Virus record (IMG/VR): IMGVR_UViG_3300016476_000533
Coordinates: 1-61,257 of that record
Length of the DNA stretch: 61,257 nucleotides
Strand: one strand, 5' to 3'
Origin: a virus
A model generated the notes under the pieces. The model ran no database searches and had not been told where the DNA came from. It saw only the letters and a program-made list of their open reading frames with translations. The translations under genes were made by a program, and so were the position numbers. Positions 1 through 61,257 of this stretch are shown here, one piece after another; position 1 is the first letter of the stretch, and each line of letters starts with the position of its first letter.

Positions 1-22
1 TGGCCTTGTTGTAGGAGGCGCG
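1..22. repeat. Window-end duplication: nt 1-22 identical to nt 61236-61257 (circular or permuted assembly join)
   Basis: tggccttgttgtaggaggcgcg is present at both ends of the window. Confidence 0.9.
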
Positions 23-142
23 ACCCTTTTCGTTCAGCCCGCCGGCCGGATTCTGCCCCTCCTTGCGGGTCCACGCAGGCGACTTGGCCCGACCGCCCTC
101 GGAGAAGTAGACCGTGCGCGTGGTGTCCTTGAACCCGTCCAT
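1..142 (-). CDS. Hypothetical small basic protein, 5' part of a junction-spanning ORF (104 aa when joined to 61063..61235)
   Basis: ATG at 140-142 overlaps the stop of the 142..501 ORF (ATGA). The frame runs off nt 1 and continues in frame at 61235 once the 22-nt duplication is removed. N-terminus MDGFKDTTRTVYFSEGG. Confidence 0.55.
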   Translation of the reverse strand, partial: MDGFKDTTRTVYFSEGGRAKSPAWTRKEGQNPAGGLNEKGRASYNKA

Positions 143-501
143 CAGATCCTCGCAGCGAAGTCCACCAGCCCGCCTTCCGCGAAGCCTGGCATGAGCGGGC
201 CGCCTGCCTTCACCGGCGGTTGGCCGAGGGCCGCGCCAAGCGAACCCATCGCGCCCTGCTGCTGGCGTAAAGCAGGGTTTGACGCCGCGCCTTGGAAAGG
301 GGTGCCTTGGGCCTGACCCATTGGCCGTGCCGCTGCCCCCGGAACCGGAGGAGCAACGGGCGGGGGCGCACCGGAGGAGGGGGCCGGTGTGCGGGGGGCC
401 TGCATGGGCGGCGCTTGCAGCGCACCCTTGAACAGGCCCAAGGCTTCTTCGATAGCGGACCTTGCGCGCTCTGTCTGTTCGGTCAGTGACAGGTCGTACA
501 T
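142..501 (-). CDS. Hypothetical protein, Pro/Ala/Gly-rich (119 aa)
   Basis: ORF track. Start abuts the stop of the 502..906 ORF and its stop overlaps the next start. No recognisable domain. Confidence 0.6.
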   Translation of the reverse strand: MYDLSLTEQTERARSAIEEALGLFKGALQAPPMQAPRTPAPSSGAPPPVAPPVPGAAARPMGQAQGTPFQGAASNPALRQQQGAMGSLGAALGQPPVKAGGPLMPGFAEGGLVDFAARI

Positions 502-906
502 CTATGCGGTTCGCTTCTTGATGTCGTATGGGTACGAAAGCGTGCTCGTGGTGAAGATATCTGTAACATGAGGGCCGCTCACCGTAAATTGCTCGGTGGG
601 GCCGCCCCCGATGGTAATCGCAATCGCCGCAACGTCCTTGGCTTCCGTGGCGGCCAGGACGACGGTGAGACCACCCACCGTTGCGGCAATCGCCGCTACG
701 TCCTTCGCCTCGGTCGCCGCAAGCGTTGCGACGAAGTTTGCGACAGTCGCGTTGACCGCCGCCGTGTCTTTCGCCTCGGTCGCCGCGAAGACCGCAACGA
801 GCCCCACGCTCGCGCTGATCGCCGCAGTGTCCTGCGCCTCGGTCGCCGCGAGGGACGCGGTTATCGTCCCTGCGGCGCCCTGCGGTGAGAGCAGGGTAAG
901 GAGCAT
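502..906 (-). CDS. Hypothetical protein with 4-5 tandem ~20-aa AATEA(K/Q)DxAA(I/V) repeats
   Basis: ORF track, 134 aa. G/C-rich third positions in this frame. The repeat is visible at DNA level (gcctcggtcgccgc recurring). Confidence 0.6.
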   Translation of the reverse strand: MLLTLLSPQGAAGTITASLAATEAQDTAAISASVGLVAVFAATEAKDTAAVNATVANFVATLAATEAKDVAAIAATVGGLTVVLAATEAKDVAAIAITIGGGPTEQFTVSGPHVTDIFTTSTLSYPYDIKKRTA

Positions 907-930
907 GTCTTACCCCTTTGCGGTTGCGCC

Positions 931-1092
931 CTAGAGCGTCTTCAACTGATCCAACGTGGCCTGCGTCTCGGCGATCTGCGCGTCCAGCGCGATTAGCAGT
1001 TCCACGTCCCCGTGGACGACAGCCGTGGTCCGCTGCCCGTTGAGGGTCGCCAGCTTGTTGGTCATCAGACGAATGAGGTCAGAGACGGTCAT
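931..1092 (-). CDS. Small hypothetical coiled-coil protein (53 aa, below the ORF-track cutoff)
   Basis: Hand translation gives MTVSDLIRLMTNKLATLNGQRTTAVVHGDVELLIALDAQIAETQATLDQLKTL. ATG overlaps the stop of the 1089..2699 ORF (ATGA). Confidence 0.45.
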   Translation of the reverse strand: MTVSDLIRLMTNKLATLNGQRTTAVVHGDVELLIALDAQIAETQATLDQLKTL

Positions 1093-2699
1093 ACGAGAAC
1101 CACCAATTCCTGACAGACGGTGGAGAGGTGCGACTGGAGCAGGACGACATCGTAGGTGTCCGTCCCGTCAATCGCGCAGTAGGCCGCCATGCGTCCGCCG
1201 AGCGCCGCCGTGCCCGACTGGATGAAGTCGGTGTTGGTGTAGGGCGACAGGACCCGGTTCTGCACGTCGAAGCGGAAGAACTGGTTGGCCGCCGAGGCGA
1301 CGTAGGCGTTGACGTAGAACATCCGCCCCTCGTTCTCGAACGGGGCGTAGCAGCCAGTGGAGCCCGTGCCGATGGTCGTCGTGTTGCCATCGTAGGCAAT
1401 CGCGCCCGTCCATGTGCCGGTGGTTCCGCCGGCGATGTCCAGCAGGTCCAGCGTGGTCGTCGCGCCGCCACGGAAGAAGTAGTTGAAGCTGTGCCGGGCG
1501 TTGCGGGCCGGATCGGGCTGGATGCCGAAGGACGGCGCCCACATGCAGCCCGCCGCGTTCGCCGCCGGGGCCGCGCCGAAGTAGGTGGTCGACCAGGCGT
1601 TTGAAGCGATGCTGTTGGTGCCGTTATTCACGGTCGCATCGCCGTAGTTCCACGTGTAGGTCGTGGTGTTGGCCGTGGTCCGCAGCACCACCAGGTTCGG
1701 CAGTTCGATGACGTATTTGGCCGAGGACGAAGGCTGCGTCGTCCAGGCCGTGCCGAGGGTATAGACCGGCGAGGCCCCCGCCGTATGCGAGGCGATGATC
1801 CGCCGCTGGCCGACCGCGCCGGGCGTGGTCGTGTCCTGCACGATCCTGATCTGGAAGTTGCGGTATTCGTTGGCCAGCACGACCGCGTCACCGCCGGAAG
1901 CCTGTCCGGTCAGGGTCGAAGCGCCCGAGGCCGTGGCGGTCAGGGACATCAGGCCGGTGTCGTAGCTGAACGAACCCTTCACCAGCCCTTCGCCGGGGGC
2001 CATGTCGTAGGGGGTGTATTGCTCGTCCAGCACGAGGATGCTGGAGTCGGTGCTGAGGGTGGCCGGAAGGTTGGTGATCGACAGGCCGGTTGAGAGGGTG
2101 TTGGCCGCGACCTCGAACGAGCGCCACGAGTTCGACGCCAGCGTGCCGGACCCCAGCATGAACAGGCGGCCCGACAGGATTTCGTAGCGGGCGCCCAGCG
2201 CAGGCGTGAAGGTGAACGCCGCATCGACCGTGATGGTCGGGGTCGTGCCGGCCGTGTTGCCGACGATCCAGCGTTCCTCGGTCTTGCCCGCCGTGGTGTC
2301 GATGATGCGGAGCTTGAAGCCCTTGTCGCCAGACCCGCCACGGTTGGCGAGCATGTTGAGGCCGACCGCCGTGGGGAAGGCCGTCGAGATCACCACCGAG
2401 GTCGTCGTCGCGCCCGCTGCGATGGTGCCCACCAGCCCGAGGGACGGGGCGAAGGCTGCGGTCGAGCCCGCGCCGAACGTGCCGGACAGAACCGGCGAGG
2501 CCATCGGCTGCCAGGCCTTGGTGATGATGTTGAAGCGGTTCAGGACCGTGTTGGACAGCAGGTTGTAGACGAAGGGGTTCCGCAGCAAGCCAGAGCGCAG
2601 GTCCGAGACCATTGAGGCGGCGGCGTTGTGCGCGTTCGGGCTCGGGTTGACCTGCCGCCAGACGAGCTGATCGATGACCTTCTTGAACGTATTTGCCAT
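1089..2699 (-). CDS. Virion-module structural protein, function unassigned (536 aa, Thr/Gly/Ala-rich)
   Basis: Long ORF in the late strand downstream of the head genes. No motif I can name. Confidence 0.6.
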   Translation of the reverse strand: MANTFKKVIDQLVWRQVNPSPNAHNAAASMVSDLRSGLLRNPFVYNLLSNTVLNRFNIITKAWQPMASPVLSGTFGAGSTAAFAPSLGLVGTIAAGATTTSVVISTAFPTAVGLNMLANRGGSGDKGFKLRIIDTTAGKTEERWIVGNTAGTTPTITVDAAFTFTPALGARYEILSGRLFMLGSGTLASNSWRSFEVAANTLSTGLSITNLPATLSTDSSILVLDEQYTPYDMAPGEGLVKGSFSYDTGLMSLTATASGASTLTGQASGGDAVVLANEYRNFQIRIVQDTTTPGAVGQRRIIASHTAGASPVYTLGTAWTTQPSSSAKYVIELPNLVVLRTTANTTTYTWNYGDATVNNGTNSIASNAWSTTYFGAAPAANAAGCMWAPSFGIQPDPARNARHSFNYFFRGGATTTLDLLDIAGGTTGTWTGAIAYDGNTTTIGTGSTGCYAPFENEGRMFYVNAYVASAANQFFRFDVQNRVLSPYTNTDFIQSGTAALGGRMAAYCAIDGTDTYDVVLLQSHLSTVCQELVVLV

Positions 2700-2706
2700 T
2701 GGGTCC

Positions 2707-3126
2707 TCAGGTGATCCGGGCGCGGACGCACGCCGCCCAGGCGGCGCGGTTCTGGTCGTAGACCATCATGGTGGAAGGAAAGCCCGAGAAGCCGGTCAGG
2801 TTCTGGAGCGTGTTCAGGGTCGTGACCGTGGAGACGGTCGTCACCGTCGAGACCGTGGTCACGGTGCCGCTTTCGACCACCACCGTGCCGCGCTGCCTGC
2901 CGAGCGACTTGTCGTAGCCGAGCGGGGCCATGAGCATCTGGAGGATGCGCAGCAGCACGTTGCCGGCGTTGTCGTCCTTGACCGGCATGGGGTTGGTCGA
3001 CGAGACATCCGTAGCCGACCCGTCCGCGCCGACGCCGATCTTGACGCGCTGGTGCAGGACGCCGCCGATGTCGTCGGCAGCGACCGTTGCGCCTGATCCG
3101 GGTGTATAGCCTACGTTGTCAGCCAT
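2707..3126 (-). CDS. Hypothetical structural-module protein (139 aa) with a TVSTVTTVSTVTT micro-repeat
   Basis: ORF track; position in the late operon. Confidence 0.6.
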   Translation of the reverse strand: MADNVGYTPGSGATVAADDIGGVLHQRVKIGVGADGSATDVSSTNPMPVKDDNAGNVLLRILQMLMAPLGYDKSLGRQRGTVVVESGTVTTVSTVTTVSTVTTLNTLQNLTGFSGFPSTMMVYDQNRAAWAACVRARIT

Positions 3127-3132
3127 CAGCCC

Positions 3133-3507
3133 TTACCCGTGCGTGATCGTCGCCGACGTCACGGAGACGCTGGCGCCCGAGGTGACAGAAGTCGTGTTGA
3201 CCGTGATGTCCGTGCCGCTGGTGCCGACCGTCAGGCCGTCACACACCACGGTGCCGGTCGAGTCCTTGATCCTGGCGATGGCCGCCGTGCCCGTGTTGGC
3301 CGCCGTGGCGGCGATGGGCGTGCCGCTGAAGGTCAGCACGCCGCTGGACACGGTGCCGCAGGGGTCGTTGAGCGTGACGGTGGCCAGCACGGAAGCGTAG
3401 GCCGCCGTGCAAATCTCGAGCGTGCCTGCCGCCGGGCCGCCGTCAATCGCATCGCGAACGACGGTCAGCCTCGAGTTCTTGACCGCGGTGCTGTAATTAA
3501 CCGCCAT
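3133..3507 (-). CDS. Hypothetical structural-module protein (124 aa)
   Basis: ORF track; overlaps the upstream gene by 11 nt. Confidence 0.6.
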   Translation of the reverse strand: MAVNYSTAVKNSRLTVVRDAIDGGPAAGTLEICTAAYASVLATVTLNDPCGTVSSGVLTFSGTPIAATAANTGTAAIARIKDSTGTVVCDGLTVGTSGTDITVNTTSVTSGASVSVTSATITHG

Positions 3508-4084
3508 TGGCTGCGCTCGTCAGCGACGCCAGGCAGGCGCGCACGGCCTCCTGCACGGTTGCGGACAGCGCCTCGGCCTCGGCCTTCTTGGCAAGGGCGT
3601 CGGCAAGAGCGACCTGCGCCTTCGCGGAAGCCTTCTCGATGTCGCCGGCTGCGGCCTTGGCGGCCTTGACCACCTCGTCCGCCTCGGCCTTGGCGGCCTT
3701 GAGCGCCTTGTCCGCTTCGGCCTTGAGCGCCTTGGCTTCGGCCTCGGCCTCCGCTTTGGCCTTGCTCGCCTCAGTGACCAGCGTGTTGGCCTTGTCCGTC
3801 ATCTCCTGCGCAGCGGCCTTGGCCTTGGCGGTGATGCCCTCGGCTTCGGACTTGGCCTTGGCGATCTTGGCCTTGGCCTCCGCGAGAGCCGCATTGGCCT
3901 CGTCGTAGGCCAGGGCGGCGTCACCCGCGATGCCGAGATCCTGCCGGGCCTTGAGCGCGGCCTCCTCGGCCTGACGCAGGCTGTTGATGCGGTCGGCGAA
4001 CGCCGCGCCACCCTCGGCGGCGAGGGCCACCTTGGCCGCGAGGTCTGCGGCGCCGCCGACAGAGACGGAAAGAGTGTCGGTCAT
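3497..4084 (-). CDS. Ala/Lys/Glu-rich coiled-coil protein (195 aa)
   Basis: ORF track; long AKAEAEAEAKALKAEADKALKAAKAEAD-type heptad-like sequence. Confidence 0.6.
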   Translation of the reverse strand: MTDTLSVSVGGAADLAAKVALAAEGGAAFADRINSLRQAEEAALKARQDLGIAGDAALAYDEANAALAEAKAKIAKAKSEAEGITAKAKAAAQEMTDKANTLVTEASKAKAEAEAEAKALKAEADKALKAAKAEADEVVKAAKAAAGDIEKASAKAQVALADALAKKAEAEALSATVQEAVRACLASLTSAANGG

Positions 4085-4097
4085 TGCCCTCTACCTC

Positions 4098-4424
4098 TTA
4101 GTTCGACGCCACGCCCGACTGGACGAGGGTCAGTGCTGCTGTGCCGGAGCCCGCCGTGACGGTGACGCGGATCCCGCGCACGGCGAAGGCGTAGTTGCTC
4201 ACCGCGCTGGCCGTCTGGGCCACGAGGGTGGTGTGCGGAAACCAGGTTGCCGAGGCGGGCGTGAACGTCGGCGAGAACACGTCGTCGAACGTGTGCTCGA
4301 CGGTGTAGGTGACGGTGCCCGTGACCTTTACCGCGACGCCGATGTTAAACGGGTTCAGCATGTAGTCGGGAACGACGACCGTGCTGCTGCCGGCTCCCGT
4401 CTGGCTGACTGTGACTGGACGCAT
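4098..4424 (-). CDS. Hypothetical structural-module protein (108 aa)
   Basis: ORF track. Confidence 0.6.
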   Translation of the reverse strand: MRPVTVSQTGAGSSTVVVPDYMLNPFNIGVAVKVTGTVTYTVEHTFDDVFSPTFTPASATWFPHTTLVAQTASAVSNYAFAVRGIRVTVTAGSGTAALTLVQSGVASN

Positions 4425-4447
4425 CGCGTCGTCTCCTCAAAGAGTGA

Positions 4448-4467
4448 GGCCGGTCTTGCGACCGGCC
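4448..4467 (-). terminator. GC-rich hairpin (GGCCGGTC-ttgc-GACCGGCC) after the 4476..4916 gene
   Basis: 8-bp perfect stem, followed on the minus strand by TCACTCTTTGAGG. Confidence 0.45.
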
Positions 4468-4475
4468 CCTGACCC

Positions 4476-4916
4476 TTAGATGCCGGTGGTCTGGACGTAG
4501 TTGACCGTGACACGGACCTGACCAGCCGTGGGCTGGCCGACCGAGGTCACGGTGGCGAAGACGCCCTCGCTGGACCCGACGTCGTCCATGGCGGCCAGTT
4601 GCGCCGCGCTGAAGGTCGGAATGGTCCGGCCCGCAGTCTTGGCGTTGACGCCCGAAGCGTACTGGGTGCCCGCCGCGGCGGTGCCCACGGTCAGCGTCGC
4701 CGAGGTGGCGCTGTTGTAGGCGGTCAGAACGTCACAGAAGATGTTGACGATCTGGCTGTTGACCGGGAGCAGGATGGACTGCGTCTGAACCAGCGTCGCG
4801 TCGAAGTTGACGAGGAAGGTCTGAGAGAGGACTGCCAGACCGACGTTGTTGCCGCCGGGAGTGCCGGGCGGCTTGTCGCCAGAGGCCAGAGGGCCACTGA
4901 AAGCGGTTTGAGCCAT
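4476..4916 (-). CDS. Hypothetical head-proximal structural protein (146 aa)
   Basis: ORF track; followed by a hairpin terminator, which suggests an abundant product. Confidence 0.65.
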   Translation of the reverse strand: MAQTAFSGPLASGDKPPGTPGGNNVGLAVLSQTFLVNFDATLVQTQSILLPVNSQIVNIFCDVLTAYNSATSATLTVGTAAAGTQYASGVNAKTAGRTIPTFSAAQLAAMDDVGSSEGVFATVTSVGQPTAGQVRVTVNYVQTTGI

Positions 4917-4931
4917 TGTGTTATCCCTTGG

Positions 4932-5540
4932 CTAGGTTTTGTGCCGGAGCAAGTACTGCGCGGCGTTGAGGAGAAGTTCGGGGCTGTCCTGAAACAGGCC
5001 GAGACCAATGTTGCACGAGGAGCAGAGCAACCCTCGCACAGCGCCCGAGGTGTGACAATGATCGACCGCCAGAGCTTTGGTTTTGCCCGAGAGCCCGTTT
5101 ACCGACCGCTCCGGCTGCTCGCAGATAAGGCACAGCCCACCTTGCTGCTTGTGAAGCCGGAAAAACTCCGTCTCGTCTGTTCCGTACGACTTCATGGTTT
5201 TCCGGCGCAGATAGTGTGCGTGGCACAACCCCTTGGCGTACAAAATGTCCTCGCACCCCTCGACCTTGCACGGCTTTGGGGGCCGCTTGCGATCCGGGTA
5301 CGTCGTGAACCCCCGGCGAAGTTTCCTCTGGTAGTGCGTGGCGCACAGCCCGTTGGCCTTCACCGGATTGGAGCAACCATCCTCCACACACTCCGGCGGC
5401 TTGTCCCGCACGCGAGACTTGATGGTCTCCGTGATCGGGGCGCCCCGCTTGAACTGCATGTAGTGCGTTTGACATAAGCCTCTTGCCTTGTGAGGGCGGT
5501 CGCATCCGTTGACGGTACAAGTCTCGTGAAGTCTCAGCAT
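4932..5540 (-). CDS. Endonuclease VII-family (His-Me finger) putative free-standing homing endonuclease with three N-terminal GC-x2-P-x3-GLC-x2-HY zinc-motif repeats
   Basis: C-terminal AVDHCHTSGAVRGLLCSSCNIGLGLF matches the recombination endonuclease VII motif. Visibly lower GC than the flanks. Inserted directly downstream of the capsid gene. Confidence 0.8.
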   Translation of the reverse strand: MLRLHETCTVNGCDRPHKARGLCQTHYMQFKRGAPITETIKSRVRDKPPECVEDGCSNPVKANGLCATHYQRKLRRGFTTYPDRKRPPKPCKVEGCEDILYAKGLCHAHYLRRKTMKSYGTDETEFFRLHKQQGGLCLICEQPERSVNGLSGKTKALAVDHCHTSGAVRGLLCSSCNIGLGLFQDSPELLLNAAQYLLRHKT

Positions 5541-5596
5541 TTCCCTTCTCCAATTCGTGCTAGGAGTGTATCCTAGTGCCGAATGTGGAGAAGGGA
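5541..5596 (-). promoter_or_regulatory. Long near-perfect hairpin whose 3' arm (minus strand) contains the GGAGAAGGG Shine-Dalgarno of the endonuclease gene
   Basis: TTCCCTTCTCCA (5541-5552) pairs with TGGAGAAGGGAA (5585-5596). Inner ATTCG/CGAAT and CTAGGA/TCCTAG pairs extend the stem. Confidence 0.5.
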
Positions 5597-5614
5597 AAGC
5601 CTTATTTTACGGGA

Positions 5615-6529
5615 CTATACGCCAGCGGTACCGTAGATACCGCGGGGGTCCGTCCACCCAAATGAGTAGCGTTCTGTGGCCTTGTAGCGCATGGAGTCGG
5701 TTTCGAAGTCACCTTCCATGGACTTTTCGAGGCCGCGACGCTTGGCCAGCTTCAGGCCCTCGGGCGCATCGGTCTGGACCCACCAGGCGGTGGTCGAGGT
5801 GATACGAGCGAGGTTGGCCTGACCGCCGTCCAGCATCCCCATCGACTTGACGGGGTTGATGTCGTTGTTGGCGGTGCCGGCGCGCAGGGCCGAGTTCAGG
5901 AGGACTTCGGCCTGGAACACGTTGGACGGGCTCACGACCAGCTTCTTCGGCGTCAGCCGGATGCGCTTGCCGTTGTTGTCCACGGCGTTGCGGATCTGGA
6001 TGAGCATCTGCTCCAGCGAGGTCTGCGACAGCGCGGCGGCGGTCGTAAGCTGGTTGGAGAAGGTGCCGTTGACGATGGGGTGGTTGGTCGCCACCAGCGA
6101 AACGCCATCGCCACCCGTGTACGAGCCGTTGAAGGCGCGGTTCAGGATGTTGGCGCCGAGGGTCTCCTTGGTCTCGATCAGGGACTGAGCGAGGTGGCGG
6201 GAGTAGGTCGAGCCAACGCGGATGTGATCGCCGTCTTCCACGAGGACCTTGGTCAGGGCGAAGGCCAGACCGTAGACCTTGTAGACGTAGCGGGCCAGGA
6301 ACAGCACGCCACCGGACTGGTAGGTCACGGGCATGCCGTCCGGGAGTTCCGGGGCGGCGCCCATGCCGTACATCACGACTTCCTCGTGGTAGTTCCGCGG
6401 GATGCCGTTGAACTCGGAGAAGACCTGCTTCCACTCGTCGGCTCGCTGATCGTAGATGCCGTTGAACTGCTCGTTGAGGATCGGCTCAACGATGGAGCGG
6501 AAGTCAGTTGACCTCATGGGGGTAGCCAT
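5615..6529 (-). CDS. Major capsid protein (HK97-fold type)
   Basis: 304 aa. Position after the scaffold-like gene. Sequence character typical of phage major head subunits (NHPIVNG..., ...WWVQTD...YSFGWTDPRG). Confidence 0.85.
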   Translation of the reverse strand: MATPMRSTDFRSIVEPILNEQFNGIYDQRADEWKQVFSEFNGIPRNYHEEVVMYGMGAAPELPDGMPVTYQSGGVLFLARYVYKVYGLAFALTKVLVEDGDHIRVGSTYSRHLAQSLIETKETLGANILNRAFNGSYTGGDGVSLVATNHPIVNGTFSNQLTTAAALSQTSLEQMLIQIRNAVDNNGKRIRLTPKKLVVSPSNVFQAEVLLNSALRAGTANNDINPVKSMGMLDGGQANLARITSTTAWWVQTDAPEGLKLAKRRGLEKSMEGDFETDSMRYKATERYSFGWTDPRGIYGTAGV

Positions 6530-6543
6530 TGTGTGGGTCCTCC

Positions 6544-7104
6544 TTAGAAGGCAACGCGGTCAGCGACGAACTGGTGTTCGGCGATCTGGACCTGAAGGAT
6601 GACGTAGGTGTCCCCGAACGCATTGTCGGGGCCGGGCGAAGCGTTGAGAATCTTCAGCGACGCATTGCCGACCGCGGTCAGCGTGGCGGCGTCGAGCATG
6701 AGCTGCGACAGGCCCGTGGTCGCGGAACCGGCGGTGATGGTCGTGAAGTCCGCCTGAGAGCCGATGTCCGACACGGCGATGGTCGCCGAGGACTGGATCT
6801 CGTAGACGATGGACGGGTCCACCGTGACGTAGGCGATGATGTCGGTGCCGGCGGTGGAGGCGGTCCACTTGTTGGACACGCGGCGCCGACCTTCGGAGTC
6901 GGTGAACTCGACGCCCTGGAAGGTTCCAACGAAGCGGTCGCCGATGGCGGCCGCCTCAATGGTCCCGTTGGTGCCGATCTTGACCGGCTGGTTCTGGAGG
7001 ATGTTCGACCCGTAACCCGTCAGGATGCTCATGGCGACGGGACGAACCACGCCGCTCGGAGAATAGACGGGACGGAGGCCGAACGGTTGAGAAGTCGCGG
7101 ACAT
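6544..7104 (-). CDS. Hypothetical head-module protein (186 aa; decoration or accessory candidate)
   Basis: ORF track; lies immediately upstream of the capsid gene. Confidence 0.6.
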   Translation of the reverse strand: MSATSQPFGLRPVYSPSGVVRPVAMSILTGYGSNILQNQPVKIGTNGTIEAAAIGDRFVGTFQGVEFTDSEGRRRVSNKWTASTAGTDIIAYVTVDPSIVYEIQSSATIAVSDIGSQADFTTITAGSATTGLSQLMLDAATLTAVGNASLKILNASPGPDNAFGDTYVILQVQIAEHQFVADRVAF

Positions 7105-7139
7105 TGCGTCTTACCTCATTCGGGGTGGAAGGATCCGCC

Positions 7140-7679
7140 CTAAGAGGTGAAGACTCCTCGGGCGGGGTTGCCGGAACTGATGTCTGCCGTGCCATCCCCC
7201 ATGTCGAGTCTGCCGCCCATTCGATTGGCCTGCTCCACCAGCGACTGCGTGGTGTCGTCAAGCCTCTCTTCTTCTCGGGCGGGTGCATCGTGGTGCGCTT
7301 CCTGCATGAACGCCTCGTAGAGGTTCATGGGCAGCTTGAACGCGAGCATCTCGTTGATGCCGATGAGCCCTGCGTACTCACCCGTCTTGAGGGTGGAGTG
7401 GTCCAGGCCGGGAGCATCTTCCAGCGTCACCGGCGTGTACCCCAGCATCATCCTGCGATGGATGCTGTCGCGGGGGTTCGTCGTCGTCAACCAGCATACA
7501 TGGTAGCCGGGGATCGGCGGCAGGTCGGGCAGAGCATCGTTGAACATCTGCTGGCGGAACATCATCAGCCGGTCGTCATCGGTCCTCACGCGGTCCTCGG
7601 TGACGTTGCGGTCTTCCGAGGCGCGGGACCGGCGTCCAGCACCGATTTCCTTCTTGAGCCTATCATCTTCCTCGATCAT
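7140..7679 (-). CDS. Hypothetical head-module protein (179 aa)
   Basis: ORF track. Confidence 0.6.
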   Translation of the reverse strand: MIEEDDRLKKEIGAGRRSRASEDRNVTEDRVRTDDDRLMMFRQQMFNDALPDLPPIPGYHVCWLTTTNPRDSIHRRMMLGYTPVTLEDAPGLDHSTLKTGEYAGLIGINEMLAFKLPMNLYEAFMQEAHHDAPAREEERLDDTTQSLVEQANRMGGRLDMGDGTADISSGNPARGVFTS

Positions 7680-7695
7680 TGTCTCGCCCTTTCTT

Positions 7696-8625
7696 TCAGC
7701 GGCGGTTGCGGTCGTACTCAGCGTACGCCTTGAGGTACTTGTTCCTGGCTACGGGATCGTCCCACACGCCCGCCTCCTCCATGGCCTGGCGCCGCTCGGG
7801 AGTGACGTAGACGCCCTTGCGGGTGGAGGCCGGCACATGTTCGCGGCTCGTGCCCATGGGCGGGGCCTTGCGGCGCGCCGGGGCGGGAGCGGCAGGCTCC
7901 TCGTCGGTCACGCCGAAACGGGACTCTATGCGCCTTTTCAACTCTTTGAAATACGCTGGGTTGGTGGGGTCCCAGCCCTCGGACATGAGCCTGCGGTCAA
8001 TGGCGTCCGCCGCGACGGAAGCCTCGTCCGTGCCGCCGGGCGTGTACCACGGGTTCGCGGCCATCCACTGCTGCGCGTAGGTGCGCACGCGGGGGTCGGG
8101 ACCCGTCTGCGGCTTGTAGCGAGCCCTCTCGGTCTCGGCTTCCTGCGCCCGCCGGATGGCCTCGTCCCGCAGGCGGATGGCGGCGGCCACGTCGGCCCCG
8201 TTGCCCGCCTCCACGGCGCGAGCGATGATCTGCTCGGCCTGACGGACCTCGTCCTGAGCCGCGGCGAGCCGCTGCTCCGAGACGTGAGCGCGTTGCGAGG
8301 CGAGGTCCGTCTCGATGCCGCCGACCTTCTTGAGCAGGTCGGAGTTGATCTCGCGGAGCATCCGCACTTCGGCTTCAAGGCGCTCTTGAGCCTGCTTGCG
8401 GGCCTGGCGGCGCTTCTGCCGTTTCACCCGGTTGCGGTTGACGATCTCGTCTTCGGACTCCTCCTCGGACTCGCCGAAGCGTTCGTCCTCGTCGTCATCC
8501 TCGTCATCGTCGGGCTCGGGCGCCGCGGCTTCCGGCTCGGCAGGGGCTTCGGCCTCCTGCTCGGGGATCTCATCGGTCTCGATGATCTCCAGTTCGTCGT
8601 CGTCGCTCTCGGTAAGGGTGGCCAT
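7696..8625 (-). CDS. Putative scaffolding protein (very acidic N-terminus, basic/coiled-coil middle)
   Basis: 309 aa; DDDEDDDEDE tract followed by RQKRRQARKQAQERLEAEVR; position between portal and capsid genes. Confidence 0.5.
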   Translation of the reverse strand: MATLTESDDDELEIIETDEIPEQEAEAPAEPEAAAPEPDDDEDDDEDERFGESEEESEDEIVNRNRVKRQKRRQARKQAQERLEAEVRMLREINSDLLKKVGGIETDLASQRAHVSEQRLAAAQDEVRQAEQIIARAVEAGNGADVAAAIRLRDEAIRRAQEAETERARYKPQTGPDPRVRTYAQQWMAANPWYTPGGTDEASVAADAIDRRLMSEGWDPTNPAYFKELKRRIESRFGVTDEEPAAPAPARRKAPPMGTSREHVPASTRKGVYVTPERRQAMEEAGVWDDPVARNKYLKAYAEYDRNRR

Positions 8626-8638
8626 GCGCCAGTGCTCC

Positions 8639-9067
8639 TTAGATGAAAGCCTTGATGGCGAGCGGGTCGCCCGTCACAAGGCCGAGGATGTCGAGGTCGT
8701 TGAACAGGGCGAGGATGGCTTCATCCTCTCCATCGCTCGTCGCCACAGTCCAGCGATCACCGCCGTACTTGGGGACCCGAACGAAATCGCCCGGCGCGCA
8801 CCACGCACCTTCGGGCCACGTCGTCATGGTATTCCGGTTCTTGAAGGCCAGTTCGCCGACGGCGATGACCTTCGCCACCTGCGTGTTGTAGTGCTCGGTC
8901 TCGCGGGTGTCGGCGGTCAGGATGATGCCGCCCTTCGTGACCTTCTTGGGGGTCCGAAACTGGACCAGGACCCGTGAGCCATACGGCTTCACCAGCGGGT
9001 CACACGGCGGGAACGCTTCGTCCACGGTGCCGTAGTCGAACGCGATCTTGTTCGCGATACTCTGCAT
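8639..9067 (-). CDS. groES: GroES/Cpn10-like co-chaperonin
   Basis: PYGSRVLVQF..KVTKGGIILT...AKVIAVG...PGDFVRVPKYGG...DILGLV follows the GroES pattern (RVLV, mobile-loop GGI, VxAVG, GD.V). Confidence 0.7.
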   Translation of the reverse strand: MQSIANKIAFDYGTVDEAFPPCDPLVKPYGSRVLVQFRTPKKVTKGGIILTADTRETEHYNTQVAKVIAVGELAFKNRNTMTTWPEGAWCAPGDFVRVPKYGGDRWTVATSDGEDEAILALFNDLDILGLVTGDPLAIKAFI

Positions 9068-9076
9068 TTTTGCTCC

Positions 9077-9271
9077 TCATATGTCGAACTTGCCGCGTTC
9101 CGATTCCTCAAAAAGGTTCGCGATCATGTTCCGGGTGTTCTCGTAGCCCTGGTACAGGCCGACAGCGCGACCATACTCAAAGGCGTCACGCCCGACGGGC
9201 GTGCTCAGGAGGCTGCGAGCAACTTCGGCTTGCGCCTGCTCCAGCCTCCTGAGAAGCATCTCTGGCGTCAC
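9077..9271 (-). CDS. Hypothetical protein (64 aa; GTG start, alternative ATG at 9259)
   Basis: ORF track. Confidence 0.5.
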   Translation of the reverse strand: MTPEMLLRRLEQAQAEVARSLLSTPVGRDAFEYGRAVGLYQGYENTRNMIANLFEESERGKFDI

Positions 9272-9381
9272 TTGGGCGGCAGAGGGCCTTTGCGCGCGTT
9301 GTCAGGGCGCGGCTTGCCCGTGGTGGCCAGCATGTGGTGCTGGGGCACAGGGCCTTTCGTCTTGTCGGTGGGCTTGGCCAC
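9268..9381 (-). CDS. Small basic protein (37 aa, below the ORF-track cutoff)
   Basis: GTG at 9379-9381 preceded by AGGAGA. Very high GC3. Stop overlaps the next start (GTGA). Sequence (M)AKPTDKTKGPVPQHHMLATTGKPRPDNARKGPLPPK. Confidence 0.4.
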   Translation of the reverse strand: MAKPTDKTKGPVPQHHMLATTGKPRPDNARKGPLPPK

Positions 9382-9391
9382 AGGCAATCTC

Positions 9392-11890
9392 CTACGGAGA
9401 GGGGTTGGCGTTGGGGTTCTTTGCAGGCTCCACGGACCCGCCGTGCTCGATGTCAAGCAGGGCCAGTTCCATGGCGGTGCGGTTGTCCTCGTTGTTCATC
9501 GAGATGCGCGACTGGACCTCGACGTTGGTCCGCTCGTTCTCGGCCTGCTGGCGCATCTGCTCCTGTTGCATCTCCAGCGCCGCGTCCTGCTGGTCGCGCT
9601 GCGCCTCGACCTGATCGCGCTGCTGCTCGATCTGGAGGCGCTGGGCGTCCAGTTGCGCCTTGGCCTGGTCGGCGGCGGCGCGACGCTTCGTCTCCTCCTG
9701 AGCCGCCTGCACGGCGGGGTCCACCGGAGGCGGCGGGGTGAACTGCTGCATGACCTGCATCGCGGCCTGAATGACCTCGGGCAGTTGGCCGAACGCCTCG
9801 ACGGACTGCTTGGCCACGGTCATGGACGCCTCGGCCAGCAGGCGGTCAAACGCCTTCTTGTCCTCGACGCTCTTGTTCTCGCGGGTCGCGTCGCCGAGGT
9901 CGGAACCCAGCACCTCGGAGCCGAGTTCGTAGACCTGCTGGGCATACCACAGGGCGACGTGCTCCTTGATGTGGTTCAGGATGCCGGGGATGTAGGTCGG
10001 CGCGATCAGTTGGCTCATGCCCAGCGTCGGGCTCATCAGGAACGACAGGTGCGCCTGCAAGTGGGCGACGTGGTCCTGCTGCGGGAAGGCGATGACCGGC
10101 CGGCCCATGACCAGCGCCACGTTCTCGGCCACCGCGTTCTGCTCCTTCGGCTCGACGGGCGGCACCAGGAGGTCAACGGCGTTGGGCACCTTGAGCGTCT
10201 CAAGGATGCGCTCCTCGACCTTGCGCTGGTTGTAGATCATCGGTTGCGCAGCGGCGCGCTGGGCGATGGTCTGGATTTGCGCGATGCGCTGCGCCTCGGA
10301 GAAGATGTTGGGGTCGCTGACCGGCACGACATCCATCGGCCCGGCGAAGTCGGCTCGGGTCGCGATCTCCTCGCCGAGTTCCTCCTCCTGCATCTCGTCG
10401 TCGAGATACATGCCGTTGAGGCGGTGCAGGATGCGCAGGACCCGCGCCATGGCGTTGTGCAGGCGCATGTGGATGGCGCTGAACACCACCATGCCCTGCT
10501 CGATCTTCGCCATGGTCGTGCCGACCGGCACGTTGGCGTTGCCGTCGGACACGTCGTCCATCGTCGTGCGCACGACGCCCTTGCCCGACTCCACGAGGAA
10601 GCCGAGCAGTTGGAACAGGACGCCCGACGGCTGGTTGAACGGGAGCGGCATCGCGACCTTGCGGATGTCGTCCACGTTGATGCCGCCCTCGACCTCGGCG
10701 ACCTGCGTCGGCTGGATGTCGAGGCTCTGGCCCCCGATGCCCGCGCCCTTCAGCTTGAGCATGGTCTGCGAGTTGCTGATGTGCGCCGAGTCCAGTAGCG
10801 CCCGCAGCGCGCCGGTCGCCGCGGCGGACACGCCGCCGATCATGTGGATCAGGCCAATCGGATACGCCCCGCGCCACGGCACGAAGGGGAACTCCACGAA
10901 CCACTGGAGTTCTTCCTTGACCTCGTCGTCCTCATCCCAGTTGCGGTAGATGCTCAGGACCTTGGACGTGGCCTTGTCGATGGTCAGGATGTAGGGCGCC
11001 GGACCATCCTCGATGTCCAGTTGCGCGTAGATCTCGAACACCGTGCGCAGGCCGTCCTCGTTGAAGGCGGTCTCCTCGCGGCCCTCGACCTTGTCGTTGG
11101 CGATGTCGGCCTTGCTGCGCTCCGGGTCCATGCCAGGCGCCGTCATGTCCACGTCGCGATACATGCCGCTCGCCACGCGGGCCGCGTAGTCCTGCTCGGT
11201 CAGGTACTGGACGTGGGTCTTGCGCTGCGCGGTGTAGAAGTTGGTCGCCGCGAAGGGGATCAGCATCTCGTCAATGGCGACGAACAGGAACTGCGGGCGG
11301 TTCTTCGCCTCGTTCCACGTCACCTTGAGGTACTGGGCGCCGCCGAGCGGCACCTGAGTCAGAAGCTGCTCCAGTTCAGAGCGGAACTCCGGCGACTGGA
11401 CGGTCAACTGCCAGTTCATGAAGGCCGTCTTGCGACGCGCCTTGCGCACCTTGTCCCGCGTCACCTTGCCGGGGATGAAGTCCTTGGCCGGACCCGACGC
11501 GGGGAACAATTCCTTGATGGCGCGTGACGAGAAGTCCACGCACGCCTCGGTCAGGAGCGGGTGGACGACGCGGCTGGCCCCCTGGAACTGGGCGCCGCCG
11601 GGCGCGTCGTCGCCAAGGCCCGTGCGCCGGATGCCCTCCTCGTACTGCTCGTCGCGCTTGGCGCGAGCCTCCTTGTCGCGGTTGACGAGGTCGAGGAAAG
11701 TGGTGGCCAGAGCCTTCAGTTCGCTCTCGGGGAGCGTCTCGGCCAGGTTCTCAAGGAAGCCTTTGGAGGGCTCGTCGTCCTCCTCGCCCATCTTGACGAT
11801 GGCCCCGCCGTCCTCGGTGTCCTCGACGTCGCTGTCGTCCTCGATCTCAAGGAACTCGCCCTCTTCCGGCAGGTCGTCTTCGGGGTCCAT
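9392..11890 (-). CDS. Portal protein (832 aa) with a Gln/Glu-rich helical C-terminal extension
   Basis: Large ORF immediately downstream of the large terminase; size and position are typical of a portal. Confidence 0.7.
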   Translation of the reverse strand: MDPEDDLPEEGEFLEIEDDSDVEDTEDGGAIVKMGEEDDEPSKGFLENLAETLPESELKALATTFLDLVNRDKEARAKRDEQYEEGIRRTGLGDDAPGGAQFQGASRVVHPLLTEACVDFSSRAIKELFPASGPAKDFIPGKVTRDKVRKARRKTAFMNWQLTVQSPEFRSELEQLLTQVPLGGAQYLKVTWNEAKNRPQFLFVAIDEMLIPFAATNFYTAQRKTHVQYLTEQDYAARVASGMYRDVDMTAPGMDPERSKADIANDKVEGREETAFNEDGLRTVFEIYAQLDIEDGPAPYILTIDKATSKVLSIYRNWDEDDEVKEELQWFVEFPFVPWRGAYPIGLIHMIGGVSAAATGALRALLDSAHISNSQTMLKLKGAGIGGQSLDIQPTQVAEVEGGINVDDIRKVAMPLPFNQPSGVLFQLLGFLVESGKGVVRTTMDDVSDGNANVPVGTTMAKIEQGMVVFSAIHMRLHNAMARVLRILHRLNGMYLDDEMQEEELGEEIATRADFAGPMDVVPVSDPNIFSEAQRIAQIQTIAQRAAAQPMIYNQRKVEERILETLKVPNAVDLLVPPVEPKEQNAVAENVALVMGRPVIAFPQQDHVAHLQAHLSFLMSPTLGMSQLIAPTYIPGILNHIKEHVALWYAQQVYELGSEVLGSDLGDATRENKSVEDKKAFDRLLAEASMTVAKQSVEAFGQLPEVIQAAMQVMQQFTPPPPVDPAVQAAQEETKRRAAADQAKAQLDAQRLQIEQQRDQVEAQRDQQDAALEMQQEQMRQQAENERTNVEVQSRISMNNEDNRTAMELALLDIEHGGSVEPAKNPNANPSP

Positions 11891-11897
11891 GCAGGCC

Positions 11898-13325
11898 TCA
11901 GATGGCGTAGGGGTTCACGGCCGCTTTGCGTACGATTGGCGTATCGCGGACAGACTTCTTTTCCCTCTTTACACCCGAAAGAAGGTTCTTGTCTATGGCG
12001 ACCCGCACGGCCTGGCTGACCGAGTCGACGTAGTCGTCGTGCTTGATGCTGCCGGGACCGCGGAACGCGCAAAGCTGCTCCAGCATCGGCTCGGTCCACG
12101 TCTTGGGCCTGCCCTCGTACTTCTCGCTCTCGGGCAACCAGACCATCTTGCGGGCAAAGATGTGGCTGACGAGGTGCAGGCGGGTCAACTTGTCCGCCCG
12201 CCCCGGATTGTAGGCGTAGGCGTGGATCCCCTCGCGGGCGAGCATCTGGCGCAGGCTGATGCCGCTGCCCTTGTCCTCGATCAGCAGCATGTCGGGCTTG
12301 CGCCCGCTGCCCTGCGGCTTGGACGAGCCGATCAGCGGCTTGATGAGCGCGGCGTCCTCGTCGTCGCCGTACGCCACGTTCATCTCGTGCTTGACCTTCT
12401 TGATGAGGTCGGGAAGGCCGAGGTGGTCGCTCCAGCAGTCCAGAAGCAGCAGGTGCATCACGTCCTCGTGCCAGAACACGCCCCACACGGTGCAGGCAGT
12501 CGGGTCAGGATCGTGCGTGCGCCGGTCCAGCGTCTTCTCGGTGAAGGCCGTGTCCAGCGACATGATGATGAACTCGAAGGCGGGAAGCGGTTTTTTGCTC
12601 GGCCAAAGGTTAAACCACGACCGCGAGATGATCCCGCCCTCCTCGCCGTCGATCAGTTCGCCGTCGAGTTCCTGACGCCCGAGTTTCGTGCCCTCGTACT
12701 TCTTCAACTGCTCGAAGAACGATGTGGGAAGGTTCGCCTTGTTGTCGTAGGTCGAGCCCCGTGTAATTATGCGGCCAGGTTTGGGTTCTGTGAGTTTACG
12801 GACAAGCGTTTTTGGTTTAGGAGTAGAAGTCCAAACAACGCGCGGGTGCGGCCCAAGACGAAGGCCGAACATCATCATGTCCCACGTCTCTTCATCTCTG
12901 CCCCAAGCCGCCAATTCATCGCACCACACGTCGGCGAACTGTGGCCCCCGCAGTCGTTCTGGCTCTTCGGCGCTGAAACCTCTGATAGTCGCTTTATTTA
13001 TTAGCGTGATTTGCAGATTGGTTTTGTTGTAGTCCGCCACGAGTTCGGGTGGTATGATGTTTAGCAGTCCGGAATGACCCTCAAAGCACGTGAACCGCAC
13101 GTCGTTGAGCGTCGGGGCGATTACAGCCCTCGGCAAGTGGTCAGGATCGCGATAAGCCTGTTTTCCAAGCCACTCCGCGCCTACCCGCGACTTCCCTGCG
13201 CCGCGGCCCATCTGTAGCCCCCACTCCGACCAGTCGCCTTCCGGCGGGAGTTGCTGCGAACGGGCCGTTGCGTGCCATTTCGCCTGCCAGGTGAGGAACA
13301 GCAGGTCCTCCTTGGACAGCGCCAT
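11898..13325 (-). CDS. terL: Terminase large subunit
   Basis: Walker A GRGAGKS, Walker B-like VWCDELAAW, C-terminal nuclease-type region. The ORF track starts at TTG 13388, but GC3 collapses upstream of ATG 13325. Confidence 0.9.
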   Translation of the reverse strand: MALSKEDLLFLTWQAKWHATARSQQLPPEGDWSEWGLQMGRGAGKSRVGAEWLGKQAYRDPDHLPRAVIAPTLNDVRFTCFEGHSGLLNIIPPELVADYNKTNLQITLINKATIRGFSAEEPERLRGPQFADVWCDELAAWGRDEETWDMMMFGLRLGPHPRVVWTSTPKPKTLVRKLTEPKPGRIITRGSTYDNKANLPTSFFEQLKKYEGTKLGRQELDGELIDGEEGGIISRSWFNLWPSKKPLPAFEFIIMSLDTAFTEKTLDRRTHDPDPTACTVWGVFWHEDVMHLLLLDCWSDHLGLPDLIKKVKHEMNVAYGDDEDAALIKPLIGSSKPQGSGRKPDMLLIEDKGSGISLRQMLAREGIHAYAYNPGRADKLTRLHLVSHIFARKMVWLPESEKYEGRPKTWTEPMLEQLCAFRGPGSIKHDDYVDSVSQAVRVAIDKNLLSGVKREKKSVRDTPIVRKAAVNPYAI

Positions 13326-13345
13326 CAACTGTTCACGGGTGTAGG

Positions 13346-13582
13346 TCAATGGATCGTGCTCCGCTCCACGATGTTGAACATCTCGCAAGGCAGGAGAATG
13401 AAGCCCTTGGCGCCGAACGGGGCGGCGTCCACCCGGAACGTGCAGACCGCGTCCATGTCGTCGGTCGTCTCGCCGGCGGCGTCGTATGTCGCCGTGATCT
13501 CGGCGCTCCTGCCGTCGTCCAGCAGCAGTTTGCGGTGTTGCAGGGTCACGCAGCCGGTGGCCGTCACGACGTCCTGCAACAC
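13346..13582 (-). CDS. Hypothetical protein (about 78 aa; GTG start inferred)
   Basis: High GC3 in this frame; start chosen just after the upstream stop at 13593. Confidence 0.5.
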   Translation of the reverse strand: MLQDVVTATGCVTLQHRKLLLDDGRSAEITATYDAAGETTDDMDAVCTFRVDAAPFGAKGFILLPCEMFNIVERSTIH

Positions 13583-13592
13583 CGCATGTGGG

Positions 13593-13811
13593 TCACTCGC
13601 CTTCAAAGGACGGCTCGGGGACGCCTTCAGGCCACCAGCCGTCCAGAAGCGCGTCCATGACGACAGAAACCGGGCCAGAGACTTCAATCTCGTCGTTCTC
13701 CATGCGCCGGACGCGCCGCTCGCCGTTGGCCCCGAACCGCAGGATCCCCGCCAACTCGCCGCGGGTCAGCCCGAGGTCCTCGCGGGCCTCTCTCAGTTCA
13801 TCGCCCGTCAT
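13593..13811 (-). CDS. Small helix-turn-helix protein (72 aa; alternative start 13877)
   Basis: MTGDELREAREDLGLTRGELAGILRF... is an XRE-like HTH; GC3 is low upstream of 13811. Confidence 0.5.
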   Translation of the reverse strand: MTGDELREAREDLGLTRGELAGILRFGANGERRVRRMENDEIEVSGPVSVVMDALLDGWWPEGVPEPSFEGE

Positions 13812-13890
13812 ACGTTCCACCACGCCAGGAGCAGGAGGGCATATAAGCCCCACACCGCCAGTATGCCAGTCACCCATTTCGCCTTCGACC

Positions 13891-14070
13891 TCATCGGATG
13901 GGCGCCGTGATGATGGCCAGAGCCGTGAAGGCGATTGCCACAGCGCCAAGGAACACCGCCAGCCAGTCGGGACACATCCCCTCGCCGGGGCCGTACCGCC
14001 GGTTGAACGTGTCCCTGATGGACGAGCCGATGGCCCGCCCGATCTCTTGCAGGAGCCAGCCGGGGTTCAT
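13891..14070 (-). CDS. Small membrane protein (59 aa)
   Basis: ATG 14068-14070 overlaps the upstream stop (ATGA); C-terminal hydrophobic helix WLAVFLGAVAIAFTALAIITA. Confidence 0.55.
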   Translation of the reverse strand: MNPGWLLQEIGRAIGSSIRDTFNRRYGPGEGMCPDWLAVFLGAVAIAFTALAIITAPIR

Positions 14071-14387
14071 CTTGGGTCTCCCCACCCTTGACACCCCCAC
14101 CCGTAAGCGTCCTCGGCTGTGGGCTCGTCGCCGTCTTTCAACCACACAAAGTCCTCTGGGTGTCGCTCGTTCAGCCGGGTAAGCATGTCGCTCATCTGGA
14201 TTAGGTAGCGTGACGCCATGTCTTCCAGTTCCGCCACCCTCGCCTCCAGTTCCTTGATGCGGGCGGCCCGGACCAAGACAGCGGCGAGGTCGGCGGTCTT
14301 CACCATGACCCCGACCGACTCCAGTGACACAAGATGGTTGAGTTGAGCGGTTAGCCTCTCGACGGCCTCGTCGGGTTCAGTCATCAC
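14067..14387 (-). CDS. Hypothetical protein (106 aa)
   Basis: ORF track; translationally coupled chain. Confidence 0.6.
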   Translation of the reverse strand: MMTEPDEAVERLTAQLNHLVSLESVGVMVKTADLAAVLVRAARIKELEARVAELEDMASRYLIQMSDMLTRLNERHPEDFVWLKDGDEPTAEDAYGWGCQGWGDPR

Positions 14388-14752
14388 GCTTCTCCCCGGT
14401 ATTTGGCGAGAACGTTGCGGGCGCGGCCACCGACGCCATCAAGGCGAACAGCGTCAATCTCCACATACTCCACCAACACCTTCGCCCGCTCCCGCTCCTG
14501 CTCTCGGGCCATGCGGGCTCCGGCGAGGTAGGCGCGTTGGGGGTCGCCGTCGCCTTCCTCGCTGCCCCACCACTCCATAAACGCCCAGATATCCGGGTTC
14601 ACAGGCTCAGGCTCAGGCGGGGTCCAGTTTTCGCGGGCGAGGCGGGCGGCTACGGTGGCAATGTCGGGTATGGTGGGATCGTTGGGATCGCCGCTACTCC
14701 AGAGACGTTCAGCCTCTTTAGCCCGCGCTTCGTCCAGTTCCTCGGGGGTCAT
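14384..14752 (-). CDS. Hypothetical protein (122 aa)
   Basis: ORF track. Confidence 0.6.
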   Translation of the reverse strand: MTPEELDEARAKEAERLWSSGDPNDPTIPDIATVAARLARENWTPPEPEPVNPDIWAFMEWWGSEEGDGDPQRAYLAGARMAREQERERAKVLVEYVEIDAVRLDGVGGRARNVLAKYRGEA

Positions 14753-14940
14753 CGTGCATCCTCCACACCGACTAGGTTTCCGTTTTCGTCCTCTTGCCCA
14801 TCAAGGTAGTGTTTTCCTTGGTCGCACAGGAAAAAATACCCGTGGGCGTCTAGATGAACTTTGTGCAGGCCCGCTTTCACACAAGTAAAGCCCTCGTCCA
14901 GCTTGATATTTGCGCCGGGCTTCAAATCTTCCATTCTCAT
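14749..14940 (-). CDS. Hypothetical protein (63 aa)
   Basis: ORF track; ends ...VEDAR, as does the next gene upstream. Confidence 0.55.
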   Translation of the reverse strand: MRMEDLKPGANIKLDEGFTCVKAGLHKVHLDAHGYFFLCDQGKHYLDGQEDENGNLVGVEDAR

Positions 14941-15119
14941 CGTGCATCCTCCACATCAAACTGCGGCGTCTCGGGGATCAGGCCAGCTTTGACCGCGTTG
15001 TAGCGGGCGACTTTGTAGAGGCCGTAGTTTACGGGCCACCATACGGGCCCTTTACCGCGCTCGCAGTCCATCATTTGCTCGTGTGCGTTGTAATAGGCTT
15101 GCAGGATCGGGTCAGTCAT
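14937..15119 (-). CDS. Hypothetical protein (60 aa; start MTDPILQ)
   Basis: ATG 15117-15119 in an ATGACTGA overlap with the upstream stop. Confidence 0.55.
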   Translation of the reverse strand: MTDPILQAYYNAHEQMMDCERGKGPVWWPVNYGLYKVARYNAVKAGLIPETPQFDVEDAR

Positions 15120-15423
15120 GTTGTGCCTCCACAAAGTCGCGTTCGTAGCCGTTCTGATATTCGGGGGTGGGCAGGGCCTTCAGGACCACGGTGTTGAGCG
15201 CAGCCTTGGTTTCCTCGGAAAGCCGCCCCTTAGAAGCTAGCCCAAGCGCCGCACTCAGGGCGTGACGGGTCTCAGCCAACTCGTGTCGCTGCACCCGGTA
15301 GGCGGCTGTTACCCCTTCGGTGATAGCCATAGACGCCACCCCGGCAAGGTTCGGGTATTTGCCTAGAACCTCCAAGATCACGGAGGTCATACGCTGTTGA
15401 GCGTCATACTCATCGCGGTTCAT
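15112..15423 (-). CDS. Hypothetical protein (103 aa)
   Basis: ORF track. Confidence 0.6.
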   Translation of the reverse strand: MNRDEYDAQQRMTSVILEVLGKYPNLAGVASMAITEGVTAAYRVQRHELAETRHALSAALGLASKGRLSEETKAALNTVVLKALPTPEYQNGYERDFVEAQHD

Positions 15424-15799
15424 TGTCGTATCCCATGTTGTCGGCTTGCGCCTCGCTCGTTAGCTGGTCCAGCACGGCTTCGCGGGCGATGGTGTCGGGG
15501 TTGAGGGCGCGGAGGTCTTCGGCGTGAGTCGCAAAAGCAATCGCCGCGTCGAAGTATCCTTCCTTCCGACACCTGTCGGCGTATTCGTGGGCCGCTTCTT
15601 CCGCAGCCTCCAGCCCTAGGCGGATGCCCTCAAGCCGGGCGGCGTCGATCAAGTGTTGATTGAGGATGCGGTAGCGAAAACCGTAATCCCAATCATTTTC
15701 CCAACCGTATGTGGGTATGTCCCCATCGTAATCGGTCTGCACCCACACATCATCATCAACCGGCTGGGGTCCGCCGTCGTGTTCGCGCCAGTCAGTCAT
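15410..15799 (-). CDS. Hypothetical protein (129 aa) with an MTDWxEHDGGxxP N-terminal module
   Basis: ORF track; N-terminus resembles that of the next gene upstream. Confidence 0.6.
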   Translation of the reverse strand: MTDWREHDGGPQPVDDDVWVQTDYDGDIPTYGWENDWDYGFRYRILNQHLIDAARLEGIRLGLEAAEEAAHEYADRCRKEGYFDAAIAFATHAEDLRALNPDTIAREAVLDQLTSEAQADNMGYDNEPR

Positions 15800-16184
15800 T
15801 GATCGCCCTCCTCAGATACCAGATGGCCTTGGACAGGTCTTCCTTGGCCGATCCCTTCTTCCCGGCGCGGCTGATGTACTTCAGCGCGTTGCCGAGGCAG
15901 TAGGACCGGAAGCCGTCAGGCCCCAGCTTGGCGCGGATGAAGTCGATGGTCTCGATCCCACCGTCGGTGTAGTGCGACGGGTGGTTGACCATGTCGGGCA
16001 CGGGATTTTGGGGGACGACACGGTAGGCGACGATGTCGCAGTCCTCGCAAAGCTCCACGCCCCACTGCCACTCAAAGCGGCCAGCGGGTCCCGTTAACTC
16101 CTTGCCGTCTTGCCGCCGCAGGACGACCTGCGTCCGCGGCGGCACGGGACACTCGCCGCCGCTCCATTCGATCCAGTCAGTCAT
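15792..16184 (-). CDS. DUF3310-type phage protein with an MTDWIEWSGGECP N-terminal module
   Basis: HPSHYTDGGIETIDFI...GNALKYISRAGKKGSAKEDLSKAIWYL matches the DUF3310 signature. Confidence 0.7.
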   Translation of the reverse strand: MTDWIEWSGGECPVPPRTQVVLRRQDGKELTGPAGRFEWQWGVELCEDCDIVAYRVVPQNPVPDMVNHPSHYTDGGIETIDFIRAKLGPDGFRSYCLGNALKYISRAGKKGSAKEDLSKAIWYLRRAIND

Positions 16185-16402
16185 TGGTCGGTCTCCATGG
16201 ACGCGATGCGCTTTAACGCCCGGATGTAGTCGTCAAGCGCGGCGCTCTTCTCCTCGTCGGTGGCGGGGCCGTTCGTGCGGCTGTCCGCCCGCAGCACCGC
16301 GCTCGGGCCACTCCCGCCGCGTCGGCGCAGGCGGATCTCCGCGGTGTACCAGTCGTCAGGCCCGGCGCCCTTCGACAGGAAGGCCCAGATGTCTTCGCTC
16401 AT
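16181..16402 (-). CDS. Hypothetical protein (73 aa), first gene of the leftward operon
   Basis: ORF track; GGAGA RBS upstream. Confidence 0.55.
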   Translation of the reverse strand: MSEDIWAFLSKGAGPDDWYTAEIRLRRRGGSGPSAVLRADSRTNGPATDEEKSAALDDYIRALKRIASMETDQ

Positions 16403-16465
16403 TGTTCAGTCTCCAGGGGCCATGCGTGGCCCGCGGCCCGGCCACAATCGGCCCGGCGAGACTGG

Positions 16466-16494
16466 ACATTAGACGACGGAGGAGACCGGCGCAA
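16466..16494 (-). promoter_or_regulatory. Candidate sigma70-type promoter for the leftward operon (TTGCGC-N17-TAATGT)
   Basis: Read on the minus strand, about 57 nt upstream of the 16402 start. Confidence 0.3.
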
Positions 16495-16965
16495 CTCGTT
16501 TAAGTGTCACGAGGGGTGGGTTGTGCGCAAAAATCTGAGAGGCGGGTCGGTTTCGTGGGCGAAGGGGTGGGGGATCTTTTGCCGCGAAGGGGTCTGTTCG
16601 GGGGTTTTGCGGCATTTGCTCAACGAAAACAGCGGCGTAACATTTGCTCGGGTTTTGATCGCCATAATCTTTGAGTTATGCGGGGTGGGTCGGCGCATAA
16701 CAGGGAGGCTATGTGTAAGTAGCGTTTAACTGTTATCGGTGAGGGTGTGAAAAAATTGTGAGTGGCCCTGGACCAGTACTCGCCGCTCTCAGACTTGGGG
16801 TATGGGGGTCCAGCCGCAACCGGCCGCCGCGCCCCCAGCTATCCGCCCCTCGCCAACAGATCCGCCAGGCACGCGCCTAGCCAATCGTCAACACCTAATC
16901 GCTCCCATGGCCCACGGCACAGTGTCGCACGTGCGGCGGATTGTCGCACCTTGTCAACAAGCCGC

Positions 16966-16993
16966 TTGACACGCGCCGGCATAGCTATAAGGT
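16966..16993 (+). promoter_or_regulatory. Candidate early promoter (TTGACAC ... GCTATAAG/TAAGGT), preceded by two TGTCGCAC repeats
   Basis: CCGCTTGACAC is shared with the 19553 promoter. Resembles the alphaproteobacterial TTGACgS-N-GCTANAWC form. Confidence 0.45.
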
Positions 16994-17008
16994 CAACGCC
17001 ATTGGACG

Positions 17009-17025
17009 GGCGCCACGGTGGCGCC
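17009..17025 (+). promoter_or_regulatory. 5'-UTR stem-loop GGCGCC-ACGGT-GGCGCC upstream of the RBS
   Basis: First of six copies of the GCCAYGGTGGC hairpin, located 17-22 nt before a start codon. Confidence 0.5.
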
Positions 17026-17046
17026 TCGCATTGGAGGGACTAGCCC

Positions 17047-17208
17047 ATGACTGCCCGCGAAATCCGCGACGCCTTTGAAACTTGCATCATGCAAAGCCTT
17101 CAGGCAGGCGAAGTCACCGTCAATCAAGCGCGCGCGATTCGCGCACTAGCAGACGATTTGTCAGACGATAGCTGGCAGACACTGGCGGCCGCCGTCACGT
17201 CCGACTAA
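17047..17208 (+). CDS. Small early protein (53 aa, below the ORF-track cutoff)
   Basis: GGAGGGACTAGCCC-ATG context; MTAREIRDAFETCIMQSLQAGEVTVNQARAIRALADDLSDDSWQTLAAAVTSD. Confidence 0.5.
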   Translation: MTAREIRDAFETCIMQSLQAGEVTVNQARAIRALADDLSDDSWQTLAAAVTSD

Positions 17209-17318
17209 CCGCACGCCACACTGCGGATGACCCGCCGCATCGGGACCGGCGCCACTGGCGTGCGGTCCCTTTGGGCTAGGGGCGCCATGGTGGCGCCTCG
17301 CATCAGGAGACTTAGGCC
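17209..17318 (+). repeat. Intergenic cassette repeat, copy 1 (two hairpins plus RBS)
   Basis: GCGGATGACCCGCCGCATCGGGACCGGCGCCACTGGCGTGCGGTCCCTTTGGGCTAGG... shared with copies 2-4. Hairpin 17242-17269 followed by TTT; hairpin 17281-17297. Confidence 0.85.
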
Positions 17319-17552
17319 ATGCAATTCCAAGCTGAATACACTGACACGTTCGGAGGCGAGGCGAATTATTCACGGGTGCGTCGCGAGACGTTTGAGGCGG
17401 ATCAGAACGCGACTAACGCGCTGATCATGCGTCGAGCTAAAGCCGCCGTCGGCTTGTCTGGCGTGCGCGGAAAGACAGAAGAAATGGGCGATACGTTGGC
17501 GTTCCGTCCCTACGGGATTCACGCTGTCCTGTTCGTGACGCCGGAATATTAG
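17319..17552 (+). CDS. Hypothetical early protein (77 aa)
   Basis: ORF track; flanked by cassette repeats. Confidence 0.6.
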   Translation: MQFQAEYTDTFGGEANYSRVRRETFEADQNATNALIMRRAKAAVGLSGVRGKTEEMGDTLAFRPYGIHAVLFVTPEY

Positions 17553-17671
17553 ACCGCCTCGCCCCACATAGCGGATGACCCGCCGCATCGGGACCGGCGC
17601 CACTGGCGTGCGGTCCCTTTGGGCTAGGAGGCTTGGCCATGGTGGCGCCTCGCAATTGGAGGGACTAGCCC
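17553..17671 (+). repeat. Intergenic cassette repeat, copy 2
   Basis: CACATAGCGGATGACCCGCCGCATCGGG...; hairpins 17591-17618 and 17631-17650. Confidence 0.85.
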
Positions 17672-17941
17672 ATGACGCGCACAACCCTTAACGCCCCGCC
17701 CCGCCATCTGTATGACTTCGCCTTCATGGTCGAATGCGCGGAGTCGACGTCCTGCAATCATAACGGCGCTTTCGGCTATCGGCCGACGCGCGCGATTGCC
17801 AAGGCTGAAGCGCTGAAACTCGCTCGCCTCAACGCTTCCATGAATCCGATTGTGACCGTGCGTCATCCGTCGGGCCGCGTTGAGCAGCTCATGCCCTACG
17901 CGCACGGGAAGGGCGGCGGTTACTGGCGGTATGTTGACTAA
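17672..17941 (+). CDS. Hypothetical early protein (89 aa)
   Basis: ORF track. Confidence 0.6.
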   Translation: MTRTTLNAPPRHLYDFAFMVECAESTSCNHNGAFGYRPTRAIAKAEALKLARLNASMNPIVTVRHPSGRVEQLMPYAHGKGGGYWRYVD

Positions 17942-18059
17942 CCGCCCCCATCACATAGCGGATGACCCGCCGCATCGGGACCGGCGCCAAGCGCGTGCGG
18001 TCCCTTTGGGCTGGGGGGCTTGGCCATGGTGGCCAGCCTCGCGATTGGAGGGTTAGACC
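17942..18059 (+). repeat. Intergenic cassette repeat, copy 3
   Basis: Same core sequence; hairpins 17977-18004 and 18017-18038. Confidence 0.85.
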
Positions 18060-18299
18060 ATGTACCGCACAGGACAAGAGATTGAGTACGCCAACGGCAT
18101 ACACGCCACGGTCGCGGCGGTTCCGTCTGAAGGGACGCAATGCGCGTGCGGCGGGTTCATCATCTATCAGGAGGGCGCCGGATATGCGCTTTGTTGGCAG
18201 GACTTGGAGACGGACGAGGAACAATGGAGCTTCCACGATGAGGACGCGCCGTTCGTCCCGACGCTAGAAGACGCGCTTGCGCTCTACTGCGGCGACTAA
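18060..18299 (+). CDS. Hypothetical early protein (79 aa)
   Basis: ORF track. Confidence 0.6.
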   Translation: MYRTGQEIEYANGIHATVAAVPSEGTQCACGGFIIYQEGAGYALCWQDLETDEEQWSFHDEDAPFVPTLEDALALYCGD

Positions 18300-18412
18300 C
18301 CGCCCCATCACATAGCGGATGACCCGCCGCATCGGGACCGCGCCCTAGGGCGCGGTCCCTTTGGGCTAGGGGCTTGGCCACGGTGGCCAGCCTCGCATCG
18401 GAGGACTAGGCT
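18300..18412 (+). repeat. Intergenic cassette repeat, copy 4
   Basis: Same core sequence; hairpins 18334-18359 (perfect GGGACCGCGCCC/GGGCGCGGTCCC) and 18371-18392. Confidence 0.85.
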
Positions 18413-18544
18413 ATGACAGACTATGAGGCCCTAAAGGCTTACGGGTTTAGCCCGGCCAAGGCGGCGGAAATCGTCCTAGATGCAAGGCGCGGATCACGCT
18501 ACGCGCAGACCGTTCTAAAACTGGCGCTTGCAGCTCTGGCCTAA
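18413..18544 (+). CDS. Small early protein (43 aa, below the ORF-track cutoff)
   Basis: GGAGGACTAGGCT-ATG context; MTDYEALKAYGFSPAKAAEIVLDARRGSRYAQTVLKLALAALA. Confidence 0.45.
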   Translation: MTDYEALKAYGFSPAKAAEIVLDARRGSRYAQTVLKLALAALA

Positions 18545-18553
18545 CCGCCCCTC

Positions 18554-18585
18554 GCGCCCGGCTTAGGATCCTCTAGGCCGGGCGC
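18554..18585. terminator. Hairpin between convergent genes (GCGCCCGGC ... GCCGGGCGC, extended by TAG/CTA)
   Basis: 9-bp perfect GC stem. A second hairpin CCGGCC-cgtaca-GGCCGG lies about 40 nt downstream. No clear U-tract. Confidence 0.45.
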
Positions 18586-18650
18586 CTTCATATCCAGGAT
18601 CGACGCTAGGCCCGTTTTCCGGCCCGTACAGGCCGGCCGCGCCGGCGCGC

Positions 18651-19100
18651 CTAGTCCTGTGCGTCGGGCTTGGCGATAGCGGCTAGCAGGCCGTCTACAA
18701 GCGCGCTTTTGGCCGTGACGTCGACTTGAACGGGACCGTCACCCTGCGCGCCAGTCAGCCGGACGTTATCGGCCCACCTGGCGGGGTTGAGCTTGGCGGC
18801 TTGCCATTTCAGCGCGTCGATACGGACGCGAGCGGTCTGGATCCGCGATTCGTCGGCGCCATAGGCTTCGAACAGGATTGCGTCAGCGTAGTAATCGGCT
18901 TGTGCCTGCTTGGCGCGGGCGTACATGGCCTCAAAGTCTGGATGCTGTGAGCGCCAAGCCCTAATAGTCCGACGATCCGGGAACCTTTCGTCCCGATCCG
19001 GCCCGCAAATCTGCAAGAGGCTTTCACCGTCGGCGATGCGCTCGCAAATCTCCTTTGCGACGCCTTCGGAATAGGTGCTAGGTCTGCCCATCTTCGCCAT
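18651..19100 (-). CDS. terS: Terminase small subunit-like HTH protein
   Basis: MGRPSTYSEGVAKEICERIADGESLLQIC...RTIRAWRSQHPDFEAMYARAKQAQADYYAD...DALKWQAAKLNPARW follows the pattern of gp3/Terminase_5-type small terminases. Confidence 0.6.
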   Translation of the reverse strand: MAKMGRPSTYSEGVAKEICERIADGESLLQICGPDRDERFPDRRTIRAWRSQHPDFEAMYARAKQAQADYYADAILFEAYGADESRIQTARVRIDALKWQAAKLNPARWADNVRLTGAQGDGPVQVDVTAKSALVDGLLAAIAKPDAQD

Positions 19101-19292
19101 GACCGCAAGCCTTACCCCAAACCGGCTTCACGCGCAAGCCCATATGCGCGAGGGGTCCGGCCGGCGAGCGCCGCACCATCTGCAACACATGCACCGCGGT
19201 GCATTTCAACACGGCGAGATGTTGCGAGGCGACCGCCTATCCGAAAACCGGGGATCCGCCTTCCTGGCCTATCCAAAACCCTTAAGTCAGTT

Positions 19293-19452
19293 TTAAGCAA
19301 CGCAACGTCTAAGGGTTAATGCAACACGTGCAACACGTAGGGGTATCCCCCTTTAGGGGGGATATACCCCCTCGCGTTGCACCTCGCGTTGCTTAATTAA
19401 CCCGCGCAACATCACACACCACGATGTGCCCGCGTTGCGTTGCGTTGCTTAA
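19293..19452. repeat. GCAAC/GTTGC iteron cluster bounded by 15-bp perfect inverted repeats, with a central G/C palindrome
   Basis: TTAAGCAACGCAACG (19293-19307) versus CGTTGCGTTGCTTAA (19438-19452). Internal GCAACACG x2, CTCGCGTTGC x2, GTTGC x3. GGGGTATCCCCC...GGGGGGATATACCCCC at 19341-19371. Confidence 0.8.
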
Positions 19453-19466
19453 ACCCCGCTTAACGA

Positions 19467-19530
19467 TTTGCACAAATCCGCAGCCCTCGCACACCCTGAA
19501 CCTTTGCACAAATCTGCAAGCCCTAGCAAT
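19467..19530 (+). repeat. Two ~27-nt direct repeats TTTGCACAAATC(C/T)GCA(A)GCCCT(C/A)GCA, 36 nt apart, just upstream of a promoter
   Basis: Read directly at 19467-19493 and 19503-19530. Confidence 0.75.
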
Positions 19531-19555
19531 TTTCTGCAAAATGTAATTTCCCCGC

Positions 19556-19584
19556 TTGACACCCCCAAACCGTGCCTTTATGCG
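19556..19584 (+). promoter_or_regulatory. Candidate early promoter TTGACA-N17-TATGCG
   Basis: CCGCTTGACAC is identical to the 16963 promoter context; lies about 55 nt upstream of the 19640 start. Confidence 0.45.
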
Positions 19585-19598
19585 TATGGACAAGCGGA

Positions 19599-19620
19599 GG
19601 CCGGGCCACGGTGGCCCGCC
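19599..19620 (+). promoter_or_regulatory. 5'-UTR stem-loop (GGCCA-CGG-TGGCC core), sixth copy
   Basis: Same core as the cassette hairpin 2; about 19 nt before ATG 19640. Confidence 0.5.
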
Positions 19621-19639
19621 CCGCTTGGGAGCCTAGACC

Positions 19640-19867
19640 ATGACTCATTACCGCGTGATCCAGGAACGCCGGTCCCCGATCTGGCCGCACACCGAGCGGA
19701 CGATTGAGCGGATGGACACTCAGGACAAGCGCGAGGCGGAAGCCTTCTATAAAGCCTGCTGCGCCGCTGTAGCAGCGTCCGCAGATCCCGACGCCGTGAT
19801 CTTCGGATGGTGCCCGCCGACTGGCGACCGTTTCCGCTGGACTCGGCGTTTTGAGCCCGCCGACTAA
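19640..19867 (+). CDS. Hypothetical early protein (75 aa)
   Basis: ORF track. Confidence 0.6.
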   Translation: MTHYRVIQERRSPIWPHTERTIERMDTQDKREAEAFYKACCAAVAASADPDAVIFGWCPPTGDRFRWTRRFEPAD

Positions 19868-19892
19868 CCCCCAACAGACAGGAGAAAACGCA

Positions 19893-20117
19893 ATGACCGC
19901 TTACAACGGACACCGTAGCTGGAACGCTTGGAGCGTCAGCCTTTGGCTTAACAACGACGAGGGCTTGTATCGCGAGGCCCGCCGGCTTGCCGAACGCCAC
20001 GGCATTGAACGCGGCGCGCGTCACCTCGCCGCCAACCTTGCGGGCGAACAAACGCCCGACGGCGCCCGCTATAACCTGACCTGCATCCGCGAGGCTATGC
20101 GCGGCATTCTCGACTAA
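19893..20117 (+). CDS. Hypothetical early protein (74 aa; start MTAYNGH)
   Basis: ACAGGAGAAAACGCA-ATG context, in the frame of ORF 19851..20117. Confidence 0.6.
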   Translation: MTAYNGHRSWNAWSVSLWLNNDEGLYREARRLAERHGIERGARHLAANLAGEQTPDGARYNLTCIREAMRGILD

Positions 20118-20142
20118 CCCCTAACAGACAGGAGCAACGACA

Positions 20143-20313
20143 ATGCAAGCCAAGTCCCCCGGTCAAATTGCTTATGAGGCGGATTTAGCCCGCCATCCAC
20201 TTTATGATGACGGATCGCCGCGCCCGTCATGGGATGCTTTAGCCCGCATATTTCCTGAGGCGCTGGCGACTTGGGAACGCAATTCAACGCCCCGCGAATA
20301 TTCCACCCCCTAA
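20143..20313 (+). CDS. Small early protein (56 aa, below the ORF-track cutoff)
   Basis: ACAGGAGCAACGACA-ATG context; MQAKSPGQIAYEADLARHPLYDDGSPRPSWDALARIFPEALATWERNSTPREYSTP. Confidence 0.5.
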   Translation: MQAKSPGQIAYEADLARHPLYDDGSPRPSWDALARIFPEALATWERNSTPREYSTP

Positions 20314-20343
20314 CCCCCATCACAACGCCGACAACCGGCCCAA

Positions 20344-20369
20344 GGCGGGAGCGCATAGCGTGGCCCGCC
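20344..20369 (+). promoter_or_regulatory. Intergenic hairpin with conserved loop GCGCATAGCGTG (stem GGCGGG/CCCGCC)
   Basis: Same loop and AA...TGAAG flanks as the 20866-20891 hairpin, but with a different stem. Confidence 0.5.
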
Positions 20370-20417
20370 TGAAGCCGTGGGGCCGCCCTGGCCCTAACAA
20401 ACAGGAGACTAACGACC

Positions 20418-20831
20418 ATGACCGACACCGATCACGCCCGCCAGAACGCCGCAAGCTGGTCCGAGACCATCGCGGAGATGATCCGCGCGCGTGAAGCCGC
20501 ACGGGAAAGCGAGGACGACGACGCAATCGACGCCGCGCAAACGGCTATCCATGAAGCCCCGCTGTCCGTCGAAGTCCGCTCCGGCTGGTACGCGCCTTGT
20601 GACGCGGACCCCGAACCCGCCGAATATCAGATCCTCCTGTCATGGGGCGGCCCGTCCGTGCGCATCACCGGCCGCCTTGGCGCCCATGGCGAGCCGGAGA
20701 CCGCAGACCTCGAATATCAGGACTGGGGCACGCCCTGGACCCGCTATCACCCTCCGCTTCATAATGAGCTGTTCGATACGCACAGCGCGGACGTCCTGAC
20801 ATTCGCTCAACAATTCTACTTCGGGGAGTAA
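20418..20831 (+). CDS. Hypothetical early protein (137 aa)
   Basis: ORF track. Confidence 0.65.
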   Translation: MTDTDHARQNAASWSETIAEMIRAREAARESEDDDAIDAAQTAIHEAPLSVEVRSGWYAPCDADPEPAEYQILLSWGGPSVRITGRLGAHGEPETADLEYQDWGTPWTRYHPPLHNELFDTHSADVLTFAQQFYFGE

Positions 20832-20865
20832 CTGACCCCCGACACCGCGGACAACCCGCCCCGAA

Positions 20866-20891
20866 GCCTCCGGCGCATAGCGTGCGGAGGC
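20866..20891 (+). promoter_or_regulatory. Intergenic hairpin with conserved loop GCGCATAGCGTG (stem GCCTCCG/CGGAGGC)
   Basis: See 20344-20369. Followed by a second long hairpin at 20907-20940, then the RBS. Confidence 0.5.
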
Positions 20892-20962
20892 TGAAGGCGT
20901 AGAGGCGAGGGGCGCCGGGCCGATAGGCGGCCCGCCCCTCAGCACACAGGAGACAATTCACC

Positions 20963-21286
20963 ATGACCGACACGCAACACACGCCAGGGCCTTGGGCTAT
21001 CGAGCCTGACGCTCTGGGGGAATATTCCATCGTGACCGATAACGGCGGCACTATTGCCGATATTTACGGGCGCAACCCCGCCAACGCCCGCCTTATCGCC
21101 GCCGCGCCTGACCTGCTTGCCGCACTGGAACGTCTGGTGACGCTCATGCACATTGTTGGAGACGAACCCTTCCGCAATGGAGTGACAGACTCCACAGGAA
21201 GCATCGACGAGGGCGTGGTAATCGCCTCCGACTGGCTTCATGACGCCCGCGCCGCCATCGCTGAGGCGACCGGCCAGGCCGACTGA
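20963..21286 (+). CDS. Hypothetical early protein (107 aa; HTPGPW ... NARLIAAAPDLL motif family)
   Basis: ORF track. Confidence 0.65.
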   Translation: MTDTQHTPGPWAIEPDALGEYSIVTDNGGTIADIYGRNPANARLIAAAPDLLAALERLVTLMHIVGDEPFRNGVTDSTGSIDEGVVIASDWLHDARAAIAEATGQAD

Positions 21287-21312
21287 CAACCCCTCACAGG
21301 AGAACCAGACCA

Positions 21313-21987
21313 ATGATCGAACCCGTAACCCTCACCGCTCGCGTTGACATGCTGGAGGCCGCGCTGATCTGCGCGAGCCGCGAGGAGACGCGCTATTATC
21401 TCAACGGCGTGTATGTCGATCCTGCGGGCCTTGTCGTCTCGACGGACGGCCACCGCCTGTTTGCCGGCGACTTCACCCCGGACAACTCGCGCGCCACCCT
21501 GCCCGCCTTCGAGGGGTGGATCATCCCCCGCGACGCTTTGCAACGCGCGCTAAAAGCCGCGCCCAAGCGCGCCAAGGATCCCGCTGCCCGCGTCCTGGAA
21601 ATCTCGCCGGAGCGCGTCGGGGATGTCGTTTGCCGGCCCGTTGACGGCAGCTTCCCAGACTGGCGCCGCGTGATCCCTGACGCCGTGACGCCGGACGGCA
21701 AGGCCGCTCAATTCGACGGCGCCTATCTGGCGGACTTCGACAAGATCGCCGCCATCCTGTCCGGCGCGCGCGGCAAGGCGTTCTGCACCCTTCATCCGAA
21801 CGGCGACAACCCGGCGCCCGTCACGTTCGGCGACGCCCCGGCTATCGGGGTTCTCATGCCGCGCCGGAGCTTCGGCGGCCCGTCTGAGTCGCCCGACCAT
21901 TACGCCGCGTTCCGCGAGACGTGCGCCTCTAACTGGCATACGAAGCAGGCTTTGGAGCGGCTTAAGGCCGACGACTGGAAAATCTGA
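21313..21987 (+). CDS. DNA polymerase III beta (sliding clamp)-like fragment protein (224 aa)
   Basis: EETRYYLNGVYVD....VVSTDGHRL and GSFPDWRRVIP resemble the DnaN motifs (RYYLNG...ATDGHRL; YPDYRRV). Only about 60 percent of the length of a full clamp. Confidence 0.55.
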   Translation: MIEPVTLTARVDMLEAALICASREETRYYLNGVYVDPAGLVVSTDGHRLFAGDFTPDNSRATLPAFEGWIIPRDALQRALKAAPKRAKDPAARVLEISPERVGDVVCRPVDGSFPDWRRVIPDAVTPDGKAAQFDGAYLADFDKIAAILSGARGKAFCTLHPNGDNPAPVTFGDAPAIGVLMPRRSFGGPSESPDHYAAFRETCASNWHTKQALERLKADDWKI

Positions 21988-22013
21988 CAACCCCTCACCG
22001 GAGACCAAAGACC

Positions 22014-22292
22014 GTGACCCGCCTTGCCCGCCGCGACACTTCGCCGCCGCCAGAACCCCGCATCAGGATTTATACCGAGATGGACAACCTCCACCCCGAA
22101 AGTCCGGCGGCTATGTGCTTTCGTTTGGGGTTGGCGGTTGACCTCTCACGCCACGGAAGCCCGGCAATCGTCGGGCCGACTGGAAAGCACCACTATTACC
22201 CGCATGGAACGCCCGTCTGGGATACCAGTTTGAAGCCGGAGATGTCCGACATTCTCCGCCGTCTAGCGCGCCGCCGTGGCATTGCCCTCTGA
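22014..22292 (+). CDS. Hypothetical protein (92 aa, GTG start)
   Basis: ORF track; GGAGA RBS. Confidence 0.55.
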   Translation: MTRLARRDTSPPPEPRIRIYTEMDNLHPESPAAMCFRLGLAVDLSRHGSPAIVGPTGKHHYYPHGTPVWDTSLKPEMSDILRRLARRRGIAL

Positions 22293-22318
22293 CAACCCCT
22301 CACAGGAGACCAACCCCC

Positions 22319-22663
22319 ATGCTTTACGCAGTAGTGGACCAGTCCGGCGACTTGATCGCCCGCGACCTGACACCCGCACAGGCCGCCCATGAGATCCTGA
22401 CGGTTGACGGCCAGGAATACGAGATCAGGAACAACGGCGCTGACGGCGACTTCTGGACCCTGTGGGATCGCCAGCAAGTCGCTAACAAGCCCTGGACCGC
22501 AACCCTGATCGGCACATACGGGACGGAAGCCGAGGCCCGCGCCGAGATCTTCGCCCATGTCGTGAAGGAATCTGACGGCGGCCGCTGGTGGAAGGCTGAG
22601 GCCATCCCACAGGAGGAATATGACGAGATGCAAGCCCGGCTTGCAGCGGAGGCGGGCGAATGA
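22319..22663 (+). CDS. Hypothetical protein (114 aa)
   Basis: ORF track. Confidence 0.65.
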   Translation: MLYAVVDQSGDLIARDLTPAQAAHEILTVDGQEYEIRNNGADGDFWTLWDRQQVANKPWTATLIGTYGTEAEARAEIFAHVVKESDGGRWWKAEAIPQEEYDEMQARLAAEAGE

Positions 22664-22863
22664 CCCTCGCATACCACACCGTCACGACTGAGCACGCCGC
22701 GCACCGCTGGGCCATCATGCGCCACGCGCAGGCCATCAAGTCCGCGTTTGGCGCCTCGTTCGTCACGCCCGCCGCGCGCCTCGCCGCCCTGGCGTCCGCT
22801 CGCGCGTTGCAACACGCCGCGGCCGATCTGGCCGCCTTGCTTGAGAAGGAGATCGGGGAATGA
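22660..22863 (+). CDS. Hypothetical protein (67 aa)
   Basis: ORF track; ATGA coupling. Confidence 0.55.
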   Translation: MTLAYHTVTTEHAAHRWAIMRHAQAIKSAFGASFVTPAARLAALASARALQHAAADLAALLEKEIGE

Positions 22864-23102
22864 AACTAACCCCCGAGACAATCGACGCCGCCCTTGACGA
22901 GGCGTGGGGCGCGCCCTGGCGCGAGGCTGTCCACATCGGCCCGGACGACGACCCCGATTCCTTCGCCTTCAAGCTGCGCTGCATCGACGAGATGAAATGC
23001 GAGGCGTGCGACGAACTCTGGCAAGACGAGGACATGTGGAAGAGCCAGGCGCTCGACGGCTGGGTGTGCCCCGAGTGCATCGAATACCCGGAGAACTGGT
23101 GA
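22860..23102 (+). CDS. Small zinc-ribbon-like protein (80 aa; CxxC ... CxxC)
   Basis: KCEACDE ... VCPECIE. Confidence 0.55.
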   Translation: MKLTPETIDAALDEAWGAPWREAVHIGPDDDPDSFAFKLRCIDEMKCEACDELWQDEDMWKSQALDGWVCPECIEYPENW

Positions 23103-23103
23103 C

Positions 23104-23442
23104 ATGACCGCGAGCACCTACACCCCCGAGGAGGACGAGAAGATCCTTGCCTCCCGCGTCGCCAACCTCCCGTGGGCTCAGGTCTCGGAGGAGATGGGCC
23201 GATCTGTCGGCGCGCTGCAAGGCCGATACAAGCAACTGCGGTCCCGCGCCGCGCTTGGCCAGCCGCCGGCGAACCCGCTGCGCGACCCTGACACCCTGTC
23301 ATTCCCGCAGCGGTGCGCGGACCACGCCGCGGCGATCCTAGCCGCCTCGCCCCGAGGCTTCCCTGCACTGTCCGAGCGGCCGCTGGGCCGCGGTCGCTGG
23401 GCGGTGTGCTTCCCGATCATCGGGCCCCTTGACAGGGCCTGA
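23104..23442 (+). CDS. Myb/SANT-like (GcrA-N-terminal-like) HTH protein (112 aa)
   Basis: YTPEEDEKILASRVANLPWAQVSEEMGRSVGALQGRYKQLRSR. Confidence 0.45.
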   Translation: MTASTYTPEEDEKILASRVANLPWAQVSEEMGRSVGALQGRYKQLRSRAALGQPPANPLRDPDTLSFPQRCADHAAAILAASPRGFPALSERPLGRGRWAVCFPIIGPLDRA

Positions 23443-23494
23443 AGTAACCCGTTGATTGCAACCGGGCCGTCCTGGCCCATCAGGAGACTTCCAT

Positions 23495-23701
23495 ATGACC
23501 CCCGAACAACTCATCGGTTTTCGCGTTTTGGCGTCAGCCATAACCTTCCTCCTCGTGCTCGGCGTAGCGGGGTTGTGGTGGATGGTCGCCGAAGAAGTTC
23601 GCCGCAACGGCATCGGCGCCTTTTCCGTTTTCATGGCGACCGCAACAGCCGCCGTGACCGTCGCCCTTGGCGCGCTCGCCTATCTCGCGACGGTGATCTG
23701 A
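23495..23701 (+). CDS. Small membrane protein, two predicted TM helices (68 aa)
   Basis: AGGAGA RBS before ATG 23495; hydrophobic stretches LASAITFLLVLGVAGLWWMV and AVTVALGALAYLATVI. Confidence 0.55.
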   Translation: MTPEQLIGFRVLASAITFLLVLGVAGLWWMVAEEVRRNGIGAFSVFMATATAAVTVALGALAYLATVI

Positions 23702-23886
23702 TGAACCCCTACGCCATCCGCCTCAAACAGGCTCTATGGGACGCCATGGAAGAGGCCGAGATGTTCGGCGACCTCGACGCTGCCCAGCGCGCCGAGGCCC
23801 TGCGCTGGCTCAACAGCCTGCCCGAGCCCACCATCGCGGCCCTTGGCCGCGCCTTCACCAAAGCAACCAAGGAGGTTGTGCGATGA
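23701..23886 (+). CDS. Hypothetical protein (61 aa)
   Basis: TGATG overlap with the upstream stop; frame of ORF 23452..23886. Confidence 0.5.
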   Translation: MNPYAIRLKQALWDAMEEAEMFGDLDAAQRAEALRWLNSLPEPTIAALGRAFTKATKEVVR

Positions 23887-24182
23887 GCCTCTGCCAGCAG
23901 CCCGACAACTGCCAGCGGCGTGGGTGGGGCGAGTTGTGCCGGCGCTGCAACTACCCCCGCGTCGCAGCCATGCTGCGCGCCAACTACGCCGACCCCGTCC
24001 GGCGCGCTGAACTGCTTGAGGCCCGACACGGCCTGTCCCTGTGGACGCCGGAGGAAGACAAGCAGCTTCTGGCCATGCGGGCCGAGGGCCAGCCCTATGC
24101 TGAAATCGGCGCGGCCATAGGCCGGGATCCGAGATCGGCCATGGGGCGCTTTCACCAACTTAAGAAGAAGGTCGCCCAATGA
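23883..24182 (+). CDS. Cys-rich N-terminus plus Myb/SANT-like HTH protein (99 aa)
   Basis: ATGA overlap; WTPEEDKQLLAMRAEGQPYAEIGAAIGRDPRSAMGRFHQLKKK. Confidence 0.5.
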   Translation: MSLCQQPDNCQRRGWGELCRRCNYPRVAAMLRANYADPVRRAELLEARHGLSLWTPEEDKQLLAMRAEGQPYAEIGAAIGRDPRSAMGRFHQLKKKVAQ

Positions 24183-24283
24183 TGACCTTCCTGCGCCTCG
24201 CCGCCGAGTGCATCGCCACCATCGCCGCGTTCCTCGCCTTCGCCTTGGCCGCCGTGGTCCTGGCCGCAACCCTGAGAGGCTGA
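24179..24283 (+). CDS. Very small hydrophobic protein (34 aa)
   Basis: ATGA overlap; MMTFLRLAAECIATIAAFLAFALAAVVLAATLRG. Confidence 0.35.
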   Translation: MMTFLRLAAECIATIAAFLAFALAAVVLAATLRG

Positions 24284-24287
24284 CTTC

Positions 24288-24638
24288 ATGAGAACCCTAC
24301 CCGCCCTACTCGCCGTCCTCACCCTCGGCGTAGCGCAACCCGCCGCGGCCCAAGCGTCGCTGGACACCGGCAATGAGATCCTCCAGCGATGCGACACCGG
24401 CGCCAGGTCCGACTCGGTCAACGCCGGCTGGTGCCTCGGCTACGTCCGCGGCCTGATGAACGGCTACAGGTGGCTGGACACCGCCCTCGGCACGCAGTCC
24501 TGCATCCCAGAAAGCGTGACGCTGGGCCAGCTACGCGACGCGCTGGTGGCCTACGCCCGCGAGAAGCCGCAGGATAACAGCATGGTCCTGCTCGCCCGTC
24601 TGGTGGCTAAGAAGTGGCCGTGCGGGGTGAAGCCGTGA
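24288..24638 (+). CDS. Secreted Rap1a/Tai4-like (T6SS amidase-immunity-type) protein
   Basis: Signal peptide MRTLPALLAVLTLGVAQPAAAQA. GNEILQRC...WCLGYVRG...CIPESVTLGQLRDALVAYAREKP...KKWPC follows the Rap1a cysteine pattern. Confidence 0.5.
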   Translation: MRTLPALLAVLTLGVAQPAAAQASLDTGNEILQRCDTGARSDSVNAGWCLGYVRGLMNGYRWLDTALGTQSCIPESVTLGQLRDALVAYAREKPQDNSMVLLARLVAKKWPCGVKP

Positions 24639-24970
24639 GCCAAGAGCAAATCGCCAGCCTGCTGGCCGACCGCCTGCCGCAACTCACCGCGCAGAACGTG
24701 CGGGCGCTGGCCGCGCTGTATGGCGCCAACCGGCCTTTGAGCCTGTACGCCCTTCTGGACGCCGTGCCGCACCGCTACACGATCCACAAGGACGTGCCTG
24801 CCTTCGTCGACACGCGGATTGCCAACAACGCTTCGGTCTGGATCACCCACATCCGCAAGGCCCTCGGCCGGAACGCCATACGCACGGTTCGGCTGGAGGG
24901 CTACGAACTGACCGCCGAGGGGCGGGCCGCTGTCACCCGCCTATTGACGCGCCACGCGGTCGCGGCTTAG
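24635..24970 (+). CDS. OmpR/PhoB-type winged-helix DNA-binding protein (about 111 aa, GTG start)
   Basis: VWITHIRKALGRNAIRTVRLEGYELT resembles the Trans_reg_C recognition helix and wing. Confidence 0.5.
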   Translation: MSQEQIASLLADRLPQLTAQNVRALAALYGANRPLSLYALLDAVPHRYTIHKDVPAFVDTRIANNASVWITHIRKALGRNAIRTVRLEGYELTAEGRAAVTRLLTRHAVAA

Positions 24971-24997
24971 GTTGACACCCAAGGAGCAACGAGACCC

Positions 24998-25213
24998 ATG
25001 AACACGATCACTCGCGCCGCGGAAGCGGTTGGCGGCGGAACCGCCCTTGCCTCGCGCCTCGGCGTCACCCGGCAGGCGGTCCACAAGTGGATGACGGACG
25101 GCTTCGCGCCGCCGAAGCGGGCCGTCGAGATCGCAAAGATGACCGGCCTTCCCGCCCTCGACATGGTGGACGAAGACACGCGCACCCTGGCCCTTGAAAT
25201 CGCAGGTTCCTGA
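24998..25213 (+). CDS. Cro/YdaS-type HTH regulator (71 aa)
   Basis: GGGTALASRLGVTRQAVHKWMTDGFAPPKRAVEIAKMTG. Confidence 0.65.
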   Translation: MNTITRAAEAVGGGTALASRLGVTRQAVHKWMTDGFAPPKRAVEIAKMTGLPALDMVDEDTRTLALEIAGS

Positions 25214-27225
25214 TGTCCGGCCCGTTCACGGGCCTCACCGTCCCCTCGGACCTGCGCAGGCTGCCCGGCTGGCTGTGCTGGCGCTATGAGCGCATAGAGG
25301 GGTCGGGCAAGGCCCTCAAGGTGCCATACTACGCCTCTGGCGGCCGCCGCTATGGCCGGCAGGGCGACGCCCGCGACCGCAACGCGCTCGTCAGCTTCGA
25401 CCGCGCCGTGGAGCGCGCTGCGGCTCGGGGCATGGACGGCGTGGGCCTGGCTCTCCTGCCTGAGTGGGGTGTCACGGCCCTCGACTTCGACGCCTGCGTC
25501 GATGCGTCAGGGCGCATCCCCCGCGAACTGGAGGCGCTGGTCGCCGACACCTACGCGGAGTATTCGCCGAGCGGCAAGGGCCTGCGGGCCTTCGTCAAGG
25601 GCGACCTCGGCGACCGCAAGAGCCGGGCCATGCCTGACCGCTTCGGCGTCGAGACGTTCCACGCAAAGGGCTTTGTCACCGTCACGGGCAAGGCCCTCTA
25701 CACCGTGGACCTGTTCGACACCGCCGACACCGTGGCGCCGGTAAGCCCGGAACTGCGGGCGTTTTGCACGACCCGCTTCGGCGAGCAGCGCCAGGCGGCG
25801 GGCGATGGCGACGACTGGATGGCGGGCCACGAGCCGACCCTTGGCCTGAACGAGGACGAGATCAAGGCCCTGCTGGCCGACCTTGACCCGAGCATGGGCC
25901 GGGACGAGTGGATCCGCGTCGGCATGGCGCTGCACCACGAGACCGAGGGTGACGGCTTCCACCTGTGGGACGAGTGGTCATCTGACGGCCACCAGTATCC
26001 GGGGACCGAGTCACTGGAACTGCAATGGGACTCGTTCACCCGCCGGCAGGCGACGGGGCGGCAGGTCACGATGGCCTCGGTCATCAAGATGGCCCGCGAG
26101 GCGCGAGAGGCGCAGAACCCGTCCGAGAGGCTGGAGAAGCTGGCCGAGAAGGCGCAGGCCGCAGCGGTCGAGCCCTCGGAAGTCTACGGCTCGCCGCCCG
26201 GCTATCCGGGGCGCTTCCCCGCCCTGCCGGTCGGCGCCTTCGCCATGCGCGAGCCGCCGCCGTGGATCATCAAGGGGGTGCTGCCCAAGGCCGACCTCGG
26301 CGTGCTCTACGGCCCCAGCGGGTCGGGCAAGTCGTTCGCAGTGCTGGACATGGCCCTGAGCGTGGCGCGCGGGGTGGAGTGGCGCGGGGCGCGGGTCAAC
26401 GGGGGCGGCGTCATCTACATCGCGGCGGAAGGCGGCGGGGGCGTGGCGTCAAGGCTGAAGGCGTATGGCCTGGCGCACGAGGTGGACCTGAGCCGCGTGC
26501 CTCTGGCGGTGATACACGCCACACCGAACTTCCTGATTGAGGAGGACATCACGGCGGTGGTCGAGTCCATCGTCTCTGCCGGCGGGGCCGACCTGATCGT
26601 GGTTGATACCTTCGCGCAGGTGACGCCGGGCGCCAATGAGAACAGCGGCGAGGACATGGGCCTTGCGCTTCGCCATGCGCGAGCGATCCGCGATGCGACG
26701 GGGGCCATGGTGCTATTGGTCCACCACAGCGGCAAGGACGTCGAGCGCGGGGCGCGGGGCTGGTCGGGCATCAAGGCCGCGGCGGATGTCGAGATCGAGG
26801 TCAGCCGCGTCGAGGGTAGCGACGTGCGGATCCTGCGCGTCTCCAAGCAGAAGGACGGCAGGGACGACCTGTCATGGGCGTTCCGGCTTGAGAGCGTGAT
26901 GGTCGGGCTGGACGCTGACGGCGAGGAGGTCAGCAGCCTTGTCGTGCGCGAGGCCGACGCGCCGGTGGCGGACAAGCCGGTGGCCAAGCGACGGATGGGG
27001 GCGTGGGAGCAAGTGGTGCTCGACGCCATCGCGCTGGTGGACGCCGGCGTCACGCAGATGGGCTTCGAGGCCCTTGTCGATCACGTCGTGGCCACCGTCC
27101 CGCCGCCCGAGGCGGGTGTGCGCGACGTGCGGCGCCAGAGCATCATGCGGGCCATCCGCAGCTTGCAGAAGGGCGACGACGCTCCTTTGGCGATTGAGCA
27201 CGGCGTCGTGCAATTTTGTGCGTGA
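25213..27225 (+). CDS. Bifunctional primase-polymerase / PriCT-2 / RecA-like (AAA_25) replicative helicase protein
   Basis: N-terminal prim-pol (WLCWRYE...KVPY...ALDFDAC). DEWIRVGMALHHET (PriCT-2). Walker A GPSGSGKS. VVDTFAQV, LVHHSGKD. Confidence 0.85.
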   Translation: MSGPFTGLTVPSDLRRLPGWLCWRYERIEGSGKALKVPYYASGGRRYGRQGDARDRNALVSFDRAVERAAARGMDGVGLALLPEWGVTALDFDACVDASGRIPRELEALVADTYAEYSPSGKGLRAFVKGDLGDRKSRAMPDRFGVETFHAKGFVTVTGKALYTVDLFDTADTVAPVSPELRAFCTTRFGEQRQAAGDGDDWMAGHEPTLGLNEDEIKALLADLDPSMGRDEWIRVGMALHHETEGDGFHLWDEWSSDGHQYPGTESLELQWDSFTRRQATGRQVTMASVIKMAREAREAQNPSERLEKLAEKAQAAAVEPSEVYGSPPGYPGRFPALPVGAFAMREPPPWIIKGVLPKADLGVLYGPSGSGKSFAVLDMALSVARGVEWRGARVNGGGVIYIAAEGGGGVASRLKAYGLAHEVDLSRVPLAVIHATPNFLIEEDITAVVESIVSAGGADLIVVDTFAQVTPGANENSGEDMGLALRHARAIRDATGAMVLLVHHSGKDVERGARGWSGIKAAADVEIEVSRVEGSDVRILRVSKQKDGRDDLSWAFRLESVMVGLDADGEEVSSLVVREADAPVADKPVAKRRMGAWEQVVLDAIALVDAGVTQMGFEALVDHVVATVPPPEAGVRDVRRQSIMRAIRSLQKGDDAPLAIEHGVVQFCA

Positions 27226-27294
27226 CAGACGCGCAAATAAGTGCCATGTAACTTTCAGCAGGGCCGTTGTGGCCCCGCAGAAACAGGAGACCCA

Positions 27295-27450
27295 ATGACC
27301 CGCATCCAATACCAGGACATGGACGACGAGGCGCTCATCGCTTACGCCCGTGAACTGACGCTCACCCTCTACCCCAGCGTGGAGAACCTGATCGCCGAAC
27401 TGGCGGACAGGCTGGAATACCAACTGCAAGCAGGAGACTTCGACCAATGA
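27295..27450 (+). CDS. Small hypothetical protein (51 aa)
   Basis: ACAGGAGACCCA-ATG context; frame of ORF 27241..27450. Confidence 0.5.
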   Translation: MTRIQYQDMDDEALIAYARELTLTLYPSVENLIAELADRLEYQLQAGDFDQ

Positions 27451-27956
27451 CCATGACCCTCACCTTCACCGGCAACTGGGCCGACATCGCGGACGAGATG
27501 CGCCAGATGCTCGGCCTGAACCACCTCGTCAACATTCCAGCCGCCGTCGACGAGCCTGTCGCCGCCGAGGCCCCCGCGCCCCGCACCCGCCGCAAGAAGG
27601 CCGAGACGCCGGTCGCCGAGGAGCCGCAGGCCGAGGAGCCGCAGGCCCCCGAGCCCGTCTACGAGAGCACGGTGACGACGCCTCTGGTGGAGGAGCCGGT
27701 CCCTTCCGGCGATGCGCCTGTGGAAACGCAGGCGTCTACCTCGGAACCTGGATCGGACGCCCCCGCGTCTGGTACTGCGACGCCTGCCTCTGAGGTGGCC
27801 TACGCCGACGTGGTGGCGGCTGTCACGGACCTCGCCCGCGCCAAGGGGCCTGACGCCGTGAAGCAGGCGCTGGGCGAGATGGGCCTGACCACCGCGAAGG
27901 GCACGGCGCCCGACGTGTGGCCCGCTATCATCGCCGCCATGCGGGAGGCGATGTGA
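27447..27956 (+). CDS. Hypothetical protein with an acidic, Pro-rich linker (169 aa)
   Basis: ORF track. Confidence 0.6.
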   Translation: MTMTLTFTGNWADIADEMRQMLGLNHLVNIPAAVDEPVAAEAPAPRTRRKKAETPVAEEPQAEEPQAPEPVYESTVTTPLVEEPVPSGDAPVETQASTSEPGSDAPASGTATPASEVAYADVVAAVTDLARAKGPDAVKQALGEMGLTTAKGTAPDVWPAIIAAMREAM

Positions 27957-28150
27957 TGGACACCGCCACCCACAACCACCTCATGCGTTTCGCCCGCGAG
28001 CGCGCCATCATGCGGCTGTCCCGCCCGAACGCCAACCTGCTGTCCGCGAAGATCCGCTCCGGCGAACTGGACAGCACCGACTGGGTCAACTTCATCTACC
28101 AGGACCTGCGTCTCGGCTACGAGATGGCGGGCAAGGCGGTCGATGCCTAG
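27956..28150 (+). CDS. Hypothetical protein (64 aa)
   Basis: TGATG overlap; frame of ORF 27917..28150. Confidence 0.5.
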   Translation: MDTATHNHLMRFARERAIMRLSRPNANLLSAKIRSGELDSTDWVNFIYQDLRLGYEMAGKAVDA

Positions 28151-29342
28151 CGCCCACGCTCGCTTCTCCCCGTCCGCCGCCCACCGCTGGCTGCGCTGCA
28201 CTGGATCCATCGCCCTGTGCGAGACGGTCCCGCCGCGCACCAGCGAGTATGCGGACGAGGGAACCGCCGCCCACGAGGTGGCGAACCGCATCGTGCTGGA
28301 GGACTGGGGCGCCAACGAGGCGTTCGCCAACCTGCGCGGGACCACCGTGCGCGTCGGCGACCACGACTGGCCCGTCACTGACGACATGATCCGCGGCGGC
28401 ATCGACTTCAGGGACATCATCTACGACTACCTGGACGGCTCCTCGCGGGCCTTCGCCGACCAGCGCGTGGACTTCTCGGCCCACATCGGCGTGCCCAACT
28501 CCTTCGGGACCGCTGACGCCCTTGTCATCGGCGACGGACGGCTGGTCATGATCGACTACAAGTACGGCGCCGGCGTCATGGTCAACGCCGAGGAGAACGA
28601 GCAGCTTATGCTCTACGCCCTCGGCGCGATGGACAGCTTCGACTTCCTCGGCCCATTCACTGAGTTCGAGTTGGTCATTCACCAGCCCCGCGCCCAAGGC
28701 TCGGAGACTGTCTCCCGCTGGGCGATCAGCCATGCCGACCTCATGGCCTTCGCCGAGCGCGCCAGGTCCACCGCGCAGGCCATCGTGGCGGGCGACACGG
28801 CCCTGACGCCCGGCGAGAAGCAATGCCGGTTCTGCGACGCCAAGCACGTCTGCGAGGCGCTCAAGGCCGAGGTGCTGGACACGGTGACAGCCGCCACGGC
28901 GGACGACTTCGACGATGTGCCTGACGCCGTGGCCGAGATGACCTACGTGGATCCCGCGTGGCTCGCCGGCGCCATGGACAAGGTCGGGCTGATCGAGGAC
29001 TGGTGCAAGGCGGTGCGCGCCGAGATGGAGCGCCGCCTGTTCGCCGGTGTCGAGGTGCCGGGGTGGAAGCTGGTCGAGGGCAAGCGCGGCAACCGCAAGT
29101 GGGCGGATGAGGCGGCGGCCATCGCCATGTTCAAGTCCTTCCGCTTCAAGAAGGACGAGATGTACGATTTGTCCTTGATCTCTCCCGCGAAAGCGGAAAA
29201 GGTGCTCAAGGGAAACCCCGGACGGCTCCAGCGCATGAACGCGCTGACGGTTCGCTCCGCGGGCAAGCCATCGGTGGCCCCCGCCACTGATAAGCGTCCG
29301 GCGCTGTCGCCAGCGGCCACGGCGGACGAGTTTGACGACTAG
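28143..29342 (+). CDS. DUF2800 / Cas4-like PD-(D/E)XK exonuclease
   Basis: FSPSAAHRWLRCTGS, EGTAAHE, IDYKYGAGVMVNAEENEQLMLYALGA, CRFCDAKHVC. Confidence 0.8.
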   Translation: MPSAHARFSPSAAHRWLRCTGSIALCETVPPRTSEYADEGTAAHEVANRIVLEDWGANEAFANLRGTTVRVGDHDWPVTDDMIRGGIDFRDIIYDYLDGSSRAFADQRVDFSAHIGVPNSFGTADALVIGDGRLVMIDYKYGAGVMVNAEENEQLMLYALGAMDSFDFLGPFTEFELVIHQPRAQGSETVSRWAISHADLMAFAERARSTAQAIVAGDTALTPGEKQCRFCDAKHVCEALKAEVLDTVTAATADDFDDVPDAVAEMTYVDPAWLAGAMDKVGLIEDWCKAVRAEMERRLFAGVEVPGWKLVEGKRGNRKWADEAAAIAMFKSFRFKKDEMYDLSLISPAKAEKVLKGNPGRLQRMNALTVRSAGKPSVAPATDKRPALSPAATADEFDD

Positions 29343-29360
29343 CAACTTGAAAGGTGCGAT

Positions 29361-29915
29361 ATGACTGTACTGCAACTGAAGAACGTGCGTCTGTCCTTCC
29401 CGGCGGTGTTCAAGCCGCAGGCTTACGGCGACGGCAACCCGGCCTACGGCGCCAAGCTGATCGTGGAGCCCAAGTCGGCCAACGTCGAGGCGATCCGCAA
29501 GGTCATTCACGAGGCGGCCAAGGCCCAGTGGGGCGACAAGGCCGACGCCATCGTGAAGCAGCTCACGGCGGACAAGAAGTCGGCGTGGGTCGAGGGGCCG
29601 TACCGCAACAAGGACGGCGACGTGTACGACGGGTTCGAGGGCAACTACTTCCTGAGCACCCGCTCGGAGAAGCTGCGCCCGACGGCCCTTGGTCGTGACA
29701 AGCAGCCCGTCACCGAGGCGGACAACGTCATCTACGGCGGCTGCTACGTGGACGCCTCGGTGGACATCTACATGCAGGACAGCCCGAAGTGGGGCCGGCG
29801 GATCAACGCCGTGCTGCGCGGCGTGCGGTTCGTGCGTGACGGCGATGCGTTCGGCGGCTCGTCCGCTGCGTCAGCCGACGAGTTCGAGGACCTGGACGAC
29901 GAGGACTTCGTCTGA
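29361..29915 (+). CDS. DUF2815-type single-stranded-DNA-binding-like protein
   Basis: LKNVRLSFPAVF N-terminus and acidic tail ADEFEDLDDEDFV; usual partner of DUF2800 and PolA. Confidence 0.7.
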   Translation: MTVLQLKNVRLSFPAVFKPQAYGDGNPAYGAKLIVEPKSANVEAIRKVIHEAAKAQWGDKADAIVKQLTADKKSAWVEGPYRNKDGDVYDGFEGNYFLSTRSEKLRPTALGRDKQPVTEADNVIYGGCYVDASVDIYMQDSPKWGRRINAVLRGVRFVRDGDAFGGSSAASADEFEDLDDEDFV

Positions 29916-29980
29916 CAGCAACGGGCCGGGAGGCGTGACCAGACGCCTCCCGGTTTCCTTGAACCCAGGAGACAAGATAC

Positions 29981-30952
29981 ATGACCGTGACAATCCATGT
30001 GGGCGACTGCCTGCAAACCCTCCGCTCCATGCCTAGTGAGAGCGTCAACACCTGCGTGACCTCGCCGCCTTACTTTGGCCTGCGCGATTACGGGCATGAT
30101 GGGCAGATCGGGCTTGAGCAAACCCCCGACGAGTTCGTCGCCAAGCTGGTCGAGGTGTTCCGCGAGGTGCGCCGGGTTCTGCGGGGTGACGGCACCCTGT
30201 GGCTGAACCTGGGCGATAGTTACGGCTCTGCTGGAGGCAACACTCACGCCGGGTTCAACGCCCGGTATCACGGCACCCAATCGGTCGAAGACAAACAGGG
30301 CCGCGCGCTGGACGGCGTTACGGATAGGACCGTCTCGACGGGCCTGCCGGCGAAGAACCTCATCGGCATACCGTGGCGCGTAGCCTTTGCTTTACAGGCT
30401 GACGGCTGGACGCTTCGGCAGGACATCATCTGGCACAAGCCCAACCCGATGCCGGAGTCCGTGAAGGACCGATGCACCAAGGCGCACGAGTATATCTTCC
30501 TGCTGTCCAAGGGGCCGCGCTACTACTTCGACAGCGAGGCGATTTCCGAGCCTCTGGCGCCATCAAGCATCCCGCGCCCCCAACAGAACATTGACGGGCA
30601 AGTCGGCACGACGCGCGCTCATGCGGGTGGCAAGACCAACGGGAACCTCAAGGCTCAGGGCAACCTAGAGACGGGTAAGCGCAACCGCCGCAGCGTCTGG
30701 ACCGTCTCGACCAAGCCCTTCAAGGGCGCCCACTTCGCCACCTTCCCGCCGGACCTGATTGAGCCCTGCGTCCTTGCCGGAAGCCCTCCCGGCGGCGTGG
30801 TGCTGGACCCTTTCGGCGGGTCAGGCACCACTGGGCTGGTGGCCGACCGGCACGGGCGCGATGCAATCCTGTGCGAACTGAACCCGGCCTATGCGGCTAT
30901 GGCGCGCGAACGGATTGGTCCGTCTGCGCTTGACTTGGAGGATCTGATATGA
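29981..30952 (+). CDS. Beta-class DNA methyltransferase (N6-adenine or N4-cytosine)
   Basis: Motif IV TSPPY precedes motif I DPFGGSGTTG (circularly permuted beta order). Confidence 0.85.
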   Translation: MTVTIHVGDCLQTLRSMPSESVNTCVTSPPYFGLRDYGHDGQIGLEQTPDEFVAKLVEVFREVRRVLRGDGTLWLNLGDSYGSAGGNTHAGFNARYHGTQSVEDKQGRALDGVTDRTVSTGLPAKNLIGIPWRVAFALQADGWTLRQDIIWHKPNPMPESVKDRCTKAHEYIFLLSKGPRYYFDSEAISEPLAPSSIPRPQQNIDGQVGTTRAHAGGKTNGNLKAQGNLETGKRNRRSVWTVSTKPFKGAHFATFPPDLIEPCVLAGSPPGGVVLDPFGGSGTTGLVADRHGRDAILCELNPAYAAMARERIGPSALDLEDLI

Positions 30953-31212
30953 GCGATACACTTGGACACAACAGCGTGGCGCGCGAGCAACTGCGCTCGG
31001 TGATCGACCGCCTTGAGAACCTGACCGACGAGAAGTCCGAGGTGCAGGAGCAGATCAAGGAGGTGTTCGCCGAAGCCAAGGGCAACGGGTTCGACACCAA
31101 GGCGCTGCGGCGCCTGCTGGCCCTTCGCAAGAAGGACCGTGCCAAGGCGGCAGAGGAGGCGGCTATCCTGCGCCTCTACGCCTCCGCGCTTGGCTGCGAC
31201 GACCTGGTCTAG
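30949..31212 (+). CDS. gapR: GapR-like (DUF2312) DNA-binding protein
   Basis: QLRSVIDRLENLTDEKSEVQEQIKEVFAEAKGNGFDTKALRRLLALRKKD...LYASALG. Confidence 0.8.
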   Translation: MSDTLGHNSVAREQLRSVIDRLENLTDEKSEVQEQIKEVFAEAKGNGFDTKALRRLLALRKKDRAKAAEEAAILRLYASALGCDDLV

Positions 31213-31288
31213 TCGTCGTAAGCCACGAGGGGCGGGACGGGTCGTCTCCTGCCCACATGTCCCGCCCCTCACCTCCCTGAGAGACCAC

Positions 31289-32524
31289 ATGACCACCCTG
31301 CACCTTGACTTAGAGACGTTCGCCGAGCGCGACCTGAAGACCTACGGCACGTGGGCCTACGCCGAGGTCGCCGAGGTCATGCTGCTGGCCTACGCATGGG
31401 ACGACGGCCCCGTGGAGGTGGTCGAGTTCCCGTCCGCAGGGTTCATGCAATCGCTGATCGACAAGGCTGACGAGATCGTCATCCAGAACAGCCACTTCGA
31501 CCGGACGGTGTTGGGCTTCATGCAGGTCCGCATCCCGACCGACAAGATATTCGACACCATGGTGGTGGCTCTGGCGCACAGCCTGCCGGGCTCGCTGGAC
31601 AAGCTGTGCCAGGTCCTCGCCGTGCCTTTCGACAAGGTCAAGGACAAGGCGGGCAAGCGGCTCATCCAACTGTTCTGCAAGCCCCAGCCCAAGACGCGGA
31701 AGATCCGCAGGGCCACGAGGGAGACGCACCCGGCTGAGTGGGCTGAGTTCGTGGAGTATGCCCGCATGGACATCGTCTCCATGCGCGAGGTCTACAAGCG
31801 CCTGCCGAAGGTCAACTGGACCGAGTCGGAGAAGGCCCTGTGGCGTCTGGATCAGGCGATCAACGACCGAGGGGTGCAGATCGACCTGGACCTCGCCCAC
31901 GCCGCCCTGCGCGCCGCCAAGGAGGCTGGTGAGCGCCTCGCCGTGCAGTCCAAGGACATGACCAACGGAGCAGTGCCCAGCGCCACCCAGCGCGACGCCC
32001 TGCTGGCCTACCTGCGCGACGTGATGGGCGTGGACGTCGAGGACCTGCGCAAGGGGACGCTGGCGGGCCTGCTGAAGAGCGACATCCCCGACGACGTGCG
32101 CGAGTTGCTGGAGGTCCGCCTGCAAGCCGCGGCGACCAGTCCGGCCAAGTACCGGGTGCTGACCCGCGCCACGTCCGAGGACGGCAGACTGCGCGGCACG
32201 TTGCAGTTCGCGGGGGCAGCCCGAACGTCTCGATGGTGCTTGGCGGAAGGCGCTCCGGTTCTGGTGAAAGAGGACACCGGACGCATTTTGGAAAAACCCA
32301 TAGAAACCGTGTCTGTAGAGGACCTAGTGTGGGACGGGGAGTGCTGGGTTCGTCACGAAGGCGTGGTGTTCAGCGGAGACAAGCCGGTCATTGAGCACGA
32401 CGGCGTTGTTGCAACCAAAGAACATGTAGTGTATGTTTCAGACACAGAAAGTATGACGTTGGCTGAGGCCAAAGCGAAGGGTCTAAACCTGTGGGCGGGA
32501 AACGGTACGCAATTTATCGGCTAA
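31289..32524 (+). CDS. Family-A DNA polymerase, N-terminal fragment (3'-5' exonuclease plus N-palm, 316 aa) fused to a 95-aa split-intein N half
   Basis: Exo motifs LDLETF, NSHFD, YARMD. Extein ends ...GAARTSRW, then CLAEGAPVLV...VATKEHVVYV (Cys1, TxxH). Stop at 32522-32524. Confidence 0.85.
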   Translation: MTTLHLDLETFAERDLKTYGTWAYAEVAEVMLLAYAWDDGPVEVVEFPSAGFMQSLIDKADEIVIQNSHFDRTVLGFMQVRIPTDKIFDTMVVALAHSLPGSLDKLCQVLAVPFDKVKDKAGKRLIQLFCKPQPKTRKIRRATRETHPAEWAEFVEYARMDIVSMREVYKRLPKVNWTESEKALWRLDQAINDRGVQIDLDLAHAALRAAKEAGERLAVQSKDMTNGAVPSATQRDALLAYLRDVMGVDVEDLRKGTLAGLLKSDIPDDVRELLEVRLQAAATSPAKYRVLTRATSEDGRLRGTLQFAGAARTSRWCLAEGAPVLVKEDTGRILEKPIETVSVEDLVWDGECWVRHEGVVFSGDKPVIEHDGVVATKEHVVYVSDTESMTLAEAKAKGLNLWAGNGTQFIG

Positions 32525-33467
32525 CCTCACCCAGCGGCGGGTGTTACGTGGGTATGACAGCGCAGAGCGTATCGGTTAGATGGGGGCAGCATATCCGCCG
32601 AGCAGCCACCGGCGTGAACCACCCGCTCTGCAATGCCATCCGCAAGTACGGCGCAGACAGTTTCACAGTAGAGTGCCTAGAGGTTCTGAGTGGCCTAAAC
32701 GAGGCTGAAGCCGCAGAGATCAGGCACATAGCGGGCCTTGAAAAGTCGTACAACATATCTGAAGGCGGTTTGCACAACGGGGCTTCTGGCGCAAAAAGGT
32801 TAGCCGAACTTAGAAAAGACCCTGAGTGGGACGCGGCGTACAGAGCGCGACTGTCTGAGGGCATTAAACGCAGCGAGGCCCATGCCTCTCACGCAAAGAG
32901 GTTGGCTGACCTGGCCCTTGAGTGGCGAAAAGCTAATCCCAAAGTGGCATACAAATCCTCTCTGAGGGCGCTCAGGATTGCGGCTGCGTCCAACAAGAAC
33001 AAACGTAAGGTCCCGCACCCTTGGACCGAGGAGCAACGCGCCGCCCAAAGCCAGCGCCTGCTGGAGGCTTTCCAAAACAGGCCCCCTTCTAAGAAACTCC
33101 GGGCAAAGCGGATGGCGAAGGTGCGCGCGGAAAAACAGTGGGCTGCTCGGGACGAACGCAAACGTCAATCTATAGCCGAGAAGATTTCTGCGTCGATCAC
33201 CGAGCATCACGGCAGAAAGACGCCGGAGGAGAGGGCTGCCCACAACATGCAGTTGGCCGACGCTCGCAGCCACATAGATCACGACTTCCGAAAGAAGCGG
33301 CAGAAAGAAGCGTTAGCGTTGTACTGGACGCCAGAACGCAGGGCCGCTTTCGGGGCCGAGGTGCGTCGGAGGCGCGCTCAACAGCGGGAGACCACGTGCG
33401 AACCTACGACATAATCAACGCGGGACCTAAAAACAGGTTCATGGCATACGGCAGGATAGTGTCTAAC
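32237..33467 (+). mobile_element. Split intein (IntN 32237-32521, IntC 33396-33467) with an embedded free-standing GIY-YIG endonuclease gene
   Basis: Three different reading frames with real stop codons between them. Lower GC than the flanking polymerase sequence. Confidence 0.75.
32491..33414 (+). CDS. GIY-YIG homing endonuclease with NUMOD3-like C-terminal repeats
   Basis: AIYRLTSPSGGCYVGMT ... RWGQH ... NAIRKYG ... EAAEI ... YNISEGG. Repeated WT(E/P)E(Q/R)RAA units. Confidence 0.85.
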   Translation: MGGKRYAIYRLTSPSGGCYVGMTAQSVSVRWGQHIRRAATGVNHPLCNAIRKYGADSFTVECLEVLSGLNEAEAAEIRHIAGLEKSYNISEGGLHNGASGAKRLAELRKDPEWDAAYRARLSEGIKRSEAHASHAKRLADLALEWRKANPKVAYKSSLRALRIAAASNKNKRKVPHPWTEEQRAAQSQRLLEAFQNRPPSKKLRAKRMAKVRAEKQWAARDERKRQSIAEKISASITEHHGRKTPEERAAHNMQLADARSHIDHDFRKKRQKEALALYWTPERRAAFGAEVRRRRAQQRETTCEPTT

Positions 33468-34454
33468 TCCGGGCGCATATTCCAGCCTCAGAACCTCCCG
33501 CGACCGAGCCTCAAGCAGCCGATGATCGACGCCGGCATCGAGGCCATGAAGGCGGGCGTCGAGCACTACGCCTACGACGACGTGATGGAGTTGTGCTCCA
33601 GCGCGGTTCGCGGCGCGATTGTGGCGGCTCCGGGGCATAAACTTGTCATCGCCGACCTGTCCAACATCGAGGGGCGGATGCTGGCCTGGCTCGCGGGCGA
33701 GGACTGGAAGCTGGAGGCGTTCCGCGATTTTGACCGCGGCATCGGGCACGACATCTACAAGATCATGGCGGGCAGCGTGCTGGGGAAAGACCCGAAAGAC
33801 GTAACGAAGGACGAGCGGCAGATCAGCGGAAAAATTCCCGAACTCGCGTGCGGATTCCAGGGATCGGTCGGAGCCTTCGCTGCGATGGGCGCGGCGTACG
33901 GCGTTAGCCTGCCAGAGGACAAGGCCCTCGCCATCGTCAAGGCTTGGCGGTCAAAGAACCCGAACATAGCGAAGTTGTGGTATGACTGCGAGCGCGCCGC
34001 GCGCAACGCCATCCGAAATCCGGGCGAGGTCTATCGAGCCGGGCGTCTGGCGTTCCGGCGAATGGGCGGGTGGCTGCGTATGCGCCTGCCGTCGGGCCGC
34101 TATCTCTGCTACTTCCAGCCCGAAGTCGATGACGACGGGCGGCTGTCCTACATGGGCCAGAACCAATACACCCGTAAGTGGGAGAGGCTGAACACTTACG
34201 GCGGGAAGTTCACGGAGCAATCAACGCAGGCCGCTTCCCGCGACATCCTGGCCGCTGGCCTCAAGGCGGCGGAGGCCGAGGGCTACAACCCTGTCCTGCA
34301 CGTTCACGACGAGATCATCTGCGAGACGCCGGACGATCCGTCGTTCAGCGCAGACGGGCTGGCGGCGCTGATGAGCCGCGGCACGCAGTGGTCGGTTGGC
34401 CTCCCGCTTGCAGCGGCGGGCTTCGAGACGTATCGCTATCGGAAGGATGATTGA
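33396..34454 (+). CDS. Family-A DNA polymerase, C-terminal fragment (24-aa split-intein C half plus 328-aa extein)
   Basis: GTG after a GGGAGA RBS. VRTYDIINAGPKNRFMAYGRIVSN|SGRIFQPQNLPR. Motifs A (VIADLSNIEGR), B (RQISGKIPELACGFQGS), C (HVHDEI). Confidence 0.8.
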   Translation: MRTYDIINAGPKNRFMAYGRIVSNSGRIFQPQNLPRPSLKQPMIDAGIEAMKAGVEHYAYDDVMELCSSAVRGAIVAAPGHKLVIADLSNIEGRMLAWLAGEDWKLEAFRDFDRGIGHDIYKIMAGSVLGKDPKDVTKDERQISGKIPELACGFQGSVGAFAAMGAAYGVSLPEDKALAIVKAWRSKNPNIAKLWYDCERAARNAIRNPGEVYRAGRLAFRRMGGWLRMRLPSGRYLCYFQPEVDDDGRLSYMGQNQYTRKWERLNTYGGKFTEQSTQAASRDILAAGLKAAEAEGYNPVLHVHDEIICETPDDPSFSADGLAALMSRGTQWSVGLPLAAAGFETYRYRKDD

Positions 34455-34783
34455 TGACTGTTATTATGATGCCGCGAACCGCTGGGCTTGGGATCGGGGG
34501 TTTTACATCCTACGGGGTCAAGAAGTTGAAAAACGGGAAGTATCGCGTGGGAAATGGCACCATTTCGCTCATGAAAGAGATGGACCTGTGGGACGACCTC
34601 GGAACGCGGCTGTGGGCGCTTGAGGCTTTGGCTGCGCGACATACGAAAGGAAGGACTAGCCGTGTGGATCCCCTGCACCTCGCCGCCCAAGACCGACAAG
34701 CCGATCCGCGTCCGGTTCAGGAGCGGGACGGAGACGCTGGTCTATCGCCCGGTGAGCGACTGGTGGTGGGGCAAGGCGACTGA
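34454..34783 (+). CDS. Uncertain ORF in a lower-GC islet; its 3' third overlaps the better-supported 34662..34856 gene
   Basis: Moderate GC3 only up to about 34660; the tail reads like out-of-frame sequence. Confidence 0.25.
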   Translation: MTVIMMPRTAGLGIGGFTSYGVKKLKNGKYRVGNGTISLMKEMDLWDDLGTRLWALEALAARHTKGRTSRVDPLHLAAQDRQADPRPVQERDGDAGLSPGERLVVGQGD

Positions 34784-34856
34784 GCGAGAGTTCGGCGAGG
34801 GGTGGCGGTCCAAGCTGCCTCTTGAGATCGTGGCTTATGAGGAGATGGGCGAATGA
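34662..34856 (+). CDS. Hypothetical protein (64 aa, GTG start)
   Basis: AAGGAAGGACTAGCC-GTG context; very high GC3. Confidence 0.55.
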   Translation: MWIPCTSPPKTDKPIRVRFRSGTETLVYRPVSDWWWGKATEREFGEGWRSKLPLEIVAYEEMGE

Positions 34857-35245
34857 GCGGGGTCGGAGGTCGCGGGCGGCTTACTAAAAAAGACGTTGTG
34901 ACCAGTTTGGCGATCAACTCGTGGATTCACGGCGACAAGGTCGTGTGGAAACGGGTGCGTCTGCGGTGGGTTGATATGCGAGGGTTCAACCTCAAAAGAG
35001 CGGACCTGCGCGGCGCCGATTTGCGTAATGCTGATCTGCAAGGGGCGAAATTGAAAAAAGCCGCGCTTTCGTATGCGAAATTAGTGGGCGCGGACCTGAA
35101 AGGTGCGGACCTGACGCACGCGAGCCTTGTTGACGCCAGCCTTAGGAACGCGGACTTGAAAGGTGCAAATGTGTGGGGTGCGCGCCTGTCAGGCGCCGTA
35201 CTTACCGGCGCAAGACTTGATATCGTCATGGCCGCACCCGAATGA
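34853..35245 (+). CDS. Pentapeptide-repeat protein (130 aa)
   Basis: RADLRGADLRNADLQGAKLKKAALSYAKLVGADLKGADLTHASLVDASLRNADLKGANVWGARLSGAVLTGARL. Confidence 0.85.
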   Translation: MSGVGGRGRLTKKDVVTSLAINSWIHGDKVVWKRVRLRWVDMRGFNLKRADLRGADLRNADLQGAKLKKAALSYAKLVGADLKGADLTHASLVDASLRNADLKGANVWGARLSGAVLTGARLDIVMAAPE

Positions 35246-35538
35246 CCCCCGAGGGCAAGGTCGAAGCCTACCTCAAGAAGCGCGTGGCCGAGACCGGCGG
35301 GCGCCAGCGCAAACTGCAATGGATCGGCCGGCGCGGCGCCCCTGACCGCTTCGTGTGGTGGCCCGGCCCCGACTTGCACTTCGTTGAGGTCAAGCGGCCC
35401 GGCGGCAGGATCCACCCGCTACAAGTCCTTGAGATGGAACGCCTGCGCGACGACGGGTTCAACGTGCATGTCGTGAGCAGCGAGGAGGAAGTGGACGCCT
35501 TCATCGAGCAGGTTACGTCAGGCTTGACCGACGGATAA
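35242..35538 (+). CDS. VRR-NUC domain nuclease
   Basis: GAPDRFVWWPGPDLHFVEVKRPGGRIHPLQ (D...ExK core). Confidence 0.75.
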   Translation: MTPEGKVEAYLKKRVAETGGRQRKLQWIGRRGAPDRFVWWPGPDLHFVEVKRPGGRIHPLQVLEMERLRDDGFNVHVVSSEEEVDAFIEQVTSGLTDG

Positions 35539-35558
35539 ACGTGTGGCTTATGGGGCTC

Positions 35559-36068
35559 ATGTTTACCTGGACCCCCGACAACACCGAAACACTCGTGCGC
35601 ATGAGGGCTGAAGGCCACAGCGCCGCTGAGATCGCCCGCACCGTGGGCACGACGCGACATGCCGTGCTGGGCAAGGCGTGGCGCATGGGCCTCGCCAACC
35701 CGGTGCGGGCCAAGGAGAACATGTCGCTGGTGTGCAAGGCCGCCGCCAAGGCCCTCAAGCCGAGGATCCCCAAGGCCCCCAAGCCCGAGAAGCCGATCAT
35801 CGTGAGGCGCGAGCCGCCTCACCCGCCGACGTACAAGCCCAAGGAGGTGAGTGCCGTGGATGAGTCGCTTATGCGCCCGTGGATCGAGCGCCAGTTCGGC
35901 CAATGCGCCTTCCCCATCGTGCGGGGAGAAGTCACCTACTCGTGCTGCGCCTGCACCCAAGGGCACAAGTCCTACTGCCCGGAGCATCGGCGCATCATGT
36001 ATCAACCGGGTGGGCTTGCAAAGCCCAAGGCCCTTCACCTCAAGACGGACGGGAGACACCTGCCATGA
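35559..36068 (+). CDS. gcrA: GcrA-like cell-cycle regulator homologue
   Basis: MFTWTPDNTETLVRMRAEGHSAAEIARTVGTTRHAVLGKAWRMGL ... CAFPI ... YCPEHRRIMYQP. The ORF track starts at GTG 35541. Confidence 0.8.
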   Translation: MFTWTPDNTETLVRMRAEGHSAAEIARTVGTTRHAVLGKAWRMGLANPVRAKENMSLVCKAAAKALKPRIPKAPKPEKPIIVRREPPHPPTYKPKEVSAVDESLMRPWIERQFGQCAFPIVRGEVTYSCCACTQGHKSYCPEHRRIMYQPGGLAKPKALHLKTDGRHLP

Positions 36069-36331
36069 CGATGTCGGAACTGGCGGACACCTTCAACCTT
36101 CGACCCCGCGAGGCGTCGGCGCTGGCCTACATGCTCGACAACGAGAGCTATGTGAGCCTGCGCTCGCTGGCCACGGCGATTGGCCTGAGCATCGAGGCTG
36201 ACGACTGGAGCGACACGCACAACAACCTCAGCGTCATCATCCACAACCTGCGCAAGAAGCTGCCGCCCAACTCGGTCATCAACCGCCGCGGCTACGGGTT
36301 CAAGGCTGACCGCGACGTGGTGTTCGGCTGA
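36065..36331 (+). CDS. OmpR/PhoB-type winged-helix DNA-binding protein (88 aa)
   Basis: LSVIIHNLRKKLPPNSVINRRGYGFKA; ATGA overlap with the gcrA-like stop. Confidence 0.55.
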   Translation: MTMSELADTFNLRPREASALAYMLDNESYVSLRSLATAIGLSIEADDWSDTHNNLSVIIHNLRKKLPPNSVINRRGYGFKADRDVVFG

Positions 36332-37965
36332 TGCGCTACCTGTCCCTGTTCAGCGGCATCGAGGCGGCCAGCGTGGCGTGGAAGTCGCTGGGCTGGGAGT
36401 GCGCAGCGGTGGCCGAGATCGAGCCGTTCCCCTGCGCGGTGCTGGCGCATCACTACCCCGACGTGCCCAACCTCGGCGACGTGAGCCGGATCGGGCCGGA
36501 GGAAATCGCGGCGCTGGGCCGCATAGACCTTGTGGTGTTTGGCTCGCCCTGCCAGGACCTGAGCGTGGCGGGCAAGAGGAAAGGACTGGCTGGTGAGCGA
36601 AGCGGATTGTTCCACGTCGCCATGGACATCGTGCGATGGGCGCGAGAGTTCAGCGGGTGCCGATGGGCCTTGTGGGAGAACGTGCCCGGAGCCTTCTCAA
36701 GCAACAAGGGAAGAGACTTTGCGGCAGTGGTTGAGCAGATGGCAGGTCTGGACGACTGCCCAGTCCCACCCAAGGGCTGGGGGACGGAAGGCGCAGCCGT
36801 CGGCGACGAAGCAATGGTCGAGTGGGCCGTACTCGACGCGCAATGGTTCGGAGTGGCGCAGAGGCGCCGTCGCGTGTTCGCTCTCGCAGACTTTGGAGAC
36901 TGGGCCAATCGGCCCCCGGTTCTTCTTGAGCCCCAAAGCCTGCGAGGGGATACTGCGCCGAGCCGAACGCCGGGGCAAGGAATTGCCGCCGATGCTGCTC
37001 CAAGCCTTACGGCAAGTGGCCGAGGGGTAGAGCGCACGGGCGAAAGCCGAGGGCAGGATCCTGTGGTGGCGTGGCCTGCTGAGATTGCCAGCACGCTGAC
37101 CTTTGATTTTCAGGCGTCCGGCGTGTACGGTGAATCGCCTGTGGCCGCGACGTTGTCCGCTCGGGACTACAAGAGCGCGAAAGACCTAGCGGTAGATGTC
37201 CCTCACCCCATCACCCTAGCCGAGCGTGGCCGGGACGGCGGGGTGTCACTGGAGTGGCGGCAGGACGGCACGTCCAACACGATACTGACGCCGAGCGGCG
37301 GGCGAGGCGGGACGGGCGTGGGGGCGGTGGCCGTCTGCGCCACCGGCGAGGTGTTCCACGCCCTCACATCCGAGGGCTTCGACGCGAGCGAGGACGGCAC
37401 GGGGCGTGGTGGTGGTGCGATTGCCATTCAGGAACGTGCGGTGAGCGAAAACCCCGATGCCGGACCTGGCGGGAAGGGTTGGAGAGACGACGGCGCCGCC
37501 TACACGCTTGAGGCCCGGACAGTGCCGCAAGCTGTTGCCTGGTCAATCATGCCGCAGAACAGCGGGCGGGACTACAAGGCCCGCGCCGTGGATGTCGCCC
37601 AGCCGCTCATGGCCGGTCGCACGGGGGCTGGAGGCAATCAGGGCGGCGACATTATCCAGACTGTTGCCTTCCATGCCAACGCTCAAGCCGACCAACTGCC
37701 CTCCGCGAGCCGTGACACGAGCGTAACCGACAGCCTGACCTGCTCTCAGTCCGCCGCAGTCGCCACCACCATGCAGGTCCGTCGCCTGACGCCGGTCGAG
37801 TGTGCCCGATTGCAGGGCTTCCCTGACGATTATCTGGACATCCTCTACCGCAACAAGCCCGCCGCTGACGGTCCCCGCTACAAGGCCCTCGGGAACAGTT
37901 TTGCGGTTCCCGTGGTCCGCTGGATCGGGCAGCGGATCGACCTCGCCGTCTCTGACCTCGTATGA
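36331..37965 (+). CDS. dcm: DNA (cytosine-5) methyltransferase with an unusually long variable region
   Basis: LFSGIEA (I), GSPCQDLS (IV), ENVPG (VI), RRLTPVECARLQGFPDDY and LGNSFAVPV (IX/X). Confidence 0.9.
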   Translation: MRYLSLFSGIEAASVAWKSLGWECAAVAEIEPFPCAVLAHHYPDVPNLGDVSRIGPEEIAALGRIDLVVFGSPCQDLSVAGKRKGLAGERSGLFHVAMDIVRWAREFSGCRWALWENVPGAFSSNKGRDFAAVVEQMAGLDDCPVPPKGWGTEGAAVGDEAMVEWAVLDAQWFGVAQRRRRVFALADFGDWANRPPVLLEPQSLRGDTAPSRTPGQGIAADAAPSLTASGRGVERTGESRGQDPVVAWPAEIASTLTFDFQASGVYGESPVAATLSARDYKSAKDLAVDVPHPITLAERGRDGGVSLEWRQDGTSNTILTPSGGRGGTGVGAVAVCATGEVFHALTSEGFDASEDGTGRGGGAIAIQERAVSENPDAGPGGKGWRDDGAAYTLEARTVPQAVAWSIMPQNSGRDYKARAVDVAQPLMAGRTGAGGNQGGDIIQTVAFHANAQADQLPSASRDTSVTDSLTCSQSAAVATTMQVRRLTPVECARLQGFPDDYLDILYRNKPAADGPRYKALGNSFAVPVVRWIGQRIDLAVSDLV

Positions 37966-39326
37966 CCCTCACCTTCACGCCCCACGACTACCAGCGCGAG
38001 GCCCTCGACCACCTCTACGACCTGCCCCGCAGCGTCCTGTGGATGCCGATGGGCGGGGGCAAGACGGTGACGGTGCTGACCGCCCTGATGACGCTGGACC
38101 TCGTGGACGACGTGTTCCCGGTGCTGGTCCTCGCGCCAAAGCGGGTGGCGATCACCACATGGCCGCAGGAAGTGGCGAAATGGGCTCATACAGCGGCCTT
38201 GCGCGTGTCGCCGGTAGTCGGGACCGCAAAGCAGCGGGAAGCCGCCCTGCGGGCTCCTGCTGACGTCTACACGATGAGTTACGACAACCTCCCTTGGCTC
38301 GTCGCTCACTGCGGCGAGGGTTGGCCGTTCAAGACCGTGGTGGCCGACGAGCTTACCCGCCTGAAGTCCTATCGCACCCGGCAGGGCGGATCGCGGGCCA
38401 AGGCGCTCGCCAAGGTGGCGCACAGCAAGGTGCAGCGGTTCATCGGCCTGACGGGCACGCCGGCGCCCAACGGCCTGAAGGACTTGTGGGGGCAGGTCTG
38501 GTTCGTGGACAAGGGCGCGCGCCTCGGCAAGACGTTCTCGGCCTTCACCATGCGCTGGTTCACCAAGGGCTGGGACGGGTTCAGCCTCCAGCCTCTGGCC
38601 CATGCGCAGAAGGACATCGAGGAGCGGCTGGCGGACATCTGCCTGACGGTGAAGGGCCTCGACGTGGACGAGCCGATCCGCAACACGATTGAGGTCGAGT
38701 TGCCGAGGGAGGCGAGGCGCATCTACCGCGACCTGGAGCGCGACATGTGGGCGCAGATCGGCAAGGTCGGGATCGAGGCGGCGAACGCCGCGGTGCGCAC
38801 CAGCAAGTGCCTACAGTTGTCGAACGGCGCGGTCTACGTGGACGAGGACGGCAACTGGGAAGAAGTCCACCGCGAGAAGATCGACGCGCTCAAGAGCGTG
38901 GTGGAGGAGGCCAACGGGATGCCGGTGCTGGTCGCCTATAACTTCGTGAGCGACCTGAAGCGCATACTGGACGCCGTGCCGGGCTCACGGCATCTGGACG
39001 ACAACCCCAAGACCATTGACGACTGGAACGCCGGGAAGATCCCCGTGCTGGTCGCCCACCCCGCGTCCGCAGGCCATGGCCTAAACCTCCAGCACGGCGG
39101 CAACATCCTCGCGTTCTTCGGCCTGAACTGGAACCTTGAGGAACACGACCAGATCATCGAGCGGATCGGCCCGCAGCGCCAGAAGCAGGCGGGCTACGAC
39201 CGACCCGTGTTCATCCACTACATCGTCGCCAAGGACACGATGGACCCCGTAGTGCTGGACCGCCTCGTCAACAAGCGCAGCGTTCAGGACGTGCTGCTTG
39301 AGGCTATGAAGCGTCGGGCAGATTAG
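37962..39326 (+). CDS. SNF2-family helicase
   Basis: DYQREA...MGGGKT, VVADELTRLKS, LTGTPAPNGLKDLW, C-terminal helicase domain HPASAGHGLNLQ. Confidence 0.85.
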   Translation: MTLTFTPHDYQREALDHLYDLPRSVLWMPMGGGKTVTVLTALMTLDLVDDVFPVLVLAPKRVAITTWPQEVAKWAHTAALRVSPVVGTAKQREAALRAPADVYTMSYDNLPWLVAHCGEGWPFKTVVADELTRLKSYRTRQGGSRAKALAKVAHSKVQRFIGLTGTPAPNGLKDLWGQVWFVDKGARLGKTFSAFTMRWFTKGWDGFSLQPLAHAQKDIEERLADICLTVKGLDVDEPIRNTIEVELPREARRIYRDLERDMWAQIGKVGIEAANAAVRTSKCLQLSNGAVYVDEDGNWEEVHREKIDALKSVVEEANGMPVLVAYNFVSDLKRILDAVPGSRHLDDNPKTIDDWNAGKIPVLVAHPASAGHGLNLQHGGNILAFFGLNWNLEEHDQIIERIGPQRQKQAGYDRPVFIHYIVAKDTMDPVVLDRLVNKRSVQDVLLEAMKRRAD

Positions 39327-42300
39327 CCAGGATCAGGGAAGAACACGGTCTGTCCGAGGCGGATGCCCTTGCTCGGGTCAGAGGCCCACGACGGGGTGGT
39401 GTAGCCCTCGGACTCCATGAGCGCGGGCGCGAGGAAATGCGTGGCGCCGTTGGTCGGGTCGGGTGCGTCGCCGCTCTTGATCGCTTGGACGAGTTGCTCG
39501 GCTTGCCGGAACCTGTCCGAGTCCATGAGCGCCATCAGTTTCTCGGGACTGTTCCTGAAGGCGTCGAACTCCCCGCCGAGCAGCACTTCGTAGAGGCTCT
39601 GGCCGTAACGATCCGGGCGCTTCAGGCGGTTGAGCAGGACGTGACCGACCGCGAGCATCTCTTGCGGATCGGGACTGGCCTCGGCCACGATGCCGAGCGC
39701 CGCGATCTGATCGGGAGACAGGCTCGTGGCGAACTGCGCCGTGGCCGGAGGAACCTTCGGCGACGGGGTGAAGTCCTCCGGGGGCGGAGCGTTGAACGAA
39801 GCGGGCGTCTCTTGAGCGACCAGCTGTTCTTTAGTCGTCGGCTCGGCGGCAGGCTCCATAGACACGGCTTCAGGTTGCACGGCCTGAACCGTCTGGACCG
39901 TAGCCTGAACGCCGAGTTGGCGACCGACGTTGGCGTAGAAGGCGCGGGCGCGGTTCATGGCCAGTTCAGCGGTTTTCTTGCCGACCTGCTTTTCAAGCTG
40001 CGCGGCGACGGCCTGAGAGCGCGAGGGGTCAAGCAGCGCGTCCGCGACTTCCAGGGCCTCGTCGCGGCTAAGGCCCTGAGCAGTCAGCGCTCGGCTGATG
40101 CTGTTCAGCGCGGTGCTGAAGAACCTCATCTTCTGACCGGTAGGCGAACTTTCAACCGCAACACCCTGCGGCGCGATGTCCATCCCCTCTTGGCCTGCGA
40201 TGGAGCCGGAGCGCGCGGCGGCCTTGGCCGTGCCGCCGAGGTCCAGTCCGCGAGCCATGACGGCGGACGCCGCCTTGGCGGTGACGATGACCTCGTCGGC
40301 CTCAGCGTCACCCAGCAGGGCGCGAAGGTTGGATTGGGCGTAGCGGTTCGTAGCGAGGCTGTTGATCGCACCGATGGATCCGGCCACGTCCTTCAGCATA
40401 TCGCGCACGGCGCCACGCACCCCGACGCGGGCCATGTTCTTGTCCTCGGGCGTAGCGCCGGTGAGCCTGCGCGAGAAGTCCTCCGGCGTAGAGGACAGGA
40501 ACGATTGGCCGAGTTCCGTTGACGCCACGCGACGGGTGAACCGCTCCATGCCAGTCGTCAGGTCCGACTTGGCTTCGGCCTCCCTGCGGGCGGCTTCCTG
40601 CAACATGGTCTCGGCTTTGCGGATGTCGCCGCGGGCCGCCTTGACGACCTCCTCCGCGCCAGGCGGTACGAGGATGTTCGCCAGTTCCGGGTTGTTCCTG
40701 ACCCATGTGTCGAAGGCGTTGCCGAAGGTCGGCTTGCCGACATCCTTGCTAAGGGCGCGCTCAAAGACTTCTGTGCGAATCGACGTCCACTCCGGGCTGT
40801 CTGCACCAAGTTCGTCGCGCAGAGCCCTGAAGTTTGAAACCGCCTTGCCGGTTTGCGCGGGCAGGTTGGCATTGCGGCCGAGCAGCAGGCCGCCGAAGCC
40901 TTCCTCGTCGGACTTCTCCAGCAGGCCGCCAAGGAACGAGGGGCGGAACTTGCCATCCTCGAACACGCCTTCCCACTTGGCCCCGTAGGCTCGGCGGGCG
41001 TCAATGGCCTTGCGCGCCGCATCGGAAATCGGGCTGTCGCGCATCTCGCCGAGGATCGTGTCGATCTCGTGCTTCATGTCGGCGAGCGCCTTGGCGTCCG
41101 CGCCTGTGGCGCCGGACTGGTTCTCGGCGATGAGTTGCCGCACGCCGAGCAGGTTCAGGAGCGACGGCTCCTCAACGTTGAGTTGGGCCAGCGCGCTCTC
41201 GGCGCCGGGGATGTTGGTGCGCTCGGTCTTTCGGCGCAGCGCCTTGGCCGCGTCGTTGAGCCGCATGGCGTAGTCTTGCGCCTGTTCGGGCGAAAGAGGC
41301 TCGTCGCCGAGAGCATCCAGTTCGTCGTAGGCTGCGCGGTAGGTCGCCTCGTCAGCAGCGCGCTTGGCCTCAAGGCTGGTAGACGCGCGCTGCCCCGCCT
41401 CCCCGCGAGTGACTTCCGGCACGACGCCTTTGGGGGCGGTCTCCACAGCGGCTGTGCGCTGCGCCTCGGCGGCTTCGCGCTCGGCCTGCGTGACGCCGTA
41501 ACGCTCGGCCAACTCGCGCTTGATGCGGTCGGCCTCGTCCTTGACGAAGGCGGGCGTCAGGTCGGTGTCACCAGGCATGACGTCATAGGCCAGACGCTCG
41601 CCGACGGCGGGCGCCCTATCAACGACGCGCTGCCCTTCGGCTTCCAGCCGAGCGGCGGCGTCGGGGTTGATGCGCGCCACGTCGCCGACGATACGGGCCA
41701 GTGCGCCCTCGGGCATCACCATGGCGGGGGTGGGCTTTTCGCCGATGCGCAGGGCGCCTTGCGTAAGTTCATCGGAGGCGGCGCGCGGCTGGCTGAACTC
41801 GCTGAGTGTGCGGGTGAGCGCGTCGCTCTCCTTGCCGAACAGCGCGTCGCCAAGACGGTTCTGCTTTGAGGTCAGGGCGCCACCGCCGGCGGCGATACCG
41901 ACCCGGCCAAGGTCCAGCGGCTTGCCCTCGTAGGCTTGCGTGGCTGCCTCAAGTCCGCCACCGAGCGCGGCGGATCCCACGAGTTGGCGAAGGCTGCGGA
42001 GGTTCGGGCGGCCCGTGGCAAGGCTCGGCGCCATCTCCCCCGCGAAGGCGGCGTAGGGCTGCGCGGCAACGTCCGCCAGACGCTGCTGTTCGATGCGCGC
42101 CTTGAACTCGGGGAACTGCTCCAGAACCTTCTCTTGACCAAAGGCCCCGAGGATAGAACCCCCGATGCCGCCGATTATGGCCCCGGCGGGAACTGTGATC
42201 GGGGCGAGCGGGCCGCCCATGAGGCCGAGCGCGGCCCCCGCACCCGCGCCGGCAATACCGCCGGCAGTCGGACCTGTAGCCCGACCAGCACCCCGAACGA

Positions 42301-42676
42301 AGGCTCCTCCGGCAGTCGGTCGCTCGCTCACGCCGTAAGGCTTGAACGTCCGGTAGATACTGGACGACAGGTCCTCAACGCTCTGCGGCCCAGCGTAGCG
42401 GTTCGTCTCCTCCTCGGTCAGGCCGAGTTGCGTCAGGCCGGGGAGCGGCTGGCGCGGCTTCTCGGAGTATCGGGCGCCTTGCTCGCCGACAAACTCGCCT
42501 TCACCGGCGGGTTGCAGGGCCTCGGGCGGCTTGTCCGCATCAAGGCGACGGGGCTCGGCGGCAGCGCGCTGGATGTAGAGTTCCATCGCCTCACGCCGCT
42601 CCTCCTCCGACATGCTGGCGGGGAGTTCGACCGTTGAGCCGTCGGGTGCGAGGACGACAACGTATTGTTCAGCCAT
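39323..42676 (-). CDS. Large virion/ejection-type protein (1117 aa) with Gly-rich membrane-like segments and a C-terminal SleB-type cell-wall hydrolase domain
   Basis: C-terminus IVAEASPDPQEMLAVGHVLLNRLKRPDRYGQSLYEVLLGGEFDAFRN (Hydrolase_2/SleB pattern). N-terminal GGIAGAGAGAALGLMGGPLAPI. Confidence 0.7.
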   Translation of the reverse strand: MAEQYVVVLAPDGSTVELPASMSEEERREAMELYIQRAAAEPRRLDADKPPEALQPAGEGEFVGEQGARYSEKPRQPLPGLTQLGLTEEETNRYAGPQSVEDLSSSIYRTFKPYGVSERPTAGGAFVRGAGRATGPTAGGIAGAGAGAALGLMGGPLAPITVPAGAIIGGIGGSILGAFGQEKVLEQFPEFKARIEQQRLADVAAQPYAAFAGEMAPSLATGRPNLRSLRQLVGSAALGGGLEAATQAYEGKPLDLGRVGIAAGGGALTSKQNRLGDALFGKESDALTRTLSEFSQPRAASDELTQGALRIGEKPTPAMVMPEGALARIVGDVARINPDAAARLEAEGQRVVDRAPAVGERLAYDVMPGDTDLTPAFVKDEADRIKRELAERYGVTQAEREAAEAQRTAAVETAPKGVVPEVTRGEAGQRASTSLEAKRAADEATYRAAYDELDALGDEPLSPEQAQDYAMRLNDAAKALRRKTERTNIPGAESALAQLNVEEPSLLNLLGVRQLIAENQSGATGADAKALADMKHEIDTILGEMRDSPISDAARKAIDARRAYGAKWEGVFEDGKFRPSFLGGLLEKSDEEGFGGLLLGRNANLPAQTGKAVSNFRALRDELGADSPEWTSIRTEVFERALSKDVGKPTFGNAFDTWVRNNPELANILVPPGAEEVVKAARGDIRKAETMLQEAARREAEAKSDLTTGMERFTRRVASTELGQSFLSSTPEDFSRRLTGATPEDKNMARVGVRGAVRDMLKDVAGSIGAINSLATNRYAQSNLRALLGDAEADEVIVTAKAASAVMARGLDLGGTAKAAARSGSIAGQEGMDIAPQGVAVESSPTGQKMRFFSTALNSISRALTAQGLSRDEALEVADALLDPSRSQAVAAQLEKQVGKKTAELAMNRARAFYANVGRQLGVQATVQTVQAVQPEAVSMEPAAEPTTKEQLVAQETPASFNAPPPEDFTPSPKVPPATAQFATSLSPDQIAALGIVAEASPDPQEMLAVGHVLLNRLKRPDRYGQSLYEVLLGGEFDAFRNSPEKLMALMDSDRFRQAEQLVQAIKSGDAPDPTNGATHFLAPALMESEGYTTPSWASDPSKGIRLGQTVFFPDPG

Positions 42677-42685
42677 AGGTGCGCC

Positions 42686-43981
42686 TCACTTGATCGGCTG
42701 GAACGTCTTGGTCTTCGGGTCGTAGCGCATGGTGGGGGTGGCGGCGGGCGCTGGAGCAGCCGAAGCACCGCCTTGCCCGCCGCCACCATACAGGCCCCGC
42801 ATCCGAGCGCGCTTGTCGGCGAGCATACGGTCGTAGGCGTTAATGGCACGCTCGTAGTGGTAGACGACCTTCTGGAGGTTAGCCTTCAACTGTTCGGGGC
42901 CGTTGGACTGCTTGAGGCTGGCGATGGAGCCCTTCAGCGCGTCCAGTTCGGCCACGGCCACCTGACCGAGAGCGCCGCCGGTCTTGGACTCGTCGCGCAT
43001 CTGCTGGAGTCGGTCGAAGGCGATGTTGCCGCCGAGCGTGTCGTTCACCGTGTTGTACAGGTTGGCCGCTGCCGATCCGGGGATGAACCTGGCGGCAGAA
43101 CCTATGAGCCCTGCGGTCATCTCATTGACTTGCGGGATCAGGTCCCGAGCCGTTTGAAGCGTTTGGGCGATTTGCTCGCGGCGGTTCTCATCGCGGATGA
43201 TCTCAGCGTTGAGCGCCTCCGCGCTCGGCAGTTTGTCAGCCTCATCGCCCTTGAACGAGCCGGCCTCAAAGCGGCCGCGAGAATAGCCATAGGAACGGGC
43301 CTCCTCAGCGGTAGCTGGGCGGTTTTCGCCGCCCATCACTTCGACAGGCTTGCCGAAAGCGTTGAGCATGTAGGTCTTGCCGTCCGGTCCTCGGAAAGTC
43401 TCCGCGCCACCGGGGGCCGCGCTGGCGGGTGTGGGTTTGCTCGGGGCCGCACCCTGAGGCGCGGGGCCGCCGAACTCCTGTACGCCAGCGGCGGTCTCTA
43501 CGCGAACTCGCCCATCCGGGTACTCAATCTTGCGGTATGCGTCTCCGTTAGCGGTGACACCCCCCGTGATCTTCGGCTCGCTCGCCTTCTGCTTCGTCCC
43601 GTACTTCGCCTCCAGTTCGGCGAGGCTCATGTTTCGCTCGGACTCAAGGCCCATGAGCCCGAGGCGTCGCTTCTCCTCGGCTTCGCGTGCGGCCTCGCCG
43701 CTCTCGGTCCACGAGGCGAGTCCTTGGCGCAGGGTGTCCCAGTTCGTCTTGTTGCGGGCGGGAGTGGCGGCGGCCAGCAGCGCGCTGGACAGCCGCCCCC
43801 AGCCCGACGGCCCGGTGCGGGCCTCGCGGAGCATCTGCGCCTTGGCGTCGTACGCCTTGTTGGTCAGGGCCTTGGCCTGAGCCAGCGCGGTGCGGGGATC
43901 CGTCAGTTCGACGCCGAAGCCGTCCTGCTCCTCATCCTCCGGCGCCGCGTTGCCGGGAAGCCCACCGATCATGCCCACCAT
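42686..43981 (-). CDS. Hypothetical virion-module protein (431 aa)
   Basis: ORF track. Confidence 0.65.
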   Translation of the reverse strand: MVGMIGGLPGNAAPEDEEQDGFGVELTDPRTALAQAKALTNKAYDAKAQMLREARTGPSGWGRLSSALLAAATPARNKTNWDTLRQGLASWTESGEAAREAEEKRRLGLMGLESERNMSLAELEAKYGTKQKASEPKITGGVTANGDAYRKIEYPDGRVRVETAAGVQEFGGPAPQGAAPSKPTPASAAPGGAETFRGPDGKTYMLNAFGKPVEVMGGENRPATAEEARSYGYSRGRFEAGSFKGDEADKLPSAEALNAEIIRDENRREQIAQTLQTARDLIPQVNEMTAGLIGSAARFIPGSAAANLYNTVNDTLGGNIAFDRLQQMRDESKTGGALGQVAVAELDALKGSIASLKQSNGPEQLKANLQKVVYHYERAINAYDRMLADKRARMRGLYGGGGQGGASAAPAPAATPTMRYDPKTKTFQPIK

Positions 43982-43982
43982 G

Positions 43983-45017
43983 TTACGGACCCTTGAACAC
44001 TTTGATGAGGTCGGGAATAGCCGTGACGCCCGCGGCGATCAGCGCCGCCTTGTCCGCCTCGGACATGCTGGTTGCCGGCGTCGCGCCGCTCTCCCGGTAG
44101 CCGTAGGTCGTCTTGCCCGTCGGCACGCCGGGCGCAACACCCTTGTAGGTGGACAGCGCCGCGTCAATCCGAGCCTGCGGATCAGCCTGTTGCCGCAGGA
44201 AGTCCTCGTAGGCCACGTCGAGGTTCTTCTGGTCCTGGCCCTGTTGCAGCGCGCCGTACTGCTGCATGGCGTTGGCCCCGGTGAGGCCAAGGGCCTGCTG
44301 CTGGGCGGCCATGTCGGCCAGTTGCCCAGCGGTGGCGCGACGGGACGAGATATCGCCCTGCTGAAGGGCGCCAGCCGTCTGGCCGAGGGTGCTGTAGCGC
44401 GCGAGGTCGGTGCCAGCGGCTTCCAGCGCACCCGCATAGCCTTGGCTCAGGGCGGCGGCCTGTTGGGCCGAGATGCCCTCCATGGTGTCGCGGATGCCGC
44501 GCCCGATCATCTCGGCCTGACGCGACCCGCCGAACTGCCCCGACTTGATGAAGCGGTCGCTGATCTCGGGCAGGATTTGCTCGCGCAGGGTGCGCGCGCC
44601 GAGTTCCCCGATGCGGTTGACCACGGCATCCTGATAGGGGTTCATGTACTGGCCGACCTGCGAGGCGCTGGTCATCGCCGAGCGTTGCAGGTAGGGGTTC
44701 GCCGCCTCCATGCCGCCGGGCGCGGTCATCAGGTTCTGCGTCGCCTGCTGCGCGGCGTTCAGGCCGGGCTGATAGGCGCCCGCCGCCTGCTCGGCCATGC
44801 CGAACGACTTTTGCTGCTGCGGCGTGAAGCTGGCGACGCGAGGGCCTTGGAACGTCTGGTAGGGGGCGTTCATCACAGCGTTCTGGTTCGACAGAAGCTG
44901 CATCCCGTAGTTGGTGTACCAGTCGGGCAGGGCGGTCTCGCTCGTCTCCGCGTAGGGCGTGACGTTGGCGTTTCCGCTATTCAGGAAGTCGGTCATTCCG
45001 GTGTCGGAAGCGGGCAT
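43983..45017 (-). CDS. Hypothetical virion-module protein (344 aa; start MPASDTG)
   Basis: ATG 45015-45017 lies 1 nt after the upstream stop, with an AAGGGGGA RBS. The ORF-track start at 45164 would overlap the upstream gene. Confidence 0.65.
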   Translation of the reverse strand: MPASDTGMTDFLNSGNANVTPYAETSETALPDWYTNYGMQLLSNQNAVMNAPYQTFQGPRVASFTPQQQKSFGMAEQAAGAYQPGLNAAQQATQNLMTAPGGMEAANPYLQRSAMTSASQVGQYMNPYQDAVVNRIGELGARTLREQILPEISDRFIKSGQFGGSRQAEMIGRGIRDTMEGISAQQAAALSQGYAGALEAAGTDLARYSTLGQTAGALQQGDISSRRATAGQLADMAAQQQALGLTGANAMQQYGALQQGQDQKNLDVAYEDFLRQQADPQARIDAALSTYKGVAPGVPTGKTTYGYRESGATPATSMSEADKAALIAAGVTAIPDLIKVFKGP

Positions 45018-45018
45018 G

Positions 45019-47124
45019 TCAGACTTGTCCCCCTTGGAGGTAGGCTTCGGGCTTGCGGGCGTCGTGGCTGAACTTGCCCTTGGCGAGTTGCCTGCCCTTG
45101 TGCTTGCGGATGTTGGCGCGGAACTCGTCCAGCCGCTTCGAGCCGGCCTGTGACGAGCCATCACCGAGGAGGGCGACGGTCTCCGCGTCGATGACGTACT
45201 CCCCGTCGCTCAGGCGTGCTGGGATGTCATCGCTGCGCCCGGTGCCGGGGCCGCTCACGGCGAAGCCGCCGACCTTGAAGCCCTTGGACGGGGCGGGCAT
45301 GGGCTGGGCTTGGCGGGCGTCTTCCATGCGCTTCATGGCGACGGCGAACTGCTCGGCGGTCATGGAGCCGCGGTTCATGTCACTGCCCGACGTGCTGTTG
45401 ACGGACGAGGGGGCGGTCGGGTTGAAGCCGGGCGAATTGGGCTCAGGCCAGTAGCCGGGGGCGACCCGCACGTCGGGGTTGACTTTGGCCTTGAAGCCCG
45501 GCTCCGCTTCGGCAGGGTTCAGGCCCGGATTGACCGGAGCGCGCTTGCTCGTGTCGATGATGCCCGACGGGCGGATCGGCACGTTGGCGAAGAACGACTG
45601 CTCGGGGCGAGCGCCGTAGGTCTTCCACTCCTCGGGGGTCATGGACACGTCGCGGCTCGCCAGGTTGGTGAACGGGCCGGACGGCGCCGGCAGTTGGGCG
45701 CGGAACTTGTCCGACAGGCTTCCCGGCGTTCCAGCCGTAGCGAAGCCGGGCGGGATGCCGCCACCCTTGGTTGATCCGCCCGAGCCTCCTGTGGCGCCCG
45801 TCAGCCCCGCGAGCGTCAGGCCCATGCGAGCCGCGAGGCCCGGGTTGGCTTTCACCCATTCAATCAGTCGGGTGCTTAGGCCCGGCTTGCTGTCGAGCAG
45901 TTCCTCGGCGGTGGGGGTATCCGAGCCGATGGCCTTCTCGACCCCCTGCATGACTTGGCTGGAGTCGAGATCGCTTACGGGCGTGGCGAGGCCGGGCTTT
46001 TGGCCCTCGACCACAACCTCGCCCACGACAGGCTCCTCGCCGCCGACCGGCTTGTACTCGCCGCCGACTTGGGTGTAGTCGCCGATGGTTCCAGCCACGG
46101 AGCCGAGAGCGCCGCCCGTGGCGGCGTCTGCGTTGGACCCGATGACGTCGACGCCTTCAACCGTGTTGCCTTGGTTCAGGGTGTCGCCGCCAGCATCCCC
46201 GCGCATGGCGGGTTGGCCGGACGAGCCAGTCAGCGCAGCACCCGCCGTGCTGCCCGTCACCGAGCCAAGGGCGCCGCCGGTCAGCGCGCTGGTCACGGAC
46301 GGAGTGACAATGACTTCTCCTGCTGCGTTCAGACCCCCTTTGATGATGTTCCCCGCAGTCCCAGCAGCGCCCCGAACAGCGTTGACGCCTGCGTTGAGCG
46401 GGTTCATCACCGCCGAGTAGCCGGTGTTCAGCGCGTTGGTCACGGCGTTTTCAGGCGCCTTTGCGAGCGCGCTGCCGATCATCGGAGCGACCTTCGCCCC
46501 GATGCCGCCTGTCACCCCGGCGATGGCCGCGCGCTTGACCGTCTCGTCAAGCGGGCGTCCCTGCGCCACGGACGAGAGCGTGGAGCCCGCCGCCGCCCCG
46601 AGGCCCGCAGAGATGATCGGCCCGAGCGGACCCAGCACCGGCATGAGGAGGGTGCCGAGGATCGGCAGGGCGATGTCCGCCAGTTTGCCGAGGAACCCCT
46701 GCTTCTCCGGGTCCCACCGCTCCTCGGCCATGGACACCCAGCCGCCTTCGTCGGTGGGCTTCTGGATGGCCCACGCCGCCGTGCGCCCGAGGTCCTGCGA
46801 GATGGCGTTGGCGGCCGACGTGGCCAGCCGCGCGCCTTCGGGGCCGATGCCCTCGAAGACCACTTCGCCGGTCATCTTGTCAACGAGGCGGACCTTCTGG
46901 CCCTCGGCGACCATAACGGCGCCGGCGATGTCGCCATCGTTGGTGTAGGCCGCGTAGTAGGGCGTCGCGTAGCCCTTCTTCGGGTCGGCCGGCATCAGTT
47001 GCGCGGTCGGCCCCTTGGAGTATTTCTCGAACAGGCTGGGGGGCAGGCCCGTGAGGTTCACCGCCATGCTCGCGTCTTCGGATTGGCCGGAAGCGTTGTC
47101 CTTCAGGTCGTAGGGGCTCGGCAT
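45019..47124 (-). CDS. Large virion/ejection-type protein (701 aa) with Gly-rich hydrophobic segments
   Basis: ORF track; ILGTLLMPVLGPLGPIISAGLGAAAG. Confidence 0.65.
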   Translation of the reverse strand: MPSPYDLKDNASGQSEDASMAVNLTGLPPSLFEKYSKGPTAQLMPADPKKGYATPYYAAYTNDGDIAGAVMVAEGQKVRLVDKMTGEVVFEGIGPEGARLATSAANAISQDLGRTAAWAIQKPTDEGGWVSMAEERWDPEKQGFLGKLADIALPILGTLLMPVLGPLGPIISAGLGAAAGSTLSSVAQGRPLDETVKRAAIAGVTGGIGAKVAPMIGSALAKAPENAVTNALNTGYSAVMNPLNAGVNAVRGAAGTAGNIIKGGLNAAGEVIVTPSVTSALTGGALGSVTGSTAGAALTGSSGQPAMRGDAGGDTLNQGNTVEGVDVIGSNADAATGGALGSVAGTIGDYTQVGGEYKPVGGEEPVVGEVVVEGQKPGLATPVSDLDSSQVMQGVEKAIGSDTPTAEELLDSKPGLSTRLIEWVKANPGLAARMGLTLAGLTGATGGSGGSTKGGGIPPGFATAGTPGSLSDKFRAQLPAPSGPFTNLASRDVSMTPEEWKTYGARPEQSFFANVPIRPSGIIDTSKRAPVNPGLNPAEAEPGFKAKVNPDVRVAPGYWPEPNSPGFNPTAPSSVNSTSGSDMNRGSMTAEQFAVAMKRMEDARQAQPMPAPSKGFKVGGFAVSGPGTGRSDDIPARLSDGEYVIDAETVALLGDGSSQAGSKRLDEFRANIRKHKGRQLAKGKFSHDARKPEAYLQGGQV

Positions 47125-47128
47125 GATG

Positions 47129-47359
47129 CTAGTTCACCTCAAGCATGGGATAGACGCGCTCGGCCCAGTCGCGCCAGTCCGCAAACTGATAGGGGTCTGG
47201 AACAACCTGCTGCGTGAACTGTGATGCTCGCACAAAGCCGATGGCCCAGTCTTGCCAACGCGCTTCGTCCTCCAGCTTGCCGAAGGACCACGCATCACTG
47301 GTGGCCAGAATAACACTGTCCGCCCAGTCTGTCAGCGACATGTTTCTCGGGTTTATCAT
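47129..47359 (-). CDS. Hypothetical protein (76 aa)
   Basis: ORF track. Confidence 0.6.
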   Translation of the reverse strand: MINPRNMSLTDWADSVILATSDAWSFGKLEDEARWQDWAIGFVRASQFTQQVVPDPYQFADWRDWAERVYPMLEVN

Positions 47360-48885
47360 CCGAGCATGGTCCCGTCGCCCGGTTGGAAATGCGCCAGGAT
47401 CAGGCCCATCTGGTAATCGCCCCCGACCACGTTGGATGTGAAGCGGAAGCGCAACTCGCGCCGCTGCTCCTTGAGCCGGACGACGGTCTGCTGGTAGTTG
47501 GACGCGGCGGCGGGGAACGTGACCGGCGTGCCGTCGATCTCCGGCGAGCGGGCGTTGAACCGGCCATGCACCGCCACGGTCATGTCGCCGCTCTGCACGA
47601 AGTCAGGCTCGACGGCGAGGACCTGGATTTGCTTGTTGGTCTGCGACAGGACGGGCAGGGAGATGTCCGCCGTCTCGAAGAACGACAGGATAGGTTGCGT
47701 GTTGATCCCGTCCACCTCGTCCACGCCGGTCTCGTGGACCCACAGTTTGTACTGGCTGCTGTCCGTGGGGTTCACGCCGGTGAGCAGCGGCTTGCGGAAC
47801 ACCGAGGGCGAGAAGCCCGCCGACCTGCCACCGTTCGGCAGTTCGCAGTCGTACCACGTGTTCTCGCGCACGTTGTAGATGACGGCGTGGCTGCACTCGG
47901 TCGCCTCGCCACGAGGGTAGCACCACCAGATTTCGCCGTAGCGCGGCACCTTGAAGGCGAAGACCTTCTGCGAGGCGTTGACGTTCAGGCCGTCAAAGAA
48001 CCAGTTGATGTTCAACTCGTTCGGCACTTCGCGCACCACGCCGTTGAACATCAGGAAGCGGTCGGCGCCCGCCCAGTAGAACACCCCGTCGTACTCAATG
48101 ACGCTGTTGGGCGCCAGGATCGAGGACTCGGTGCTGATGGTGTCGAATTGGAATACTTCGGCGCCACCCACGAAGGTGGCGCGCACCACGGCGTCGGCGG
48201 ACCAGAACAGGCCGGACGGCGAGTTGCCGGGGCCGCCTCGCAGGGGCATGGCCTTGACCAGCTTCTGTGAGGCGACGTTGGCGCTGCCCGAGCCTGTGCC
48301 GGCGAAGTCCGTCGGGTCGCCCGCCACCGACCAGGCGACGTAGCCGTTCGACCCGTAGATGAAGGTGTAGGGGTGCAGGGCCACGACGCCGCCGGTGCAG
48401 TTGCCGCCGACCGGCAGGGTGATCTGCGTGAGCAGGCCCGTGCCGAGGACCGGGCCGGAGAACAGTGCGCCGCCGCTGCTGTTGGCGATGTTCTGTCCGT
48501 TCGGCGCCACTTGGGCCAGCAACAGGTTCTGGCTGGAGTCGCTGTCCACGTCGAATTGCCAGACGTTGTCGGCGTGGGACGTGAAGCCCGTCGTCGGGGT
48601 GCGGTCGGTGATGACCGACGTGTTGTTGGTGGAGTCGATGGTGAACCGCTCAACCTTGTTGTACGAGCCCGAGTGGACGTAGGTCAGGGCGTCCTGCGTG
48701 TAGGCGTGCAGCCCCCGGCTGATGCCGGACAGGAACTTGTTGATCGAGCGGTAGCCGCCGATCTTCCGCGGCAGGCCGCGCTGGAAGCGGACCCACTGCC
48801 CGTCCACGTAGGCGTCGCCCTCGAACATCGTGCCGTCGCGCTTGATGCCCGGCTTCGACTGGATCCGCATGATCTCGGTGGGCAT
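47356..48885 (-). CDS. Tail/particle structural protein, function unassigned (509 aa)
   Basis: ORF track; late-strand position next to the fibre genes. Confidence 0.65.
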   Translation of the reverse strand: MPTEIMRIQSKPGIKRDGTMFEGDAYVDGQWVRFQRGLPRKIGGYRSINKFLSGISRGLHAYTQDALTYVHSGSYNKVERFTIDSTNNTSVITDRTPTTGFTSHADNVWQFDVDSDSSQNLLLAQVAPNGQNIANSSGGALFSGPVLGTGLLTQITLPVGGNCTGGVVALHPYTFIYGSNGYVAWSVAGDPTDFAGTGSGSANVASQKLVKAMPLRGGPGNSPSGLFWSADAVVRATFVGGAEVFQFDTISTESSILAPNSVIEYDGVFYWAGADRFLMFNGVVREVPNELNINWFFDGLNVNASQKVFAFKVPRYGEIWWCYPRGEATECSHAVIYNVRENTWYDCELPNGGRSAGFSPSVFRKPLLTGVNPTDSSQYKLWVHETGVDEVDGINTQPILSFFETADISLPVLSQTNKQIQVLAVEPDFVQSGDMTVAVHGRFNARSPEIDGTPVTFPAAASNYQQTVVRLKEQRRELRFRFTSNVVGGDYQMGLILAHFQPGDGTMLG

Positions 48886-49460
48886 TAGATCGTGGACTCG
48901 GCTTCAATGGTGATGGTGGCGCTGTCGAGGACAGTCGTCGTGCCGATCTTGCGGATTTCCACGGTGAACGTGCAGGTCTTGATGAACACCGCGCTTCCGG
49001 TGTTCGTGGACACGGTCCAGTCGCGGGTGGTGCCGAGCGAGAGCCACGAGCCGCTCGTGCCGGTGGACAGGGAGCCCGACGTCACGGTGACATAGCACTC
49101 GTAGCCGGACGCCGCGCCGTTGGGCGTGATCCAATCCTCGATGTAGGTGGCCGAGCCGACCGTGTTCGTGCTGTAGACCTTGCCGTTGGAGTTCAGGCGA
49201 TAGCCGCACGTCGCGTTGGTCGGTTGGACCTGTGGCTCGTAAAGGTTCTGGTCCGTGATGCTGATGGTCGGCACGCTGGTGCCATAGAAGTTCTGGATGC
49301 TGATGGCCCCGCTGCTCGGCACCGAGCCATAGGTGCCGCTCGTTCCCGACGGCACGTAGGAGCCCCCGGCGTAATAGTCGCCGAGGGACGGGGAGGTAGG
49401 CCCCCCGAACTCTCCCTTGATGTCGTTCAGGCTCAGAGCCCCGCTGGTCGGCAGCACCAT
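48885..49460 (-). CDS. Hypothetical tail-associated protein (191 aa; start MVLPTSGALSLNDIKGEFGG)
   Basis: ATG 49458-49460 lies just after the stop of the fibre gene. Confidence 0.6.
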   Translation of the reverse strand: MVLPTSGALSLNDIKGEFGGPTSPSLGDYYAGGSYVPSGTSGTYGSVPSSGAISIQNFYGTSVPTISITDQNLYEPQVQPTNATCGYRLNSNGKVYSTNTVGSATYIEDWITPNGAASGYECYVTVTSGSLSTGTSGSWLSLGTTRDWTVSTNTGSAVFIKTCTFTVEIRKIGTTTVLDSATITIEAESTI

Positions 49461-49461
49461 G

Positions 49462-51747
49462 TCAACGCTCGCCCCGCAGCAGGGCGACGGCGTCCACCAG
49501 GTCGTCAATCTCGCGCTGCTGCTCCTTGATCGCCTCGATCAGCAGGGGCACGAGGCGGGCGTAGTCCACCGTCAGGTACTGCGGGTCGATGGGAGCGGGG
49601 CTGACGATCTCGGGCAGCACGGCGCGGACCTCTTGGGCCGACACGCCGACCTCGCGCTTGGCCTCGTAGCCGAGGGCCTGCGCTACCTCGTTGGCCTCGT
49701 AGTAGAAGCCGTTGAGGCTCTGGACCTTCCACACGGCGTCCTTGACGGGACCGAAGCGGGTCTTGAGCCGGTCGTCCGAGAAGTAGGCGGTGATGTTGCC
49801 CGTCGCCGTGATCGCGCCGTTCACCGTCAGGCCAGCCATCGTGTAGCTGTTGCTGGTGTTCAGGGCGTTGGCCGTGGTCGCAGTCGTCGCGCTGGTGGCG
49901 CTGGTTGCCGAGGTGGCGGTCGCCGCGTTGCCGCTGATGCTGATGCCCCACGTGCCCGAGGCCCCGGAGCCCGTGGTGGAGGGCACGTCGAGCGCGGTGC
50001 GGGCGCCGCTCGCCGTGGTCGCCCCGGTACCGCCGTTGGCCAGCGCAAGGGTCCCGCCGAGGGTCAGCGTGCCGCTCGTGGTGATGGGGCCGCCGGACAG
50101 GGTCAGGCCGGTCGAGCCGCCCGAGCCGCTGACGCTCGTCACCGTGCCGCCGCCACCCGCCGTTGCGTTGATGGTGATCGAGCCGCTCGCATTGCTGATC
50201 GTGATGCCCGACCCTGCGGTCAGGGTGGCGAGGGTGTAGCCGCTGCCGTTGCCGATGAGCAGTTGCCCGTTGGTCGGGGTCCCGGTCACGCCGGTGCCGC
50301 CGTTCGCCGTGGCGAGCGTCCCGGTCAGGGTCAGCGTGCCGCTCGTGGTGATCGGCGAGCCGGTGAACGACATGCCGGTCGTGCCGCCCGACGCCGCGAC
50401 GCTGGTCACGGTGCCGCCACCCCCGCCGCCACCGCCCGTGTTGGTGATGGTGATTGAGCCGGAGGCGTTGGTGATCGAGATGCCCGAGCCCGCCGTCAGG
50501 GTGGACAGCGTGTAGTTCGTGCCGTTGCCGATCAGCAGTTGCCCGTTGCTCGGGACGCTCGTCGCCCCGGTGCCGCCGTAGGCCGGGGCCAGGGCGGTCG
50601 TCAGGCCGGTGAGCGAGGTGATGTCGCTGTTGGCGCCCGACGCCGCCGTGCCGAGGTTGATGCGCGCGCCTGATGCCGTCGTGGAGCCCGTACCGCCGTC
50701 CGCGACGCCGATGGGCGTGGCGACGCCGCCGGTGTCCGCGTCGAGGAAGTTCGACCCGTCGCAGTAGTAGATGCCGCGGGTGTTGCGCACGACGGTGACG
50801 GCGGGCGTCTGAGACGAGGTGCGCAGGCCGACCGTGTAGGAGCCGCCCGTGGTGGAGTTGTCCACCCAGTACTGCTGCGTCGTGGCCGGGACCACGACCT
50901 CCATGTTGGCCGTCAGGGTGCCGGTGAACTTGTAGGCGACGCGGTTCAGTTCGCTGCCCGAGAGCGTGTAGGGCGAGGACGCGCCGGTCAGGTTGATGAC
51001 CGTGTAGTCGAACGCAAAGGTCGCGCTCTTTCCGAGGCCGAAGGTGTACCACGCCGACCCGTCCGTCACGACGCGGCAACTGTCGCCCGGCGACAGGACC
51101 AGCGTCGTGGCGCCGTTGATGAGTTCCGACGAGGCGGGGTCGATGGTCAGGTTGCCCGTGCCGCCGTTGCGGATGTCGGTGAACCAGTTGTTGCCGAGGG
51201 TGCTGGCGGCGATCAGGCTCACCGTGCCGAGGGCGCCGGTCCAGACGTAAGCCGCGCCACGAGCGCCCGCAGGAAGCGTGAAGCTGGAGTTGAACGAGGT
51301 GACGCTCTCAGCGACGGAGAGCGTCGAGCCTGTGGCGACGAGGCCAAATCCCGCAAGAGCCGATGCCTGTGCCTGTGCCGTCGATGCGCCGAGTTGAAAC
51401 GTGCGCCACGTGCCCGCGGCGCTGGTGTTGTCAACGAGGTAGACCTCCCACTGCGTGCCGGCGACGATAGACAGGAGGGTGCCGCCGCCCGCGTCCTTGA
51501 TCGTGATGGTCGAGGGGCCGAGGTTGTTGAACAGGATCGGCACGCCGACGCTGGACAGGGTGGCGTCGGGCAGCGTGACGGCGTAGGCGCCAGCCGGCGA
51601 GACGTCGATGACGCTGGCCGCCACGGGCGCGTTGGCGCTGGACTCCAGCGGCCACTCAAGCGTGACGTCGCCAGTGAGGTTGAGAGCCAGGTAGGAGACG
51701 TCCGACGGGTAGAGGGTCGTGCCTCCGAAGACTTGCGTGTAGGACAT
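49462..51747 (-). CDS. Tail fibre/spike protein with internal ~90-aa tandem repeats and a C-terminal S74 intramolecular-chaperone domain
   Basis: YFSDDRLKT cleavage-type motif and following chaperone-like sequence. ANGGTG...NGQLLIGNG..YTL.TLTAGSGI.I.NASGSITI repeated. Confidence 0.8.
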   Translation of the reverse strand: MSYTQVFGGTTLYPSDVSYLALNLTGDVTLEWPLESSANAPVAASVIDVSPAGAYAVTLPDATLSSVGVPILFNNLGPSTITIKDAGGGTLLSIVAGTQWEVYLVDNTSAAGTWRTFQLGASTAQAQASALAGFGLVATGSTLSVAESVTSFNSSFTLPAGARGAAYVWTGALGTVSLIAASTLGNNWFTDIRNGGTGNLTIDPASSELINGATTLVLSPGDSCRVVTDGSAWYTFGLGKSATFAFDYTVINLTGASSPYTLSGSELNRVAYKFTGTLTANMEVVVPATTQQYWVDNSTTGGSYTVGLRTSSQTPAVTVVRNTRGIYYCDGSNFLDADTGGVATPIGVADGGTGSTTASGARINLGTAASGANSDITSLTGLTTALAPAYGGTGATSVPSNGQLLIGNGTNYTLSTLTAGSGISITNASGSITITNTGGGGGGGGTVTSVAASGGTTGMSFTGSPITTSGTLTLTGTLATANGGTGVTGTPTNGQLLIGNGSGYTLATLTAGSGITISNASGSITINATAGGGGTVTSVSGSGGSTGLTLSGGPITTSGTLTLGGTLALANGGTGATTASGARTALDVPSTTGSGASGTWGISISGNAATATSATSATSATTATTANALNTSNSYTMAGLTVNGAITATGNITAYFSDDRLKTRFGPVKDAVWKVQSLNGFYYEANEVAQALGYEAKREVGVSAQEVRAVLPEIVSPAPIDPQYLTVDYARLVPLLIEAIKEQQREIDDLVDAVALLRGER

Positions 51748-52401
51748 CTATGCCTCTTTGCGGACGGCGTTGCGGTCGAGCACCTTGGCGAGGTCCTCGC
51801 CGTTGAGCATGGCGGCGGCGCGGTCGTACATGGCCTGCCACACAGGGATGCGCTCGTCGTTCTTCAGGAAGGGCGTAGCCTCCAGCAGCGTGCCGTAGAG
51901 CAGCAGTTGCGGCGCGTACTCGGTCAGCCAGTTGCTCTGGACGTTGTCGTCCAGCAGCGGCGGAAGCTCGTAGTAGAGGATCTCAAAGGGGTAGTCGGCG
52001 TCGGGCGTGGGGGCGAAGACCCAGTGCGTGTAGTCGTAGTCCGCGTAGAACTGCGGCTCGCCGGTGAGCGTCTCGTCGGGCCAGTACTGGCGGACATACT
52101 CGTAGGCGCGTGTGAACAGTTGTTTACGGGTCGTGTTGCCGGCGCCCGTGCCGATGTTCATGGAGATGGTGTCGCGCCACCTGTCCGGCTTGGGGTAGAC
52201 CGACTGGCCGGCTGACAGCGTGCCGGTGACGACGGTGCTGAAGCCCTGCACCTTGAGTTCGCGGGCGATGCGACGTTCGGCGAGATTGATGAGCCGGGGA
52301 AGCTGCTCCACGATGACGGGGTCGGTTCCCATCGTGGCGCCACGCTCCAGGTAGCGTTGCACATCCTCTTTGAGCGTGGTGAAGGTCGTGGTCGTCGCCA
52401 T
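51748..52401 (-). CDS. Hypothetical particle protein (217 aa; adaptor/connector-like by position)
   Basis: ORF track. Confidence 0.6.
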   Translation of the reverse strand: MATTTTFTTLKEDVQRYLERGATMGTDPVIVEQLPRLINLAERRIARELKVQGFSTVVTGTLSAGQSVYPKPDRWRDTISMNIGTGAGNTTRKQLFTRAYEYVRQYWPDETLTGEPQFYADYDYTHWVFAPTPDADYPFEILYYELPPLLDDNVQSNWLTEYAPQLLLYGTLLEATPFLKNDERIPVWQAMYDRAAAMLNGEDLAKVLDRNAVRKEA

Positions 52402-52501
52402 TGAGCACCTTGTCGGGGGCTGATGGACGCCGTAGCCCTTGCATCGGGGCCTCGACCGTCAGTCTTGCGAGTGTATCACGGCGCGACGGGGGATGGAAGA
52501 A

Positions 52502-52537
52502 GGGCCGGAGACAATGCAAGCGCATTACCTCCGGCCC
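52502..52537 (-). terminator. Hairpin a (GGGCCGGAG ... CTCCGGCCC, inner ATGC/GCAT)
   Basis: Followed on the minus strand by TTCTTCCATCC (weak T run). Confidence 0.4.
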
Positions 52538-52614
52538 CCTGTGCAGTCGCCACTTGGTTATCCCGCGCGCCGCAGGACCCGTGAGGGTGTGGGGGAGCCG
52601 AGGACTGCTCGCTT

Positions 52615-52780
52615 CCCGTAAAGCAAGGGCCGAGACAGTCCGGGGTAACAATGCTTCCCGCGACCTGTCCCGGCCCTGCGCCGCACCCCCGAAGCGGTGC
52701 GGGTTGATGTGCAGCGGGATCGGACACCCGCTGTTGGCGCACACCGTGTATCACGTCCGCCACCCACGCTGAAGCGTGAG
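52615..52780 (-). ncRNA. Candidate structured small RNA, unit B (paralogue of unit A)
   Basis: Bounded by the TTGCCA-N16-TATGCT promoter and hairpin b. Shares 5' and 3' blocks with 52960..53180. No credible ORF. Confidence 0.35.
52627..52676 (-). terminator. Hairpin b (GGGCCGAGACAG ... CTGTCCCGGCCC)
   Basis: Followed on the minus strand by TTGCTTTACGGG. Preceded by the CCGCACC-loop-GGTGCGG hairpin at 52681-52702. Confidence 0.45.
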
Positions 52781-52786
52781 GCCAGA

Positions 52787-52814
52787 AGCATACGCTATTC
52801 ACCAGAAATGGCAA
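52787..52814 (-). promoter_or_regulatory. Candidate promoter TTGCCA-N16-TATGCT (minus strand)
   Basis: The -35 element overlaps the T-rich tail of hairpin c. Confidence 0.4.
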
Positions 52815-52836
52815 GGGCCGAGGTTTCCCCCGGCCC
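52815..52836 (-). terminator. Hairpin c (GGGCCGAGG-tttc-CCCCGGCCC)
   Basis: Followed on the minus strand by TTGCCATTTCTGG. Confidence 0.45.
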
Positions 52837-52959
52837 TGCCTTATCTCTCGTCCAGAGGGGGTGTGCCGAAGCAGTGACCGTTTCCTCTGGCACACCTCGG
52901 GGCGGCCCCCATGCGGTGAGCCTGACAGGCTATGCCTGCCGATACCCTACACGCCAACC

Positions 52960-53180
52960 CACAAAAAGCAAGGGCCGAGATTGCTCCCGGCCCTGCGCCG
53001 CACCCCCGAAGCGGTGCGGGTGACGTTTATGGGGCCTTGGCCCGCAGGCGCGCCCCAACCAAACCGACCCGGGGTAACGAAACCGTCCCGCGCTATCGTT
53101 TGGTTATCGGAACCATTGCTGGCCCGGAAGTTCCGCCGTAGCGGGTAGTCGAGGGTCGCCACCCACGCCGAAACGTGAGG
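52960..53180 (-). ncRNA. Candidate structured small RNA, unit A
   Basis: Bounded by the TTGACG-N16-TATGCT promoter and the canonical terminator d. Contains long-range helix AACCAAAC (53057-53064) / GTTTGGTT (53098-53105). Confidence 0.35.
52972..52993 (-). terminator. Hairpin d, canonical intrinsic terminator
   Basis: GGGCCGGGAGCAATCTCGGCCC followed by TTGCTTTTTGTG on the minus strand. Confidence 0.6.
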
Positions 53181-53185
53181 ACAGG

Positions 53186-53213
53186 AGCATACGCCATCAG
53201 CGCGTGGCGTCAA
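53186..53213 (-). promoter_or_regulatory. Candidate promoter TTGACG-N16-TATGCT (minus strand), with an inverted repeat ACGCCA/TGGCGT across the spacer
   Basis: Read directly on the minus strand. Confidence 0.4.
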
Positions 53214-53227
53214 CAAGCAAAAAGAGA

Positions 53228-53249
53228 GGGCCGAGATTGCTCCCGACCC
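53228..53249 (-). terminator. Hairpin e, intrinsic terminator after the lysis-side operon
   Basis: GGGTCGGGAGCAATCTCGGCCC followed by TCTCTTTTTGCTTG on the minus strand. Confidence 0.55.
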
Positions 53250-53276
53250 TCCTAGTTCATCCAGAAGTGCAACGCC

Positions 53277-53304
53277 ACACTACACCATCCGCGCGTGGCG
53301 TCAA
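53277..53304 (-). promoter_or_regulatory. Promoter-like repeat TTGACG-N16-TAGTGT overlapping the stop codon of the 53301 gene
   Basis: Duplicate of the CGCGTGGCGTCAA block seen at 53201-53213. Confidence 0.25.
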
Positions 53305-53558
53305 TCCTCGTAGCGGAAATCCCGGTGGTCCGTGCCGTGAACCCACGCCCACATCCAGTTGTTCAGGTTGCTCTGGTTGCTGTGACCGGCGGTAAGGTAC
53401 CCCCCGCCGACGAGTTCATAGAGGGCGGTCTTGTCGGAAAGCCATTTTTCCGCGTCAGGCCCTTTGGTGAAAGTCAGGGTGTTTTCGTCGCCCTGCACAT
53501 AAAGGGCTACGCCGCCTTCAAGGCCACTCAGAACAGTAAAGTTGATTTTCGATGACAT
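53301..53558 (-). CDS. Hypothetical protein (85 aa; start MSSKINFTV), lower GC
   Basis: GGAGGACAGAC-ATG context; frame of ORF 53301..53585. Confidence 0.55.
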   Translation of the reverse strand: MSSKINFTVLSGLEGGVALYVQGDENTLTFTKGPDAEKWLSDKTALYELVGGGYLTAGHSNQSNLNNWMWAWVHGTDHRDFRYED

Positions 53559-53609
53559 GTCTGTCCTCCAGTTTTGGTATGTCATACCTCTCCCTGTCTG
53601 CGCCCATTG

Positions 53610-53870
53610 TCAACCCTTTCCGCTACCCCAAGGCGGAGTGTGCAGCCGAGTGGCGGAAGCCCCGAACAGGAAGGCGAGGTGCTCTATAGACGACCGGCTC
53701 CCACCGCCAAAAGTCTCATACCCACTTTCATCCGCCAGAGCCACGACGACGGTGTACACTTCGCCGTAGACACCTGCCTCAATGTTGTCGGCTATGTTCC
53801 GCAGCATCTTCGCCGGGTCTTTGAAGTCGGGCGGCTTGATCTCGCCCACAACTTTCAAGTCAGTCATCAT
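53610..53870 (-). CDS. Hypothetical protein (86 aa; start MMTDLKVVGEIKPP)
   Basis: ATGA overlap with the endolysin stop. This is the 3' part of the artefactually long ORF 53610..54230. Confidence 0.55.
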   Translation of the reverse strand: MMTDLKVVGEIKPPDFKDPAKMLRNIADNIEAGVYGEVYTVVVALADESGYETFGGGSRSSIEHLAFLFGASATRLHTPPWGSGKG

Positions 53871-54298
53871 CAACCCTCCAACCGACCGCCCTTCTGGAAA
53901 TGCGACAGGGGCTTGCCGCCCGTGTACTGGAAGTGAGGAAACTCTTTGAACTTGGTCCACCGCCCCGCCCACTCCAGCCCGGCGCCCTCGCCGAGTTCCC
54001 CGACGCGCTGCCACAGCTTGCCGTCCTCGCCGCTCGTGCCCCACACGGGCTTGCCGTTGCGCAGGGGCACCACGTCGTAGGCGAGGCGGTAGTTGTGGAA
54101 GGACTGGCCACCCTTTGCGTTCGTGACCTTCTTGCCCGGCTTGGTGCGGCCTTGGGCGTAGAGCGCGTCCTGCTCGGCGGGCGAGCGGTAGGTGCAGGTC
54201 ACGAGCAGGTCGATGCCGTGGGCCTCGCACGCCATGAGGTGCGCGGTCGCCTTGGCTCTCACCGTCGGGTGCAGGTCGTAGATGTCGCGGCTGGGCAT
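53870..54298 (-). CDS. Endolysin, peptidase M15 (VanY / L-alanyl-D-glutamate peptidase type)
   Basis: GGQSFHNYRLAYDVVP (SxHxxGxAxD) and EFPHFQY; start MPSRDIY at 54298. Confidence 0.8.
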   Translation of the reverse strand: MPSRDIYDLHPTVRAKATAHLMACEAHGIDLLVTCTYRSPAEQDALYAQGRTKPGKKVTNAKGGQSFHNYRLAYDVVPLRNGKPVWGTSGEDGKLWQRVGELGEGAGLEWAGRWTKFKEFPHFQYTGGKPLSHFQKGGRLEG

Positions 54299-54299
54299 G

Positions 54300-54608
54300 T
54301 CACTTCCTCCAGAACAGGTACCACGGCTTCTTCGCCGGCGGCTCAAGCAGCTTCACGAGCCCCGCGCGCTTGGCCTCGCAGTCTTGCAGCGCGACCTCCT
54401 GGCGCACGGAGAACGCGGCGAGATCCGCAATCGTCACGACGGGTGTATCAGGACCGATACACGCCTCACGGAACGGCTGGGGGATCACCGGGCTCGGCGC
54501 CCTGCTTCCCGCGCACGCGGTCAATGCCAGAGCGCCAAGCAGACAGGACGCCGTCAGGAACGGGCGTCGAGGCGTCAGGCGATTCGTAGATGTGCTGGAC
54601 GGCGACAT
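54300..54608 (-). CDS. o-spanin (outer-membrane lipoprotein), overlapping the i-spanin gene
   Basis: Lipobox LALTAC; +1-frame overlap with 54466..54804. Confidence 0.65.
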   Translation of the reverse strand: MSPSSTSTNRLTPRRPFLTASCLLGALALTACAGSRAPSPVIPQPFREACIGPDTPVVTIADLAAFSVRQEVALQDCEAKRAGLVKLLEPPAKKPWYLFWRK

Positions 54609-54804
54609 TGCCGCGCTCCCGTACGATGATGGTCTGTTGAGTGTAGGTCTCCAGAGCCTCGCGGGCTTTCTGCTCGACCTGCGCTTGAGCGACCGCCGCC
54701 TCGGCCCTGGCCTTCTCGACGCGCGCCTTGTGCTGGAACCAGAGGGCGACGGCCACCATCACGGCGACGATGGCCATGCAGCCCATGAGGAGGTAGCGGT
54801 TCAC
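54466..54804 (-). CDS. i-spanin (N-terminal TM helix plus coiled coil)
   Basis: LLMGCMAIVAVMVAVALWF followed by KARVEKARAEAAVAQAQVEQKAREA. Confidence 0.65.
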   Translation of the reverse strand: MNRYLLMGCMAIVAVMVAVALWFQHKARVEKARAEAAVAQAQVEQKAREALETYTQQTIIVRERGNVAVQHIYESPDASTPVPDGVLSAWRSGIDRVRGKQGAEPGDPPAVP

Positions 54805-55055
54805 TCAATGATCTCCTTGACCTCCTCGGCGGTCTTGATCGCCTCGGCCTTTAGGCGCGTCAGGTCCACGAGGGTGGCTCCCGCCATGTAGACGAAGGCG
54901 AGCAGGATGTTGGCGAAGATGAGGCCAAGGCCGATCCACTTCAATGCGTGTGGCTCGTCAACCTTGAACACGATCCACGCGATGGTGGTGGCGTTGATGC
55001 TGGTGAACAGGAACGTGAAGAGCCTGCGCCAGAACCATTGCACCTCCTTGGTCAT
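54801..55055 (-). CDS. Holin candidate (84 aa, two TM helices, charged C-terminus)
   Basis: ATGA overlap; LFTFLFTSINATTIAWIVF and WIGLGLIFANILLAFVYMAGA. Confidence 0.55.
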   Translation of the reverse strand: MTKEVQWFWRRLFTFLFTSINATTIAWIVFKVDEPHALKWIGLGLIFANILLAFVYMAGATLVDLTRLKAEAIKTAEEVKEIIE

Positions 55056-55999
55056 ACCGCTTCCCCACGGAAGTAGGCGACGCCGTCGATCACTTCGCAA
55101 AGTTCAGGTGGCAGAACGCGACCATCCTTGAATGTCAGGATCGCGAAGCCGGAACACCAAGGCGTCGCGTTGTTCTCCAGATACTCGAATTGCGGGCCGA
55201 GCGGATCGGACAAGGTGCCGGTGTCCACACCCCACCGACGCCCGGTGTAATCCGCCCACGGCGTCACGGCGAGGCGGTGAAGGTGGCCCGTCACCATCGT
55301 CAGGCCGCCCTTCAGCGTGTTGTTGTAGACGGCATGGATGCCGTTGGCCTGCCGATGCTTGACCATGACCTTGCCGTTCAGGCGGATGGACCAAGCCATT
55401 TCCCATTCAGGGAACTTGTCCGCCAGACGCTCCACGACGCCTTCATACTCGGCGGCGTTGACGACCATCGCCCTGTCAAAGCGGGCGTCGTGGTTGCCGA
55501 TGTTCCAGTCCAGCGGCGTCCCGCGCTTGGCGGCGAGGGCGATCTCGTGCATCCGCTCAAGGCAGGCGTCGAGCTCTTCCTTCACCGAGGGCGGCTGGCC
55601 CCAGCCGTGCGGGTCGTGCCGGCTGATCCGGGCGCCGTCGAAGATGTCCCCGTTGGCGATGACGCGCTTGGGTTGAAGGCGCTTGATGAGTTTGAGCAGG
55701 GCCTCGTTGGCTACAGTGCGGTTGCCCGGCCAGAAGTGGGCGTCGGAGAAGACGACCACATGGCCATTCTCCACGGTAGCTTGGCGCTCTCGGGTGTAGG
55801 ACCAGGACTGCGTATAGGTGGACTGGGTGGCGCCTTGAAAGTTAGCGGGGTGCGTCTCTAGGACGATTCCCCTGTTCGCCATTTTCTGCCGACGGCGATA
55901 GACTTCGCGCACTTGCATGTTGAGGCTGCGGGCGACGGCGGAAGGTGAACACCCGCACTCACGCCATGCGGCGATGAACTGGTCATCGGAGATAGCCAT
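55052..55999 (-). CDS. Calcineurin-like metallophosphoesterase with an N-terminal HTH
   Basis: VFSDAHF, NGDIFDG, GNHD, GHLH motifs; N-terminal CSPSAVARSLNMQVREVYRRRQ. Confidence 0.75.
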   Translation of the reverse strand: MAISDDQFIAAWRECGCSPSAVARSLNMQVREVYRRRQKMANRGIVLETHPANFQGATQSTYTQSWSYTRERQATVENGHVVVFSDAHFWPGNRTVANEALLKLIKRLQPKRVIANGDIFDGARISRHDPHGWGQPPSVKEELDACLERMHEIALAAKRGTPLDWNIGNHDARFDRAMVVNAAEYEGVVERLADKFPEWEMAWSIRLNGKVMVKHRQANGIHAVYNNTLKGGLTMVTGHLHRLAVTPWADYTGRRWGVDTGTLSDPLGPQFEYLENNATPWCSGFAILTFKDGRVLPPELCEVIDGVAYFRGEAV

Positions 56000-56017
56000 A
56001 GGTGCTCCTTGGCTGTG

Positions 56018-56251
56018 TTACCGGGGCGCCTTCGTGTCCAGCTTGTCGTAGATTTTGTCGAGGAGTTCGTGGATGCGACCGATGTCCTGTCGGTAGTCGT
56101 CCTTGGAGACATATTCCTTGGGCAGATCGGCACGAAGGGTGGCGAGGTCGCCACGCAGTTCCTTAACCGCTCCCCACAACTCGCGCAACACCCAACCGCC
56201 AACGGCCATGACGATGGCGGCGACCGCCTGGACGACAGAATCCCAGTTCAT
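56018..56251 (-). CDS. Small membrane-anchored coiled-coil protein (77 aa; start MNWDSVV)
   Basis: GGAG RBS; AVAAIVMAVGGWVL TM segment. Confidence 0.5.
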   Translation of the reverse strand: MNWDSVVQAVAAIVMAVGGWVLRELWGAVKELRGDLATLRADLPKEYVSKDDYRQDIGRIHELLDKIYDKLDTKAPR

Positions 56252-56256
56252 CGGTC

Positions 56257-56577
56257 TTAACTCCAATCGGAACGCGGGGGGTAATCGGTGCGGGCCTTGT
56301 GCCGGCGAGGGTCGTCATACTGGCCGGGCCGCTTGCCCTCGTCTCGCTCAATCGCCTTTTCGCAATGGTCTGGATCCAGCCAGTCGAGGATGCGGCACAG
56401 GACGCAGGCGAACTTGCGCCCGCGCCGCTTGTCCTTGGCGATGCGCGAGGAGATGGTTTCGTCCTCTGATCCAAAGAGCAGGGCGTTCAGCAGTTGGTCG
56501 AAGGCCACGAACAGCCGGCGGAAGTAGGACAGGATCGGGCGGCCGGGGATCGTGGCTTCTTCCTGCGGGCGGTCCAT
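56257..56577 (-). CDS. Hypothetical protein (106 aa)
   Basis: ORF track. Confidence 0.55.
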   Translation of the reverse strand: MDRPQEEATIPGRPILSYFRRLFVAFDQLLNALLFGSEDETISSRIAKDKRRGRKFACVLCRILDWLDPDHCEKAIERDEGKRPGQYDDPRRHKARTDYPPRSDWS

Positions 56578-57020
56578 TACGGCGCCTCGCCGGCCAGGAT
56601 TTGCGCCGCGCGCCCGGGGGCGAGGATGCCCGCCGCCTCCAGGGCGGGCAGGCCGGCCACGATGTCCGGGTCGTTGAGCCGGACGACCGTCGCCTGGCTC
56701 AGCTTGTACTGGTAGACGGCGACCATGGGCGACTGGTTCGCCGCGACCAGGATCGCCGCCAGCTCGGGGTCGGTGAACAGGCGCAGGAAGTCGATCTTGT
56801 TCAGCTCGGGCGGCCCCGGCTCCGGCGGGGGCGGAGGCGGCGGGGTGAAGGGGAAGAAGCCCAGGCCGTCCACGCCCAGCTCGATCGCCGCCTGGGGCGC
56901 CGTGGCCGAGACGTCCGCCAGGGCCGCGTCGGGCCAGCCGACCAGGAAGGCCGGCAGGGCCTCAGGCGCGCCGATGTCCTCGCCGGTCGCCAGCCGGCGG
57001 CGCTGGTAGAGCTGGGTCAT
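56577..57020 (-). CDS. Hypothetical protein (147 aa) with a PPPPPPPEPGPPE linker
   Basis: ORF track. Confidence 0.6.
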   Translation of the reverse strand: MTQLYQRRRLATGEDIGAPEALPAFLVGWPDAALADVSATAPQAAIELGVDGLGFFPFTPPPPPPPEPGPPELNKIDFLRLFTDPELAAILVAANQSPMVAVYQYKLSQATVVRLNDPDIVAGLPALEAAGILAPGRAAQILAGEAP

Positions 57021-57862
57021 GCGGTCCTCGTAAGGGTCGTGTCAGCGGTGCAGGTGTGGATGGTCCAGGGGCCGACCGTCGTGATTGTCCCGCCGGTCCA
57101 GGTCTGGGTCCCGGTCAGGTAGCGAAGGATCAGGATCCCGGCGTTTCCGTTCGATCCGCCGGTGCTGGAGCCGGGAACCGCGCCGCCGCCGCCGCCGCCC
57201 GGGCCCGAGGCCGCCGGGCCCGCGCCGCCGACCGTGTGCCCCCCCTGGCCGCCCTTGCCGTACTCGACCGGCGCGCCAGAGATGGAAGAGAACTTGCCGG
57301 GCCCAGGAGCCCCGCCGGTTGTCGTGTTCGCATTGCCGCCCGCCCCGCCCGCGCCGCCGCCGCCCGGGCCGCCGCGATAGGTCGAGTAATCCGTAGCGAA
57401 GGTCCCGCCGACAAACCCGCCGTGAGCGCGGGGCGCGTTGCTGTAGCCCCCGGTGCCGCAAGAGTTGAAACCCGAGGTGAAGACGTCGGTCCCGGTGATC
57501 GACCCGTAATAGCCATAACCGCCGCCGCCGCCGCCGATGGCGGTCAGCAGAGATCCAAAGCGCGTCACTCCGCCGAAGGCATTCGCGCTGAAGACTGTGC
57601 CACCCTGCCCGATGGTGACGGCATAGGCGCCAAGGCCCGGGGCGGCGATCTCTACCTCGAGGACCTGGCCGCCCGCACCGCCCGACGTCGAGTGACCCGT
57701 GCTGTTGCTGCTTCCCGATGTCCGATCCCCTGCTCCGCCCCCGCCGACCAGCAGCAGCTGGACCGTCGGGGCGGCAGGCGCGCCGCCGCTGGCCGGCCGC
57801 AGGCCGAGGCCGCCGGCGAGGGATCCGCCCAGGGGCGCGCCGAGCTGCGCCTCCTGGCCCAT
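57017..57862 (-). CDS. Glycine-rich-domain tail/fibre-associated protein (281 aa)
   Basis: LLLVGGGGAG...GGGGGYGYYG...GGPGGGGAGGAGG...GILILRYL is typical of phage glycine-rich tail proteins. Confidence 0.65.
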   Translation of the reverse strand: MGQEAQLGAPLGGSLAGGLGLRPASGGAPAAPTVQLLLVGGGGAGDRTSGSSNSTGHSTSGGAGGQVLEVEIAAPGLGAYAVTIGQGGTVFSANAFGGVTRFGSLLTAIGGGGGGYGYYGSITGTDVFTSGFNSCGTGGYSNAPRAHGGFVGGTFATDYSTYRGGPGGGGAGGAGGNANTTTGGAPGPGKFSSISGAPVEYGKGGQGGHTVGGAGPAASGPGGGGGGAVPGSSTGGSNGNAGILILRYLTGTQTWTGGTITTVGPWTIHTCTADTTLTRTA

Positions 57863-58272
57863 CAGAAATCGGCCCCTTCGACCGTGAAGACCACGCCGCC
57901 GGTGACGCCGATCGCGCCGTACAGCTTCTCATTGGCGGCCAGGATCATCGGGGCCGAGTCCGAGTAGCCGAAGTCGACCGGGTCCTGGCCGGCGGTTGCG
58001 GCGACCGTCGTCGCCGGCAGGGTCTTCGACCGGACGAACCGCTTGATGGTCCCGGCCCCGTCGTGATCGCGGAACAGCTGCAGCTCGGTCGCCGTGCAGG
58101 TCGCCCGGGTGACCGCCGAGATCTTCGAGACCCGGGCCCCGTTCGCCCCGGCGGTGAAGATGACCGCCGTGTTCGTCGGCGTGTCGCTGTAGTTGGAGTT
58201 GGCGGTCGTCGCGACGCCCGAGCTCGAGCGCGGGGTCTGGGGCGTGACGACCTTGTTCTGGGAAACGGGCAT
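57862..58272 (-). CDS. Hypothetical structural protein (136 aa)
   Basis: ORF track. Confidence 0.6.
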   Translation of the reverse strand: MPVSQNKVVTPQTPRSSSGVATTANSNYSDTPTNTAVIFTAGANGARVSKISAVTRATCTATELQLFRDHDGAGTIKRFVRSKTLPATTVAATAGQDPVDFGYSDSAPMILAANEKLYGAIGVTGGVVFTVEGADF

Positions 58273-58284
58273 GGGCGGGGGCTC

Positions 58285-58977
58285 CTAGAAGCAGAGGGAC
58301 ATGGCGACCGCGAACTCCTGGTCCACGGTCTGGCGGGCGGCCTGGTCGCTGGCGTAGTCAGAGATCGCACCCGTGGTCAGGGAGACGGCCGCAAGGGCGG
58401 TCAGGGCGACCGTCCAGGCCGCGAAGGTCCCGGAGCCGTTGGTCGAGGTCACCTCGACGGTCAGGACGCCCGTCCCGGAATTGTGGGCGGTGATGACCCC
58501 GCTCATCTGGTTCAGCGGGCTTGCCGAGCTGGCGATGACCACGGCCTGGCCGATCGCGTAGGCCTTGCCGGTCTGGATGGTCAGGGTCTTGGAGCCCGTG
58601 CCGATCGTCAGGGAGGTGGTCGAGGTCGCGTTCGTGCCCGGCGCGCCCAGGGCCGAGCTGGCGCTGTTGGCGGCCGCCGTGGCGCTGTTCGAGGCGTTGG
58701 TCGCCGAGGTCGAGGCCGCACTGGCCGAGCCCGCCGCCGCCGTCGCCGAGCTGGCCGCCGCCGTGGCGCTGGCGGCGGACTCTCCGGCCTTGGTCGTCGC
58801 CGTCGTCGCCGAGGTCGAGGCCGAGCTGGCCGAGCTGGCGGCGTTGTTCAGCGTGGAGAACTTCGCCTTGTAGGTCACGCCGCCGACGATGTAGGGCACG
58901 TACCCGTCTGGGTTGTTGCCGACATACTCGTTCAGTTGCGAGATGCGTGTCGGGATCAGGTTGCTGGGCACGCTCAT
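58285..58977 (-). CDS. Tail fibre-like protein with an Ala/Ser-rich repeat stalk (230 aa)
   Basis: N-terminus PTRISQLNEY...GVTYKAKFSTL followed by SASSASTSATTATTKAGESAASATAAASSATAAAGSASAAST. Confidence 0.6.
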   Translation of the reverse strand: MSVPSNLIPTRISQLNEYVGNNPDGYVPYIVGGVTYKAKFSTLNNAASSASSASTSATTATTKAGESAASATAAASSATAAAGSASAASTSATNASNSATAAANSASSALGAPGTNATSTTSLTIGTGSKTLTIQTGKAYAIGQAVVIASSASPLNQMSGVITAHNSGTGVLTVEVTSTNGSGTFAAWTVALTALAAVSLTTGAISDYASDQAARQTVDQEFAVAMSLCF

Positions 58978-59276
58978 GGGAGCAGGAACTCCTCGAAGTC
59001 CTCGGTGACGAGGAAGTAGTCGCCGTCCTCGGAGATCACGCCGGATGGATCCGTGGCGATGCTGACGTCAGGCCGCACGAAGCGAAGGGTGATGTCCTCG
59101 CTCTGCCGGGCGGGGAGGCGGTAGGGGTCGAACTGGTCGAGGTCCTTGTCGCAGACCATCAGGCCGGGGAAGTTCGGGTCGGAGTGCAGGTCGTCCAGCG
59201 ACATCTTGCGGCTGCACCGAGCGCAGATGCCGATGCCAAGCGTCGAGCGCCCACGGGTGTCGAGGTAGAGCGGCAT
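58974..59276 (-). CDS. Hypothetical Cys-containing protein (100 aa; start MPLYLDT)
   Basis: GAGGTAAGCACC-ATG context; frame of ORF 58974..59348. Confidence 0.55.
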   Translation of the reverse strand: MPLYLDTRGRSTLGIGICARCSRKMSLDDLHSDPNFPGLMVCDKDLDQFDPYRLPARQSEDITLRFVRPDVSIATDPSGVISEDGDYFLVTEDFEEFLLP

Positions 59277-59281
59277 GGTGC

Positions 59282-60268
59282 TTACCTCGTGTATGCGCTG
59301 ATGTTGGGCGCCCAGCGGATGGGCGAGTTGTCGCGCTCCTCGTTCCACGCATCGGCCATGGCCTCTGCGGAGAACGCCTTGAGCGTCGGGATGACTTCAG
59401 CCGGCACCTGCGGGATTTCCAAGGCCAGCTTGACCGCCAGTTCCGCGGTGATCGCGTCCAGCCACCGCTGCGGGACCTCGACGTCCTGCGTCAGCGTGCC
59501 GACGTCCATGATGTGCCGGTGGCGCCACATGACGACCTGATAGGTCGTGGACTGGCTGTTCGGCACGGGCCACAGGTGCATGACGGCATTCGGCACTTGC
59601 CGGTCGAACCAGTATTGCAGCGGGCGGATGGACTGGAAGGTCTTGTTCGGCAGGTTCGTGTAGTCGTCGCGGTTCAGCCTGCCGAAGGGAATCTCCGTCG
59701 GCGTGTTGCCGAAGTAGACGCGGCTGTAGGCCAGCGAGCCGGTCGTGGCGCGCACGCGGAAGTAGGGCGCGGGGACGACCTGCTCGACGTCATACCACGT
59801 CCACTCGCCGGAAGTCGCAGACGGCGTCTCGGTCTGAATGGTAGTCCAGGTCGCGCCGTCGGTGGACCGCTCAAGGGCGATGGGGACGGAGGCTCCAGAC
59901 CACAGCACGCCGACGGTGGTGACGGGCGTGTCGGACCCGAAGGCGGTGCTGTAGGTGGTCGAGGACGTGGTGTTCGTGCCCGTCACTTCCTGCAAGGTGC
60001 GCAGGTTCACGTTCAGGATGTCGATGGTCCCGTCGGGCATGGTGATGTCGCCGACACCCTCGTAGAGGGGCAGGATGACCTTCTCGATGCACCAGAGAGG
60101 CACGCCCTTGTTGGCGAGGTTGGACAGCAGCAGGTAGAGCAGGCCCTTGGCGATCTCGACGTTCTCGCCGGAAACCGTCTCGGCAGGCATACGGACGCGC
60201 CGGAACGCGCTGTCGATCACCTTGCGGGTGTCGAATACCGTCTGCGAGATTGTGCCGGAGTAGGCCAT
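59282..60268 (-). CDS. Virion structural protein (328 aa; adaptor/tail-tube-like by position)
   Basis: ORF track. Confidence 0.6.
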   Translation of the reverse strand: MAYSGTISQTVFDTRKVIDSAFRRVRMPAETVSGENVEIAKGLLYLLLSNLANKGVPLWCIEKVILPLYEGVGDITMPDGTIDILNVNLRTLQEVTGTNTTSSTTYSTAFGSDTPVTTVGVLWSGASVPIALERSTDGATWTTIQTETPSATSGEWTWYDVEQVVPAPYFRVRATTGSLAYSRVYFGNTPTEIPFGRLNRDDYTNLPNKTFQSIRPLQYWFDRQVPNAVMHLWPVPNSQSTTYQVVMWRHRHIMDVGTLTQDVEVPQRWLDAITAELAVKLALEIPQVPAEVIPTLKAFSAEAMADAWNEERDNSPIRWAPNISAYTR

Positions 60269-60347
60269 GGCAGGTCCGCTGTGAGGGTCAGCAGTCCGCT
60301 AGTCGCAGCAGACCTGTCTGGCGTGATTGTATAGGACGGGGGCTAGT

Positions 60348-61046
60348 CTAGCAACCGACCTTGCCGCCGTAGCGCATCTTGGTCAGGGGCTTGCCGGGGT
60401 GCATGTTGCGCTCGTGCTTGTGGACCGCAGCGACCGCGCCACCCTTCGCCTTGCCGACCATCTCACGGGCTCCGAGTTGACGCTCGGCCATGAGACCGCC
60501 TTCCTGCTTGTGCTCGGCGCGCTCCTTGGCGGGCGATTCCTCGGCCTCGTGCCGCTTCATCGCCGCCTTGGACTTGTAGACCTCGCCGCTGCCCTTCTCG
60601 ACGATGCCGCCCTTCTTGAACTTGCCGGGCATCGCCGTCTCGTTGCGCATATACCAGTCGGCGTCGCGCTTCGGAGCCTTGGGCGGGTTGGCCTTCATCT
60701 GGTTGCGGATGTTGCGGACCTGGTCGGCGGTCAGCGGACGAGAGGTGGGCTCGTCCTTCACGGCGTCGTAGGGCTTGGCCTTGGGCGGGGGAGCCTTGAC
60801 CTTGCCGCCCTCGGCCTTGCGCATCGGGATCTTCGCGCCGGCGTCACGCGCTTCGTTCAGCGCGATGGCGATGGCCTGCTTGGGGCTCTTGACCTCGGGG
60901 CCCTTCTTCGAGCCGCTGTGCAGCGTGCCGCGCTTGAACTCGCCCATGACCTTGCCGACCTTCGCCATGGCCTTGCCGCCCTTGCCGTAGCTGGCGGACG
61001 ACTCGGTCTCGTAGACCGTCTTGGTGCTGTTCTTGTAGCCTTTCAT
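60348..61046 (-). CDS. Lys-rich basic protein (232 aa) with an EFKRGTLHSG..KSPKQAIAIALNEAR (DUF6496-like) motif
   Basis: ORF track. N-terminus MKGYKNSTKTVYETE resembles that of the junction-spanning ORF. Confidence 0.6.
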   Translation of the reverse strand: MKGYKNSTKTVYETESSASYGKGGKAMAKVGKVMGEFKRGTLHSGSKKGPEVKSPKQAIAIALNEARDAGAKIPMRKAEGGKVKAPPPKAKPYDAVKDEPTSRPLTADQVRNIRNQMKANPPKAPKRDADWYMRNETAMPGKFKKGGIVEKGSGEVYKSKAAMKRHEAEESPAKERAEHKQEGGLMAERQLGAREMVGKAKGGAVAAVHKHERNMHPGKPLTKMRYGGKVGC

Positions 61047-61062
61047 GGCGTTCGGTCCTTGG

Positions 61063-61257
61063 TTAGCAGGCCCACGCGCGCCGGGCTTTACGCAGGCGGC
61101 TGTTAGGGTCCTTAGCGGCTTCGGGAAACATCTTCGCCTGTCCAGCGGAGCGGGCGCAGAAGGACTTGCGGCGGGCAGCGTCTTTTTCTGTCTTGGGGTG
61201 CGGAGCGGGTGGCTTCAGCCCCGGCTTGCCGGGATTGGCCTTGTTGTAGGAGGCGCG
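61063..61257 (-). CDS. 3' part of the junction-spanning 104-aa ORF (see 1..142)
   Basis: Hand translation gives ...NPGKPGLKPPAPHPKTEKDAARRKSFCARSAGQAKMFPEAAKDPNSRLRKARRAWAC, with stop TAA at 61063-61065. Confidence 0.55.
   Translation of the reverse strand, partial: RASYNKANPGKPGLKPPAPHPKTEKDAARRKSFCARSAGQAKMFPEAAKDPNSRLRKARRAWAC
61236..61257. repeat. Second copy of the 22-nt window-end duplication
   Basis: Identical to nt 1-22. Confidence 0.9.

Follow-up and report, generated by a model that had tools for sequence, protein, structure and literature searches.

A phage family-A DNA polymerase gene apparently fractured by a split intein and a free-standing GIY-YIG endonuclease gene

The DNA analysed here (the window, 61,257 nucleotides, positions 1 to 61,257 of IMG/VR virus record IMGVR_UViG_3300016476_000533) holds a phage family-A polymerase gene that, on our reading, is fractured by a split intein and a free-standing GIY-YIG gene, with trans-splicing predicted to restore a polymerase of 644 residues; we place the probability of this reading at roughly 0.85. 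The arrangement is of a known kind, and what is new is the host gene, a family-A polymerase, and the unusually short C-terminal piece of the intein.

Locus layout and the polymerase exteins

As described in the first-pass annotation, the polymerase is encoded on two ORFs in different frames, ORF1 running from an ATG at 31289 to the TAA at 32522-32524 and ORF2 occupying 33396-34454 in the third frame (Table 1). The end of ORF1 (...GAARTSRW, then a 95-residue tail, CLAEG...TQFIG) was verified by coordinates, and ORF2, read from its GTG with GGGAGA 4 nt before it, begins VRTYDIINAGPKNRFMAYGRIVSN and continues SGRIFQPQNLPR. The endonuclease ORF lies between the halves on the same strand and in its own frame, sharing 34 nt with the 3' end of the N-intein (IntN) and 19 nt (33396-33414) with the start of the C-intein (IntC). 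The insert is indeed lower in GC than the polymerase sequence (57.1% versus 65.3% for the exteins and 65.5% for the whole window), the values of its parts being 54% for IntN, 58.5% for the endonuclease gene and 48.6% for IntC. No promoter or terminator was found inside the insert, the start and stop codons of neighbouring genes overlap, and co-transcription and translational coupling of the three genes are predicted. The same annotation had also spoken of an intact phage genome, of which a 22-nt identity between both window ends is a faint indication; the 61-kb contig is probably a complete genome.

Table 1. Features of the interrupted polymerase locus (positions in the window)
Feature	Position	Strand	Basis or remark
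N-extein, family-A DNA polymerase residues 1-316, end ...GAARTSRW	31289..32236	+	phrog_17, Pfam DNA_pol_A_exo1
Upstream half of hyper-divergent extein junction; candidate endonuclease recognition/co-conversion zone	32207..32236	+	putative function
IntN, 95 aa, CLAEG...TQFIG, with stop TAA 32522-32524	32237..32524	+	not in intein-less alleles
GAAGGG, likely ribosome-binding site, 9 nt 5' of endonuclease GTG	32476..32481	+	sequence reading; putative function
Free-standing GIY-YIG homing-endonuclease gene, GTG start, 307 aa	32491..33414	+	TIGR01453, PHROG homing-endonuclease families
GGGAGA, likely ribosome-binding site, 4 nt 5' of IntC GTG	33386..33391	+	sequence reading; putative function
IntC, 24 aa, (M/V)RTYDIINAGPKNRFMAYGRIVSN, GTG start	33396..33467	+	conserved start in related loci
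C-extein, polymerase residues 317-644, SGRIFQPQNLPR...RYRKDD, with stop codon	33468..34454	+	Pfam DNA_pol_A, phrog_17, colinear with L082
Downstream half of hyper-divergent junction; SGRIF in intein-bearing versus GGRLF in empty alleles	33468..33497	+	

Alignment to the PHROG DNA polymerase profile phrog_17 placed residues 1-316 of ORF1 at profile positions 670-975 (E = 1.2e-40) and residues 25-349 of ORF2 at positions 976-1231, the profile being contiguous over both ORFs at 975/976. Since phrog_17 runs on from ORF1 to ORF2, both tails are extra sequence at a single insertion point. The N-extein comprises a 3'-5' exonuclease domain and the beginning of the polymerase domain, the family-A domains PF01612 and PF00476 (DNA_pol_A, E = 9e-12) fall on ORF1 and ORF2, respectively, and PHROG DNA polymerase families match at 1e-40 to 1e-64. 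Exteins of 316 and 328 residues add up to the 644-residue spliced product proposed earlier, a length shared exactly by three uninterrupted homologues (P0003, P0004 and P0008), and P0003 is 92% identical in amino acid sequence to the joined exteins.

The insertion point lies inside the conserved polymerase motif RTxRW↓(G/S)GRxFQPQNLP (arrow, point of insertion). It had been considered that CLAEG...FIG and VRTYD...VSN might be ordinary polymerase sequence through which uninterrupted homologues would align; this did not occur, as these homologues have neither segment and read ...RTGRF↓GGRLFQPQNLP directly across. The joined extein coding sequence and the intein-less gene of locus L082 are colinear (1935 nt versus 1935 nt), and empty alleles omit the 1231-nt insert with nucleotide precision. 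At the junction itself, nucleotide identity is 72% between the window and L082 and 68% between the loci L003 and L083, against about 90-97% in the adjoining sequence, in the two filled/empty pairs of close alleles compared.

Intein halves and predicted splicing

The inserted flanks are predicted to form a class-1 intein of the HINT fold, a prediction supported by motifs, profile matches and a structural model. The class-1 splicing motifs are present (block A Cys1, block B TxxH, block F Asp, block G Asn and a +1 nucleophile): IntN carries Cys1 and a block-B T-K-E-H, and IntC holds blocks F and G with the terminal Asn. In 17 sequences from the insertion site of the window (site a), C1, T66, H69, D106, S124 and N125 are invariant. 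At the +1 position all 25 split loci have Ser or Cys, whereas 44 of 45 uninterrupted homologues have Gly or Ala. A profile of the family built on the fused halves matched 27 PDB entries, 25 of which are inteins; the best of these matches have E-values of only about 1e-3 (DnaE 7QIL, 0.0024; RecA mini-intein, 0.0033; the Neq Pol split intein NEQ068, 0.006). An AF2 model of the fused halves, which is of moderate confidence and rests on an artificial fusion of the two parts and a shallow, 30-row alignment, gave a pLDDT of 77.5, with disorder confined to the split junction and the extein ends. Foldseek searches with this model returned inteins or bacterial intein-like (BIL) domains as 23 of the 29 top matches, among them gp41-1 (E = 6e-4), Npu DnaE (TM 0.70/0.66), VidaL and NrdJ-1. 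Neither IntN alone nor the fused halves matched Pfam intein or Hint families at E <= 10, which we ascribe to an intein family too divergent for the Pfam models.

IntC is the most unusual part of the element. In DnaE inteins the C-terminal piece measures 35-36 residues and in Neq Pol 30, and the C-inteins of the fractured genes gp41-1, NrdJ-1 and IMPDH-1 measure 37-41 residues, unlike the 24 found here. Nothing in the IntC of the window corresponds to the DnaE strand IKIATRKYLG when the profiles are aligned, and because the first beta-strand of the DnaE and gp41-1 C-inteins is missing, the mode of assembly may differ. The short IntC and its penultimate Ser, both singled out by the first-pass annotation, are present, but they are not peculiar to this phage: both are fixed across a large family, and the replacement of the penultimate His by Ser recurs in many cis members of the intein family. 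The net charge is -9 for IntN and +3 for IntC, an acidic/basic pattern that holds family-wide, and mean identity to the window is 61% for IntN and 83% for IntC as against 39-41% for the exteins (C-extein, 41%).

These features bear on whether the fragments splice at all, since the intein halves could instead serve as a tight non-covalent dimerisation module in a two-chain polymerase, comparable to Aeh1 NrdA or the split gp43 of some T4-like phages. The missing penultimate His and the very short IntC speak for such a module, as does the precedent that endonuclease-fractured genes can function without inteins (Dassa et al., 2009; PMC2677866). We nevertheless regard it as unlikely, because all residues of the splicing chemistry are invariant, including Cys1, the terminal Asn and a +1 nucleophile not present in empty alleles, because a polymerase would hardly tolerate 119 added residues within so highly conserved a motif, and because the cis relatives at this site could form no polymerase at all without splicing.

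In the trans-splicing mechanism that we favour, the GIY-YIG gene would have broken the intein by inserting where inteins usually hold their endonuclease domain. One transcript through the three overlapping genes would then yield three translation products, namely polymerase 1-316 fused to IntN, the endonuclease, and IntC fused to polymerase 317-644. The acidic IntN and the basic IntC would associate and trans-splice by means of Cys1, the block-B Thr and His, the block-F Asp, the terminal Asn and the Ser+1 nucleophile, and the outcome would be a seamless polymerase.

The endonuclease gene and the distribution of the element

The middle gene is a GIY-YIG endonuclease gene, in agreement with the earlier assignment: TIGR01453 (group I intron endonuclease) aligns with residues 7-109 at E = 1.9e-12, scoring 47.7 bits against a curated cut-off of 56.05, and PHROG homing-endonuclease families match at 1e-12 to 1e-6. 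PF01541 gave no significant match on the window endonuclease itself, but 8 of 13 homologues match it, the best of these 13 family members at 3e-11. Y9, Y19, G21, R30, H34, E76 and N88 are invariant in the family, so that the protein resembles I-TevI-type GIY-YIG enzymes (TIGR01453/PF01541) in its N-terminal catalytic domain with GIY...YxG and conserved Arg, His, Glu and Asn positions. The C-terminal region is long and basic and could bind DNA; no PDB sequence match was found for the protein. The NUMOD3-like repeats reported in the first-pass annotation found no support, PF07460 giving no hit on the window protein and matching a single one of the 13 family members (E = 0.027), and the gene also differs from I-TevI-type genes in that it does not lie within an intron. 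Its activity and target are predicted: the enzyme would most likely cleave element-free alleles, either empty ones or those with an intein lacking the endonuclease, and repair of the break would copy the element into the cut allele (homing); the hyper-divergent junction of the two filled/empty allele pairs is an indirect sign of such cleavage. A different endonuclease, with clear NUMOD3-type repeats, is found at locus L029.

That the best curated endonuclease match is a group I intron family, and that a related cis polymerase intein of Sodalis phage SO-1 bears the annotation "intron", might suggest that the insert is a group I intron with a GIY-YIG endonuclease that is removed at the RNA level. 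This explanation is barely credible, as no Rfam intron model was found in 31900-33800 even at E <= 1, and both ends of the insert continue the reading frame of the exteins, code for conserved intein blocks and are predicted to adopt the HINT fold.

At least 19 viral contigs show the order N-fragment, endonuclease, C-fragment; their polymerases are about 30-60% identical to that of the window, some of them only 30-40%, with homologous endonucleases at the equivalent position in 19 loci. About 70 of the best 120 homologues, as N-fragment clusters, bear the same IntN tail, usually of 95 residues, and the end of IntN is common to 25 loci. The IntC start codon precedes YD by exactly 3 codons in almost all of these 25 loci, in several of which the IntC ORF opens only 5-15 codons upstream of the start, and many homologous C-fragment clusters begin MRTYDI.... 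Because the window is a metagenome-type contig and related inteins with in-frame inserts are known, the true element might be a contiguous intein with an in-frame endonuclease, in which indel errors of assembly or sequencing made the stops and frame changes. Such an artefact is highly improbable. At least 19 independent contigs of different sample origin and dozens of protein clusters show the same three frames, and the overlaps of 34 and 19 nt, the position of the IntN stop and the IntC start recur likewise; the endonuclease has its own start codon, with its GIY motif coded within the overlap.

The split form is the commonest state at the site, at least 31 split versus 4 cis among the best representative clusters, and it was absent from all 50,697 phage records that were examined. 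The same site also occurs as empty alleles, with cis mini-inteins, with split inteins that have no endonuclease and with an in-frame HNH fusion, and related cis inteins with canonical ...HN↓C ends are found there and at two other sites of the polymerase family. A decaying locus, in which insertion of the endonuclease gene inactivated the polymerase and the phage uses another one, can be proposed formally whenever a gene is interrupted and has nothing specific in its favour; we consider it very unlikely given the prevalence of the split form, the intact extein ORFs with their close match to P0003, the stronger conservation of the intein halves than of the exteins, and the fact that a search of the replication module showed no second polymerase. 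More tentatively, and with a little less than even confidence, we suggest that the site-a element is an ancient and stably kept three-gene unit that dominates this insertion site across a large clade of family-A polymerases of phages, not a transient stage of decay, and that its IntC is the shortest natural one known and assembles without the first beta-strand. If so, it would provide protein semisynthesis with a natural split intein whose short IntC can be synthesised.

Relation to known split genes and inteins

The likeness to the "fractured genes" described by Dassa, London, Stoddard, Schueler-Furman and Pietrokovski, which was noted at the outset, extends to detail. In those loci, for example the gp41-1, NrdJ-1 and IMPDH-1 split inteins, the split-intein halves are separated by a free-standing endonuclease gene of GIY-YIG or Vsr-like type, whose 3' end runs into the start of IntC by 6-69 bp in 15 loci (Dassa et al., 2009; PMC2677866). 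The window shares with them the order of host N-part and IntN, endonuclease in another frame, and IntC and host C-part, an endonuclease gene whose 3' end runs into the downstream intein half (by 19 nt here), an upstream stop codon provided by the endonuclease 5' end, a phage origin, a host enzyme acting in DNA metabolism, and a predicted fold closest to gp41-1. The host enzymes listed there are gp41, IMPDH, DnaE, NrdA, NrdJ, ligase and terminase, and family-A DNA polymerase is absent (PMC2677866). The window differs in having this polymerase as host, in lying on a long contig whereas the earlier loci were assembled read fragments, and in an arrangement kept over deep polymerase divergence.

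Like the Ssp and Npu DnaE and Nanoarchaeum equitans Pol inteins, the element would be a naturally split class-1 intein of a replicative polymerase, with an acidic IntN, a basic IntC and a predicted HINT fold (TM 0.70 to Npu DnaE); in those systems, however, widely separated genes encode the halves, no endonuclease intervenes, and the polymerases are of families C and B. Clear sequence homology links it to cis inteins of phage family-A polymerases (CxAEG...VWDG..WV.H...ATP.H ... YDI.NAGP.HRF...VxN), carried in the same polymerase family by Caulobacter phages RW, GB2A, RLK and KcrB, APSE-1 (P45), Sodalis phage SO-1 and Streptococcus Javan prophages. These inteins splice in cis from a single ORF, most of them at xELA↓C and GGKxxEN↓C, with HN↓C as the usual end. 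Aeh1 nrdA and gp43 of the T4-like Aeromonas phage 25 are likewise essential replication genes split by a free-standing homing-endonuclease gene, but their products assemble non-covalently, whereas the break in the window is flanked by conserved intein halves.

The fractured-gene arrangement is thereby extended to the replicative family-A polymerase of phages, where it is widespread and long-lived, and beyond marine read assemblies. With every stage of the Dassa model found at one site, the birth of split inteins would become directly testable, and the series at this site (empty, cis, split with or without endonuclease, HNH fusion) can be used to test the model in which endonuclease invasion breaks the intein. 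The co-evolved split pair (Cys1/Ser+1) has a C-fragment of a length accessible to peptide synthesis, may prove orthogonal to the inteins of DnaE and gp41, and would be of interest for protein engineering if splicing is efficient. For annotation, "two polymerase fragments" of this kind would otherwise pass for a pseudogene. Public gene calls place the start of the C-fragment wrongly, at Met16.

Anatomy of the interrupted polymerase gene

Three plus-strand ORFs, each in a different frame, fill positions 31289-34454 of the window (see table), confirming the anatomy described in the first-pass annotation, in which the gene of a family-A DNA polymerase is split around a third gene. Of the polymerase domains, the 3'-5' exonuclease lies in ORF1 and DNA_pol_A in ORF2. 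The PHROG profile phrog_17 runs contiguously across both, with ORF1 residues 1-316 aligning to positions 670-975 and ORF2 residues 25-349 to positions 976-1231, and the last 95 aa of ORF1 (IntN) and the first 24 aa of ORF2 (IntC) are therefore extra. The uninterrupted homologues P0003, P0004 and P0008 are each 644 aa long, which is the length predicted for the joined exteins (N-extein, polymerase residues 1-316; C-extein, 317-644) and claimed earlier for the spliced product. P0003 and P0004 are 92% and 91% identical to the window in the N-extein, and all three homologues lack the intein segments and read continuously across the junction (...GASRTGRF-GGRLFQPQNLP...), so that these segments are not ordinary polymerase sequence. 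In their DNA, the joined exteins (948 + 987 nt) show exact colinearity with the polymerase gene of L082, a viral contig that lacks the intein (1935 versus 1935 nt, 88.5% identity), and blastn of the entire replication module found window and L082 colinear at 87-92% except for a few window-only cassettes, including 32218-33470. The insert is also lower in GC (57.1%) than the exteins (65.3%) and the window (65.5%), as had been noted.

The endonuclease ORF shares 34 nt with the end of ORF1 and 19 nt with the start of ORF2; the ORF2 frame is open already from 33138, and the relevant start is the downstream GTG. Because we found neither a sigma-70-like promoter nor a plus-strand terminator-like site inside the insert (the single site detected is on the minus strand), the simplest reading is that the three ORFs would form one transcript with coupled translation.

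Features of the polymerase locus and of related viral contigs
Feature	Source	Coordinates	Strand	Length or mean identity to window
ORF1	window	ATG 31289 to TAA 32522-32524	+	411 aa
Endonuclease ORF	window	GTG 32491-33414	+	307 aa
ORF2 (GGGAGA four bases before start)	window	GTG 33396	+	352 aa from this GTG
N-extein	19 loci with intein at site a			39%
IntN	19 loci with intein at site a			61%
Endonuclease	19 loci with intein at site a			39%
IntC	19 loci with intein at site a			83%
C-extein	19 loci with intein at site a			41.5%
Second contiguous intein	L001 (Caulobacter phage RW)	4726-5646		
Second contiguous intein	L002	6657-		
Second contiguous intein	L006	7099-		
Second contiguous intein	L013	5826-		
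Second contiguous intein	L014	5798-		
Second contiguous intein	L027	6733-		
Apparently interrupted SNF2 region	L083	6298-7935		
Apparently interrupted SNF2 region	L084	6295-7935		
Apparently interrupted SNF2 region	L085	4628-6265		

The extra segments as intein halves

The proposal that the two extra segments are the halves of a split intein is supported by motif conservation, by profile matches in the PDB and by the predicted fold. IntN opens with Cys and carries T-K-E-H (block B); blocks F and G lie in IntC, which reads xRTYDIINAGPKNRFMAYGRIVSN and directly precedes a Ser. An alignment of 17 sequences from the same insertion point, hereafter site a, shows no variation at Cys1, at Thr and His of block B, at Asp of block F, or at the terminal Asn and the Ser before it. 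Site a lies within the polymerase motif RTxRW-(G/S)GRxFQPQNLP. The +1 residue is Ser or Cys in 25/25 split loci examined, and 44 of 45 uninterrupted homologues have Gly or Ala there, the pattern that would be expected of a needed splicing nucleophile. Pfam returned no intein family for IntN or the fused halves, and phmmer of the fused halves against the PDB gave chance matches only. A profile that included related contiguous inteins (A3) retrieved 27 PDB sequences, 25 of them inteins, the best being a DnaE intein (7QIL, E = 0.0024), a RecA mini-intein (E = 0.0033) and the N. equitans Pol split intein (E = 0.006).

A single-sequence AlphaFold prediction of the fused intein was unusable (pLDDT 40). 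With an alignment of 30 rows, consisting of N-intein rows and five contiguous (cis) mini-inteins, the model of the artificially fused halves reached pLDDT 77.5 and pTM 0.65, with low confidence only at the extein ends and at residues 96-104 (the ...TQFIG-MRT... junction). Inteins or bacterial intein-like domains made up 23 of its 29 top Foldseek matches, including gp41-1 (E = 6e-4), VidaL, Npu DnaE (TM 0.70/0.66, rmsd 4.5) and NrdJ-1. IntN has a net charge of -9 and IntC of +3, a pattern kept across the family and of the same polarity as in the cyanobacterial DnaE split inteins. Trans-splicing of the halves would yield the joined junction ...ARTSRW-SGRIFQPQNLPR. Searching a third time for homologues, now with the intein profile, yielded just 35 short proteins and little new information, and we dropped a proposed homology between TQF in the IntN tail and TQFQIS of the contiguous intein in L013 (positions inconsistent).

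Both the shortness of IntC and its penultimate Ser had been noted as unusual; both are present, and neither is an oddity of this phage. Homologous metagenome C-fragments start MRTYDI(I/V)NAGP..., and almost every one of 25 loci has its start codon, usually ATG, exactly three codons ahead of YD. In L011, L014-L020 and L022-L025 the IntC frame opens just 5-15 codons upstream, and a longer IntC is therefore impossible in those loci; on this and on the fixed start, we rejected a longer IntC translated from further upstream. The public gene call for the window contig (P0121), which starts at 33441, the codon of Met16 of IntC (MAYGRIVSN...), is wrong, since the conserved block F would then be missing, and annotation pipelines will mis-start or mislabel such C-fragments. 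On this comparison of gene starts, the 24-aa IntC is genuine and shared across the family; many contiguous relatives likewise have Ser in the penultimate position. In the profile alignment, the first C-intein strand of the DnaE intein (IKIATRKYLG) has no counterpart in IntC. Known natural C-inteins measure 30-41 aa (30 in Neq Pol, 35-36 in DnaE, 37 in gp41-1), and fragments shorter than 24 aa have been made by engineering; if these lengths are right, the C-intein described here would be the shortest natural one known.

The endonuclease gene and the states of the insertion site

The middle gene had been read as a GIY-YIG endonuclease gene, and database matches bear this out. Residues 7-109 of its product match TIGR01453 (I-TevI-type group I intron endonuclease) with E = 1.9e-12, a score below the curated cut-off, and the product also matches four PHROG homing-endonuclease families; the Pfam GIY-YIG model matches 8 of 13 family members from homologous loci (best 3e-11) and not the window protein itself. 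Against the PDB, phmmer gave chance matches only and the endonuclease profile no match. Because the residues invariant in the family (Y9, Y19, G21, R30, H34, E76 and N88) are its catalytic positions, the predicted endonuclease is probably active. The NUMOD3-like repeats also ascribed to it are unsupported, with a match in just 1 of 13 family members (E = 0.027). A group I intron was rejected, as Rfam intron models had no match in the region.

A scan of viral contigs with the IntN alignment identified 344 relatives, from which 80 loci were fetched. The order of N-fragment with IntN, homologous GIY-YIG gene (28-53% identity) and IntC with C-fragment is kept in 19 loci, overlaps included, many of them with polymerases just 30-40% identical to that of the window. 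From the segment identities (see table), we conclude that the intein halves are under more constraint than the polymerase they interrupt. Other states of site a comprise empty (intein-less) alleles, contiguous mini-inteins of 135 aa (L013) and 139 aa (L021), and a split without endonuclease in L014-L018 and L020 (about 5040-5390), in which IntN ends ...LWQGEKP and only a few bases separate its stop from the IntC ATG; here either the endonuclease was lost or the break had a different origin. In L029 a different GIY-YIG gene lies between the same halves (5245-6035); it encodes clear repeats of the NUMOD3 type (among them GFKHSEETIKNLS), is broken into two ORFs and is possibly decaying. In P0059 (586 aa) the frame of the site-a IntN stays open through an HNH_3/AP2-type endonuclease and stops only after it.

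A profile search of 1.84 billion representative proteins returned 2788 clusters at E <= 0.001, and among the best 143 we counted at least 31 site-a N-fragments ending with IntN versus 4 contiguous site-a inteins, with two intein copies in 48 of these 143 representatives. Many related polymerases contain a second, homologous contiguous intein at xELA-C...-CGY or GGKxxEN-C...-CVQ (hyphens mark the intein boundaries), sometimes besides the split one. Contiguous relatives at two sites other than site a in this polymerase family are also carried by the cultured Caulobacter phages RW, GB2A, RLK and KcrB, and others occur in the polymerases of APSE, of Sodalis SO-1 and of prophages of Streptococcus. 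No cultured-phage record examined had the split site-a form, and a megablast search with the locus found nothing similar among 50,697 phage records. In Sodalis phage SO-1 (NC_013600, 1552-4740) the polymerase is a single CDS whose related intein holds an in-frame HNH endonuclease, and the annotation of this element as a 'type I self-splicing intron' looks like a misannotation.

Two independent close pairs differ by the whole element, the window versus L082 (88.5% nt identity) and L003 versus L083 (92%). Nucleotide identity drops right at the junction, to 72% and 68%, respectively, from 90-97% beside it, and the junction residues are SGRIF in filled and GGRLF in empty alleles. This divergence fits either co-conversion during homing or divergence of the target site; like trans-splicing, the activity of the endonuclease and its homing target are inferences.

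Relation to known fractured genes and genomic surroundings

The locus resembles, feature by feature, the fractured genes of Dassa et al. (2009), and it fits their proposal (PMC2677866) that the invading endonuclease gene provides the upstream stop and the downstream start, so that the match drawn in the first-pass annotation holds in this respect as well. Their interrupted genes encode gp41, IMPDH, DnaE, NrdA, NrdJ, ligase and terminase, whereas the gene described here encodes a family-A polymerase; in the literature, incompletely covered, we found no description of a split intein in such a polymerase. Thus, the fractured polymerase is confirmed as an observation and its interpretation as a split intein is supported. 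The principle will not surprise a specialist, and what merits follow-up is how deeply the arrangement is conserved, how complete the evolutionary series at this single site is, and how short IntC is.

Window nucleotides 1-22 are identical to 61236-61257, an identity suggestive of circular closure of the assembly or of a terminal repeat, and hence of the complete genome that had been assumed when the phage was called intact. The replication module encodes a GapR-like DNA-binding protein and a GcrA-like cell-cycle regulator (30949-31212 and 35541-36068), which, with the 65.5% GC and Caulobacter phages as nearest cultured relatives, suggest that the host is alphaproteobacterial and Caulobacter-like. 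An N6/N4 DNA methylase gene (29981-30952; PF01555, E = 4e-49) lies in a window-only cassette (29916-30954) missing from the colinear L082 (87-92% nt identity). Directly 3' of the polymerase is a second low-GC patch (0.54-0.58; 34455-34647 and 34857-35238) with a gene, absent from L082, for a 130-aa pentapeptide-repeat protein (34853-35245; PF00805, E = 7e-29), which may be a DNA-mimic or anti-defence 'moron'. Further 3', the SNF2 helicase gene of the window (37962-39326) is uninterrupted. In close relatives this gene seems to be broken around a DUF559 (Vsr-like endonuclease) gene, and in L084 the helicase product has a Hint_2 match; the SNF2 locus may represent another fractured gene, one of Vsr-like type.
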